Shown here piece by piece: positions 1 through 64,000 of a stretch of DNA of 64,000 nt. The translations under genes were made by a program, and so were the position numbers. Below the pieces are notes generated by a model. That model did not search any database. It was not told the origin of the DNA and saw only the letters and a program-made list of their open reading frames with translations. Each line of letters opens with the position of its first letter. Within the stretch, counting starts at the first letter, position 1. Source of the DNA: Phaeosaccion multiseriatum (lineage: Eukaryota > Protista > Ochrophyta, other classes); assembly GCA_965112735.1 (NCBI GenBank), contig OZ218962.1, forward strand, positions 1,302,001 through 1,366,000, in the 5' to 3' direction.

Positions 1-7
1 CTTTCAG

Positions 8-3000
8 AGAGGGACGGGCCAGCGCATTTGCCTGCTTCACTGGGACAGCTTGGGTGGGGTGGGTCTCACAAGGAACCCCCGCTTTGCTTCTTCTTTGTCG
101 GGGACGGACATCTTGTACCTCCTCTTGGACCAGAGGCACTACTCCCGCCTCACACCCTCATCCGCCTTCACCAGCAGCCGGGTCGCCCAACTGCCCGTCG
201 CGAAGCTCCTTGGAGGCGACGCCCTGCTCCTTGGAGGGGCGCGCGAAGCGAGCGACGGAGGCCAGCAGGAGGGGTCCCCGCCGGGTCAGCACTCGTCATA
301 TGTTCCGACATCGCCGAGCGGGAGAAAAAGACGCAAGTCGAACGACAAAGGCCTCAGTGCTGGTAGTGGTGCAGCGAGCGAGGCGGCGGGTCGTCAGCAG
401 TCACGTGGTTCGTCGTCGGCGGGGGGTGATGGACAAGACGCGATTTACGTCTACGGCTCCGATGAAGAGTACCCCGAGCAGCCAGCCAGCACTGGTGCTC
501 GGCTCCAATCAGCGAGCGACGAGGAGGTACGTTAGTTCACCACGTCAAGTAGCTAATTTCCGTAAGTCAATGGGGCGGGGCCAGCAAACTGAAACTTTCG
601 GAAGCCCATTGACTGACTTGATTTGCTTGTTTGGGCACCTTGGCGCTCTCCTGTCAGGTGGCATTCGAGTGGGATGGGGCCACGGACGACGAAGCAGTTC
701 GGGCGGCATACATCCGCCCGAACCAGCTTCTCGATGACAGTCAACACATGGAGCTCCTCACTCAAGCCTTGGTGAGCGAGCGAGGCAGGCCAGTGGGTGG
801 TGGCTGGCTGGTTGCTTGAATCATTTCGATTTGTTGCTTGCTTCTTTTCTTGACCCACACACACCACCTGCATTTCCTTGCTTCTAGGAGAATTGGTGGT
901 GCTCAGAACACCCCAACAGGAGGGCCGCTCCTCCAGGGCTCGGAAACGCCGCGCGCAGCCACGCTTTGGATCTGCTGGTGGTAAGGCCAAGAACAAGGGA
1001 CGACTTGACTTTGCCTCGCTCTTCTGGTTTGCTTACATGCTCCCTGTTCCCTGCTCATTAGGTCTCCGACCGTATTGTTTCGGCGCTCCCGGCCGGGCAA
1101 CAAGGAGGTGACGAGGACACCAAGTTGCCGGCACCGGAACCAAGAACAAATCAGGTAGCTACTAGTACTACAGGCAGGCACAAGCCAAGTGCTGGTGAGA
1201 GCCGCGGGGCTTTGCAAACAAACACTAACGCACAAACGTTGCTTGCACAAACAGGATGACGACTCGGGTGCGGAGGAGACCAAGGGGGGCGGCAAAGAGC
1301 AGGTGAGCGAGCTGCGGCCGGGGCTTTCTTGTAACAACAAACACCCACTCACACACACGGCGCGCACAGTCACAGCACACACAGAGAAAGACACACACGC
1401 AGCCCCCCCTCCTCCTCTCTCTCCTCTCCTCTCTTCTCTCTGTTCCTGTTGCTCTTCCTCTTTCGTCCTCCTCCCCTTCCCTCTCCCTCTTTCTTCTATC
1501 CTCCCTCCTGTCTCCCCTCTCCCCTCTCCTCCTCCTCCTCCTCCTCCTCCGCCTCCTCCTCCTGCTCCGCCTCCTCCTCCCCCTCCTCCTCCTCCTGCTC
1601 CTCCGCCTCCTCCTCCTCCTCCTCCTCCTCCTCCTCCTCCTCCTCCTCCTCCTCCTCCTCCTCCGCCTCCTCCTCCTCCTCCTTCTCCTCCTCCCTCTCC
1701 TCCCTCTCCTCCTCCTCCTCCTCCTCCTCCTCCTCCTCCTCCTCCTCCTCCTCCTCCTCCTCCTCCCCTCCCCATCCCTCCTCCTCCTCCTCCTCCTCCT
1801 CCTCTCTCCTCTCTCCTCTCCCCTTCCCCTCCCCTTCCTCTGCTCCTCCTCTCTCTTCTCTCCCTCGCTCCTCTCTTTTCTCTCCCTTCTCTCTTCTCCT
1901 CTCTCTTCTCTCTTCTCTCCCCTTCCCTCCTTCTCCTCCTCTCCTCTCTCCTCTCCCCTTCCCCTCCCCTTCCTCTGCTCCTCCTCTCTCTTGTCTCCCT
2001 CGCTCCTCTCTATTCTCGCCCCTTCTTTCCTCCTCCTCCTCCTGTCTCCTACCCCCCCCCCCCCATCTTTCCTCTCTCCCCTCTCTCTTCTCCTCTCTCT
2101 ACTCTCTTCTCTCCCCTTCTCTCCTTCTCCCCTCTCTCTTCTCCTCTCTCTCCTCTCTCTATCCCCGTTCCTCCTCCTCCTCCTCCTCCTCCTCTCCCCC
2201 TCCCCTTCCCTCCCTCGCCCCCCCCCCTCCTATCTCCCCCCCCCCCCCCCTCCTTCCTCTGCTCCTCCTCTCTCTTCTCTCCCTCGCTCCCCTCTCTTCT
2301 CTCCCCTTCCTTCCTCTCTCCTCTCTCCACTCTCCTCTGTCCTCTCTCCTCTCTCCTCTCTCTTCTCTCTTCTCTCCCCTTCCCTCCTTCTCCTCCTCTC
2401 CTCTCTCCTCTCCCCTTCCCCTCCCCTTCCTCTTTCTTCTATCCTCTCTCCTGTCTCCCCTCTCCCCTCTCCCCTCTCCTCCTCCTCCTCCTCCTCCCCC
2501 CATCCTCCTCCTCCTCCTCCTCCTCCTCCTCCTCCTCCTAGTCCTCCTCTCCCCTTCCCTTCCTCGCTCCTCGCTCTTCCTCCTCCTCTCCCCTCCTCTC
2601 CCTCTCCCCTCCTCCTCCTCCTCCTGTCCCCTTCCCCCCCTCCCCCCTCCCCCCTCCTCTCTCCTCTCTCCTCTCTCCTCTCCCCTTCCCCTCCCCTTCC
2701 TCTGCTCCTCCTCTCTCTTCTCTCCCTCGCTCCTCTCTATTCTCTCCCCTTCTTTCCTCCTCCTCCTCCTGTCTCCTACCCCCCCCCCCCATCTCTCCTC
2801 TCTCCCCTCTCTCTTCTACTCCTCCTCCTCTCTCCTACCTGCTCCCCTGCTCCTCTCCCCTCTCTCCTCCTCTCTCCTCTCTCCTCTCCCCTTCCCCTCC
2901 CCTTCCTCTGCTCCTCCTCTCTCTTCTCTCCCTCGCTCTCTCTCTTCTCTCTTCTCTCCCCTTCCTTCCTCTCTCCTCTCTCCACTCTCCTCTCTCCTCT

Positions 3001-6000
3001 CTCCTCTCTCTTCTCTCTTCTCTCCCCTTCCCTCCTTCTCCTCCTCTCCTCTCTCCTCTCCCCTTCCCCTCCCCTTCCTCTGCTCCTCCTCTCTCTTCTC
3101 TCCCTCGCTCCTCTCTATTCTCGCCCCTTCTTTCCTCCTCCTCCTCCTGTCTCCTACCCCCCCCCCCCCCATCTCTCCTCTCTCCCCTCTCTCTTCTCCT
3201 CTCTCTACTCTCTTCTCTCCCCTTCTCTCCTTCTCCCCTCTCTCTTCTCCTCTCTCTCCTCTCTCTATCCCCGTTCCTCCTCCTCCTCCTCCTCCTCCTC
3301 TCCCCCTCCCCTTCCCTTCCTCTGCTCCTCCTCTCTCTTCTCTCCCTCGCTCCTCTCTCTTCTCTCTTCTCTCCCCTTCCTTCCTCTCTCCTCTCTCCAC
3401 TCTCCTCTGTCCTCTGTCCTCTCTCTTCTCTCTTCTCTCCCCTTCCCTCCTCTCTCCTCTCCCCTTCCCCTCCCCTTCCTCTGCTCCTCCTCTCTCTTCT
3501 CTCCCTCGCTCCTCTCTATTCTCTCCCCTTCTTTCCTCCTCCTCCTCCTGTCTCCTACCCCCCCCCCCATCTCTCCTCTCTCCCCTCTCTCTTCTCCTCT
3601 CTCTTCTCTCTTCTCTCCCCTTCCCTCCTTCTCCTCCTCCTCCTCTCTCCTACCTGCTCCCCTGCTCCTCTCCCCTCTCTCCTCCTCTCTCCTCTCTCCT
3701 CTCCCCTTCCCCTCCCCTTCCTCTGCTCCTCCTCTCTCTTCTCTCCTCTGTCCTCTCTCCTCTCTTCTCTCCCCTTCTCTCCCCTTCCCTCCTCTCTCTT
3801 CTCTCTTCTCTCCCCTTCCTTCCTCTGTCCTCTCTCCTGTCTTCTTTCTCTTCTCTCCTCTCTCTTCTCTCTTCTCTCCCCTTCCCTCCTTCTCCTCCTC
3901 CTCCTCTCTCCTACCTGCTCCCCTGCTCCTCTCCCCTCTCTCCTCCTCTCTCCTCTCTCCTCTCTCTCCTCTCTCTTCTCTCTTCTCTCCCCTTCCCTCC
4001 TCTCTCCTCTCTCCACTCTCCTCTGTCCTCTGTCCTCTCTCCTGTCTTCTTTCTCTTCTCTCCTCTCTCTTCTCTCCCCTTCCCTCCTTCTCCTCCTCTC
4101 CTCTCTCCTCTCCCCTTCCCCTCCCCTTCCGCTTTCTTCTATCCTCTCTCCTGTCTCCCCTCTCCCCTCTCCCCTCTCCTCCTCCTCCTCCTGTCCCCAT
4201 CCTCCTCCTCCTCCTCCTCCTCCTCCTCTCCCCTTCCCTTCCTCGCTCCTCGTTCTTCCTCCTCCTCTCCCCTCCTCTCCCTCTCCCCTCCTCCTCCTCC
4301 TCCTGTCCCCTTCCCCCCCTCCCCCCTCCCCCCTCCTCTCTCCTCTCTCCTCTCTCCTCTCCCCTTCCTCTCCCCTTCCCCTCCCCTTCCTCTGCTCCTC
4401 CTCTCTCTTCTCTCCCTCGCTCCTCTCTATTCTCGCCCCTTCTTTCCTCCTCCTCCTCCTCTCTCCTACCCCCCCCCCCATCTCTCCTCTCTCCCCTCTC
4501 TCTTCTCCTCTCTCTTCTCTCTTCTCTCCCCTTCCCTCCTTCTCCTCCTCCTCCTCTCTCCTACCTGCTCCCCTGCTCCTCTCCCCTCTCTCCTCCTCTC
4601 TCCTCTCTCCTCTCCCCTTCCCCTCCCCTTCCTCTGCTCCTCCTCTCTCTTCTCTCCCTCGCTCCTCTCTCTTCTCTCTTCTCTCCCCTTCCTTCCTCTC
4701 TCCTCTCTCCACTCTCCTCTGTCCTCTCTCCTCTCTCTTCTCTCTTCTCTCCCCTTCCCTCCTTCTCCTCCTCTCCTCTCTCCTCTCCCCTTCCCCTCCC
4801 CTTCCTCTGCTCCTCCTCTCTCTTCTCTCCCTCGCTCCTCTCTATTCTCTCCCCTTCTTTCCTCCTCCTCCTCCTCTCTCCTACCCCCCCCCCCATCTCT
4901 CCTCTCTCCCCTCTCTCTTCTCTCTTCTCTCCCCTTCCCTCCTTCTCCTCTCTCCTCCTCTCTCCTACCTGCTCCCCTGCTCCTCTCCCCTCTCTCCTCC
5001 TCTCTCCTCTCTCCTCTCCCCTTCCCCTCCCCTTCCTCTGCTCCTCCTCTCTCTTCTCTCCCTCGCTCCTCTCTCTTCTCTCTTCTCTCCCCTTCCTTCC
5101 TCTCTCCTCTCTCCACTCTCCTCTGTCCTCTGTCCTCTCTCCTGTCTTCTTTCTCTTCTCTCCTCTCTCTTCTCTCTTCTCTCTTCTCTCCCCTTCCTTC
5201 CTCCTCCTCCCCTTCCTCTCCCCTTCCTCTGCTCCTCCTCTCTCTTCTCTCCCTCGCTCCTCTCTATTCTCTCCCCTTCTTTCCTCCTCCTCCTCCTGTC
5301 TCCTACCCCCCCCCCCCATCTCTCCTCTCTCCCCTCTCTCTTCTCTCTTCTCTCCCCTTCCCTCCTCCTCCTCTCTCCTACCTGCTCCCCTGCTCCTCTC
5401 CCCTCTCTCCTCCTCTCTCCTCTCTCCTCTCCCCTTCTCCTCCTCCTCCTCTCTCCTACCTGCTCCCCTGCTCCTCTCCCCTCTCTCCTCCTCTCTCCTC
5501 TCTCCTCTCCCCTTCCCCTCCCCTTCCTCTGCTCCTCCTCTCTCTTCTCTCCTCTCTCTCCTCTCTCTCCTCTCTTCTCTCCCCTTCTCTCCCCTTCCCT
5601 CCTCTCTCCACTCTCCACTCTCCTCTGTCCTCTGTCCTCTCTCCTGTCTTCTTTCTCTTCTCTCCTCTCTCTTCTCTCTTCTCTCTTCTCTCCCCTTCCC
5701 TCCTCCTCCTCCCCTTCCTCTCCCCTTCCTCTCCCCTCCTCCCCTTCCCTCCTCCTCCTCCTCCTCCTCCTCCTCCTCCTCCTCCTCTCCCCTTCGCTCC
5801 CTCGCCCCCCCCTCCTTCCTCTGCTCCTCCTCTCTCTTCTCTCCCTCGCTCCCCTCTCCTCTCTCCTACCCCCCCCCCCATCTCTCCTCTCTCCCCTCTC
5901 TCTTCTCTCTTCTCTCCCCTTCCCTCCTTCTCCTCCTCCTCCTCTCTCCTCCTCCTCCTCTCTCCTCCTCTCTCCTACCTGCTCCCCTGCTCCTCTCCCC

Positions 6001-6427
6001 TCTCCTCCACCTACACACACACAGAGAGAGAGAAAGACCCACACAGCAGCACCCACCACTCACATGCACACTCACGTTCCCCCCCCCCCCCCCACCCACC
6101 CACCCCCAGGAGGAGGAGCATGACCAAGGCTCGGGTGTGGAGAAGAGCCAGGGGGGTATCGGCGACGACGATGAGATCCTATGGTGGGAGTCCTCCATCA
6201 GCAGCGGATGCGACAGCGCCAGTTGCAGCGGCGATGAGGAGGGCGGCGATGAGGAGGGCAACGATGCCTGGATGGAGCAGGCATTCTTTGCCGAGGACGC
6301 GACACAAGAATCGGAAGCCCCGCCCCCCGCCGATACCGACTCCAACGTGCAGCGCCCCCCCCGAGCCGCGCAGGCTACTGCTTCACCACCGCCAGCCGCC
6401 GAGCCTGATGCAGCAGCAACAGTAGCA

Positions 6428-6510
<83 letters not shown>

Positions 6511-9500
6511 GGTTGACCGGAAGTGTGTGCAAGACTATCTGGAGAAATTGCAAGACACGGAAGTGGTGCCATGCACGGAGAGTCACTCGCCCAGCGAGGT
6601 GAAGCTGAAGGTGCTCAAAGTTGTGCAGGAGCTGGGATTGCTCGTCTCCGGCGGCTTTGCGCGGGACATTGCGATGCATGCCATGCACGGGCCGCAGGGG
6701 ACCTACAAAGGCGACATTGACATTCACGTACCTGACCGCAGTTCCCTCGGCGAAGTCTCGAACCTGCTGCAAACCGAACTTGGGAAACGCTTGGGCCTTG
6801 TGCGGTGTGAGCCTCGTGGCGGCTATGCCCGGAGGCCCTCCTCACGCGTCAGGTCGCTTTTTTTTACCAGAGAGGGAGGAGGAGCGGTACCGGAGGGGCA
6901 GCAAGGTATCCCCTTGCACAGGGACGTCACAGGGAAGCTCCTCATTCCGGATCTGAAGGCCCAGACGATTGAGGTACAGCTCGTCAACAGCATGGCCTTT
7001 CTACATGCGCCAGGAGCAGACTGTACCATCAACGCCATGTGTCTACAGGGTTGGAAACTCTCTGTCAAGCACCAGCCCAGAGGGTGGAAGGGTCCCACGC
7101 TCACAGTGGATATCGTACTGCAGCACGTGCGCAACAAGGAAACCTTCTGGGTTAGTGGAGCACCAACACACCATAAGCTGCAAAGGTTGAAGGCACTTGT
7201 AAAGCGCTTCACCGGCCTCGAGTACCGTGGCCGGGGCTCGTGGCCCTGTCTGGGGGCAGGCGACAGTAGCGGAGGAGGAGGATTGGCCGCTGCTCTCCAG
7301 CAACGAGCTAGGGAGAATGGCACCAACACGGCACTGTGCAACGACTTTCCGCTGGAGCGTATCGATGCTGTGCTCAAGCTCATTCCCTCAACACTGCTTG
7401 CCCTTTTCGAGAAGTGCTTCGATATGAAGCTGTCCGTCGAACAATTTGCCCAAGTCTTCGACAAGCTACGTCCCGTCCCGCCCCCGGAGGAGCAGGAGCA
7501 GGGGGGGGGGTGTGTCTACGCAGCCTTTGTCCACCTTAACAACAAGCCCACGCCTCAGCCCATTCAACGTGGGCCGGCAGCACAAGCTCTGGAGAACTGG
7601 CTGGCCGAGGCGGAGAGGAACGGTACGCCCGTCCCCCGCGGCTTTGCTCAGCTTGTGGAGGACATACGCAGGGGCAACCCCAACGACAATATATCCTTCA
7701 TGTACGTGGGTGAGACCGGAGCAGACGATCCCACGGGGCCGCGTTGGTGGCCACATGCGAAGCGCACCATGGCCAGTGGGGCCAAGTGCTTCAATGCCAT
7801 CATCGATGCCCTGGAGATGGCCGGAATTGTGGGCGCGGACTCCGTCTTTAAGTCCTTTCGAGTGGTTGTGCGAGCCAAAGCAACCGCTTCACCCACTGGC
7901 GGCAAGCCCATCTCGGCCTTCGAGAACCGAAAGGACTTGGAGGCCGTGGTGTGCGAGTTGCTTGGGGCGCATCGACGGAATCCAGGCCAAGACAACGGCG
8001 GCGTTATCCTCGGGACACAGACCAAAAGCGGGGGCTGTGCTCATGGCTCTGCCACTCAGGAACCCCCCACGTTTTCTTGTAGCGCAAGGGTGCAGCTCCT
8101 CCGAGCGAAGAAAATCGAACCCGATCTGCCCTACGACCAGCACCCCTCCCTGGATCTGCGTGTGTACTGCTCTAACCACATTCAGGAACACCCGCCTTCC
8201 GCCCGCTCTCGCATGTCGGATTGGCCTGGACGCGTGCCCACACTGTCGGAGGTGTACGGTTCCGTTTGCTCTCTTGGTGGTACGTCAAATGCATCGGGAA
8301 GGACCGGGCCGTCGTACAGAGGTTCCTTGCTTCGCCGTCGTGCACCGTACGCCACACTGCCATCTCATAAATCGCTCCTCACACCCTTCACACTCCCTCC
8401 CCTTCCCTCTCCTCCCATACCCTACCTCCTCCTCCTCCTCCTCCTCCTCCTCCTCCTCCTCCTCCTCCCCTTCCATCCTCTTCCTCCCTCCTCCCTCCTC
8501 TACCCTCCCTCCTCTATCCTCCCTCCTCCTCCTCCTCCTCCTGCTCCTCCTCCTCCTCCTCCTCCTCCTCCCCTTCCCCCCTCCTCCTCCTCCTCCTCCT
8601 CCTCCTCCTCCTCCTTCTCCTCCTCCTCCTCCTCCTCCTCCTCCTCCTCCTCCTTCTCCTCCTCCCCTTCCATCCCCTTCCTCCCTCCCCCCTCCTCTCT
8701 CCTCCCTCCTATCCTCCCTCCTCCTCCTCCTTCTCCTCCTCCTCCTCCTCCTCCTCCTCCTCCTCCTCCTCCTCCTCCTCCTCTTCTTCCATCCTCTTCC
8801 TCCCTCCTCCCTCCTCTCTCCTCCCTCCTCTCTCCTCCCTCCTCTTCTTCCTCCTCCTCCTCCTCCTCCTCCTCCTCCTCCTCCTCCTCCTCCTCCTCCT
8901 CCTCTCTCCTCTCTCCTCCCTTCCTTTCCTCCTCCTCCTCCTCCCCTTCCCTCCTCCTCCTCCTCCTCCTCCCTCCTCTCTCCTCCCTCCTCTATCCTCC
9001 CTCCTCTTCCTCCTCCTCCTCCTCCTCCTCCTCCTCCTCCTCCTCCTCCTCCATCTCCTGCACCTCCTCCTCTCTCCTCCCCCTCTCTCCTCCCTCCTCT
9101 ATCCTCCCTCCTCTTCCTCCTCCTTCTCCTCCTCCTCCATCCCTCCTCCTCCTCCTCCTCCTCCTCCTCCTTCTCCTCCTCCTCCTCCTCCTCCTTCTCC
9201 TCCTCCTCCCCTTCCATCCTCTTCCTCTCTCCTCCCTCCTCTATCCTCCCTCCTTCTCCTCCTCCTCCTCCTCCTCCTCCTCCTTCTCCTCCTCCTCCCC
9301 TTCCATCCTCTATCCTCCTGCTCCTCCTCCTCCTCCTCCTCCTCCTCCTCCTCCTCCTCCTCCTCCTCCTCCTCCTCCTCCTCCTCCTCCTTTTCCACCT
9401 CCTCCTCCTCCTCCTCCTCCTCCTCCTCCTCCTCCTCCTCCTCCTCCTCCTCCTCCTCTTCCTCCTCTTCCTCCTCCTCCTCCTCCTCTTCCTCCCTCCT

Positions 9501-12371
9501 CCCTCCTCTATCCTCCCTCCTCTATCCTCCCTCCTCTTCCTCCTCCTCCTCCTCCTTCTCCTCCTCCTCCTCCTCCCCTTCCCTCCTCCTCTTCCTCCTC
9601 CTCCTCCTCCTCCTCCTCCCCTTCCATCCCCTTCCTCCCTCCCCCCTCCTCTCTCCTCCCTCCTATCCTCCCTCCTCGTCCTCCTTCTCCTCCTCCTCCT
9701 CCTCCTCCTCCTCCCCTTCCATCCTCTTCCTCCCTCCTCCCTCCTCTCTCCTCCTTCCTCTCTCCTCTCTCCTCCCTCCTCCCTCCTCTTCCTCCTCCTC
9801 CTCCTCCTCCTCCTCCTCCTCCCCTTCCATCCTCTTCCTCCCTCCTCCCTCCTCTCTCCTCCCTCCTCTCTCCTCTCTCCTCCCTCCTCCCTCCTCTTCC
9901 TCCTCCTCCTCCTCCTCCTCCTCCCCTTCCATCCTCTTCCTCCCTCCTCCCTCCTCTCTCCTCCCTCCTCTCTCCTCTCTCCTCCCTCCTCCCTCCTCTT
10001 CCTCCTCCTCCTCCTCCTCCTCCTCCTCCTCCTGCTCCTCCTCCTCCTCCTCCTCCTCCTCCCCTTCCTGACTCTTCCTCCCTCCTCTCTCCTCTCTCCT
10101 CCCTTCCTTTCCTCCCTCCTCCCTCCTCTATCCTCCCTCCTCTTCCTCCTCCTTCTCCTCCTCCTCCTCCCCTTTCATCCTCTTCCTCCCTCCTCTCTCC
10201 TCTCTCGTCTCTCCTCCCTCCCTTTCCTCCTCCTCCTCCTCCTTCTCCTCCTCCTCCTCCTCCTCCTCCTCCTCCTCCTCCCCTTCTCTCCTCCTCCCTC
10301 CTCTCTCCTCCCTCCTCTTCCTCCTCCTTCTCCTCCTCCTCCTCCCCTTCCATCCTCCTCCTCCTCCTCCCCTTCTATCCTCTTCCTCCCTCCTGCCTCC
10401 TCTATCCTCCCTCCTCTCTCCTCCCTCCTCTTCCTCCTCCTCCTCCTCCTCCTCCTTCTCCTCCTCCTCCTCCTCCTCCTCCCCATCCCTCCTCCTCCTC
10501 CTCCCCATCCCTCCTCCCCATCCCTCCTCCCCATCCCTCCTCCTCCTCCTCCTTCTCCTCCTCCTCCTCTCTCGTCCCTCTCTCCTCCCTCCTCTCTCGT
10601 CCCTCCTCGCTGCTCCTCCTCGCTCCTCGCTCCTCCTCCTCCTCCTCTCTCGTCCCCTCTCCTCCCCACCCACAGCTCGCACATTCTACGTCACGCCAAG
10701 GGATGGGAAGCGTACGAAGGTTGTCCTTCCGCCGAAGGGGGCTGAGGGCGACGACGGTAATGACGCCGAGCTGGTGAAGCTGGCGAAGGCGAGGAAGGCG
10801 GAGCTGTACTCTCTGAGCGGTCGGACGGTCTACCTTCCGGAGGAGAATGGTCGGTGCACCAAGGTCGTGCTTCCATCCGACTGGACCGGGAGGGACTTTG
10901 AGGGGCTCACGCCGTTGGAGCAGCGCGCTGTGAGGGAGAAGCGGCGGGTCAGCACCAAGGACGCCAGGACTGTATCTGTGACAGTTACCAATGAGGACGG
11001 TACCGAGGAGGATGTCGAGGTTATCGTGCCGGATGATTGGGAAAAGAAATTGCTGGACGACGGCCTCAATCCCCTCATGAGGGAGGCCATCGGGAAGAAT
11101 GAAGGAGGTCTACCAAGTGAGAGGTGAGTCGAGGTGTGTCGTAAGTCCCCCCCCCCCCCACCCCCCCCAGGACCTCGCTCAGTCCAGCCATCCCTGTTGT
11201 ACACCCCTACAGCCAATGCGTGCAGCGAGAAGGGCTGTGAGTGCACCACCATGATCCCGACCGAGTGTGTGTGCAACAATCACGAGCATCGTAAGAATAC
11301 CTCGACGACTGGGACTTGCGTGGTGGCCGACACCCGCGCGAAGCTCGTGGAGATGAAGCCTAGGGCTGATGCTGACAAGTGTCGTGGGTCATGGACTGAC
11401 AACCAGTTTCGGAACCGTGGGTGTCGATTTGATGGCATAAGCCAGCTCTCCAGGGGACAGAACGGCAGCGTTTACGAGCAGTTTAGACGGGAGAACAAGC
11501 AGGCGGGGCCGCATCAGGAAGGATGCATACATTACGACCGCAACGGCAGCTACCCGGAGTGGAGGGCCTGGACCGCCGTCCCTGTAAACGCAGCCAATGA
11601 CGCACGGGATGAGGTGACACGACAGTCGATCACGACACCACCACGGGTGCAGCCAACGTACAATGCCGACGGGAGGCGTGTCCAGCTCTGCCACACCTGT
11701 GGGCATCTGCACAACACCCGCACATACGGCCCATCGGTACATCGAGACTCACAGGCAGGAGGAGGCCATCCATGCACGGTGCCACCGCGCAAGGATAAAC
11801 CCTACAAAGCCCATCCGTGCCTTCAGGATTGCTGCGTGGGCGACTGCCTGCTCTCAGATGCAGAGCGTGCCGAGGCCATTGCGAATGCCGAGGTGGTGCG
11901 CCGGAGAGCAGCCGGTCTTCTGCCTACTAGGACATCAACACAGAGAGGGGGCGCGGGTAGGGGGGGGCGTTCGACTGATCCAAATCCTGATCCAAATCGA
12001 CGGCTCCCTCTGGTCAACGGCAACAACGCCCCGCGCTGCCATAAATGCGGCCACACCTTCAACACCAAAACGTTCGGCCCCGCGCTGCATCGGGACTCCA
12101 AGGCAGGGAGAATATTGGAGCCCCGATGCCGCGTGCCACCCGAAAGACAGCGTGACAGCGGTGGTCGCATGGGTTCTCACCGCTTTGAGAGGTACCCGTG
12201 CCTTCAGGATTGCTGCGTGGGCGACTGCCTGCTCTCAGATGCAGAGCGTGCCGAGGCCGTTGCGCTGGACGACATGGTGCGCCGAAGTGAAGCCGCTCTT
12301 GCGGCTGCTGGCACTGAGGAAGCCCCAGGACAGGGAACGGCACGGGGGGGGGTGGGGGGGGGCCGGGGGGG

Positions 12372-12440
<69 letters not shown>

Positions 12441-12465
12441 CGGGGTAGACGAAGGAGGTAGCTAG
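8..12465 (+). CDS. Large spliced multidomain protein (5'-partial): class II nucleotidyltransferase head + GIY-YIG-like nuclease + repeated modules + two Cys/His zinc-finger-like repeats
   Basis: Inferred exons 8-526, 658-771, 888-980, 1062-1154, 1255-1302 and 6110-8279 join in frame through GT-AG phase-0 introns. A phase-1 intron 8280-10675 leads to exon 10676-~11116, then ~11171/11212-12465 (this last junction is uncertain). Motifs: SGGFARD..GDIDIH (6650-6725), IEV, DCTINAM (7019-7039); GCVY (7508)..MYVGETG (7700)..RWWPH..DLE. Confidence 0.7.
1405..6010. repeat. ~4.6 kb almost pure C/T low-complexity tract inside inferred intron 1303-6109
   Basis: (CCT)n/(CT)n with recurring longer blocks such as ccccttcccctccccttcctctgctcctcctctctcttctctccctcgctcc; purines are rare. 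Confidence 0.97.
8375..10670. repeat. ~2.3 kb (CCT)n-rich polypyrimidine tract inside inferred intron 8280-10675
   Basis: Direct inspection; ends at cacag acceptor at 10675. Confidence 0.97.
12344..12445 (+). repeat. Poly-G run (~100 nt) encoding poly-Gly at the C-terminus; G-quadruplex potential
   Basis: Nearly uninterrupted G run; its length may be affected by homopolymer sequencing error. Confidence 0.9.
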
Positions 12466-13244
12466 TAAGACTCAGTATAATATATTAGTAGCCGGGATGG
12501 AACCCGCTCTCCTTACCAAGTTCACCTACCACTGATCGGCGAGAACCACTCCGAATCTACGTCACATCGGACGCAAAGACCATTAGGGGCCATCTAGTCT
12601 GAGGCCTTCCAGCATCAAGGACTTTGGAACCTCTAATCTCTGACCCGATCCCCTCGACCTGACCTTCCCCGCGCAGCGAACACTCTACACTCCACGACGC
12701 ACACTCCTCAGACATTAGTCATACTCCTCCTTGCAGTACGCCAAACTGCTACTCAATCCTCCTGCCCCAGTAGTCTAGCGACTCACAGTCCTCGATACAG
12801 CCCTTCCCTTCCATTCCTCTCCTCTCCGTCCACTGCCATCCCCTCCCTCTGCTCCTCCTCGAAGTACCGTCCTCAGTAGCCTGTCCACACCCACCCCCCC
12901 CACTCCTAGCTCAGACAGCCCTTCCACTGCCATCCCTCGACTCAGCTCAAGAAGCCTTGAGCTGCAGCAACGCGCCCGAGGCAGACGGCGACGACGACGA
13001 GGAGGATGAAGAGGAGGAGGAGGAGGAGGAGGAGGAGGAGGAGAGGTGATAGTCTCTCCGGGGCACGCGCTCGAGCGCAAGGTCGAAGGGAAGGTCCACC
13101 GCCGCGGGGCTGCTTCCGGGCTCCTCCTGCAACTACTCGTCCTCCTCCTCCTCGAAGCGGAAACCCTCCTCCCTCCCCTCCCGAGCCTCCTGCTCTGCTC
13201 TGCTTCCTGCTCCATTTCCTGCTGCATCACCAACTGGAATGCCT

Positions 13245-13362
13245 GCTGTTCTGCCTGATGTATCACCACCTGCTGCTGCTGCATCACCTGCTACTGCATC
13301 ACCAGCTGCTGTATCACCACCTGCTGCTGCTGCATCACCAGCTGCTGTATCACCAACTACTG
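13245..13362. repeat. Short imperfect tandem repeat (ctgctgctgcatcacca/gctgctgtatcacca)
   Basis: Several 15-18 nt units, with a ~48 nt higher-order duplication. Confidence 0.8.
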
Positions 13363-13899
13363 TGGCTGCTCTCCGGTCGGTGACGACAAGCCGCCCATCC
13401 CCTGTGATGCGCCCCACGGCAGTTACAGGGACGCCCTCCCGAGCGCAAAAGTGTATTTGGGGGTAGGAAGGTAGTGGATGGTAGTAGAGAGGGAGTGGAG
13501 GAGGGGAGGTCGAAGGAGGAAGATGGCAGTGGGTAGTAGTAGAAGGTCGTGTACGAGGGAGGGAGTGGATGGCAGTAGAAGGGAGAGCGAAAGTGGGGTC
13601 TCCATGACAGGGAGGGGTGAGAGCTCAACTCGTCACGATCTTCCACGTCCCCTCACTACCCCACAACTCTCACCCCTTCGGGGCCACTCCTTTGTCGATC
13701 TCAAGGGAAACGTTAGAGACCAGACAGGCACACACACACACTCACTCAGCGGTGCAAAAGGTGGAGGGCCTCCGTATCGCTTGCCCGTACGCCTCCCTGC
13801 TGTAAGTACCCAAAGAACTAGCACTCACAATGTACCCATGCACTGGCACTCACCAACAATCTCCATGATAACGTGAATGGACACAATTGGGTTGCGGTG

Positions 13900-16640
13900 C
13901 AGGCCCGAACCGCCCGAGCCACCTGTGGGGCCGTTTGTGAGACCACAGCCGTGTGCGTGTGTGTGTGTGTGTGTGTACGTGTACGGGTGTACGTGCATGT
14001 GTGTCAGTACAGAGTACAGGGAAGAGAGGAGGAGGGGGGCGGCTGCAACATAAACAGTCCCACATCCACTGCCGTCAGTCTCTGCGTCCGCCGTCTGCAC
14101 AACGTTGAGGTCAAGCTCTGAGAGGGCCCCTCGCTTGCTGCGAGGGGCAGAGGGGGGGAGCGATACGAAAGGCCGCACCTCCTAGCTTCACAGACAGACA
14201 GAAAGAGAAACAGAGAGAGACTCCTATGCCGCCTCCACCCACTTACATCATGCCCCTGGCGGGCTTGGCCCTGTGAATGTGCTCGTCCCTGACGCTGCCC
14301 AGGCCGGCGCTGAACACGGGAGTCGCCAACCCAATGGGTAATTTGAGGGAGGCATTCCACCGACCCACCCCTATGTCCTGATTGCCAGCCAACGACCCCC
14401 TGACACTACGGACACTCATGATATGCACGCACGCACCTGCACTCTGGCAGCCCTGGCAAAGCCCGCCGCGTAGTCCGAGGACCCGTCAGACGCGCCGATC
14501 AGCACCGAGAGGGGAGGGCCAGTCGCTGTCGTTGGATGACCAACTGCTTCGGTTCCCACTACTGCGCCGCCGTCTACTGCCATCCCCTCCTCCGCAGCAC
14601 TCGCCGCCGCCACTGCCGCAGCCCGTGCTGTATCCGCATCCGAGATACCCCGCCACCCCCCGCCAGGGACAAGACCCCTCTGCCTGTTGCCTGTATGTCG
14701 CGGAGCCGCCCCGGCGCCACACTGCGGGGAAAGTTATGGGTTTCTGCCGTCCCCCCTGCTGCTGCTTCTTCTGCCCTCCAGAGTGGGCACTCGGAATTGT
14801 CGCTGAAAGCAATGACGCTATTGTCATTGGTGTTGCTCTCGTCTTTTCTTCTCGTCGTCACGTATCACCAACTGCTGCTGCTGCTGCTACTCGATCACAC
14901 GGGACAACGTCGAGCAGAGAGTGTGGGGAGAGAAAGAGAGGAAGGAGGCGCAGTTTCAGTTTCACTTGACCAACAGTGGGCCCATCCACTGCCATCTCCG
15001 CTCCAGTCCCATCCACTGCCATCTCCTCCTGCAGTGCTCAGAGTTGCTCTGTCCCGCACCAAAGAGCTCCACGTCTGTGGGGTCTCTCTTCTGTGAGAAC
15101 GTTCTCGAACATGTGGCGGTAGAAAGACTTCTCCCACTGCTCGATACAGAGAGAGAGAGAGAGAGAGGCAGGAACTCAGCTCAAGCTGACACCAGGTACT
15201 AATGCTTGACACCCGGTTCTGGCATACTGACTGACTGGCGGACACCAGGTACTGACCTGCCCGAAGCCAAGGCCGTGTGTGCTGCTGAATCTCCCTAGGC
15301 CCAACACCTTCAACGCTCCTCCTGAAAGCCCCATCCACTGCCATCCTCCCCTGTCTCCTCTTACACCACGAGACGCGCTGGAGAAGAGGGTCGATAGCGC
15401 CGCTTCATCGCGTGGGTACACCTGAAGGATAGAGAGGGAGGTGGGAGGGGGAGAGGGAGAGACAAAGAGCGCGAGAGAGAGGAGAGTCAGAGAGAGAGGG
15501 TGGGGGCGAAGAGAGCGAGTGAGAGAGGGAGAGAGATAGTCGGGTAGTTGGGTACTTGAGTTGGGTGGACAGCTACTTGCACGTGGGGCTCGCTTGCTGC
15601 CTGCGTGGGTTATAGAGCCTGTGTTGCTTCTCCGCACGCGCACTTCCACGTATCCGTCCACGGGAACAGGTATTCATCCCCCCCATTGGATCGAACCTGT
15701 TCGGTCATGTGGTCTGAGAGCAGCTCTACGATCATCTGCCCTCGAGCGCTCTCCCAGAAACTAGCCTCCGCCTCCTGCTCCTGCTCCTGCGCCCGACCTG
15801 GTACAGCAGTTGGTGATCCAGCAGCAGCGGGAGCAGCAGCAGCAGCAGTAGTAGCACTAGCACTAGCCACAGCCGACAGCAGCCCCCACGGCCCTGAGCA
15901 CAGACACGGCATTGCTGCCTGCCCCATGCAGACACCATGTGGGCGCGTGGGCCAATCTATAATTTCTCGACCTCGACATCGACCTCCCGTACTTGCCGCG
16001 GACACTGAAACTCAAATTGAGACTTCCTACCCCCTTCCCTTTCCCCGCCCTGCTGCTGTTGCTGCTCCTTCTGCTCCTCTAATCGCGCGGTGACCCGTCC
16101 CCTCTCTCCCACCCTCTGATCCTTGTGCATCATCCCTTCCCCATCCACCCATCCAAGCCCATCTCTCACTCAGAGAGAAGGGGGGGGGGGGGGGTACCGG
16201 TGCTTCTCCCGATGCGCTGCCATCCGCCTCCTCTTCCTCCTCCTTTTGCTGCTGCTCCTGTATCCCCAACTACTGCACTTGCACAGTGACTGCACAGCCG
16301 TCACACCGTGCCCTGCCAATAGCCGCAGCGCTCGCTCCGAGAGGGCCCTTCCCGCCTCAGAGCCTCGGGTGAAGCGTATCAACAACTCCTGTGGCTGCTG
16401 CTGGCGCGACTGGTGCTGATGAGGAGGATGGCCACTCGGACGGACCTCGAGCTCGCGAGGCATGCCGCTGCTGCTGACCACTCCCCCGGAGGGGGTGACG
16501 AGGAGGGAGGCAGGGGTGGCTGCTACCGAGATTGAAAAACGGAGGGTGGAGGTGGCTGCTCCTCCCGTCGCTCCCTCCTCCTCTGAGACGAGTGCCCGTG
16601 CTCCTGGCTGGGTCTTGGCCTGCGCCCATGTGCAGAGAAG
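13900..16640 (-). other. Possible spliced hypothetical gene or gene remnant, no recognisable family
   Basis: Coding-like ORF segments (16170-16640, 15610-16005, 15260-15423, 14243-14613) separated by CT/CA-rich intron-like spacers; no motif recognised. Confidence 0.3.
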
Positions 16641-17334
16641 TCCGTATCGTCCTTACTGCGAAGCCCCAAGTTGCTGCCCGGGGAGGAGGAAATCGTCCGA
16701 TGCGTGCATAGGCCTCTTTGTCCAGCAGCCGGTTCTGGGTGGTGTCCTCTGTGCAGCAGAAAGTTTTTTTTTTGTGCCATCGATGATTCTAAAAGTAAAT
16801 CATTCGATGGTCCTCTACGGCCGGCTGTTGATTTTGCTCTTTTCCCACAGCCAATCCCTCCCTCTCTCTCCTGTAGCTACCCCACGAAGTTCCTGCGATG
16901 AAGGGGGGGGGGATGTGGTTGCGGTGGCCAAGGTCGTCCGATGAGGAGGCAGGAGCAGCAGCCATGGGTCGCGAGGGAGCCGCAACTTACCTTCGGTCGG
17001 AAGAAGCAAGGGCTTCTTTGTGACTTGGCTGCGGTTGCATTAGCTAGAGAATGCACGGCTAGGTATCAGGAGCTTCACCTCATTGGAAGGGGAACACCTC
17101 ATCAAGGACGTACGGTGAGTCGCACTTCCCTAACCTCGCTTTGCCCCTTCTATCTCCCCAACCCCAGCCAACCCAAGCAACCACTTCACCCTCTTTCCCC
17201 ATAGGACCCGCCGCACCCTCGTGGTCAAGCCAGTCCACCTCCATCTCACCGAGTGCAACTTGCTTAGCTAGGCTCCTTCATTGACACCCAGTCCAGCCAA
17301 ACGTAGCTACTACAGCGTGGCCACTCGGCGCGTA

Positions 17335-17575
17335 GTCTCTCGGGACCCCACAGCTCTTCCCCTTTCTCCCTCTTTCTCTCGGGACCCCACTGCTCTTCCC
17401 CTTTCTCCCTCCCTCTCTCGGGACCCCGCTGCTCGCTCTTCCCCTTTCTCGCTCTTTCTCTCGGGACCCCACAGCTCTTCCCCTTCTTTCTCTCTCCCTC
17501 TCTCGGGACCCCACTGCTCTTCCCCTTTCTCCCTCTTTCTCTCGGGACCCACAGCTCTTCCCTCTCTCTCTCTCT
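17335..17575. repeat. Minisatellite, ~6 copies of a ~39-43 nt unit (tctctcgggacccc[ac]cagctcttccc[c]tttctccctc)
   Basis: Direct inspection. Confidence 0.9.
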
Positions 17576-18189
17576 TCTGCTCTGCCCACGAAGGCAGCAG
17601 AACGAACATTGAATCGGCAAGGGCAGAGCAGGCGTATGGGCAGGCATATGGGCAGACAGGCAGCGGTCCCCGAGGGGGCTGTCCAGCAAGCAAGCCTCCA
17701 GCAGGCGTTGTGTGGGTAGGTCAGCAACGAAGAACCAACTGGTGTAGCAAGGTGTGGGTCTGTGAACGTGTGAACCGCACAGGCATATGGGCACCTGCCC
17801 AGCGGAGCAAGCACAACCGACGTGTGTATGTCCCTCGGCCTGGGCTGTGCTGCAAGCGACTCACGGCTTGACAGGCGTTCGAGGGCGAATGGACTGAGAC
17901 GGAAGTGTTCCCTCATGGCCTCTGCAGTCTGAAGCACGTCAGTTTGCAGTTTGCAGTGCATGTGACTTTGGAAAGAAAAAGGATCCTCTTTTAACTTTAA
18001 AGACTTTTAACAGACAAAGAAGAGACTCGACTTCCCTCCCGTCGTGAAGGGGCGCCTTCTTCGCCCCGCAGAGAGAGCTGTTGACTCGCGTTGCACGGCC
18101 TGTGGTCATTCAGCTCCCGGCCTCGCCACCATCGCTCTGCGCAGTCCTGTGGCCGTTGCAGCGGCTGTGTCCATTGGCATGCACCCACT

Positions 18190-18720
18190 GCTTCCATCTC
18201 CTCGAAGAAAACACATTTCTCTCCCTGTCCCTGAGGACCTGTGGGCACGACCACTCGCTCCACGCACACTTCACATGGTCTGATCGGAGCCACTGGAGCA
18301 TCGGCAGGCCCTTAGCGTGCATGCAAGACCGCATTCTGACAGACCCACTCGTCCCACTCATCCCAATCACAGAGCAGGCGGGCATTGGCGTGGAGGAGCT
18401 GCAGCACCCCAAGTTGTCCCTCTGACGCAGCGAACATGGAGCCGCACCGCGCCATTGATTCTCTTCGAGTAAAGCTCTCGTGCGAGGATGATTGAGCAGG
18501 GACTCCACGACGGGAACGTAACGTACCCTCCCATACAAGCAACGCTCCCCCGACAGTAGCCACTTCCACACCTCCAGATTCCCTCTCGCTGCAGCACAGC
18601 CACACATGTGCTCACTCCAAGGACACCTCTCCTTCCGCGGCAGATGTTCGGATCGCAGCCACTGCAGAATACCCAGGGGGGGGCATGCCACATTCATCCC
18701 AGGGACAGTCCTTGCCGTGA
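18190..18720 (-). pseudogene. Frameshifted ankyrin-repeat gene (CPW..C..AA..G.LE.L.WL type)
   Basis: LGILQWLRSEH..CPWSEHMCGCAAARGNLEVWKWL, FAASEGQLGVLQLLH..CDWDEW and GLPMLQWLRSDHVKCAWSEWSC lie in different frames. Confidence 0.7.
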
Positions 18721-19029
18721 AGAGCCTGTATCACCAACCGCTGCACTCACTGCACTGACTGTACTCACTGTACTCACTGCACTCCTGCCGCCTTGCTCCG
18801 CCTGCCACCGCAGCAATAGGAGAGGGGGGGGGGGGTGCCCAGCCAACAAGGGAGAGAGGGGGGGGAGGTGCCCAACAACAACAAGGGAGAGAGGGGAAGG
18901 GACGGAGGGGAGAGGAGACTTGTCTTGTCACGCTTGGAACAAAGCACGTGGGAGCTGCGGGGGCGACAAAGCACGTGGGTGATCTGTGTGCTCTTGGGTG
19001 TTGACCGACCCAATCTGCGGTCTGCCTAC

Positions 19030-22000
19030 GTACCTCTTTGTTGAGGAAGATTTGCTTGTCGAAGAAGTCAGCGTCTGGACACAGCCGCTCGAACAGCTCT
19101 TTGGCCTGGAAAGGGGTGGGTGGGAACAGATGGAACGAGAAGGAGAGATGGGGGGAAAGGAGAGGGGGAGAGGGGGAGAGTGGAGAAAGGCAGAGTGAGA
19201 GACAGAGATAGAGAGAGGTAAGACAATGAGACAATGAGGGGACATTCGCATTCAGGGCCATGCTAGACAGTTAAGACACAAGGGCTTAACCGGCCCACCG
19301 GTTCGGCCAGAGAGACAGCCCCACGCACGCACGCACAAACCCACACCTGCTCCATGGCGTCGTGAAAGTACAGCTGCTGCAGCTCCGAGCCCACCACGCC
19401 AGGCCGACACAGCCCCCTCCACGCCCGTCACCCTCTGGAGTATTACCACCATCTGTAGCATCTGTAGCACCAACATCAGTAGCAGTAGACTCGGTGGCCG
19501 CATCGGCTGGGCCTGAGGCACGTCGACGCTTTGCGCACGAGGGTCTCCCACTCCGCGCTCCACACCTCCTTCACACACGCTGCCGCAGCAAGGGCCCGCG
19601 CCGCTTCGCCCAGGCACGACCCGTCATCCGCCGCCGCCGCCGCCGCCGGAGAAGGGCTTTCTGTAGAGTTCTTCTGTAACGGTAACGGAAACGGTAACGG
19701 TCGGTCCTGCAGAGTGGTGGTGAGGTGCAGCAGACACGTCCCTGCCGAGCACACTTGGAGAGAGTCGTCCAACTGCACGGCGTGCACGGCGCAGGCGTTG
19801 TTTCCGAGGCGGGGTAGTCGGGGAGGCAGCACTCATGACGCTCACTCGGCGGCAAATACGGCCACTCACAGGGCCCTGCAGCTGCCAAGGCACACGCGGT
19901 ACGCGGTAAGAGAAGGGGGGTGCAGGAGGGGTTTCAGCAACAAGAGGAAGGGGGACCAAACAGAGTATGTGTGTGGGGTGCAGACGAGTGCGACGGAACA
20001 AAGGGCATCGCATGCATTGATTGCTTTGCTTGCTTCCTCATTCCGTCCTTTCGCTCGGCCCCGCTCTGCGCTGGTAAGGAGCCTATGGGCCGGGTGGGCA
20101 CCCCGGGGGGGCGCCCTCACCTGGGGGGGCAAGTAGCGCTCGCCGCACACGATGACGTCACAGGCGATGGCCCTGCCCCCAGGGGGCTGCGAAGCGGTGG
20201 GGACAGATCCCTCGGAGGCCTCTGCTGCTTGAGCTTGGGCCTCTGCTGCATCCCCCTCGGGGACCTCCAGAGCAATACCGATGCATCTGCGCACAGAGTG
20301 GGGGGTGGTGTTGCCCGTCTTTCGCTTGCCCTCCTTCCAGTGCCTTCCTTCGATGGTGGCGTGTGGTGCGAGCACTTCCCTGCTCTGCTCTGCCTTGCCG
20401 GTCTCTCGTTGATGAGCCACACAACTCGATGGGAGAGAAGGCAGCACAAACGTCGGCCCACGCAAGTCGGACGCTGGCTCACCTGCCCTGCTCTTACCCT
20501 ACCCTACCCTACCCTGCCCTACCCTACCCTACCCTACCATACCCTGCCCTACCCTACCCAACTAGAGTCAAGGCATTTGCCTACCCTCCTTGCCTTACTT
20601 GTTGGAAGCAGAGTCCACCACCAGGCTTGACACCCCCCGCCTGCCAGGCCACGGGAGGGGGGCACAGAGGGCATTCAATCGTGTCAATTCAGCCAATTCA
20701 GTAGTCCATTCGGTCACTTCAGTCCATTCGAGAGCAGCTTCGAGCTCTCCCCCCTCCCCTCGCCTACACACACATGGAAGGGGCAGGCAAGGCGCCTGGC
20801 AGACAAACCTCCACCCTGCCAAGTTAAGTAAGTTGGGTCCTCTCTCTGCCCCGCCCCCAAGCACACTCACCGTATACGGCCGCCACTCTGCAGAAGGCCT
20901 GCGGCAGCTCCCCAAGGCCGTACAGAGGCGCGAGGAAGGCCGTTTCCCCGAACTGCCCTAGTGCTGAGAGGTGCCGGAACACTGCCGACAGACCCTCTCG
21001 AGTGCTCGGCCGCTGCCACTGCTCGGGCTACTGCCTCCTCCTCCTCCTCCTCCTCCCCCACCCACGAGTGGCTCGGCTGCTGTTGGCGATATGCGCGCGT
21101 CCCTCTCCCTCCCGTGGTCCTCCTGCACCAGCAGCGCGAGGGCGTAGGTTACCATCTGCACGAGTTTGGGCGGCAGAGGCGCTTGCTCCAAGAAGAAGCC
21201 GAAAGGGAGTCCACGTTCTGAGGAAGAGGGAAGGGGATGGCAATGGATGTGAGTGGGCGTATGCATACTTCATGTGTGGCGTAGTGCACATTCGCGCTTT
21301 GCCTTGGCAGCAGAGCAGCCCAGCCCCGTGGCATGACTTGTAAACCCCACTCCCAGCGGAAACTCAGACTGGAATCTCACACGCACACACACACACGCAC
21401 ACGCACACGCACACTCACGTAATCGCTGTAGGTGGCGCCTTTATTCTGTGGTCGCTGCAACAGGGCCCCTGCCACCTTCCTCGTTCTGGTGGAGTACCTC
21501 TTCTCTGGAGAGAGGGTGGAGATTGGCGACTTGCTGACTAACTGATTTTCTTTCAAATGCCTCCCTTTCCCTTGCACCGTTTCGGCGAGCCCCTGTCTCA
21601 TGCCATGCCCCTGCCCATATGCCTTGCCTGCCTGGTGCCCCAGTCGTTGACGAACTGCAGGAACTTCATCATCTTGCGCTTCTCCAGGGGGGTCAGCAGC
21701 CCCGTCTGGAACATGTCGCTAAGGGACGGGAGGCGAGGAACACGAGGGGGGTGGCGGGCAGGACCCGAGGGGGGCGGGACGCAGAGCAGGGCAACGCCTT
21801 CAGAGCATGCGTGCGTGCACGTGTGTGAAAATGCAGTCTGTGTCCCCGGGCCATTTGTGACTGGTCCTACGAAGACCCACCTCTTGGTGCAAGGCACCCT
21901 TGAGAGAGAAAGCCCGCCCCCCTCCACAGGCTCTCCTGTTCGATGGATGGGCGCATCAGTGGGCGTTGAACATCAGCAGGAGGGAGGGAGCGAGTGGCAG

Positions 22001-23980
22001 AGCGGGAGGAAGTGGCGTAGATGAGCGTCAAGTGCCATCCAGCAAGCCAGCCACGTACCCATCCACTGCCATCCCCGACCCACCATGGACTTGAACTCGA
22101 GGTAGTTGCTGACTCCCGAGTACACGAGTGCCTCCACAGACTGCCCCCCTGCCCAGCACCAGCTGCAGCACGAAGCACGCACGAAGCCGCCACACGCACA
22201 CACCGGGCAGGCAATGAGCAATGTGATTGGGGCAAGTTCATTAGGGTTGGGGGTGGGGTTTGTTCGTCCCCTGCAAGACACCATATCAGGATACACCCAC
22301 TCCTTGTCGCCGCCGGGTTTTAACACAAAAACACCCTCTCGCTCTCCTCCTGGACAAGCAGTTCATGCCTAAGCAAGTCACGTAAGGCCGGTCACAGCTT
22401 TCGACTGCCGACTGTCGAGCGTGCCCCCCTACCTGTGCGGTGAGGTCAATGTTGAAGGCCCGAGAGTTCTCCACCTCAGCCCTGTACCCGGCGTAGGCTG
22501 CACACGAGGCGGGCTCATACGAGTGAGTCGGGGATGGCAGTGGAGGGAGAGAGAGAGAGGGAGAGAGCAGGACCTACGTGTATGGTGTGTGGTGGGCAAG
22601 TGAATTTAACAGCCACACAGCCTCACACTCTCCCCCTGCCTGCCCCACCCCACACAGGCTGATCTTGCCTCTGCCAGCGCGGGGGGCAAGGAACTGAGAT
22701 GCCACCTCCACCGTTTCGTGGGTACAGTTGGGGTACAAGCACGCACCACCCACCTCGACTTTAAAGTCCTTGTCGACAGTCGTGCTGCTGGTGAGCCGCC
22801 TTGGCTTGCGGCCAATCCAGACGGGAGATGCCCTCGGTTTCCGAGTCACAAGTCGCTGACGGAGGTAATACGCACACCCGCCTGGGCCTGGGCCGTGCAG
22901 CGCCTCAGGGGCATCAAGTTGGGCCTCTGCCACGACCCAATCAGGCTATCAGTCTCCTCTCGTGTGGGCTCCTCGTCGACAACGACGGGTGGCTCCTGTC
23001 CTTGCTTCGTCTGCCCCTCAGGCTCCACTCCACCCCCGTCGGCACGGCTCGAGCCTGTCTGCTCAGCATCATCAGCAGCAGCAGCAGCAGCAGCAGCATC
23101 AGCACCACCACCACCACTATCACCAGCAGGGATGCTGGCTGGGCCTGGGCTCTTGCTTGGGTCAGGGGTAGCAGGCGCCTCTTGTCCACCACCGCCTCCT
23201 CCCGCCCTCTCCTGCGCGACCACCTCGTGCCCCTTCGCCAAGTGCTCCTGCACGCCATCCACTCCCTCCTCCGATCCTCCTTCTAGAGCTGCGATTTGCT
23301 TGCCTGTGCTTACCTCCCTCTCCTCCCCCTCATCTCTCTTATTCTCCTGCTTCTTGTTCCTCCTGCTCCTCAAGTGACCCTTCGCCAGTGTTTCTAGTAT
23401 CGTTTTGGTCTGGTCTTTCCCTACCGATGTGTAGCGCGCTTCCTCTGCCGAGATCCCCTCCTCCCCTGTTTCTAGGGCTTGCTCGGCTTGCATCGCTTCG
23501 GCTTCGCTGGCGTGTTCGTTTCCATAGTAGCTGTTCTGTGAGGGTATGTATGTATACGCGGACGGAGACACATTCAAGACAGGGCGTAAGATTCCCCTGT
23601 GCGCACCAATCTTCCCCCATAGAAGTCACCCCCCTCCACCGCAACTCACCCTATCCAGGTGCAGCACGGTCTTGCCTGCTTTCGCCAAGGCCCTGAGAAG
23701 TGCAGGGCAGGAACAAGGTGGAGGAGATGAGCATCAACAGATAGACACAGTTCCGCGGGTGCTGCAGGCTTCCCCCATCTTCGTGCTGTAGTTCCGTGCC
23801 TCCCTTGGCGATCTGACACGCGCCCTTCGACGTCAGGGCGCAGCAGAGTGGACAATGGGAGAAAGAGAGGGAGAGGGAGGAAAGCAGGCAGTGCTTCACT
23901 TACGCGGCCAAGATGCTCTCCACCATGCCAGTTCCGAGCACCACGGCATCGTAGTGGTCTTCTAAGAAGTCCTCCTCCAT
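19030..23980 (-). CDS. REP: Rab escort protein (Rab geranylgeranyltransferase component A; GDI/REP family), multi-exon
   Basis: MEEDFLEDHYDAVVLGTGMVESILAA from ATG 23980, then ALAKAGKTVLHLD, NSYYG, SRAFNIDL, SGVSNYLEFK, LLTPLEKRKMMKFL, FLAPLYGLGELPQAFCRVAAVYG and C-terminal AKELFERLCPDADFF. The long acidic N-terminal insert favours REP over GDI. The 3' end is approximate. Confidence 0.88.
20493..20560. repeat. (TACCC/TGCCC)n pentanucleotide microsatellite in a REP intron
   Basis: About 12 copies visible. Confidence 0.85.
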
Positions 23981-24304
23981 CCTTCCTTCAATCCAGCGGT
24001 CTAACCCGCTTATAAAAGTCTTTGGAGATCGATCTCGATCGGGGGATTTAGGACAGCCACTTGAAACTTAAATTGGTTTCTTCGCGCCCTTCCTTCCTCC
24101 TTCCCGTTGGTCCGTCCCAAAACAGACTCTTGAGAACGAGAGAGAGAGAGAGAGAGAGAGAGAGCAGGAGGTGGGGAGGGGCGCGTGTTTGTGTCCCGAA
24201 CAGATAGATGGATGCAAAGCTCCGCGGAGGAAGGATCGGAAATGCCAAGAGGGAGAGCGAGAGGTGCCTCCAAAGCGAACAGGATAACAAGGTGCAACAT
24301 TGCA

Positions 24305-24739
24305 ATGGAGAGGCCAAGCATCAACGCGGAGCAGCAGCAAGAGCAGGATGAGAGGGAAGAGAAGCGCGAGCAGGACGAGCAGCACAAGGAGTAGGACAGG
24401 AGGTCTGACTCCTCGCTCAAAATGGCAGCCCAGGGAACACCGGAAGTGGAAGGGGAGGAGGACGGGCGGAGACTTCCTTCTGCGGTGATGGTATTCCCAT
24501 GCCCCCGACCCCCGCCTCCACTGCCAACGGTACTCCTGCGGCTGTCTCGGCCACGGTCGTCTTCACACCGCCGGAGCCCGAGTGGCAGAGGGTCCCCGGC
24601 CGCTGGAGCCGAGAGCAGACGCAGAAGGTGGCAGAGATGGCTGAAGGAGAGATTGGCGGCAGAGCTTATCGCAGCCGAGCCCTTCCCCGAGGTGGTGGGG
24701 GAGCGGCGGATGGTGCGCTTCCTCAACGGCCACAGACAG
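24305..24739 (+). pseudogene. CRAL-TRIO (Sec14-like) N-terminal fragment
   Basis: LKERLAAELIAAEPFPEVVGERRMVRFLNGH resembles CRAL-TRIO_N. There is an in-frame TAG at 24392-24394, a GTAAG donor at 24740 and no lipid-binding domain downstream. Confidence 0.5.
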
Positions 24740-26786
24740 GTAAGGAGGAGGAGGAGGAGGAGGAGGAGGAGGAGGAGGCTGTACCGTATGTGCAGAGTCG
24801 GCCGAGAGCTTCCTCGCTCGGTGACAAGCGATCAAGCAATGCATGGCACGCAGTGAGTGGGGCAGCCACCAGGAAGAGAATGAGAGCGATGGACCGATTG
24901 GGGGAGGTGGAGGATGGACGTGGATGGGGGGGTTGGAGGCGAAAGAGGAGAAGGAGAAGACATGCACCCACGCACCCACCCCCTCCTTCGCTCATTGCTT
25001 GTCGGGCGGCCTCTCAGGAGGGGCGAGCAATATGTTTATTGTCATGGAGCACTGCCGAGGAGGAGGTAAGCAACTAAGCAACACTCCAACATGCTGTGTG
25101 TGTGTGGCGATTCGATACATTTTTGACACAAGTGCCCCGCCACTCTTCTCTCCCATCCACTGCCCTCCTCCTCCCTCCTCCCTCATCCGCCAGCAGCAAG
25201 AGCCAGAGCGCAGGTTGCTCGTCACTCACGAGACTTGTTTCCATTTCAGTTTCAGATTTGTTGACTGGGCTGCCTGAAACTCCGCACTGCACTGTCGAAC
25301 ATTCCTGTCATGCTTCAGCTATGCCCTGCTGAAACGGAAACTCGAACAGGTGCTGGACTCGCCGTCGCCTTCCTACAACACTCCAAGAAGGTACGATCGC
25401 AGGCTCTCCCCCCTGACCTAGACAGGCACCAGCTAACTGTCTTATCGACTGTCGATCTGACTGAGACGGCCGACATACGTCTGACGGAGGGCCTGACTAC
25501 CCCTCTAATTCATAGCTATGCCTGACTAAATACCCTGACACCAGGTGCTGCACCGCGACGGGGGGAGAGCCCGTCAAGCCAGACTGTTGCGGTGCACGTT
25601 GGAGAAGGTAGGTACGTAGGCCTACGTAAAGTTACCTGTCTGCCTCTTTCTTTGTCCGCTCTGCCATCAGTGCACTTCGTATGCGTGACCCCATCCCCTG
25701 CGTGAATGTTTGTGCGGTTGTGTGTGTGCGTGTGCATGTGTGCGTGTGTATGTACTACAGGTCAGGCGCAGACCGTGACGGGGAAAAAGACCCCTACTAC
25801 AGGCTCTAGGGCGCTGCTTCGGTCCTGCTTGGGCACTCTTGCTACTTGCTCGTGTTGCTTCCTGCTGCTGCTTCGACTCCCTCTGTGGGTGTGTGAGAGC
25901 CGGCCTTACGGTTATAAGGTGTGTCATCGTGCGCCAATTTCGGACCTTTGCCTTGAATTGCACGTTTCGCCCAGAGGAGAGACTGCTCGGATCTGTGCAC
26001 TAGTAGTAGAGTGTTCTCCTCTTCTCTTTGCGTCGGTCAGAGTGACACATGGGCCCTGTACTCTCAAGCATAGCTAAGCAGTGTTTCCCCTCACCTCTCT
26101 CGCCCCTTTCAACAACCCTCCACCGCAGTTGGGCATTGTAGCTATACAAGAACAATCGTTGCGCAGGATACACCTCGCTCCCATACCCGGTGATGTGGCT
26201 GCTGCAGAAGGACGCGAATGTGTTGGAGCTGTCCTTCATCAAGAGGCACATGGCTGGCACGCTTCGGGGAGTGAGAGGAGGAGGAGGGATGGCGGCAGCA
26301 GCGCATTCCGGGGGGACTATCATAGCGCGGAGGGAGGGAATAAGGCCCAGGAAGAGGACGGCAGCAGGAGGCGAGAAGACGGAGGAGGAGGCGCAAAGGT
26401 GGTGGTCGGGGAGACGGTAATGATGACGAGGGTCGGCTCAGAGGAGGGGGAGTGATAGTAAACACATCCCTCTCCATCCGAAGGAGGGGGGTGAGCCGAG
26501 AGAGTCAAGCAGCAACGGCAGGAGGAGCAGGGATGGCAGTGGATGGTGGAGGTCGACACGGGGGAGATGGTCGCCAGCAGGAGCGGGAGTATGTTGTTGA
26601 GGCCGACGGAATTGCACAGGCAGAGCGCGGATGGACTCGCCATGGAGCGGAGGAGGAGGGGAGCGACTGCAGCACGTGAGGAGACATGTGGAGGACGATC
26701 GGGCCATGCATCACACCATCAGGGAAGTATCGCCGGGAGGAGGATGGCAGTGGATGGGAGTAGGAGCAGGAGAAGAAGGGGTAGGA

Positions 26787-26818
<32 letters not shown>

Positions 26819-27299
26819 TGGCAACAGGAATGGTTATAGCAATGGCTTCCGGGTGCTTGCTTTAGCTTCTGCTTGGCTCTAGCTTGGCTTTGAGGCTAGC
26901 TGTCGGTAGTTTCGACAGGGAGAACCGTCTCGGTACGAGGTTCTTTCTGGTCAGGCTCCGGACTGCAGCAACATCGGTCCGTACGGCTGTCTTGTCTGGG
27001 TTTTGTCAAGGAGCAGCGCCCGATTACGCCTTCACTACTGCTGCCACTGCTGTTGCTACTGTAGTGTGGTGGAGCTGGGACAGGCTCAATTCCGTAATAT
27101 TAGGTAGGCAGGACAGTAAGTCAATGATGTGGGACGCGGCCTTTTCTGGGCCCTGGTTCTTAGAATGGGAAAGACCTTGGTATTAATACACTTGGTGCCA
27201 GCATTGGACTCTTCTCTCTCCCTTATTGGTATCGGAACGCAGCGGCCAGCTTGGAGGTGCCTTCCTCCTCTTAGGCAGAGGGAGGTAGCGGCCCCACTC

Positions 27300-28872
27300 A
27301 AGGGATCGGCTCCGGACTGGCCTAGAAGCCTAGGTCTAGAGACGAAATTCGGCCGGCCTAAGGGGGCCAAGGCCCCCGGCCTAGGCCTATCGACCCTGCT
27401 GGACAAGATTATGGTGTGCGCCGGCCGTACTCAGTAATCAGCCCCCGGCTGGCGCATAATCAGTACTCAGGCCGGCCGGTCACCAGCTGTAAGCAACAAG
27501 GCCGGCTGGCGCCGGTCATAATTAGGTAATCAGGCCGACTGCGCCGTCCTTTCCACAGTAATCAGATACTGTAATCTTGTCCAGGGTCGACTCCCTCCCT
27601 CCCTCCCTCCCTCTCTCCCTCCCTCCCTCCCTCCCTCCCTCCCTCTCCCTCACTCCCTCCCTCCCTCACTCCCTCCCTCCCTCCCTCCCTCCCTCCCTCC
27701 CTCCCTCCCTCCCTCCCTCCCTCCCTCCCTCCCTCCCTCCCTCCCTCCCTCCCTCCCTTCCTTCCTCCCTCCCTCCCTCCCTCCCTCCCTCCCTCCCTCC
27801 CTCCCTCCCTCCCTCCCTCCCTCCCTCCCTCCCTCCCTCCCTCCCTCCCTCCCTCCCTCCCTCCCTCCCTCCCTCCCTCCCTCCCTCCCTCCCTCCCTCC
27901 CTCCCTCCCTCCCTCCCTCCCTCCCTCCCTCTCTCCCTCCCTCCCTCCCTCCCTCTGTCCCTCCCTCCCCTTCCTTCTGTCCCTCCCTTCCTTCTGTCCC
28001 TCCCTCCCCTTCCTTCTGTCCCTCCCTCCCTCCCTCCCTCCCTCCCTCCCTCCCTCCCTCCCTCCCTCCCTCTCTCCCTCTCCTTCCCTCCCTTCCTGCC
28101 TGCCTCCCACCCTCCCTCCCTCCCACCCTCCCTCCCTCCCTCCCTCCCTCCCTCCCTCCCTCCCTCTCCTTCAGGCGTCCCTCCCTCCCTCCCCTCCCTC
28201 CCTCCCTCCCTCCCTCCCTCCCTCCCTCCCTCCCTCCCTCCTTCCCTCCGCCCTCCCTACCTCCTCGTATCCGTCTATCCCACTGTCCCTCCCTCCGCCC
28301 CTCCCTTTCTCCCTCTTTCTATCCCTCCATCCCTCCCTCCCTCTATCCTGCTATTCCTCCCTGTGGAAAGTCGATTCGTAAGTCAATGGCCCAGGCCCAG
28401 GCAGAAACGGTGAGAACGAGTAGCGTGGCTCTCAGCCACTATCCCATGTGCGAAGGTGGTCGTTTAGGACTAGCATGCGATAAGTTAATAGAGGCAAGGC
28501 TGGCTGCTAGGCTGGCTTTGGGGTTGCTGTTACCTTTTGTCCGTGCGTGTGGGCGTGTGTCTAGTTCTATCCTATCTGTATGCGACAGCGCATGTCGTTT
28601 TACACCATCTGTTGGCGACAGCGCTTGTCGTTTTACATCCCTGCCTCCCACCCTCCCTCCCTGCCTCCCTCCCTCCCTCCCTCCCTCCCTCCCTCCCTCT
28701 CACCCTCCCTCCCTCCCTCCCTCCCTCCCTCCCTTCGACCCTAGGCCTAGTCTAGAACCGCCGGCCTAGGGAGAAAAAAAAATGCCTAGCTAGAGCGGCC
28801 GTAGGCCGCTCGGCCTAGGGCCTAGAGCATAGGCTTCTAGGCCAGCCTGGAGCCGAAAGATGTCGACCCCTG
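27300..28872. mobile_element. Nested non-autonomous MITE-like elements with inverted repeats (CAGGG(G)TCGA-type ends)
   Basis: Outer imperfect IR: ggctccggactggcctagaagcctaggtctag (27308-27339) vs ctagagcataggcttctaggccagcctggagcc (28822-28854). Inner IR: tcgaccctgctggacaagatta (27390-27411) vs taatcttgtccagggtcga (27572-27590). No transposase. Confidence 0.6.
27591..28345. repeat. (CCCT)n tetranucleotide array
   Basis: Long near-perfect array; gives rise to spurious GGRE/PPSL ORFs. Confidence 0.97.
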
Positions 28873-29011
28873 ACACGCTATCGCTCACTTTCTCGATAGC
28901 GGTCGCAGAAAGAACAACAAGAAAAAAAAGAAAAAAAAAGAAAAAAAAAACATTACGTAATGCCTAAGGGAAAAAAGGATGGAAAAAAAAAGGAGATGGA
29001 AAAAAAAAGAG

Positions 29012-29111
29012 ACCTCAAGGAGGGGCTCGAACCCTCAACCGCTTCCTGGACTCCAAAACCCTCCAGACGGGTTCATAGAAGGGAAGCGCGCTTCCATTGC
29101 GCCACATAACC
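29012..29111 (-). tRNA. tRNA-Arg(TCT) with a 28-nt canonical intron (29048-29075) and a mismatched acceptor stem; possibly a pseudo-tRNA
   Basis: GGTTATG TG GCGC AATGGAA GCGC G CTTCC CT-TCT-A [intron] A GGAAG CGGTT GAGGG TTCGAGC CCCTC CTTGAGG T. D, anticodon and T stems are perfect, and an oligo-T Pol III terminator follows. Confidence 0.85.
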
Positions 29112-30561
29112 AGACTCTCTGAAAACACCATATCTGAAAAGGCCCCGGCCCCGAGATTCCTTTGTTCCTTGTTCTTGTAAGTACCCTAAATCACGTCTCG
29201 TGCTCTGTGCTCGCTCGAGCTGTCGTGGTGGGCCTCGCTCTGGGACTGTTTGTTGTGTGTGCGGCCGGCCGGCCGCCCCTCCCTCCCTCCGTCCCTCCCT
29301 CCCTCCCTCCCTCCCTCCCTCCCTCCGTCTTCTGCCGTCTTTTGCCGTCGTGGTGTCGCAATGTCCGTTGTGTGTGTGTCAAACTACTAGTATATATTGC
29401 CCGTAACAGAAACCATAAAAAGAAGGAGAGGCCCAGAGTTTCAGATCTGGACGTTATCAATATTGGGCATCCCACAGACCCCAATAATGATCATATCACA
29501 ACACGTGGCTTGATGAGCTTGCTGCCTCGCTTCTCCTCGACAACAGAAAGAAGGGCTCACCGGGCGGCAGGCAGGAATACTACTAGAGCGGGGCCTCGGT
29601 CTCTTGCGCCTTGCTGGGATAGCGGATACTAGTGCGTCACAGAGTCTGGCTGGCCACCTTTTCGTGCGGACAGTAAACGGGGGGGGGGGGTCGTTAGTGC
29701 TTGACCTCCCTCGCCGCTTAGCCAATGGGCGGGGTGGTTCTTGGCTGACCTTGAAGTGACCTCTGCCGTGCCGTCCACTGGCTGTTCTCCGTTCCGCATC
29801 GTAGCTACGCCCCGTGGGTGGCCCATCAGCGTGACGTTCCCGTCCTTCTTGCTTCTTCTCAACATTGAGCGTCAGAAAAGCTCTCATTCCACTTGCTTGT
29901 AGCCAACGAGAATACTACACACGCCACGGCGCAGCCACGGCAGGCCAGGCATTACCCAACATTGTCCCTCATTGTAGCTAGAAGCGACCGACAAGGAAAG
30001 CCCCTCACACATGCATTCCAAGGTACTAGGGAAGGGAAGGGATATTAAGGCCAGAGATACGGCACGTTCTTCCCTCTATAGTACCAGCCAGCATTGCTTG
30101 CGCTGAAAGCCACGACCCCTTCTGCCCACCACCACCACAACAACTGGCGTATACAGTTATATACCACCAACTTTCGTACCTTTGTGCGATGGTTGAGGTA
30201 GTAGACCTCATTCATTCTCCTCTATGGAGTCCGGGAGAGCTCCTGCACGTCCACTGCCACCTCGCCCTCCTTCTTCGGGGAAGGTGCCAACGGCGGCGGC
30301 CGGGGTACGCCCACTGCGTCCTGCTGAGATTGTGCGATACGTAGTAGATAAGTGGATGGCGGTGTGACGGGGTGAGTGGGTAGGTGGATGTGGGTGGGCG
30401 GCTGTGGGCGAATCACTTGCTGCTACGCCATCCATCTCTTGCTGGCTCATCGCCCCCTCCTCTTCGGTGATTCCTAATACATACATTGCCCTCCCGAAGT
30501 GATGCGCTGCTCCCATCCCGGGGGCAGGTCCTTTTCTTTCTCCTTCATGGCCTGATTGATT

Positions 30562-30926
30562 GAGAGTGGGTGGTGAATTGGATGGCAGCAGATGGTGAAT
30601 TGGATGGCAGCAGATGGTGAATTGGATGGCAGCAGATCATGGCCTGATTGATTGAGTGAGTGATTGATTTTGATTGATTGATTTGTTTCAGTTGTCAATT
30701 TCGGTGTCAGGAAGAGGCGAGGTCAACACACATCGATACCATTGCAGTGCAGAGAGTGGGTGGTGAATTGGATGGCAGCAGATGGTGAATTGGATGGCAG
30801 CAGATGGTGAATTGGATGGCAGCAGATCATGGCCTGATTGATTGAGTGAGTGATTGATTTTGATTGATTGATTTGTTTCAGTTGTCAATTTCGGTGTCAG
30901 GAAGAGGCGAGGTCAAGACACATCAT
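30562..30926. repeat. 190-bp-period tandem duplication with internal 21-nt repeats (ggtgaattggatggcagcaga)
   Basis: ORFs 30474..30698 and 30688..30888 share an identical N-terminal translation; offset 190. Confidence 0.92.
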
Positions 30927-32339
30927 ATGATGAATTGGATGGCAGCAGATGGTGAATTGGATGGCAGCAGATGGTTTCACTCGATGGCAGTGGATGGTGA
31001 ATTGGATGGCTTTGAGCATTGCAATTGAGGAAAGTTCTCCCTCTTACCAGGCGACTCGCGACGACGTCATGCCGATGTGGTCAATGTAGTACCTGGTATC
31101 AGCCCAACCCACACACACGCACGAAAGAGAAATGTCAGTGCAGAGGTGTGTCAGAAGTGAGCAGAACGTACACACAGAGAGAGAAAGGTGGGGGTCGGTG
31201 TGAGGGTGTCCTCACCTTCTGCCGCCTTCAGTGTACTTGGCCTCCCAGCCGGGTGGTCTCAGCACGGGATTCAAAAAGGCCTCCTGCTGTTGAACAGTGA
31301 CGACGGGGGGGGTCCCACTGCGATCCACGACAGCGAGAGGGGAGGGAGAGAGGGAGAGAGAAAGACAGGGCGAGGTGGGTATCGACATGAACCTTTGGAA
31401 AGCATTAAGCATAGAGAATGTCCACCCCACGCACCCACCCCTTTCTCACAGACACAGGTGGTTGGCGTAATACACGCGACCGTCTGCCGTAAACTTTTTT
31501 TCTCCCACCCGTCGGGGAGCTGCCCACCACCCCCTAGCTACTTGGCCAGGTCGGGCCATGGAGCCGGGACCCGCCCGTTGCTTGGCGCCCCGACATTGAC
31601 CTGTTGAGGGTGTTGTTAGTGGGATTAGAGAGAAATAGAGAGAGAAGTAAAGGGGGTGGCGAGCGTTACAAGCATGCAAATCGAATAGATACATGGAGGA
31701 ATGGCCGACTGACAAGAAACATGGGAAAGAGGAGATTGGTAGATACACGGATGGATGGATGGATGGATACATAGGTGGGTGGGTAGATGGGTAGCCAGCC
31801 CCCTGTGATGTTCTTGAGAGGTCTCGCAGTTCGCCAAGCCGCCGAAGCCCGGCAACACCTGTCCCATGTGCACCTTCAAGCGAGCGTTACAAAAGAGCGT
31901 TACAGACCGGGACAGAAGAAACAAAAAAACGAAAAAGAAGCGACAGCATTCTTGGAGCAACATGATTTCAGAGTCGCAGCATCGGAGCAAGTCCCCCTGT
32001 TCACACCATGTGGCACTAAGCACACGTATACTGACTGATAACGGGTGGATGAAACAAGCAGAGGAGAGCAAGTGAGGAGGCTGTAAAAGGCCGCCCGCCA
32101 CCTTGCCCATACACCTCTACCCTACCCTGCCCATATGCCCGCCCCATGTGCCCTCTCACCGTTTGCTGCCCCTGCTGGCTGCCAAAGGCCGCCACATTGC
32201 CTCCAAGCTGTTGCACAAAGGCCACGCCCTGAGCGTGTAGCACCTCATGGGGGGCAGGCAGGGTAGAACTTCACCCAAGTGAGCACGTTGGTGATACAGA
32301 GGACGTTGGGTCACATCACAGGTTGGGTGGAGGGTGTGC

Positions 32340-32860
32340 GTCCTGACACGCACCCACCCACTGTCCTGACACGAAGAGACCTTGGCGAAGAGTGCGTCTC
32401 TCTGCTCCTTGCTAATGCCTGGGAACTCCTCCTCCGTGCTCAGAGAAAGGCCGTGGGCACTAAAGTCAGTGAAATCAGTAAGAGCACATGAGCAGGGATG
32501 GTCATGAATGGCAGAGAGGAGGAGGGTCAAATCAGTCAGCACAGCAGTCACGAGTAACGAAGAGAGTCACAAGTCAACAAACCATTTCGGTGGGTAGCTG
32601 TCAGCCTAGCAAAAGGATGCCTTCTTACTTCTTACACATCCACCCATCGTCCTGACACGCACCCACCCACTGTCCTGACACGAAGAGACCTTGGCGAAGA
32701 GTGCGTCTCTCTGCTCCTTGCTAATGTCTGGGAACTCCTCCTCCGTGCTCAGAGAAAGGCCGTGGGCACTAAAGTCAGTGAAATCAGTAAGAGCACATGA
32801 GCAGGGATGGTCATGAATGGCAGAGAGGAGGAGGGTCAAATCAGTCAGCACAGCAGTCAC
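32340..32860. repeat. Direct duplication of ~212 bp (32340-32551 / 32649-32860) containing one exon
   Basis: Near-identical copies at offset 309 encoding STEEEFP(G/D)ISKEQRDALFAK. Confidence 0.93.
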
Positions 32861-35800
32861 AAGTCAACAAACCAATCAAGTCAGTGACAAGTGAGAGAGA
32901 GAACACACGCACACACACATGAGAAAGAGAGCAGTCGGGGTGGGCCATGCCCAGTAAGTCAACGAGAAGCCAGCAAAACCATGTCAATGAGACGCGCCTG
33001 GAGTGGCCGCCCACTGGGAGTGGCAGGAACCGAGTGACGGGTCCGTGAGCTGCGCAGTCTGGGGATGGCGGGAGGAAGAGGGGAGAGAAAGCGGGATCGG
33101 AAAAGAAGCCCCTTCGTCGTCCTCATCCTCCACCCCACTGAACATCCCGAAAGTCAATGTCATTGGTCTCTCCATGGCCTTCTTTCTGCACAGACGAGAG
33201 ATGCTCGACCACGGTGCATACACAAACAGCCCGCCAGCCAGCATCTCTGGTGGGTGTGTGGGTGGGTGTGAGTGGGTGAGTGGGGGTAGGTATAAGTGAT
33301 TGGGCGATAAGAGTGCGATGAGTGAGTAAATGAGGCCGTAAGGGAGGGAGGGAGAGAGCTGAAACTCAAACTCAAACTCAAGTGGCTCAGAGGGTGCTCA
33401 TGCTTATTCTTCTTCCCTTCTCCTAGCTAACCTCGTAGGTGGTAACAAGTGAGCTCTGCGAGCTGGTCCACCACCCGTCGTCGCCAGTTGGAGATAGAAC
33501 CGCCTCTGCCGCACTCAGCGTAGCCCCCCTGGGAGCAGTAGAAGAACGAGCAGTCCGCCTGCGTGTGAGGAGGTACCAGGAAGGGATGGGGAAGAGGAGG
33601 TGAGTGACTGATTCACTATCCACCTACAACCAACTGACCACTGCCATACACTGACCTTGACTGCTCGGCTCTCGTAGGGCCAATTGGCAAAGAAGACCAA
33701 TTGAAACAATGAGGTAGAATCTGTTGGCGCCATTTGGGGGGAGGCAGAAGAAGGGAAGACAACCGAGGGGCGCCCACCTGGACTGCTGCGCCAAGCTCTC
33801 GTCAAAGTACGGAGCTCTCCTCCACAGGCGGAACAGACTGTACGTCGTCACCTGGGCATGGCAAGTAGAGGCATGTGGGACATGGTGTTAGAGGCATATG
33901 GTGATCTGGACATGCCAAGTTGAGGCTTATGGAGCAATGTATGTAGAGGCATATGGGGGTGTGTAGGTTGTGTCCACACGTTGAGCTACATGTTCCACAG
34001 TCTTGTGTTCTTGAACTTGAGTATAACCTAACGAACTCAACATGAAACTCACCATGGCGGCCGTGGTGACCAAGAGTCCCGTGGGTACGAGGGCGGAATA
34101 GTAGAAGAGGCCAACAAAGATGGTCTTGACCATGTCCGTGCCCTGTGAGTGAGTGGGTGAGGAACAAGGGGAGGGGAGAAGGACAGAGAGGGAAGGAGAG
34201 AGGGAGAGAGAGGAAGGCAAGGAAGGAGGGGGGGAGGGAATGAGGGACGGAAAAGCGTATGGTCAAGAGTTTGTTTGTTTGTCTTGTGTTGGTGGCGCAG
34301 GGGGGTGCACTCACTCACTCACTGACTCACTGACTCACTGTCTCACCCACTCACTTAGTCACTCACACACTGACCACTCCCTCTCCACCTTCCTCACTCC
34401 CTCACTTCCTCACCTGGAAGAATACGTTCATTTCTGCCTGAGTCTTTGCCTGAGTGAGGCAGAGTGCCACAAAGCCCACAAGAGACACAAGCAAGCAAAG
34501 CAAGCGAAGCAAATGCAAGACAATTTTAAAAAACCCACAGCCCAGCAAAGGCAAGGGCAAAGGCAACGGCAAAGGCAGGGACAAAAAAGCGGCAAGGAGC
34601 CGGGCAGTTTCAGCTTGACGTTCAGATTATGGACCTCCCATCCAGTGAGGTCGAAATGGGAGACTTCTATCCATCCACTGCCGTCCATCCATCATCACCT
34701 GCGGGGCGAAGAACTTCCTCATTCCCCAATCGTAAAGGTTGTGAAGGCATCCGCAATGAGGATGGACATGACCTGAAGAGACGCAAGTGGATGGCAGTGA
34801 ATGGGAGGGATGGCAATGGATGGAAAGAATGACAGTGGATGATCGGCGAGTACAGGGCAGTGAATTGGTGTGAGAGTAGGGACATGACAGTGGACAGTTC
34901 TGTGGATGGCAGTGAATGGGTAGGGAGGGAGGGATGGTGGTGGATGGTCGTGAAATGGGGGGCGGATGTGAGGTTGGGGGATGGCAGTATACACGGGAGG
35001 TGGGTAGATGGCAGTGGATGGCAGTGCACCTACACACCTGATTGAGGGTTGCAGGGTCCAGCGTGTCAACATACTTGGTACCAATGTAAATGAGCAGCGC
35101 AGAGTTGATCATTCGAGCCACTGTGAGCTTGAGCATCATGCTGCTCTGTGTGTCTGTACGGGACTTGTGTGACTCCAGCATCAACGTCACGTTCTCTTGT
35201 GGCCACACGTCGGCACACATACACACACTCTTACATAGATGGATGGATACACACAGAGAGAGGGCTAAGGTATCGTATGCACTGATCCACAAAAACAAAT
35301 GATGCACAAGCACGCGGCAAAAGTCCTCCCCCTACACCCCTTTATACTTCCATTCTTATCCCCCAATCCTCCTCCTCCTCTCCGACCTCACCTTAATCAC
35401 AATGGGAAGGCCAGCGTTAACGAGCGAGACGAACACCGCGGCTCCGGCGTTGGAGTCGTTGGGGATGGCGAGAGTCACAAAGAAGGCAGCCGCAGACTGG
35501 GCCGGGGTGGGATGGCAATGGATGGATTGGGTGGGATGGGATGATAGTGGATGGAGTACGGTACAGAACAAAGGCCAAGAGGAGAAGAGTGAGAGAGAGA
35601 GCCAGGGAGAGGAGAATCGGCAAGTGAGTGGGGGCAAGCCGCCCTACATTCGTGCTGAGGGAGTGAGACACACACAGGCACACAGAACAGAGGCGGCGAG
35701 GGAGAACGGTGCAGAGAGAGAGCGAGAGAGAGAACGAGAAAGGGACAAAGAGAGAGAGACCCAAGGAAAGACACACAGATAGAGAGAGTGTGTTGGTTGT

Positions 35801-38800
35801 ACACACCGAAGAGGCTGGCTAAGAACCACATGAGGCGGTGCGTCTTGGAGAGATGAAGGTTCTCCCACACCATGGAGTTAGGCTCTTGCGCCTCTGTGAT
35901 GTTCAGCACCTGTTGGTGATTCGGGGGTGGTGATGTAATGCAAATGTCACACGACGGATGGCAGTGGATGGACGATGGCGAGTGAGTGAGTTAATGAAGA
36001 GTACTCGAGGTCGAGAGAGAGAAAGAGAGAGGACCGCCGGGGGGGGGGGGGGGGGGGGAAGAGAGGGAGAGATAGAGAGGGAGGGAGAGAGAGAGAGAGA
36101 AGGGAGAGAGCCCTTCTCACCTTGCCCTCGAACACGCTTTTGGTGTTACTCTCGCGATGCTGGTTGAACTTCCTCTCCAGAATGCCTGGCAGGGAGGGAG
36201 GGACGGAGGGACGGAGGGAAGGGAGGCGGTGATGAAGGAAGGTATCTTGGTGGGCCCCGTCTCAGGGGGGATTGAGGCAAGGAAAAGATGCGACCTTCAA
36301 TTCGTACAGAAAAAGACACAGAGGCAGACAGACAGTCAGACAGGTAGGTTCGGTCCTGACACCCACCCGCCTTTCAATCTCTGAGGCAGCGGCGTTGGAG
36401 GACCTTCCTGTCCTCACACTCTCTGTCCTGACACCCACCCGTCTCGCAGTCTCTGATGCAGCGGCGCTGAGACACCTCCTTGTTGAAGGTGATGCACACA
36501 CGCCTGGGGGAGAAGTCCTGTGTTTTCAGGCCCTGGGGATGGCAGTGGATGGGGAAATGATGGGTTAAAGCATGGCAGTTGATGGAGGTTGCGGGATGAT
36601 ACAGCTGGCGACGGAGAGTGGGGTAACAGCGGATGGGAGAGGAGAGGATGGCAGTGGAGGGGAACGCGCACGCAGCATAGCGTTTACGTACTACACACTC
36701 ACGGAGAATACAATATAATACGTACTGCTTACGTAATGCTTACGTACGTACCACGATCCTGGCCTCGACGACCTTCAAGGCCCCCTCCAGATACTCCACG
36801 GTCTCAAAGTAACCGAAGGGCTGAAGCCTTCGCTTCCACATCGGCATGAGGGCTTGCGTCTTTACACGGCTCTTCTTCGCCTTCGCGACCTGGAGTGGGT
36901 GTCAGGACCGTGGGTGGGTGGGTGTCAGGACAGTGAGTGATTTGCACCCCCTGTCAGGACAGTGGGTGGGTGTCAGGACAGTGGATGGATGGGTGTCAGG
37001 ACAGTGGGTGTCGGGGAAAATTGTGGCAGGACCGTGAGTAACCCCGCCCCCCCCCCACCCACTGTCCTGACACCCACCTTCTCTGCCTCCCTGTCCGTCA
37101 CGGTCCGCAGTGACACAGCCTCTCCAGGGCGTGGAGCCAGAGTACCGTCACGGCTGCCGAAGGAGGGAGGGAGGGAGGGAGGGAGGGAGAGAGAGCGGGA
37201 GGGAGGGAGGGAGGGAGGGAGGGAGGGAGAGAGAGCGGGAGAGCGGGAGGGGACATGAGAGAGGAAAGAGAGAGAGGAGAGAGAGAGGAGAGGGTCAGTG
37301 GGACACACCATGAGGGAGGGAGGGAGGGAGAGGGAGAGATCGACAGTGGGACACACAAACAAGGGAGGACGAGAGAGAGGTACATATATACAGAGAAAAA
37401 CACAGAGCAAACGGGGGGGGAGAGGGTCACCCACTACGGCTGTGAGAAACCAAGAATTAAGTCAGCGAGACACCCACCCTACCCATATACCTGGCCTTGG
37501 CTCGGTTGAGGAACGCCTTCATGCTGATGAGCTTGTGCTCGATCACTCTCTTACGGGCAAGGGCCTAACAAGGGAAAATATGCAGGGGCATACGGGAGGG
37601 TAGGGAGTTAGAAGCATATGGGGGAGAATCGGAAGCGTATGGGAGAGAATTAGAGGCACACGAAGAATCAGAGGCCTCTTCCCCCAGGCCAAGCGAACGC
37701 ACGCACACACGCACGCACGCACGCACGCGCGTACGCACTTTGATCAGCTCTCCGTTGTTCAGCGCGATGGTTACAAACACGATTTCACCTAGGGTGGCGG
37801 TGGATGGGATGGCAGTGGATGGAAGTGGCCGTGACCGGTTACGGATGGATGGATGGAGGAGGGGTGTGTGTGGCAGGGGGTAGGGTGGACAGAGGGGACA
37901 CGAGGGACGTCGGCTGCGATTGAGCAAGCAAGGACAGCAGAAAGGCAAATGTAGTGAAAGAGTGGATGGATGTATGGCAGTGGACGGATGGCAGTGGATG
38001 GCTCACGCAAACGTCCTATCGTAAACCCCCGAAACGGAACCACTAACCCGTGCTTCTTGTACTTGTCGGGGTCAATAATGTCGTAAATGTGAATGGTCAC
38101 AGAGTAATCCTGGGGGGTCTGAGGGTGGGTGGGTGTCAGGACAGGGAGTGGGTGGGCGTCAGGACAGAGGGTGGGCGGGTGTCAGGACAGATTTATGAGT
38201 GGGTGGGTGGTGGCCCTGGCTGCTTACACCTTTTCATCACTTACCTCACTCTCCTTCATGCAGTTGATATCCTTTGCCTCTTGGGGCGAGAGGTGCTTAG
38301 CTAGTCTATTATGGGTGAGGCCAATGTTGGTCATGGCTGGTACCTTGCTTCACAACAGGCAGGCCACCCCAGCCTTGATCATCCCTCATGCCGTCACTTT
38401 GTGCACTGACCAGCCAAGGCTCAAATGAGGGGCAGTCATTCTGCTGAAGGGCGTCGTCCTTCGGTTGTGTACTGGACACAACCGGCCACGTTGAATAGTC
38501 TTGGCTGGCTGTGAAGGGGGGGAGAGAAAAAAAGCAACTCGCCCCAGCCACTCGCTCGCGGAGGAGGTAAAGAAATCAAGAGGTTGGCCATGCCCCGTTC
38601 TCTTTGCCCGCTGCCGTGCATCATCTCCACGGCATGCCGCCCAAAACTCGGTGAATACTCTCGGCTGCTGGTAGTCTCCAACTTTCTTCTAGTAATCAGA
38701 GCCTCAGCAGGGCCGGGGCGGGGGAGGAAACGAAAATAGCCGTCGAGTGCCATCGGCCGTCGTCGGACTCCTGCTCTTGCTTCCTAGGTTTCGAGCACTG

Positions 38801-38879
38801 CAAGTCTTAGCGGATGAGGCAGGGAGTGTTTGAGCAGGAGCTGTCATCATTGGCTGGAGGAAAAGTGAGGGTCAGGCCA

Positions 38880-39990
38880 AGCTTCTTGTGATGTACTGTG
38901 GTGAGCTTGTCATGAATACTAAAGGGACTTCGAGCGTGACGCAGTGGAGCGACCAGCTCATATCATATCCAGTGCTCATCAGAGTCCCCAGCCTGGGGCC
39001 AGCCGAATCAGCAGAGGATGCGCAGATTCTTTCAGCCGGTGCGTCAGGGGCGGAAGCCAGCAGCAGTGAGAAAAGAAAGAAAAGGGAGAAGAAGAGAGAA
39101 AAAGAAAAGAGAAGGAAGGCATCCCTTTTCAAGAAGAAGGAAGAGGACGGAATTTGGGGATGACGTGCTTCTCTTGGGGCTTTCGTAAGGGGAGACGATT
39201 CGCGTATCAAGCAAGGAAGCCACCAGCCAGCAGAGGTTTCATGAGGCAGCTGGGTTCAACGAATGCCATCCGTCCCCACATGGTTGTCCCTTCCATGAAG
39301 AGGACTGCGCAGGTGGTGCGTACTTCTAATTCTTCTACTTGCTCTGCAGCTGCTGCTGCGACGCCGAGGCAGTCCAGTCTATGCGTGCTGCAAAGCCCAG
39401 CAAGGCGTCTGACATGGCTGCCTGAGGCCGAGGACACCACAGACTCAGGTGAGAGTACCGCAGCAGCTTTCTTTAATGTGCAGTGTTCATTCATCTTGCT
39501 CACCACCTTGCGTCGTTGCTTCTTTTCGGCTCCTTGAGGCTCAGGCCATGGTCCCGGAGCAACACATTGCAAAAGGTGAGTACACAAGGGATGGAAAAAG
39601 GGAAAAAAATTCCTACATTTCGAGGGATATGGAGAGAAAGAAGGGGAGCCCCGCATGATGGACAAAGCAACGTTCAAGACGCGCACCCTATGGTCAGTGA
39701 AGCTCCTCGTCTTCGTCATCGCAATGAGGGCCTGGCATTGGTCTGTTGGCGCATTTGTCGTGCCCGAGTCGCCCGAGGAGAACCAGAGGTTTGACTCTGT
39801 GCGAGACGCAAAGGGACAGCCTCGTCTTGGACACGATGGGTCCGTTTCTCAACGCACGGCTCTACACTGACATGACTTTTGAAATTGTCATTGTGCCGGT
39901 GCCCCCGTGCAAGAGAAGGGATCCAACCTTCCCCTACTTGCGGGGACTGACCAGCTTGACCACTTCTACAACTTACGTCCAGTGTAGACG
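38880..39990 (+). pseudogene. Possible degenerate Ulp1/SENP (C48) peptidase-like remnant
   Basis: TLWSVKLLVFVIAMRAWHWSVGAFVVP resembles the C48 His motif (LF..DLIFVPIN..HWSL). Multiple stops; catalytic Cys motif not seen. Confidence 0.25.
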
Positions 39991-41289
39991 CCTTTGATCC
40001 GTGTGGGCTCTCTGCACTCAAGTCTTCCAAGTGCTATGAGAGCCGAGGAAGGAATAAGAGGAAGGGGGTGCGGCGGCTGGGGACTATCCAGGCCTAACTA
40101 TGCCGAGATAGGGTTGAAGGCGGGTGGGCGGGTTGTTGGGGGGTGTTCTTTTTTGCATTGGGATAGCTAATAGGCTAAGGGAGGGCCACACCTAGCTAAC
40201 ATGAGACATCTTATATTCTTAGTCTATTTGGCTCCCTTTCCCCCCCCTGGTGTAGCTCAAGCCGCTGAGCCTGATGGGCTGAGCCAAAAATAGGCCTAGG
40301 CCGGCCGAATTTCGGGACTGGCTGAGGTTGCTGACCTGCGTTCTAGAATGCTGCCTCGCCCTCGCCTTGTCGGTATGTGACAGATGGAAGAGAACAAGGC
40401 TGCTTGCTTACTGCAGCCACTCCAATGAGCAAGGAGGAGACAAGTAAAGGGAGGGGGAGGCAGCACGGACACTGGTGGCACTGGGCAGCTGATCTGAGGT
40501 TCTGTCTGGAGTGGACGAGTTGGTGGTATCGTGCAGTGGATGGGGCAGCTTGTGATTTCAAGAGAGGGAGATTTATGTTTAGCTAATTTTTCCGCTTATT
40601 GCAGGAGTGGGGGCAAGGAAGGCCACGCCCATGAGGCTGGAGCGGGGAGGGAATGAGGTAAAACGAGAAGCAACAGCCAGAGCTAAGATTACATATTTAT
40701 ATCAAAGGAACCTCACTTGCGAAGCGTGGAAAGGACAGTCGCCGCACTCTTGTGCCCTGTGGTGCGACTGCCCTCCTGCTCAGAGTCATCACAAGGCCCC
40801 ATCATCGTATCGGGAGGTGACATCTCGGGACAAGAATGGGGCATAATCCCCCGGCTGCCTTGTTCACAGAGTTATGAGGTGCGATGAGGTGCGAGCAGTG
40901 CGAGAGCCTGGGAGGCGTAGGCGCGCTCTCAGAGGCCCGGCAGCACCCCTCCCTCTCACTGCACTGCGATAACAATGTCTGCAGTGGCCCGTCGTTGTCA
41001 AGTAATGAATGGAGCGGGCAGAGCTTCCGATGACTCCTGAGCCACCTGGGATGTGGGACAGACCACACACCCCAGACAACCAACAAGCAAGGGGTTCTTA
41101 TCCTATGTTGAGCGTGTATTTGCTTTCCTTAATCTCACTTCCCTATCTATCCTCCTCCTGCGACATGCCGTTCATATAAGGCTCGAGTTCCCCAACTGGC
41201 GACAATCCGGATTCGAACATACCAAACACCTTTGAGACTCCACACTCCCGTCCAGCCACGATATCCACTGTGTGCTGCATGCCATGAGC

Positions 41290-42792
41290 TCAATAATCGC
41301 CGAGTTCATCATCATCTTCTTCCTCCTCTTCCTCCTCCGACTCGATCTCGTACTCGGCCTCGTGGTATATGTGGATCGAAAGCCCCTCCGGTCGATCAGC
41401 AGGCAGACGATAGTTGTCACCAACGGTTAGCTCCGTGAGGCCAGCAGGCAGCTTCTCAGTGGGGCAGGTATTGTTCCGTCCAAGCTTGAGAATCCGGAGC
41501 GAAGCAGGCAGCTCCAGAGGGAGGTTAAAGTTCCACCCCATGTGCACCTCCTCCACACCGCAAGGAAGGACCACGTGCTGATTGAATTTGTCGCCAAATC
41601 TGATCACCTTCAGCGTGGCAGGCAGCTCCAAAGGGAGGGTAAAGTCCCTACCCATGTGCACCTCCTCCACACCGCAAGGAAGGACCACGTGCTGATTGCA
41701 CCTTGCGCCAAATGCGATCTTCTTCAGCGAGGCAGGCAGCTCCAAAGGGAGGTTAAAGTTGTGCCCCATCTCCACCTCCTCCACACCGCAAGGAAGGACC
41801 ACGTGCTGATTGAAGCCATCGCTAAACTTGATCTTCTTCAGCGAGGCAGGCAGCTCCAAAGGGAGGTCGAAGAAATGCCCCATGTCCACCTCCTCCACAC
41901 CGCAAGGAAGGACCACGTGCTGATTGAAGCTTCTGCCAAATCTGATCTTCTTCAGTGAGGCAGGCAGCTCCACAGGGAGGTTAAAGTCCCCCAACACCAT
42001 CTGCACCTCCTCCACACCGCAAGGAAGGACCACGTGCTGATTGAACTTCGAGAATATAAACCTGATCTTCTTGAGCGAAGCGGGGAGATCCAGCAGAGGG
42101 AGGTTAAAGTCCTGCCCCACCTGCACCTCCTCCATACCGCAAGGAAGGACCACGTGCTGATTGAATTTCTTGCCAAATGTGATCTTCTTCAGCGAGGCAG
42201 GCAGCTCCAAAGGGAGGTTGAAGTCCCGCCCCATCTGCACCTCCTCCACGGTTCTTGGTAACGTGATGTTAGCTTGGTTGAAATTGTCCGAGAAACACAC
42301 ACGCTTGACCGATGCCGGTAATAGCGCCAACGCCTTCGTGACCAGAGCTTCGTCAGCGGAGGCCAGATCGAGACCATGAAAGTAGCTCCTGCTGGGGCCC
42401 AGACGCACAGCCGCAATGCCGAACGTGCGTCTTGGTTTGCCTCCCCCCATGCCTCCCTCTCCTTCTCCACTGCCAATGGCCCCCACCTCTGCCGCCAGAG
42501 ATGGTGAAGAACGAGTGTGCTTCTCCTCTTCCCGCTGCTGCCACCGGAGGAGACCGAGCATATGCTGTTGGACAGGGTCGGGCACAGCGCAATTCAGCAC
42601 GAGAGTACGTGATGTCACCTCGTCGAGGGCCCGGCTGACTCCCCAAAGTTCCTTGCTCTGCAGTACGGTATCGAGAACACCCCAGGCCGCTACAGTCTGG
42701 CTCCTGCTGTCCCCAGCTTGGGCGGTGCACGCAGTAGAGGGACCAGCGGCGCTCCGCTGCTGGGGCCGGCACTTCTCAGCGCGGCGTTTCAT
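41290..42792 (-). CDS. Intronless FNIP-type leucine-rich repeat protein with an acidic C-terminus
   Basis: Open frame from ATG 42792 (the ORF track starts at GTG 42879). About 7 units of 38 aa (FNQHVVLPCGVEEVxMGxx FNLPLELPASLKKIxFGxx) with a 114-bp nucleotide period. Confidence 0.88.
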   Translation of the reverse strand: MKRRAEKCRPQQRSAAGPSTACTAQAGDSRSQTVAAWGVLDTVLQSKELWGVSRALDEVTSRTLVLNCAVPDPVQQHMLGLLRWQQREEEKHTRSSPSLAAEVGAIGSGEGEGGMGGGKPRRTFGIAAVRLGPSRSYFHGLDLASADEALVTKALALLPASVKRVCFSDNFNQANITLPRTVEEVQMGRDFNLPLELPASLKKITFGKKFNQHVVLPCGMEEVQVGQDFNLPLLDLPASLKKIRFIFSKFNQHVVLPCGVEEVQMVLGDFNLPVELPASLKKIRFGRSFNQHVVLPCGVEEVDMGHFFDLPLELPASLKKIKFSDGFNQHVVLPCGVEEVEMGHNFNLPLELPASLKKIAFGARCNQHVVLPCGVEEVHMGRDFTLPLELPATLKVIRFGDKFNQHVVLPCGVEEVHMGWNFNLPLELPASLRILKLGRNNTCPTEKLPAGLTELTVGDNYRLPADRPEGLSIHIYHEAEYEIESEEEEEEEDDDELGDY

Positions 42793-43564
42793 TGGCTGCG
42801 CTTCTTGTTCCCTTTCGGGGGAAAGAAAAATGGCGGGGGCCCCGGTGCTGAGAGCGATGTGATAGTTGACAGCAGTCACGGCTGTAGAGGAGAAGGTGAG
42901 GTGCGGGAAGATGGCTCAAGTCCTGCGTATTCGCGTTGAAAGTTTGCTCAAGTCCTGCAATGTGGGAGCTCCCCCGAAGTCAACCTCTGTGAAGTCTGTG
43001 TTGAAGCACCAACACGCGAACTCGGTCCCTACGAGGATCCGAGATTATCGATCCGAGGAGAAATTTAGGAAGGAGAAGAGCAGGAAAAAAGCTAAATCGC
43101 GGCCGCGAAGGGGGCGGCCGCAGCAGTAGCAGCAGCTGCTGAAAGGAAAGGAGGACGTGGACCTAACATGTTTTATTTTAAAGCAAAAGAAGGAGAGTAC
43201 AGACCTTGCCGAAGAAAGAGACAGGATGAGCAGCGAGTGGTGCAAATGGAGCACCTCCAAGGGTGGGAAGATGTCAACGAACTCACTCACTAAGGCCAAT
43301 CATGGCTTTGACGGCGACTCCTCCTTTCAGGATTTCAAGAAGTGGAAGGAGCTGGAGAGAACAAGAAGGAGGCGGAGGGGAAAAAAAAACCCGTGCGGCT
43401 TCCCGCCGAAGTACGTGGTCAATACGGAAGGGAGGGAGGTGTAGATTGTGGGTTCTTTTGGATTCGTGTGCCTCTCTCCGTCCATGCCGCTCCTCTCTAT
43501 CTATGTTATCTCTCGCCCTTTCCCTCCCTCTCCTCATGTCATCATGTTACATGTCCATTGTCCA

Positions 43565-46121
43565 TGTCACACTTGGCGGCAACTGTACACACATGCGGCT
43601 CACATAATGACCACAGGAGGGGCGGAGTACGGCGTGACGGCAGAGAGCGCCACCATCGGCCTCGCGAAGGTCACGGAACGCATGCGCAAGATTCGAGGTG
43701 AGAAGGCGGAAGGCGGACAACCAACATGCATACATGTAACGGCATAGAGGCGTAGAGACTACAGGCATAGAAGCAACAGGTAAAGAGGCAAGGCAAGGCA
43801 TGAAGGCGTAGCTCTCTCTCTCTCTCTCCACCCCCTTGAGCCCCTCACGTTCCTCCCTCACCACCCCCTCCCCTCTCTGTCAGCTGGCATCTCGCACCAC
43901 GATTCTGCCGAGCGTTTCAGCAAGGACCTCGGTATCGACGTCTTGTTGGGTAGAGGCACCTTCACAGGACCCAACACATTGAGGTCAATGGCAAGACCCT
44001 CAAGTTCAAGAAGGTATGCCAATACTGGTAGTCAATAGGTGTATGTCAATGAGTTGGTGGGTGGACCAGCTGGGGTGGTGGCAATCTGTGTGAGAGGGTG
44101 AGTGAGACCGTCTTGTGGTGTAAGTGTGTCCTTCGCGGGCCACCCAAATCTGTTTGTCCTTTCCTTTTGTCTTCTCTCTCTCCCTCTCCCTCTCTCTCTC
44201 TCCTCCCCACTCCCCCCCCCCCCCGTATCTTCTCCCTTCTCGTACGCCTCCAACTACTCTCCCCCCAGGCGGTCGTCGGTACCGGTGGCACAGCGGCCCT
44301 CCCGCCCATCCCCGGTCTTGCGAGGCCCCTTACCTCACCAATAACTCCATCTTCAATCTCACCACTTTGCCCCCGAGGATGCTCGTCATTGGCGGAGGTA
44401 AGAGGCAATGCATGTGCATGCATGTATACTTCTTCAACTTCTTCTACTACTACTACTACTACTACTGCTACTCTACTACAGGTACTACTACTTTCTTTCC
44501 CCAAAGCGCGCAACGCTTCTCTCCTGCCTCGCCCTGCTCCCCTCCTCTTGCTAGTTGTGCCTGGGCCATAATCATGAACCCCACCCTGACACCCCAACCC
44601 ACCCAACACCCCCCCTAGGGCCCATCGGTCTGGAGGTTGCCCAAGCAATGCGCCGCTTCGGATCGGAAGTAACCGTGTTGGTGCGCTCTGACCAGGTAAG
44701 ACTCTCTCTCTCTCCCTCTCCCTCTCTCCTCCCATCTCTTTCCCCTCTCTGTCTCTCTCTCTCTCTCTCTCCCCTTCTCTCTCACCTCCGCACCCCTCTC
44801 TCTACCGCGGTGGGGGACTGCTGCACACCGTTTCAGTTCACGCAGCCACGTGTCGGACTTTATGGCGCGAATCGTCATTCGCAACGCGCACTTCTTCGGC
44901 AACAAGGGCAAGTTCAGGTATGCTCATGCTGTCTCATGTCATCTTACATCATCGTATCTTACTGTGGAGCGGAGGTGTGGCATCTCTGGTAATGGGTGGG
45001 AGCGGGTGGGCGCAAGGCGCGGGTGGAAATAGAGGTGACAGGCGGGCCGGCCCCGCATCCATTGGGTCTCTCGTTTCTCTTTCTCTTCTTGTTCTTTGTA
45101 CGATAAGAGATGCCGACCCATCGTACTTCCCTCCTCTCCATCTCCACTCCTCACGCCCCCACCCTCACCCCCACTCCACCCCACTCCACTCCACTCCACC
45201 TCGACTCCAATACCCCCACCCCCCTGCCCTCCCCTCCCTTCCACTCCACTCCTCTCCACCTCCACCCATTCCTTCTTCCTCTCCCCTCCACCCCCACCCC
45301 AACACCCCCACTCCACCCCACTCTACTCCACTATCAGTTCCCTGCTCATTCCCTGGGCCACCTGCACGGAGCCCGAAGTCGCACACGTGGGCCTGTACCC
45401 ACGCGATCTCGACGCGCAGGGCATCAAGTACGACACGTACTCCAAGCAACTCGCGGACGTTGATCGAGCCATCTGTGAGGGGGGCACGAGTGGATTCGTC
45501 AAGGTGCACGCGAAGGCCGGCTCGGATACCCTCCTCGGCGCCACCATTGTCGGGGCTAGTGCAGGGGACTTGATTAGTGAGCTCAGTGTGGCGATGCAGA
45601 ATGGCATTGCGATTGGGAAGCTCGCGCCGTCACCCACCCCTACCCCACGAGTAAGTTCATGCGTTGGCGGTCTATCTGCGTGTTGCGTGTCAGAGACGAG
45701 TTTCGTTTTACCTGTCTTTCCTTGTCGGTCTGTCTGTCTGTCTGTTTGTCTGTTTGTCTGTTTGTCTGTCTGTCTGTCTCTGTCTGTCTGTCTGTCTGTC
45801 TCTGTCTCTGTCTTCGTGTCTGTCTGTCAATCTCTGCCCGTCTCCTCCCCACATATACCTGCCTTTGAGCATGTGTCCCCTCTCTGTCTCCCAGTCCGGG
45901 ACCTTGGCACACTCTCACGTCACTCCGCACTCTCCCCTTGCTCCACTACCATGCACTACCATCTACCCATCCACTGCCATCCATCCATCCTCTCCCTCTC
46001 TCTCTCTCTTCAGCTGCCGAGGCTCTCCGACAGGTGGCTGCGCGACTTGTACAACAAGACACGTCTCACTCCTACCGTCAAGGGACTCTTCAGAAACCTC
46101 ATGAAGATCCAGCGGAGATGA
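43565..46121 (+). pseudogene. Class I pyridine nucleotide-disulfide oxidoreductase (mercuric reductase/LpdA-like), frameshifted and internally deleted
   Basis: LGGNC, ISHHDSAERF, PYLTNNSIFNLTTLPPRMLVIGG/GPIGLEVAQAMRRFGSEV, AVGDC, PWATCTEPEVAHVG, GATIVGASAGDLISE, HPYPT, YNKTRLTPTVK. Frame breaks at ~43980, ~44322, ~44845 and ~45625; the segment between the NAD-binding fold and AVGD is missing. Confidence 0.85.
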
Positions 46122-46130
46122 GAGACAAGA

Positions 46131-46664
46131 GACAGATGCGAGAGAGCAATGCTGCTTGCTTACTGCACTCCAACGAGCAAGGAGGAGACAAGTAAAAGGG
46201 AGAGGGAGGGAGAGAGAGGGAGCAAGGCTACTTGCTCACGGCACGGACACCGGTGACACTGGGCAGTTGATCTGAGGTTCTGTCTGGAGTGTTCGAGTTG
46301 GTGGTATGGTGCAGTGGATGGTTGTGATTTGAAGAGAGGGAAGGGAGGGAGGGATTGATGTTTAGTTTTCTTTAACGACCTGCTTCCTTCCATGTATGTA
46401 GAGGGGGAGGGAGGGGTGTAAGGAGGTACTGCATGCCACTTACTGCAGGAGTGGGGGCAAGGAAGGCCACGCCATAGCTTGCTGGCGGTGAGGGGGAGGG
46501 GAAGGGAATGAGGTAAAACGAGAAGAACAGAGCTAAGATTACATATTTATATCAAAGGAACCTCACTTGCCAAGCGTGGAAAGGAAAGTGGCCGCACTCT
46601 TGTGCAGTGTGGCGCGACTGCCCTTCTGCTCAGAGTCATCACAAGGCCCCATCATCGTATCGGG
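46131..46664. repeat. Non-coding direct repeat of 40379-40814 (3' flank of the FNIP genes)
   Basis: Shared blocks gctgcttgcttactgca..gagcaaggaggagacaagtaaa, agctaagattacatatttatatcaaaggaacctcacttgc and cacaaggccccatcatcgtatcggg. Confidence 0.92.
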
Positions 46665-46763
46665 CGGTGCCATGTAGCTGCCGCCCACACACACTCTCTC
46701 TCTCTTTCCCCGGGGGAGCGCTGCGCTGTCCTAGCTACAAAGGACACGTCTGTCTCCTAGAGC

Positions 46764-48350
46764 TCAATAATCGCCGGGTTCATCATCTTCTTCTTCCTCC
46801 TCTCCCTCCCCTCACTCGTTCTCGTCCTCGTACTCGTATAAGTGGATCAAAAGTTCCCCAGGTCGATCAGCAGGCAGACGATAATTCTCACCAACGGTTA
46901 GCTCCGTGAGGCCAGCAGGCAGCTTCTCCGTGGGGCAGGTGTTGTTCCGTCCAAGCTTGAGAATATGGAGCGAAGCAGGCAGGGCCATGGGAAGGCTAAA
47001 GTCCCACCCCATGTGCACCTCCTCCACACCGCAAGGAAGGACCACGTGCTGATTGAAGCAATCGCCAAATGTGGTCTTCTTCAGCGAGGCAGGTAGAGCC
47101 AGAGGAAGGTTAAAATCATACCATCTCCACCTCCTCCACACCGCAAGGAACGACCACGTGCTCATTGAACCTTTCGCCAAATGTGATCTTCTTTAGCGAA
47201 GCCGGCAGCTCCAGAGGGAGGCTAAAGAACTTACCCCATCTGCACCTCCTCCACACCGCAAGGAAGGACCACGTGCTGATTGAAGCAATCGCCAAATGTG
47301 ATCTTCTTCAGCGAGGCAAGTAGGGCCCCCAGAGGAAGGTTAAAATCATACCTCCACCTCCTCCATACCGCAAGGAAGGACCATGTACTGACTGAACTTC
47401 GAGAACTCAGCAAATATGACCTTCTTCAGCGCGGCAGAAGGGAGGTCAAAGTGCTTTCCCATCTTCACCTCTTGTGCCACATCGCAAGGAAGGACCAGGT
47501 GCTGAGCAAACTCGGAGTATACGAAAAGTAGATGCTCTTCAGCGAGGCAGGCAGGTCAGAGGGAGGTCAAAGTGCTTTCCCATCTTCACCTCCTCCACGC
47601 CACAAGGGAGGACCACGTGCTGATTGAAGCAAGCGCCCAATTTCATCTTCTTCAGCCAGGTAGGCAGATCCAGAGGGAGGTCAAAATTGCTCCCCATCTC
47701 TCCACCTCCACACCACAAGGAAGGATCAGCTGCTGATTGAATTTCGACCCGCTGCTAAAGCTCTCATCTTTTTCAGCGAGGCAGACAGCTCCAGAGTGAA
47801 GTTCAAGTGCGCTCCCATCCACATCTCGTCCACGCCGCAAGGAAGGACCAGCCCCGTGCTGAAAAACACCTCGGCAGGCAGGTTTATAAAGGGAAGCCAA
47901 AGTGCGCCCCCACCCCACAAGGAAGGACAGAATGCTGATTAAGTCCTTCCCCATCACCACCTCCTCCACGCCATAAGGAAGGACCACGTGCTGATTGAAC
48001 TTGTCGCTAAATCTCTCATCTTCTTCAGTGAGGCACAGGTACGTCCAGACGGAGACTAAACTACGTCGTCCACTGTGGTCGGCCTGAGCGATTGAGACAT
48101 ACGGAGAAACGCAGCATCAATACCTTCGTCAAGAGAGCCTCATCAGCAGAAATCTTCGTAGCTGGTGGGGCCGAGCTCCACAGCCGCGACGCGAAACAAG
48201 CCTCTCCCGTCATAACGTCCACCAGCCTCTGCCCGCTGCATCTTCCTGTGCTCGACCCCCCCGAAGCTCGCATCCCCTCCCCCTTCTCCTCCTCTTCCTT
48301 CTGCTGCTTCAGTAGACTCAGCACATGCGGTGCTGGACATTGTCAGGCGT
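46764..48350 (-). pseudogene. Decayed paralog of the FNIP/LRR gene
   Basis: Same repeat units, same C-terminal KLGRNNTCPTEKLPAGLTELTVG and N-terminal MLSLLKQQKEEE/SADEALLTK homology, but with many frameshifts. Confidence 0.9.
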
Positions 48351-48527
48351 CCTTGGCAATGGGGGGTTGGGGCCCTCGTTATTATTGACATACTTTTTGG
48401 TGGCTTTTGTCTTCATCATCCCTCACCCCTTTCCACGCGCACTGTGTCACCCAGCGCTTCCCCACAGCATTGGTAAGAGGGAGAATAGTGTGGGCGAGGC
48501 CAAGTAAGAGGGGACAGAGGAGAGACA

Positions 48528-48986
48528 ATGGCGAGCACGGCAAGGGCTCAAACACGGGCCCATCTCGAGAGGAAGGGCTGTGCCCACAAGAGGAACTCGG
48601 ACTACTATGAGCCCCTTCTGAAGGGCCAGGACCCTTGCTCCGACGCCGAGGAGAAGCGAAAGCCTCTCACAGTGGCGGAGAGGACAGCGGCAGCAAGGGA
48701 GCGGGCAGAGCAGCGGGATGAGGGAGGCCCAGCGGCAGCTGGGGAGGGGGTGGGGGCGCCCGGGCAGGCGGCAGCAGGCACGGAGGTGGTGGGACAGGGG
48801 GCTTCGCCAGTCTTGGAGGGCGATCTGTGGCTGGAGCTTTTCGCATGGATAGATACGCTGTACCCAGACGACAAATTGAGGGCCGTCAAGCTCAAGGTGG
48901 CGTTCAAGAAGGAGCACATTGAGACCGTCAGGAGCATGTGTCTCGAGGATGTAGAGGAGGTCTGCGCGACCCTACAAGCGCAATAG
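48528..48986 (+). CDS. Hypothetical 152-aa protein, C-terminus weakly SAM-domain-like
   Basis: Clean ATG-TAG ORF with coding-like composition; WLELFAWIDTL..AFKKEHIETVRSMCLEDVEEV. Confidence 0.45.
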   Translation: MASTARAQTRAHLERKGCAHKRNSDYYEPLLKGQDPCSDAEEKRKPLTVAERTAAARERAEQRDEGGPAAAGEGVGAPGQAAAGTEVVGQGASPVLEGDLWLELFAWIDTLYPDDKLRAVKLKVAFKKEHIETVRSMCLEDVEEVCATLQAQ

Positions 48987-49234
48987 CCAATCACATTATA
49001 TATATATATATATATCGTATTATCTTATCGAATGTCGTCCAAACGCTGCGTGTGGCCGGGGGGAGTACTTGGTATTCCATCGTGCGACACGAAAAGCAAA
49101 AACCAAACCAACTCCCGCCCCCCGCGTGCGTGCCCCAAGGGCGGCGAGACAAAAGTGTCTCCACAATGAGCTCGCCTGCGCTTCTGCCCGCCCGCCTGCC
49201 TGCCTGCTCACACTGGTCTCTGGAGCGCACGTGT

Positions 49235-50739
49235 TCATTTGGTGGCATTTCGCAAAGCCCGACGGTCGGCTCTTGTCTGGGCGTGGAATCCTGATCGCAC
49301 GGCAGCCACTGAGCGGCTTGACCCGCAGTCCTGTAATGTAAGGGCACGTGAGGGAGCAGAGAGACAAACGACAAGAGAAGCCATTCGTTAGGATTGGACG
49401 TGGGCGGGGGCACGGTTCTGGTTCTGACAAAAGGGGAGATAGACCCAACTCGAATCTCACCTGGCAGTGGACAAAGTAAAGACGGCTGACAGAGTCCCTC
49501 GTGAGAGTGGTGGTGGGGCTGCGGCACATTTTGCACGTCACGTATTCGACAATGTACTTCCTCAGCAGAGACTCAATGTACTTTGGCACGTAGCGACCAC
49601 GCAGCACCAGCCGCTGATTGCCGTCAATTGACCCCTCCGTACCCAACTCCGCCACCACAAACGAAAACACGTGCTCCGGCGTCCTCTTGAGCAGCTTGCA
49701 AATCTCCTGGAAGTTCATCCACAGCGTCTTCCTCGTTCCCATGCGCATCAGCTGTGGGGGCTTGAGCGTGATTCGACTCCGCTCAGACAGCTCTGGGTTG
49801 TTCGTGTGTAGCAAGTTCTGTTGCACGAGTTGGCAAAGGAAAGGAAAGGGGAGCAGCAAAGAGTTGAGTCAGCCAAGGGAGCAGCAGCACATACACTTGA
49901 GGGAGAAACGCATCGCATCCGGGTTTTTTTGCTGGTCTCAGTTAATGGGTGAGTGGTAAAATCGCTGGTCAACACGGGTAGTTGGTAAACCATTCTGATC
50001 TATACTCTGTTTCGATCATTGACCTGCATTTCATTTCATTTCGGTGCAAAGAGGGGAGCAACAACTCGGTGGGGACAGCACCGTACCTGGATCCTATCGA
50101 GGAGGGCGTCATACTCGTAGTTGACTAAACCGCTGTCCACGCCGCCTGACCCCCCCCCCTCGCCGTCTGTCGCATCCGATGTTGCCTTCTTCTTCTTCTT
50201 CTTCTTCTTGGTCAAATCTAGCATCGACTCAATGTCTACCTTGGGCTCCTCGGGGGCCGCTGCCTCCGCCGGAGTCTACATTACATAAAAAGGACAAGGG
50301 GGGAGAAAGTGAGAGGACGCGTACGACCTACCCTCCTACATGGAACAAACCCCGAGAGCCTCTGTGCGACATTCAAAGAGGCATCCCGACGACCACCAGC
50401 CCCCCGACTGGGGCCAAGATTCCCACCACAGCGTCTGGGCTCAACCCAACCCCCGATACCCTCCCCCTGCTCCGCAAGTCCACCCGAAAAAGTTGCCACA
50501 CTAAATGCGGAGTGCCAGGTCCCTTACAAGCAGTCCAGTCACCCAAATTCCCCTCTCTGTTCCTAATTGGTCTGCTCCTCGGCTTGCCCCTTTTATATAT
50601 ATCCAACCCAGGCTCCTGCTGATGTGTGGGCTTGGCCTCTTCTCTTTCCCATACCCTCAACCATTACGCCCTCGCACGTGAGCCCCACAGTCTTCCCGTG
50701 CTCGCCCCTTACCTGGTTTGTACCCTCCACATCCGCCAT
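49235..50739 (-). CDS. EIF2S2: Eukaryotic translation initiation factor 2 subunit beta, multi-exon
   Basis: Lys box LDLTKKKKKKKK, YEYDALLDR, LKPPQLMRMGTRKTLWMNF, AELGTEGSIDGNQRLVLRGRY, zinc finger CKMCRS..HCQ/DCGSSRSV; stop TGA at 49235-49237. Confidence 0.96.
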
Positions 50740-51129
50740 GATGCGGCAGGCTTCCGCCCTCTCCTCCTCTCCTTCTCCTCCCTACCCCCGAGCTTAGTTA
50801 GTTCCTCCTTCAAAAAGTGCTCCGCAGCAAGAATAGGCCGTCCTTCTATTGGCAGCCCCTTGTGAGCACGAGCTATGCGTACGGTGCTGATGCGTTCTTA
50901 TCCTCCGTTGGTTGCCTTTTGCTGTGCAGCGCCGTCAAAGATCGGTCGGAAATGGGGGCCGCCGCACACAGTGCCCCTGTCCCAGAGGCCTCCGGAGGCC
51001 TCGGGAAAAAAGCCGTAACTGTATGGATGATTTTGTTGTATTTTGCGTATGCCATGTTGCCTCCTTCGACGTCCCCTTGGGGGGGCACTGGAAGCAGCCA
51101 CTCCCACGCATAACATCCGCGCTTGATGG

Positions 51130-52943
51130 ATGGCACCCCCTTCTCGCAACGGGTCTGTCGGGTCGCGACGTGGGAGCAGCACCAGCACCGCCGCCAGCAG
51201 TAGCACCAGCAGGGGAGCCAGTAGCAGCCGGGGCGGGGCGGACAGCCATGGCGCTCCCGTGTCTTCCAAGATTTCAACCGGTGTTGGCCATAGACCGGGG
51301 AGCAGGCAGCAGCAGTCATCGGGGGCTGCAAGATGCGTGGGGAACTTCGTGCTGGGCAAGACGCTTGGGGAGGGCACCTTCGGTGAGGTCAGGCTTGGGA
51401 CACACACACCCACGGGCAACCGAGTTGCCGTCAAGATACTGGAGAAGAGCCGAGTGAAGAGTATCGCGGATGTGAAGCGGGTGTCGCGGGAGATTAAGCT
51501 GCTGAAGCGGCTGCGCCACCCCAATGTTATTCAGCTCTACGAGGTGCTCGACGTGCCGTCCACGATTTACTTCGTCACAGAGCACTGCGATGGGGGCGAG
51601 CTGTTTGGATACATTGTCAACAAGCAGAGACTACTAGAGCCAGAAGCTGTAGACTTGTTTCGGCAGCTGATAGAAGGGGTAGACTACATCCACGCGAGCG
51701 AGGCTACGCACCGTGACCTGAAACCCGAAAATCTTTTGCTGCAGAGCACAAAGACGGGGGGCAAGTGGCAGCTCAAAATTATAGACTTTGGGCTCAGCAA
51801 TACGCAAGAGGGTGGGGCGCTCCTTCAAACAGCCTGCGGCTCGCCTTGCTACGCCGCACCAGAGATGATTGCAGGGCGAAAGTACGTCGGTCCTCTTGCG
51901 GATATTTGGTCCATGGGCGTGGTCCTCTTTGCCATGGTCGCCGGGTACCTACCTTTTGAGGTAAGCGGAGGGCGCGCTCTCTCTTCACTTGCATCCTGCC
52001 CCCCTTCATCCATCGTACATGCCTGCTGCCACTGCCCTCACACACACAGGACGCCAACACACCGAATCTCTACCGGAAGATCTTGGCCGGGAGCTACACC
52101 TGCGCGCGTTGGTTCAGCCCCGCCCTCGTTGACCTGCTCTCCAAGGTCCTGGAGACGCGGCCGGAGCATCGACTTGATATGGAGGGCATTCGGGGCCACG
52201 AGTGGCTCAGCAATGGTGGTGATGATGGTGGTGGTGGTGGTGGTGGTGGTGATAGTCGGGCGGGTGCGGACGCCACCCGCGCCTTTCCCGACAACTCTAT
52301 TCCGAACAGAGACCAAGACATTGACAGCAACGTGGTAGATTACATGCAGCGCGCCTTCGGAATGGGACAGAGGCAGGTCATGGACAGCTTGCTCAAGGGA
52401 AGTCACAACGACGCCTGCTCCACGTACTACCTCCTCCGGCGGCAGCAGGAAGTAGAGGGGCTCGACTTGAGAGGGGCAGCTGGAGATGGCAATGCGTGGG
52501 AGAAGCAACCGCATCTGCAGGCGTTGGGAGGACTTCCTCGGAGGCAGTCGCGCCCTAGCACGCCTGGGTCTGGCCCACCGGCGGCGGTGCGGAGAAAGAA
52601 TAGTGGCAGCAGCAGTGGTAGCGGCAGTCGAAAGGGCAGCGACAAGCCAATTAGAGGTATCAGTCGTGAGCCCAGCAGTCGCCCGCCAGAGGCGACTTTG
52701 TCAGAACAAGTAACAGTCTCGACAGGGGTAGGAGCAGCTCCTCACCCTCTCCCACTCCCTCTCTCCCCGAGCGACCCACCCTCGGCAGTGGAGGGGGTGG
52801 CACTGGTGGCCCAAGCACAAGCAACAAGCGGGCATGGAGAGCAACACGGGGAGGAGCTCGTTCCACCGACGGCATCCCCAGTCCCAGCAGCGGTGACTTC
52901 CACAGCACAGGCAGCAACCAAACGTCTTTGGAGCGCCTCGAGT

Positions 52944-52976
<33 letters not shown>

Positions 52977-54572
52977 GGCGGTGACAGAGGCGGTGAAGAC
53001 GTAAAGACGGGGCACCGAGTAGCCTCGCCACCCCATTGCAGTACCGGCAACAAGGGCACGGCGGGGGCGGCGGCGCGGGGGGCGGTGCCTCGCCCTACCA
53101 AGCCCTCCTCCCCGAGAGCCTGCAAGCCCCTTGGGGCGGTAGGCGGGGGGAGGGCCGTCGGAACTGCCAACGTCAGAGCAGTGGGCGCAAACAAGAGCTC
53201 AGTGCCCATGCCGCTCTTGCAGCTCACCAAGGTGTCCTTGAGCGGGCAGCAGCAGCAGCAGCAGCAGCAGCATCATCATCATCATCACAACAACCACCCC
53301 CAGCAACTACAGAGTCTGTCTCTGAACCAGTCGGGTCAGCCATCGAGAGAGGCAGCAACCGGCGGGACGGAGTTGCTACAGAGTCAAACGGCTCGGGGGG
53401 GGCAGGGGAGCCCTCCTCGACAGGGGGAAAGGGGTGGACATCATAGCGCAGCCGCCTCTGCTGAGACTGCGAGACGCCCCCTCCAGGGAGAGGAGCTTCA
53501 CAGTGGGTTCAGTCTCGAGGCTCCTCCGTCGACAGTTTCGAATAGTGGAGCCGTCGTGGCGAACGGCACCGTCCAGCAGGAGCAGCAGAATCGGGCGAAT
53601 GCAGCGTCGTGCCAGCCCAAGGCCCCTCAACTCAGTCGGCCGCGTGACCACAAGGTGAGGGGTGGGGCGCGACGGTTAACGTCCACAGCAGCAGCAGCAG
53701 CAGCCGGGGCAGACGAGGCAGGCGGGGCAGTAGCGGAGGCCTCTCCTCCCTCGGGACGCAGGGGCAGCAGGAAACAGGGGGTTGCGGCATCTCCCCCCCT
53801 CTCCGACGCTGCCCTGGTGTCGGCTTCTTCCGTGGGCTCTGCCGCGCGGAAAGGCAGTAGCAACAACGAAGAGGCCTTCTTCCCTGCTGCGCCTCATTCT
53901 CCTCCCCGAAGGAGCAGTGAGGATGCGGGACGGCCGGGTCGCGCCAATAGGAGGAGTAGCGCCCGAAGCCAGAGGCTCCTAGGGGGAGGGACTGAAGCGT
54001 CGTCGTCAATCATTGTAGAGCGAGAGCTCGCGGCTTCCGCATCGCCCCCGCCGGTGGCCGTGGCGGCGGCTGCAACCACGGGAGGGGAAGAGCGAAGAGT
54101 GGGAATGAGTTTGGCGGCGACAAAGACGGGCTCCACCAGCACCAACAGTGGGGGGGGGCGATCAGCGCGTAGTGGCAGCATCACCGCTGCCGGTGAGAGG
54201 TTTCGCGTGAGCGGCGGTGCCAAACTGAGCGCCATTCCCTCGGCCGCCGCTTCCAACGCGCTTTCGCAGGCAGAGTCCCTCGCTGCAAAAAGAGGTAAGG
54301 GGTGATTGCACTGTACTTTCCCGCCTCTTTTCGCGGCTCCGTTTGTCCACGGCCCTTCTGACCTTGTCCTTCCCCCCCTCGCTTCCCGCCGCTGCTCTTC
54401 CTCAGGTGGGCAAATGGTGGGTGGAAAGACGTTTCGAGGTACGAGCAGCATTCGTCAGATGGCGCCCTTGCCTGACAGTGGCGGTGGCAAGAGGAGTGGG
54501 CCCGAGGGGGCGAAAGAGGGCGCAGGCAGTCTCGGAGCTCGATTGGGAAGAGCCATCGCCGAACCCTCCTGA
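51130..54572 (+). CDS. SNF1/AMPK-related (CAMKL) Ser/Thr kinase with a UBA-like domain and long disordered tail
   Basis: LGEGTFGEV, VAVK, HRDLKPEN, DFG, TACGSPCYAAPE, DIWSMG; UBA-like MQRAFGMGQRQVMDSL..STYYLL. Inferred introns 51961-~52049 and ~54295-54405. Confidence 0.93.
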
Positions 54573-55381
54573 CAGCGGTAGAGGAAGTTAGTCCGGTTAC
54601 GCGACACAAATAGATGCGAGCGAAATAAATAGAGAGGGTCAGCGCGCGACACAAAATAGGGGGGGAGTCAGGGTTCGCGCGCCGCTTGTCGAGTTTCATG
54701 TCGCCATGTTGCTTGTAGCAAGCATCGGCAGCAGAGCAGGTACGAGGGCAGCAACGGCAGCAGAACCAACCAAGAACAAGAAGCAGGCCAACACGCAAAC
54801 AAGAGCCACACAGCGAAACATGCGGCCACGTACTTAAATGGGACGTGCTGGCGTGTGCGTTGTAAGGCAAAATCCAATTTGCTCGACAAACACAAACAAC
54901 ACTGCTTTTCATAGTCATTTTTTGTTTTTGCTTCTTTTTATCTTTGGCGTCGCGTCGCGGCGATGACGGGGCGGGGGGATACGTCCATGGTGCTTAGTAC
55001 TCTCCTTGCCCCATGCCCCCATTCACCAAGCCCAGCCCGCTTGCTTCCCTTGCGGGTCGCTGGAGCAGTGTCACCCACCCCACCCGACCCACACCTGTAA
55101 GCACCGCATACTCGAACGCCCCTGCCACCCCCACAAAACAATACACCTCGGCACGCCCCCTCCCCGCTCTAAGCTGAAGGGTGGCGAGCTGCCGGGGTCT
55201 CGAGGTGGGGCGCCATCCTGCGCCCCCATCTCTCGCGACAGTCAGTATCCGAGCAGTTGTATCTCCCTGCTATTCGGAGCAACCTCCTTGGGTTGCTTGC
55301 TTTGCCAAGCTCTCGCTCTCTCTCTCTCTCGCTCTCGCTCTCTGTCTCCGTGCCCTGGCGAACGGAGCTCTCGAGAGACTC

Positions 55382-57488
55382 CTAGCACTTCCAGATCCTG
55401 CTCACCGACGTGTCGAGAGGAGTAAGGGGGCAAGAGAGGGGGGTTTTAGAAACAACGCACGCACGCACGCGCGAACATACACGGACACTCACACATGTGC
55501 GCACACACGCAAGCGCGAGAGCCCGCACAGGCACACACAGGCACAGACACTCACACGCACTCATCTCTGAGGCAGGGAGGGGTCCATCTAAATACCGAGG
55601 AGACATTCAGCAGCCTCTGGACAAAAAAAAAAACCGCAGACACTTCCTTCCCATTCACAGCAGCATCACGCACGCACAAATGTGCCTCAATTCAGCAGCA
55701 GTCTCGCCCCCCCTCTCGCTCAACACGCCCGCCCGCACGCACGCACCTGCACGTGTTGTCCTTCGAGCCTGTGATGATAGTGTCCCCCTCGTAGTTAAAT
55801 GCACACGAGAAAATCTCGTCTGTGTGCCCCTCCAAAATCTGTAGACAGTCCCCCGTCTCTACCTCCCACAGCCGCCCCGACTTGTCACTTGAGGCAGTCA
55901 GGATCCTAGTCCCTTGGGGGTTGAACGTCACCTTACTAATCTCGCCCTCATGGCCGATGAGGATGGCCTGACAGGCGCCATTCATGGTGTTAAAGACCCG
56001 GCTGGTACCGTCTGCTGATGCAGTGACGAGCTTGCTACCCGTGGCGTTGAAGGAGACGTCTAAAATCTCATCATTGTGCCCTCTCAGCGTGTGCACGCAC
56101 TGCCCCGACGCCACATCCCACACCTTGCAAGTCCTGTCGATGCTGCCGCTGATGCACAGGTCCGAGGAGTAGTTGAATTGCGTGCTCGAAATCTCCCCGT
56201 GGTGACCCGCCAGTGTGTGTATACAGCGCCCATTCCTGACGTCCCATACCTTGACCGTGTGGTCGAACGAGCCTGTAATGATGCGCTGCCCCTGCGTGTC
56301 AAAGTTGAGTGACACAATCTCCGCCGTGTGCCCCAGTAGTGTGTGCAAACACTCTCCGCTCTCCACGTCCCACAGCCTGGCCGTATTGTCCATGGACCCC
56401 GTCCCAATAACGGTGCCGTGTGGATTGAAGGATAAACACACAATCTCTGTGGCATGCCCTCGGTACGTGTGGTACAAGTCCCCAGTCTCTGCATTCCACA
56501 AGCGACAGGTCTTATCAAAGCTGCCCGTAATGATTTTGTCCCCATATGGGTTGTTGAACGCAATGGCGTACACCACGTTGCGGTGTCCGTCGAGCGTTAA
56601 TAGCTCGTCTCCAGTTACCGTGTTCCAGACCTGTGTGGGCGGACGTGCGTGTAGCAGCAGCGCAAATGCGTTGCGTTTGTTGGCTGTTAGCTTCGGGGTG
56701 CATGCCATCCTTCCATAGTGCGTGACACGCGCATTCGCACCCGCCTCCCACACTACTTACTATCCCAGAGAGAGAGAGAGAGGTACCCACAAACCAGACG
56801 AGAGGCCACGGCCACATCGGACTACGTCCCTTTGGCAGCCAGCACTGACACTGACCTTGCACGTCCGATCGTAGCTGCCCGTGATGAACTTGTCTCCACT
56901 CTTGTTGAAGGCGCAGTTGGTTAGCGGGAGGATGTGCGCCCTTAGAATCTTAAAGAGGTAAAAGTCATTATTCTCATTGCTCTCCAGCTTCTCAATGAGC
57001 TTGTACACCAGGCGCCGGAGCTGCGGCTTGCGGTTGTCGGAAATGAGCGGCTCCTCAAACACAACTTGGTTCACCAGCACGTCCACATCTGTCTCCGGTG
57101 TCAGGTGCAGCAGGTCGATTTCCTTCATCTCCCTCGTCCGGTCCCGTAGCTCATACTCGAGAATGATGCCTGAGAGCGTTCGGGAGGGGGGGGGGAAGAA
57201 GAGTGAGAGGAGCGGGGGGTGGCAAGACACTAGGAGACACTAGAGGGAGGGAAATGAAAAATGGAGGAGAAAGAGGAATCTGCACGGCCAAGGAGGGAAG
57301 CTTCCGGATCTTATTATCCATGAGTGAGACTACTGGCCTCTCGTCTTTCTCCCTCTCTTGCGGGAAGCACGCTCTCTCCCTTTCAGCTCCGGACCCTCTT
57401 TTGCTCCCTCCCCTCCTTTCCCAGCCTCCCCTGGCTCCCGACTCTCACCTGGCGGATAATACCGCAGCAGAAATCGCTTAAGCTTCAT
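55382..57488 (-). CDS. DAW1: Dynein assembly factor with WD repeats 1 (WDR69/ODA16)
   Basis: [67 protein letters not shown], ending [15 protein letters not shown]. Confidence 0.96.
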
Positions 57489-57983
57489 CTGATATAGACC
57501 TTCCCTTCGGTCTTCCTACTCCCTGCGCTTCCAAGGGAAGGATCTACTCCACCACTAGGAGAGGGATGGAAATGGGGTGTGTCCGCACTTTGCCGAGGCC
57601 TGCCTCCCGCCTAGCACCACTGTAGCCCTGCAGGACCCACGCGGTCTTGCTCAGTCGCTTCAAGGGCACAGGATTGGAAGTCCTTAAAGGGAGAGAGGAA
57701 GGAGAGAGAGAGATGCCAGACGGTTGACGGCAGGTGAGCCAAATTTCAATAGCTTATGCCAAACCCAGGGGGGCCCTGAAAAAGCTCCCCATCGTATCGA
57801 TTCAGGGGTGAGTAGAGCAAAACGAGAGGGGAGAGGCTGGAGCAGGAGTGTGGGTGCCTCAAAGTCTGCGTGGGAGTCTGCTTCATGATCCATTCTTAGT
57901 GGTGGGATAGGTACTGAGGCAAGCAGGAGTCAAGAGCAACAGGGGGACGAGACGCACGCGTCCCCCTGCCTGGCAGCAGCAGG

Positions 57984-59139
57984 ATGCCAAGGCCCATGGT
58001 CGGACGATCGGCTGCCGCCCGGCCGATGTTGGGCTCGGTCGTGCTGTTCATCTCCGCTTGGTTGACCTTTGTGCTCATGCTGGCGGCCATGACGGCCACG
58101 GCCTTGGAGGGCAGTGGCGCGACTCAGTACCAGCACTTTGTAGCCAACCCTCCCAAGGGAGCGGCTGCCATGGAAGGGGCGAAGGGTAGTACAGCAAGAA
58201 GCGCCGGGATGGGGACAGACGTAGGAGGCGACGCTGGACAGCTCTACGGTGAAGGGGGCGTGTCCCATCAAGCACCAGGGGGAGGAGCCAGAGCGAGCCA
58301 TGAGCCGGATAGCGGCAGCCACAGCAGCACCGCCGCTGCGTCCGTGAACACCTCTGAAGGTGTGGAGCAGACTAAAGTGGCCAATAGTGAAGGTGCAGCA
58401 GCCGCGGCGGACGGGGCGGCGGCACCAGGGGCTGCTGGGCGTGGGCAGCAGATGGACTTGGACAAAGTCTCCAAGGGGCTCCTGTTGGAGCCGCCCATGG
58501 CGATATTCAGGAATGGTCAGTTTTGCATTCCCACGGTGGCCGTCGTGGATATTACCAACGTGTTTGTACCGAGGAAGGGGGGTGCGGCGGATGAAGAAGA
58601 GGCTGCTGCCGTTGCTGCTGACGAGGATTACAAGGAGGGACATGTGGAAATCCTCTCTATATCCGTCACCCACGCGGACTTTCATCCAGGGCTCTTTAAG
58701 GCGCAGACTTTGGCCCCCGGGGAGAGCACCAAGCTTCAGCTCATTTACCTGCCTAGGGAACTGGGCAGCACTGACGCCTCCCTAGTGCTGAGTACGAGCC
58801 TCGGGAATATCGTGTACCCCATCCAGGCGACGGCGGTGCAGAACCCGTACCGTCTTCATCCCTTGGTGGGGGTCAAGGTGCCGGCAGTGCACCAGCATAG
58901 CCACCCGATCCATCTGTACAACCCGCACGACACCGTGCTGTCCATCAGCGAAATCTTTTCTACTGAAGACTTTCTCCAGCTCACCCCTCCCGGGAGCAGT
59001 CGAAAGGAGGAGGCCAGCGGCAGCAGCACTACGACGAGCGGCGGTGGCAAGGAGGGTTACAACAGTGACTCGCGCAGTGACTATAGAAATTGGGGCGATG
59101 ACAGCACCGACGCGGCAGCAACACCACCTCCAGCACCCC

Positions 59140-59179
<40 letters not shown>

Positions 59180-62100
59180 CGGAGGCTCCTCAGGAAAGGA
59201 GAGTGGCGTTTGGCAGATACAGCCCGGAGAGGAAAAGGAGATCATCGTGGTCACATTTAGGGGCACAAAGCCCCGCTTGTACAAGGGCTATGTCCACATC
59301 AAGACGAACAGAGAAGGCATGGTGCTGCCGGTTGAGTTCGTGGTGGACAGCGCGGGCGTTGTGGCCAACCCCGCCGCCATTGACTTTGGTATCCTGACCA
59401 CCCCGAGGGAGAAGCGGAGCGTGGAGGTGCTGCTGCACAACAGCAGCCCGGATCCCCTGCGCATCGTTGATGTGCATCCCGCCATCCCTGACGAGTGCTT
59501 GCAGCTCACCTTTGACAAAGGAAGGGTGTTGAGTCCCGGACAGGCTCTGAAGGACGGGTTTCGGGCGGAGTATGTGGGCAGCAAGGAGACCAAGGGCAGG
59601 AAGGCGGGCCAAATTGTGGTCATATCCAATCACACCAACCCTGCGCTGGCGGTTACAGAGGTGGCCTACTCGTCGAGGTAAGAGGAGGGAGGGAGAGGGT
59701 ATGGTCAGGACCAAAAATAGTCAAGAGAGAGACAGAGAGGGGGGGCAGTGGGGAGAAGGGGAGACGGAGGAATCCACTCTACCATGTGTGTTTGTGCTTA
59801 CCCTTCGTGGCCAATGAGAGACAGAGAGACGAGGACGGGGGTAGTGGGTGAAGGAGGAAATGTGCCTACCTGCATACCCTACCATGGTTGGTGACCAACG
59901 CCCTGTTCCCCTGCTTGTTTGGCACGACCCTTGCTTACGTTACCTCCACTCCAGGATCATGCACGGCGGCGTGGGCTATGTGCACTCAGAGATTTGCTTC
60001 GCGCTGCCCTTGGTGTCGCCTCCTCGTCGCCCTCTGGAGCAGATGAGCGCATTCCCTCCTTCAGGATACAACTACACTGCAGCAGCCGGGGGGAAGTGTG
60101 GAGGAACCAACTTCTGTGGGGAGGTGGGCGCTGAGGGGCAAGTCGAAGAGGCGGCGTCGGCGGTGGTTGCTTCGTATGCGCCAGCCACAATCAGGGCAAG
60201 GGAGGTGGGAGACACTGTCCGTGAGCTGAACCTCATCAACTTCTTCAAGGAGCCCCTGCACCTGCTGGGGGTGTCCATTCCCGATTGTGCAGACATACTT
60301 GCCGTTGAGAGCACCCCAGACGCGTCATCCGCAGCAGCGGTGGCCACGCCCAACGCCAACTGGGGCAACATCCGCGTCAGGTTGGGAGGGGAGGCCGTAC
60401 TGGAGCGGCTGTCACACTTCTTTGCTGGGAATACAACTGCTCCTGCTCCTCCTACTCCTACTGCCACCCCTAGAAGCGGCGAGAAGGAGGACCAGCAGCG
60501 TGTGCACCCCATGCCCTTCCAGTGCACGCTGGAGCTGCAGACCAACGTGTCTACTCACCGTATCTCTTTGCACATGTTCGATCAGCGCCTCCACGCCAAC
60601 GTCATGCCCTTCAACGATGGCGAGCGGCCAAGCAAGTGTCAGCTACGAGAGGTGAGCGATGTGATTGACCAAGTGGGGCCGACCAAGTGGGGCCGGCGAG
60701 GCTTGCTCTGTTGCCAATCTCGTCTGCGTCTGGGCCAGGTTGTTTGATTTTCTTGTCGGGTTGCTCGTGTGTTTGACCAAGTCGACTTGGTGTGTGTGAT
60801 AGACAGCTCTAACGCCCGTCTACCTCTCCTCTGTGACCTTTTCGCGTACTCGTTCTATGTGTGTGTGTGTGTGTGTGTGTGCTTTTCTGTAGGCTGGAAC
60901 GACGACAGGGCCGTTGACAAAGGCCGAGGCGGGGGAGGGCACCAAGGGGTGGCAGGACGGCAACGAGCAGGAGCAGTACTCGTCCACGGACGACGACTCC
61001 ATACCACCCGGCATGATGAGGACCCCACTGGGAGGCTGGACGGAGGATGGCTTTATGAGCGTCGACATGGGCCTCACCTTCCCAGGCGCCACCCTCAGAC
61101 GACGATTCACCTTGACGAATGCCAATCCTGTAGCTGTTAATTTGACTGGCTCCTCTCTGGGTTTCCACTTTGCGACACTGCGCCTCGTGTCGCAGGATTC
61201 GTCCCCTTACGCCCCGGCCAACTTGCAACGAGCGGCAGCCAGGATCACTTCAGATAGCGGTGAGGAGACCGAGTGTATGGAAGGCAGTATTGGTGACGGA
61301 GGAGAGTTTGTGCATACGACCATCAGCGGTTTCAGCGGTAACGTGGAGTGTTCGGGGGGGGCTGCGGGCTCACACAGAGAAGACGACGAAAGACAAGTGT
61401 TTGATTGGGAGGAGGAGTGGGATGCCGAGGGTTGGGTTTTGGACCCCAAGAAGGGCAAACAGTCGTCGCTACCAAGGTCTGGCAGTTGTAAGGAGCAAGA
61501 GGAGGCACGATGCTGTAGGGAGCAGGAGGAGGCAAAATGCCGCAGGGAGCAAGAGGAGGCAAAATGCCGCAGGGAGCAGGAAGCGTGCCGGAAGGAACAG
61601 GAGGAGGCAAGAAGAGGGTGCAGTATAGAGACGGAGGAGCGCAAAGGCGGCAAACTGAAGAAAGAGGAGGCGGTGGCGGCGAGCTGCGGAGCGAATAAGA
61701 AGGCAGCAGACAGCAAGCAGCACAAGAAAGATAAGGATAAGAGCAAGCACGAGGCGGAGGTGGGGACCAAAACCAGCTGCAGCGTGGAGACTACGGGGCC
61801 AGGGCAGGGGCAGGGGACGGGGCAGCAGCTCAAGCTCCATCGGGAGACGGTGAGCGGCAACTCTGTCTATAAGGAGGAGGTGACGCACCCCAGGGAGTCG
61901 AGGAGACGACACGCCAACAGCGGTGGGGTCACCAGTCATTACGACAAGAACGGTGCGCCGGTATGGCAGGTGCTGCCCGGGCAAGTGGCCAAGTTCGAAG
62001 TCACTACTCTCGTGCCTCCCAGCAAGGCTACTCCTGCGGGGAAGAGTAAGAAGATGGAAAGTCTTGGCACCGAGCAGGTTCAAATCAGGGGCTTGGAGTT

Positions 62101-64000
62101 GACAACACCCACCCAGCGTATTCCACTCCAGCTGAACTACACTGTGGTCACTGGGGAGATTCGGTTTAAGGACGACAAGGTGTTTCTGGGCAAGCTCGCG
62201 CCGGGGGCGAAGCTCAGTCACCCCATTAGTGTCGTCTCCTCCATAAGCCGCGGGTACAACGTGTCATGTGTCAACACTAGCAAGGACGGATTTGCAGTGA
62301 CGATAGACTCGTTTGTGGTGCCCGGAGCAGTCGTCTCGAGTGAGTTGGGACATGCAGCAGCAGCAGCAGCAGCAGTAGGAGGAGGAGGGGGAGTAGGAGG
62401 AGAGGTTGTGTCACAGTCGGTAGAAGAGCACGCAGCAGCAGCAGTCGCAGCAGCTCAGGTGGAGGCAAGGTTGGGGCAGGTGGAGCTCAGCTACAGCAGC
62501 ATTTGCAAGAAGCTGGACTTGTGGGCGTGTGTGCTTATGTTTGCCACCTCCCGCAAAGAAGAGCTTGTGCACGTCATGTCCAGGAAAGAGCTCAAGGTGG
62601 CAAGTGGGGCCGCGAGCTGCATTCACCAGGACAGAACCGTGCACCTCACCACCAGAGGGGGCAAGCCAGGCAGCCAGCGACACCAGCTGCAGATGTGGAT
62701 GGGCGTCCTGAAACTTGGCAAGAGTGTGCCCGAGATTCCGCGCGGGGTGTCGCTGACCTCCTTCCTCTTGACACCGACCATTGCCACCGCTGCACGGATT
62801 CTTCACCAGCGCTGGAGGGAGACTGCCTTCATGCAGTGGAACCTCGTAGACACCTCTGTCTCTCTAAGCACCTCCGTGGTAGGCATGGCGCCTCCTGCCT
62901 CCATGCGGGTGGCCGCGTCCATCCACGTGCCCATCTTTTTCGGTGGAGCTGTGGGAGGACTCTCCTTTCCGGTGACACAGGTGAGTGTCAATGGGTGGGG
63001 GTGGGTGGAAAGGGCGCTCATGGTGGGTGGGCGTGAGTGGGTTGGTAGCCGGCTTTTGTGGGCAAGGGAAAGAGGAGCATCGTGGTCTTTCCTCATTCAC
63101 TGACTCTCTCTCTCTCTCTCTCTACGTGTGTCCTACTTGTCCCTCCTCTGTAGGTGGGAATGCGCCAAACTGCCTGGGTGAGGGTCCACAACCCTACATC
63201 GGTACCTGTGACATTGCGACTGGTCACAGAGGGGGCAAAGGCAAAGTTTGGGCAGGGATGGAAGGGGCCTTCTGACGCGGCGCAGTCCACCATTGCTTGG
63301 GCGGCGTATGGGCGCGGTGATGAGAAGGGGCCAGAGCCGGTTAGATATGGGCCGACTGTATTGCATAGCGACGGCAAGGGAGTGGGTCGGGCAGGCGGCG
63401 TCCAGCGAGGCAGCAGCAGCAGCAGCAGCAGCAGGAGCAGCAGCAGCAGCAAAGGGATGTCTAGAGAGGAGGAGCAAGAACCTTTCTCTCTTGCGGCCGC
63501 TGTGAAAGTTGATGCCCTACTTCTCCCGGGGGAGGAGGCGGAGCTCGGGCCCATCTACTTTGAGCCCACAAGTCCAGACTGGGCCTACACAGGCTACGTC
63601 TATATCGTCAACAGCATGACCAGAATAGAGCCCGTGATGCTGCACGGGGCGAGCGGGATGGGAAAGCTCGCCCTCCGTATGGTGCCGGACAAGAAGGAGG
63701 GACGACGAAAGCAAGCACGTGGCGCGAGTGCGAGCGACGGTGTGAGCGTGGGCGGTATAGGGCATGGCGGCAGTGAGGCCCAGGAGGAGGATGGGAAGAA
63801 GAAAAAGAAAAAGAAGAGGAAGAAAAAGAAGAGGAAGACGAAGAAGAAGACGAAAAAGCAGGAGAAGGGTCAGGCCTTCTACGAGGCGAGGGTGCAAGCC
63901 ATCCGAGACGAGAGGAGAAAGAGCGTCAGCTCTACTTTTTCGGATCGAGGGGTGGCATCCTTTGTTGTGAATGGCAGGGACATCTCATTAGGGTCGGACT
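57984..64000 (+). CDS. TMEM131: TMEM131-like protein (3'-partial), multi-exon
   Basis: N-terminal hydrophobic segment; LAPGESTKLQLIYLPRELG..LVLSTSLGNIVYPIQATAVQNPYRL, LYNPHDTVLSISEIFST, WQIQPGEEKEI, IDFGILT, and later YFEPT..YIVNSMTRIEPVMLHG..G.GKL. Confidence 0.82.
61488..61615 (+). repeat. 24-nt coding tandem repeat (EQEEAKCRR-like) in the TMEM131-like gene
   Basis: About 5 imperfect copies. Confidence 0.8.

What the first reader, a model, noticed from the sequence alone, without database searches (positions are those of the whole stretch)
6110..8279. Class II nucleotidyltransferase fused to a GIY-YIG-like endonuclease in one eukaryotic exon
Seen: one exon carries GGFARD..DID (6650-6721), IEV and DCTINAM (7019-7039), then GCVY (7508), YVGETG (7703), RWWPH (7742), DLE (~7935) and a terminal GG. 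Established: GGxVRD/DxD/EV/RDFTINA are the signatures of the CCA-adding/bacterial poly(A) polymerase head, and GxY..YVG..R..H..E are the GIY-YIG catalytic motifs. I know of no housekeeping protein that combines them. Inference: a cut-and-tail or cut-and-repair enzyme acting on RNA or DNA ends, a defence/effector protein (NTase plus nuclease, conceptually like nucleotide-signalling defence systems), or the core of an unusual mobile element. The gene is hidden because its introns are kilobases of low complexity and the six-frame track buries it in a 2928-aa Pro/Ser/Leu ORF.
Basis: partly seen in the sequence, partly recalled or inferred. Interest (0 to 1): 0.88.

Follow-up and report, generated by a model that had tools for sequence, protein, structure and literature searches.

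The report
Divergent nucleotidyltransferase exon in giant gene
A real 2.2-kb coding exon, probably the middle of a gene of more than 1,590 codons in a GC-rich alga, encodes a protein with no detectable relatives; its first half is most likely a very divergent nucleotide-adding enzyme of the phage Gad2 / CCA-adding kind, and the claimed DNA-cutting (GIY-YIG) half rests on motifs only.

Summary
Exon 6110-8279 (+) is open for 723 codons, uses the host's codons, has AG/GT borders, and carries every motif at the stated coordinates.

It is probably not a gene of its own. Eight canonical GT-AG exons (2-526 to 11171-12465) join into one 1,592-codon frame. That frame starts outside the window, in a gene another reader called USP+OTU. 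It ends after two Cys/His modules. No RNA data could be obtained.

The protein is an orphan. Exhaustive phmmer over 1.84 billion proteins, Pfam, PDB, PHROGs, NCBIfam and PADLOC gave nothing significant.

NTase half: probability about 0.8.
- Standard profile tests are only marginal (P 0.035-0.19).
- Conserved blocks of the class II and Gad2 families fall in the right order (2/20,000 and 0/20,000 shuffles).
- A protein-language-model search returns Gad2/PolyA_pol clusters at 0.95.

GIY-YIG half: probability about 0.45.
- The motifs are in order, but the GIY-YIG spacer is 61 residues and the block test gives only P about 0.04.
- The language-model hits (0.86) are a lead only, and the fold models were unusable.

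The scan already found a gene described with the same architecture on another piece of this genome (s1-338377). Function is inferred only.

The parts
6110..8279 (+). Coding exon, 2,170 nt (723 codons + 1 base); probably an internal exon
   Evidence: Open frame with P=6e-11 and other frames with 8-23 stops; AG acceptor at 6108-6109 and GTACGT donor at 8280; host-like codon usage in this frame only
6410..6511 (+). Poly-alanine tract encoded by a (GCA)n microsatellite, in a low-complexity acidic/Ala-rich linker (6110-6589)
   Evidence: Translation and sequence
6590..7252 (+). Nucleotidyltransferase-like domain (221 aa): GGFARD 6650-6667, DID 6713-6721, EVQLV 6971-6985, DCTINAM 7019-7039, KLQRLKALVKRF about 7175-7210
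   Evidence: Ordered-block test against class II (24.3 bits, 2/20,000 shuffles) and Gad2 (31.0 bits, 0/20,000); conditional test P about 0.0015; language-model neighbours Gad2/PolyA_pol at 0.95; hhalign P=0.035 on GG..DxD; phrog_11954 E=0.077
7253..7471 (+). Linker without any family match; helices in a low-confidence model
7472..8029 (+). GIY-YIG-like region (unproven): GCVY 7508-7519, YVGETG 7703-7720, RWWPH 7742-7756, DLEAVVCELL 7934-7963, Asn in RRNPG 7979-7981
   Evidence: UvrC-type blocks land on these motifs but only at P about 0.04; language-model neighbours GIY-YIG at 0.86, a lead only; no Pfam, PDB or hhalign support; AF2 pLDDT 44.7 and no fold match
1303..6109 (+). Inferred 4.8-kb intron of CT-rich satellite-like low complexity
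   Evidence: GTGAGC donor at 1303 and polypyrimidine + CAG acceptor at 6107-6109; GC skew -0.93; in-frame join 1302|6110
2..1302 (+). Inferred upstream exons of the same gene: 2-526 (cut by the window start), 658-771, 888-980, 1062-1154, 1255-1302
   Evidence: All have GT-AG borders, lengths that are multiples of 3, and are open in phase 0; frame 0 has the best codon-usage score in each exon tested (2-526, 658-771, 888-980, 1062-1154; 1255-1302 was not scored), weakly for 888-980
8280..10675 (+). Inferred 2.4-kb CT-rich intron
   Evidence: GTACGT donor at 8280; ccacag acceptor at 10673-10675. The split codon G|CT keeps the frame into the 10774-11127 ORF
10676..11116 (+). Inferred next exon (147 codons) with a thrice-repeated short motif (..TKVVLP.. 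/ ..VEVIVP..)
   Evidence: highest coding score of all exons, 0.57 bits/codon
11171..12465 (+). Inferred last exon: two roughly 90-aa Cys/His modules (CHxCGH...PCLQDCCVGDCLLSDAERAEA) starting at 11689 and 12037, a poly-Gly from a G homopolymer run (about 12345-12441), and stop TAG at 12463-12465
   Evidence: no family match

Best explanation
The exon is the central coding exon of a large, lineage-restricted nuclear gene of a GC-rich alga. At least 1,592 codons lie inside the window, and the N-terminus lies upstream in what another reader called a USP+OTU protease gene. Residues encoded by 6590-7252 form a very divergent pol-beta-superfamily nucleotidyltransferase of the class II / phage-Gad2 kind. 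It keeps the triphosphate-binding GG and the metal-binding DxD. A candidate third carboxylate is the E of IEVQLV. It has lost the RR and EDxxR residues that CCA-adding enzymes use to select ribose and base. It therefore most likely transfers nucleotides to a 3' end or another acceptor with a specificity of its own. The following region (7472-8029) may be a GIY-YIG-type nuclease with a long insertion in its first hairpin. If so, the protein could cut a nucleic acid and modify the new end, guided by the C-terminal Cys/His modules. Shown: the open frame, the codon usage, the motifs, the in-frame exon chain and the orphan status. Inferred: splicing, both folds, any catalysis and the biological role.
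For: Coding exon. One frame of 1,592 codons across eight GT-AG exons with only the terminal stop. Gad2 blocks score 31.0 bits (0 of 20,000). This is the best-scoring place in the six-frame translation of all 64 kb for both profiles. hhalign aligns GGFARD..DID to GGxVRD..DxD (P=0.035), and HMMER aligns DCTINAM to DxTiNA. A language-model feature search returns Gad2/PolyA_pol clusters at 0.95, for 33 of 40 hits, with 176-179 shared features. phrog_11954 gives E=0.077 over the QLV-DCTINAM stretch. GIY-YIG: blocks land on GCVY / YVGETG / DLEAVVCELL, and the top language-model neighbours are all GIY-YIG families. Same-genome notes describe a gene with the same architecture that was reported as expressed and spliced (not verified here).
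Against: No significant sequence relative was found anywhere: phmmer over 1.84 billion representatives gave 0 hits. The word-index searches, Pfam, PDB, NCBIfam and PADLOC, and viral and metagenome contigs also gave none. Full-profile scores are marginal: HMMER against shuffles P=0.047 (class II) and 0.068 (Gad2), and hhalign against Gad2 P=0.19. The locus was chosen for these motifs out of a whole-genome scan, so the unconditional block P-values are inflated. Natural decoys in this window reach 21-22 bits. RR of RRD and EDxxR are absent. GIY-YIG: 61 residues lie between the GIY and YIG motifs (62 from Tyr to Tyr), the block test gives only P about 0.04, hhalign gives P=0.38, and the language-model score of 0.86 is in the range a third of shuffled proteins reach. 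AF2 single-sequence models are unusable (pLDDT 35 and 45), and fold searches found nothing. No RNA evidence exists.
Confidence: 0.5

Rival explanations
1. The nucleotidyltransferase is real, but the C-terminal half is not a nuclease. It would be a lineage-specific alpha/beta domain in which YVG..R..H..E..N occurs by chance, so there is no cut-and-tail enzyme.
For: GIY-YIG support is weak: Pfam, PDB and hhalign are negative, the block test gives P about 0.04, the spacer between the two signature motifs is 61 residues, and no fold match was found.
Against: The top language-model neighbours are all GIY-YIG families, out of thousands possible. Y-V-G-x-T, R-x3-H, E and N stand in the family's order. 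Secondary structure in the low-confidence model is strand / inserted helices / strand / helix / strand / helix, which is compatible with the fold.
Confidence: 0.35
2. Both motif sets are chance resemblances in a fast-evolving orphan protein, and neither an NTase nor a nuclease is present.
For: There is no significant hit by any standard method. The locus was picked by eye for its motifs out of about 1,100 windows, and decoys in this window reach 21-22 bits.
Against: The language-model hit at 0.95 has a consistent family and at least 170 shared features. Two independent family profiles place their blocks at the same residues. A gene described with the same pair of motif sets is noted elsewhere in the genome (unverified).
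Confidence: 0.12
3. The exon is the first coding exon of a separate gene that starts at ATG 6272. The CT-rich 1303-6109 tract would then be intergenic or promoter DNA rather than an intron, so the protein is not fused to the upstream protease gene.
For: An in-frame ATG lies at 6272, before the domains. No RNA data show the 1302|6110 junction. Upstream exon 888-980 has a weak coding score.
Against: Four small upstream exons all have GT-AG borders, lengths that are multiples of 3 and open phase-0 frames, and they run into 6110 without a stop. A long pyrimidine tract followed by CAG directly precedes 6110. The acidic, Gly-rich composition continues across the join. Satellite-filled introns are noted elsewhere in this genome, and a follow-up reported one as removed in RNA (unverified).
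Confidence: 0.2
4. The gene is the cargo or enzyme of a mobile or virus-derived element (a selfish nuclease gene) rather than a host function.
For: The nearest families by language-model features are mostly viral. GIY-YIG nucleases often serve mobile elements (established knowledge). Several unusual nuclease fusions are noted in this genome (unverified).
Against: Codon usage matches the host. There are spliceosomal introns of the host's peculiar kind. No second copy lies in the window, and no look-alike was found in the scan index. No relative was found in viral contigs or phages. No terminal repeats, integrase or reverse transcriptase were seen.
Confidence: 0.08

Closest known systems
Gad2 (Gabija anti-defence 2) family of phage nucleotidyltransferases, Pfam PF26128; type protein in Bacillus phage SPbetaL7, OQ921347.1 109563-110765
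   Same: Same order of conserved blocks: [AS]GG, DxD, a Q-L-[IV] strand 14-18 residues before D-[FC]-T-[IV]-x-M, then a basic helix. It is the family most often returned by the language-model search. The domain is a stand-alone head of about 200 residues without the CCA-enzyme neck and body.
   Different: No significant similarity by BLASTP, HMMER or hhalign. Relative to the family there are 7-8 extra residues between GG and DxD and about 47 extra residues between the DxD and Q-L-[IV] blocks. The gene is eukaryotic, nuclear and intron-bearing, and the domain is embedded in a protein of more than 1,590 residues. The enzymatic reaction of Gad2 itself is not described in the one paper read (10.1101/2023.05.01.538930).
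Class II nucleotidyltransferases (CCA-adding enzyme, bacterial poly(A) polymerase I), Pfam PF01743 head domain
   Same: GGxxRD, DxD, a Glu-bearing strand and DxTINA occur in the right order.
   Different: No Pfam match even at E<=10. The RR before DxTINA is replaced by G-A, and the EDxxR templating motif by H-H-K-L-Q-R. There is no neck, body or tail and no HD domain. Spacing between the Glu strand and DxTINA is 16 residues against about 35.
GIY-YIG nuclease superfamily (UvrC N-domain, I-TevI, Slx1; Pfam PF01541 clan)
   Same: Tyr in a first strand, Y-V-G-x-T, Arg-x3-His, Glu and Asn stand in the family's order. The language-model neighbours are GIY-YIG families.
   Different: Y470 to Y532 is 62 residues, against 11 in the UvrC-type alignment. 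Y-to-R spacing is 13 against 10. There is no profile or fold support.
Gene on another piece of the same genome described as OTU-like + nucleotidyltransferase + GIY-YIG + DNA-binding-like modules (scan note s1-338377)
   Same: By its description it has the same architecture, the same orphan status and the same satellite-filled introns. The follow-up there reported expression and splicing.
   Different: Its sequence could not be obtained here, and the scan's sequence index found no look-alike. The two may therefore be less than about 60-70% identical, or not homologous at all.
Polyvalent proteins of phages and conjugative elements (Iyer et al. 2017, PMC5512222; abstract only)
   Same: Many enzymatic domains sit in one polypeptide.
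   Different: Those are prokaryotic mobile-element proteins. No homology or conflict role is shown here.

Membership tests
Class II nucleotidyltransferase (PF01743 PolyA_pol head) | Match to the family profile at or above Pfam's gathering score | tested here: not met
   No PF01743 hit even at E<=10 for the exon or for the domain alone. A profile built here gave -1.3 bits, P=0.047 against shuffles.
Class II nucleotidyltransferase (PF01743 PolyA_pol head) | Motif A: GGxVRD followed by the catalytic DxD | tested here: met
   GGFARD 6650-6667 and DID 6713-6721. hhalign aligns them to GGxVRD..DxD with a 7-residue insertion. Block scores are 10.4 and 11.2 bits.
Class II nucleotidyltransferase (PF01743 PolyA_pol head) | Motif B: RRDxTxNA, with both arginines | tested here: not met
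   The sequence reads P-G-A-D-C-T-I-N-A-M. D, T, I, N and A are kept, but R90/R91, invariant in alignment A1, are G and A.
Class II nucleotidyltransferase (PF01743 PolyA_pol head) | Motif D: EDxxR nucleotide-templating helix | tested here: not met
   The best placement is P-T-H-H-K-L-Q-R-L-K-A-L-V-K at -2.7 bits; E and D are replaced by H-H.
Class II nucleotidyltransferase (PF01743 PolyA_pol head) | Pol-beta nucleotidyltransferase fold | tested here: inconclusive
   The single-sequence AF2 model of 6518-8279 has pLDDT 34.9. There are no homologues from which to build an alignment.
Gad2 family (PF26128) | Match to the family profile | tested here: inconclusive
A 10-sequence profile built here gave hhalign P=0.19 and HMMER P=0.068 against shuffles.
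Gad2 family (PF26128) | Conserved blocks AGG / DxD / QLI / DFTIxM / RRLxFN / P..LRV.KY in order and spacing | tested here: met
31.0 bits, with 0 of 20,000 shuffles reaching it. The last two blocks are weak (3.9 and 0.8 bits).
Gad2 family (PF26128) | Nearest neighbours in protein-language-model feature space belong to the family | tested here: met
   33 of 40 hits are Gad2 clusters (some also PF01743), with score 0.95 and 176-179 shared features. The method was not calibrated for parts of proteins.
GIY-YIG nuclease superfamily | Match to a family profile (PF01541 and clan) | tested here: not met
   No hit at E<=10. hhalign against a UvrC-type alignment gave P=0.38 and aligned elsewhere.
GIY-YIG nuclease superfamily | GIY and YIG strands forming a tight hairpin about 10-11 residues apart | tested here: not met
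   GCVY at aa 467-470 and YVG at aa 532-534 of the exon are separated by 61 residues, 62 from Tyr to Tyr. The UvrC-type alignment has 11.
GIY-YIG nuclease superfamily | Catalytic Arg, His/Tyr, Glu and Asn in order after YIG | tested here: inconclusive
   R545, H549, E611/E616 and N624 are present in order. The blocks land on them, but chain P is only about 0.035-0.04.
GIY-YIG nuclease superfamily | GIY-YIG alpha/beta fold | tested here: inconclusive
   AF2 single sequence gave pLDDT 44.7. Foldseek against PDB found no match at E<=0.001. The Atlas shape search gave TM<=0.42, including two UvrC rows at 0.36-0.37 that mean nothing at this confidence.

The most novel reading that the evidence does not exclude
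This gene and its same-genome look-alikes would form an undescribed eukaryotic family of giant 'polyvalent' nuclear proteins. In them, ubiquitin-type proteases would be fused to a Gad2-like nucleotidyltransferase, a GIY-YIG nuclease and Cys/His nucleic-acid-binding modules. That would be an algal counterpart of the nucleotide-centred conflict systems of bacteria and phages, perhaps built on a nucleotidyltransferase captured from a virus and used against viruses or transposons by cutting and tailing their nucleic acids.
Probability: 0.15. Interest if true: 0.8.

Novelty: new variant of a known kind. Interest (0 to 1): 0.5.

Why it matters
If the domain calls hold, this would be the first eukaryotic, intron-bearing relative of the phage Gad2-type nucleotidyltransferases. 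No paper in the library searched describes an NTase joined to a GIY-YIG-like module, Cys/His modules and, probably, deubiquitinase domains. It would give a concrete, assayable example of how a stramenopile-type alga builds large lineage-specific nucleic-acid enzymes. It also shows that such genes escape annotation because kilobase satellite introns bury their exons. As it stands it is a well-defined orphan gene with one probable and one possible enzymatic domain, and no functional evidence.

Tried and rejected
- Pfam, PDB (phmmer), NCBIfam and PADLOC on the exon and on each half gave nothing. PHROGs gave only phrog_11954 at E=0.077.
- Homologue searches gave no relatives: the word index with 587 aa and with 220 aa, exhaustive phmmer over 1.84 billion representatives, viral and metagenome contig scans, and tblastn against phages. 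No alignment could therefore be built for AF2 or HHpred-style work.
- AF2 single-sequence models of 6518-8279 and 7472-8029 had pLDDT 35 and 45. Foldseek PDB and Atlas shape searches on the latter found nothing usable.
- An E. coli Cca search meant to collect diverse class II enzymes returned only sequences at least 85% identical, which wasted one search.
- Pairwise BLASTP against E. coli Cca and against Gad2 gave nothing.
- hhalign in a shuffle loop was too slow at 8 s per run, so I replaced it with HMMER --max and my own block-chain test.
- Rejected the idea of giving AF2 an alignment of class II or Gad2 proteins with the query, because that would force the fold and be circular.
- Rejected a 'recent foreign DNA' reading, because codon usage and introns are host-like.
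- The organism could not be named: run and organism labels are coded.
Full report
OBSERVATION

The stretch 6110-8279 lies in one frame of the mechanical 2,928-aa ORF 1991..10777. Outside 6110-8279 that ORF is Pro/Ser/Leu low complexity read from CT-rich DNA with GC skew about -0.93. Inside it the sequence is of normal complexity.

A long pyrimidine tract ending in CAG precedes 6110, and GTACGT follows 8279.

The open frame is not chance. P(no stop in 723 codons) is 6e-11 at this base composition, and the other five frames hold 8-23 stops. A codon-usage log-odds trained on Pfam-confirmed exons of the same window (kinase, TMEM131-like, Pyr_redox_dim, FNIP) scores this frame at +0.31 bits per codon, against -0.34 and -0.49 for the other two. 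So this is a genuine coding exon written in the host's codon dialect.

GENE MODEL (INFERRED, NO RNA)

Upstream, four short segments have canonical borders: 658-771, 888-980, 1062-1154 and 1255-1302. Each has a length that is a multiple of three, and each is open in phase 0. Together with 2-526 (cut by the window edge) they run into 6110 without a stop.

Downstream, the first AG after the CT-rich tract (10674-10675) completes the split codon. It puts the reading into the frame of ORF 10774-11127. A GTGAGA donor at 11117 and the acceptor at 11168-11170 then lead into ORF 11134-12465.

The eight exons give one frame of 1,592 codons whose only stop is TAG 12463-12465. Frame 0 has the best coding score in every exon tested, weakly for 888-980; the 48-nt exon 1255-1302 was not scored.

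A scan note (s1-326312) places the end of a 'USP + OTU' gene at 1-819 of this window. The exon is therefore probably the middle of that larger gene. The alternative, a separate gene starting at ATG 6272, is not excluded.

The last exon holds two roughly 90-residue Cys/His modules (starting at 11689 and 12037) and a poly-Gly read from a G homopolymer. No family matches them.

No RNA run holds the stretch.

ORPHAN STATUS

None of the following gave a relative:
- Pfam at E<=10;
- PDB sequences;
- the word-index search of 5.8 billion proteins, with the 587-aa and the 220-aa query;
- an exhaustive phmmer over 1.84 billion cluster representatives;
- IMG/VR and JGI metagenome contig scans;
- tblastn against 50,697 phage records;
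- NCBIfam and PADLOC.

The only near-threshold hit is phrog_11954 (unknown function, 173 positions). It scores E=0.077 over residues 119-189 of the N-domain, the stretch that contains IEVQLV and DCTINAM.

THE NUCLEOTIDYLTRANSFERASE HALF

I built a class II head alignment from E. coli Cca and six phage enzymes (A1).
- hhalign places GGFARD..DID on GGxVRD..DxD with a 7-residue insertion (P=0.035).
- HMMER with filters off aligns DCTINAM to DxTiNA. The whole-domain score of -1.3 bits is reached by 4.7% of shuffles.

By standard profile statistics the match is therefore marginal.

A protein-language-model feature search of the domain alone gave a clearer answer. It returned 40 named clusters, 33 of them carrying PF26128 (Gad2) and some also PF01743. 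Scores were 0.95, with 176-179 of 256 shared features. The tool states that shuffled proteins reach 0.95 about once in 100, and that it was not calibrated for parts of proteins.

Gad2 is a phage anti-Gabija protein predicted to be a nucleotidyltransferase (10.1101/2023.05.01.538930). I located it in phage SPbetaL7 (OQ921347.1 109563-110765). I built a 10-sequence alignment of its N-domain (A2).

That family shows AGG, DxD, a Q-L-I strand and, 18 residues later, F-D-F-T-I-x-M without the two arginines. This is the pattern and spacing of the algal protein (S-G-G, D-I-D, V-Q-L-V, then D-C-T-I-N-A-M 14 residues later). Full-profile tests are again weak (hhalign P=0.19; HMMER P=0.068).

I therefore scored only the conserved blocks of each family. 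They were chained in order with bounded gaps.
- Class II: 24.3 bits, reached by 2 of 20,000 shuffles.
- Gad2: 31.0 bits, reached by 0 of 20,000.
- For both profiles this is the best place in the six-frame translation of the whole window, where natural decoys reach 21-22 bits.

With GGFARD, DID and DCTINAM held fixed and everything else shuffled, the remaining Gad2 blocks score as high in only 30 of 20,000 trials.

My estimate is about 0.8 that this is a true pol-beta-type nucleotidyltransferase of the class II / Gad2 kind. It keeps GG and DxD. The third carboxylate is probably the Glu of IEVQLV, though that assignment is uncertain. The RR of RRD and the EDxxR templating helix are absent, as note s1-365238 also remarked. 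It is therefore not a CCA-adding enzyme, and its substrate cannot be read from the sequence.

THE GIY-YIG-LIKE HALF

Y-V-G-E-T, R-x3-H, E and N follow one another in the family's order. A G-C-V-Y strand lies upstream. However, the two signature motifs are separated by 61 residues, or 62 from Tyr to Tyr. In a UvrC-type alignment I built (A3) the Tyr-to-Tyr distance is 11.
- hhalign finds nothing (P=0.38).
- The language-model search returns only GIY-YIG families at the top (PF01541, PF19239), but at 0.86 with 82-98 shared features. The tool rates that as a lead only.
- An AF2 single-sequence model has pLDDT 44.7. Its strand / two helices / strand / helix / strand / helix order is compatible with an inserted hairpin, but it is not evidence.
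- Foldseek and Atlas shape searches give no usable match.

My estimate is about 0.45.

CONTEXT AND MECHANISM

Notes from the same genome describe another gene with 'OTU-like + nucleotidyltransferase + GIY-YIG + DNA-binding-like modules'. A follow-up reported that gene as expressed, spliced, orphan and probably a divergent CCA/PAP-type NTase. Other notes describe several giant genes joining ubiquitin-type proteases to nucleic-acid enzymes. I could not obtain those sequences, so they are leads and not support. They do mean the scan has met this architecture before on other DNA.

The most likely working model, all of it inferred, is a large nuclear protein whose central module transfers nucleotides to a nucleic-acid end or another acceptor. 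It may be coupled to a nuclease that creates that end, and targeted by the Cys/His modules. No paper in the library describes a CCA-type or Gad2-type NTase fused to GIY-YIG.

VERDICT
- Observation: confirmed.
- Interpretation: partly supported. The NTase is probable, the GIY-YIG is unproven, and the 'one exon = the gene' reading is corrected to a larger gene.
- Novelty: a new and very divergent variant of a known enzyme kind in an undescribed architecture.
- Interest: moderate (0.5).

Noticed in passing
window 11689-11960 and 12037-12320 (+): Two copies of a roughly 90-residue Cys/His module (CHxCGH..N-T-[RK]-T-[YF]-G-P..H-R-D-S..PCLQDCCVGDCLLSDAERAEA) in the inferred last exon. No Pfam, PDB, PHROGs, NCBIfam or PADLOC match. 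Possibly a new zinc-binding or nucleic-acid-binding module.
   Followed up: partly
window 12345-12441 (+): A G homopolymer run of roughly 90 bases read as poly-Gly just before the stop codon. The true length, and therefore the C-terminal frame, may be unreliable in the assembly.
   Followed up: no
window 10676-11116 (+): This exon has the highest coding score in the locus. It holds three short look-alike segments (FYVTPRDGKRTKVVLPP / VYLPEENGRCTKVVLPSDW / VSVTVTNEDGTEEDVEVIVPDDW), which suggests a small repeated beta unit.
   Followed up: no
window 2-140 (+): The segment ...DILYLLLDQRHYSRL... at the window start resembles the C-terminal His motif of OTU proteases. That fits the note that a USP+OTU gene runs into the window, but Pfam gives no hit on this fragment.
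   Followed up: partly
window 41290-42879 (-): An ORF with FNIP repeats (PF05725, E=1.7e-39), a repeat family known to me mainly from amoebae and giant viruses.
   Followed up: no
window 3265-6059 and 8285-10684 (-): Long Gly/Glu/Arg-rich ORFs on the minus strand are mirror images of the CT-rich satellite and not genes. They also produce the highest decoy score (21.2 bits) in the class II block test.
   Followed up: partly
window about 62100-63000 (+), inside ORF 60914-63103: Second-best score (21.6 bits) of the Gad2 block chain in the window, in an ORF with a weak MFS_5 hit. Probably a decoy.
   Followed up: no
tool library: The session's Pfam-A copy has no model for PF26128: genuine Gad2 from phage SPbetaL7 gets no hit. 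A blank Pfam result therefore says nothing about that family.
   Followed up: yes
   Followed up: no
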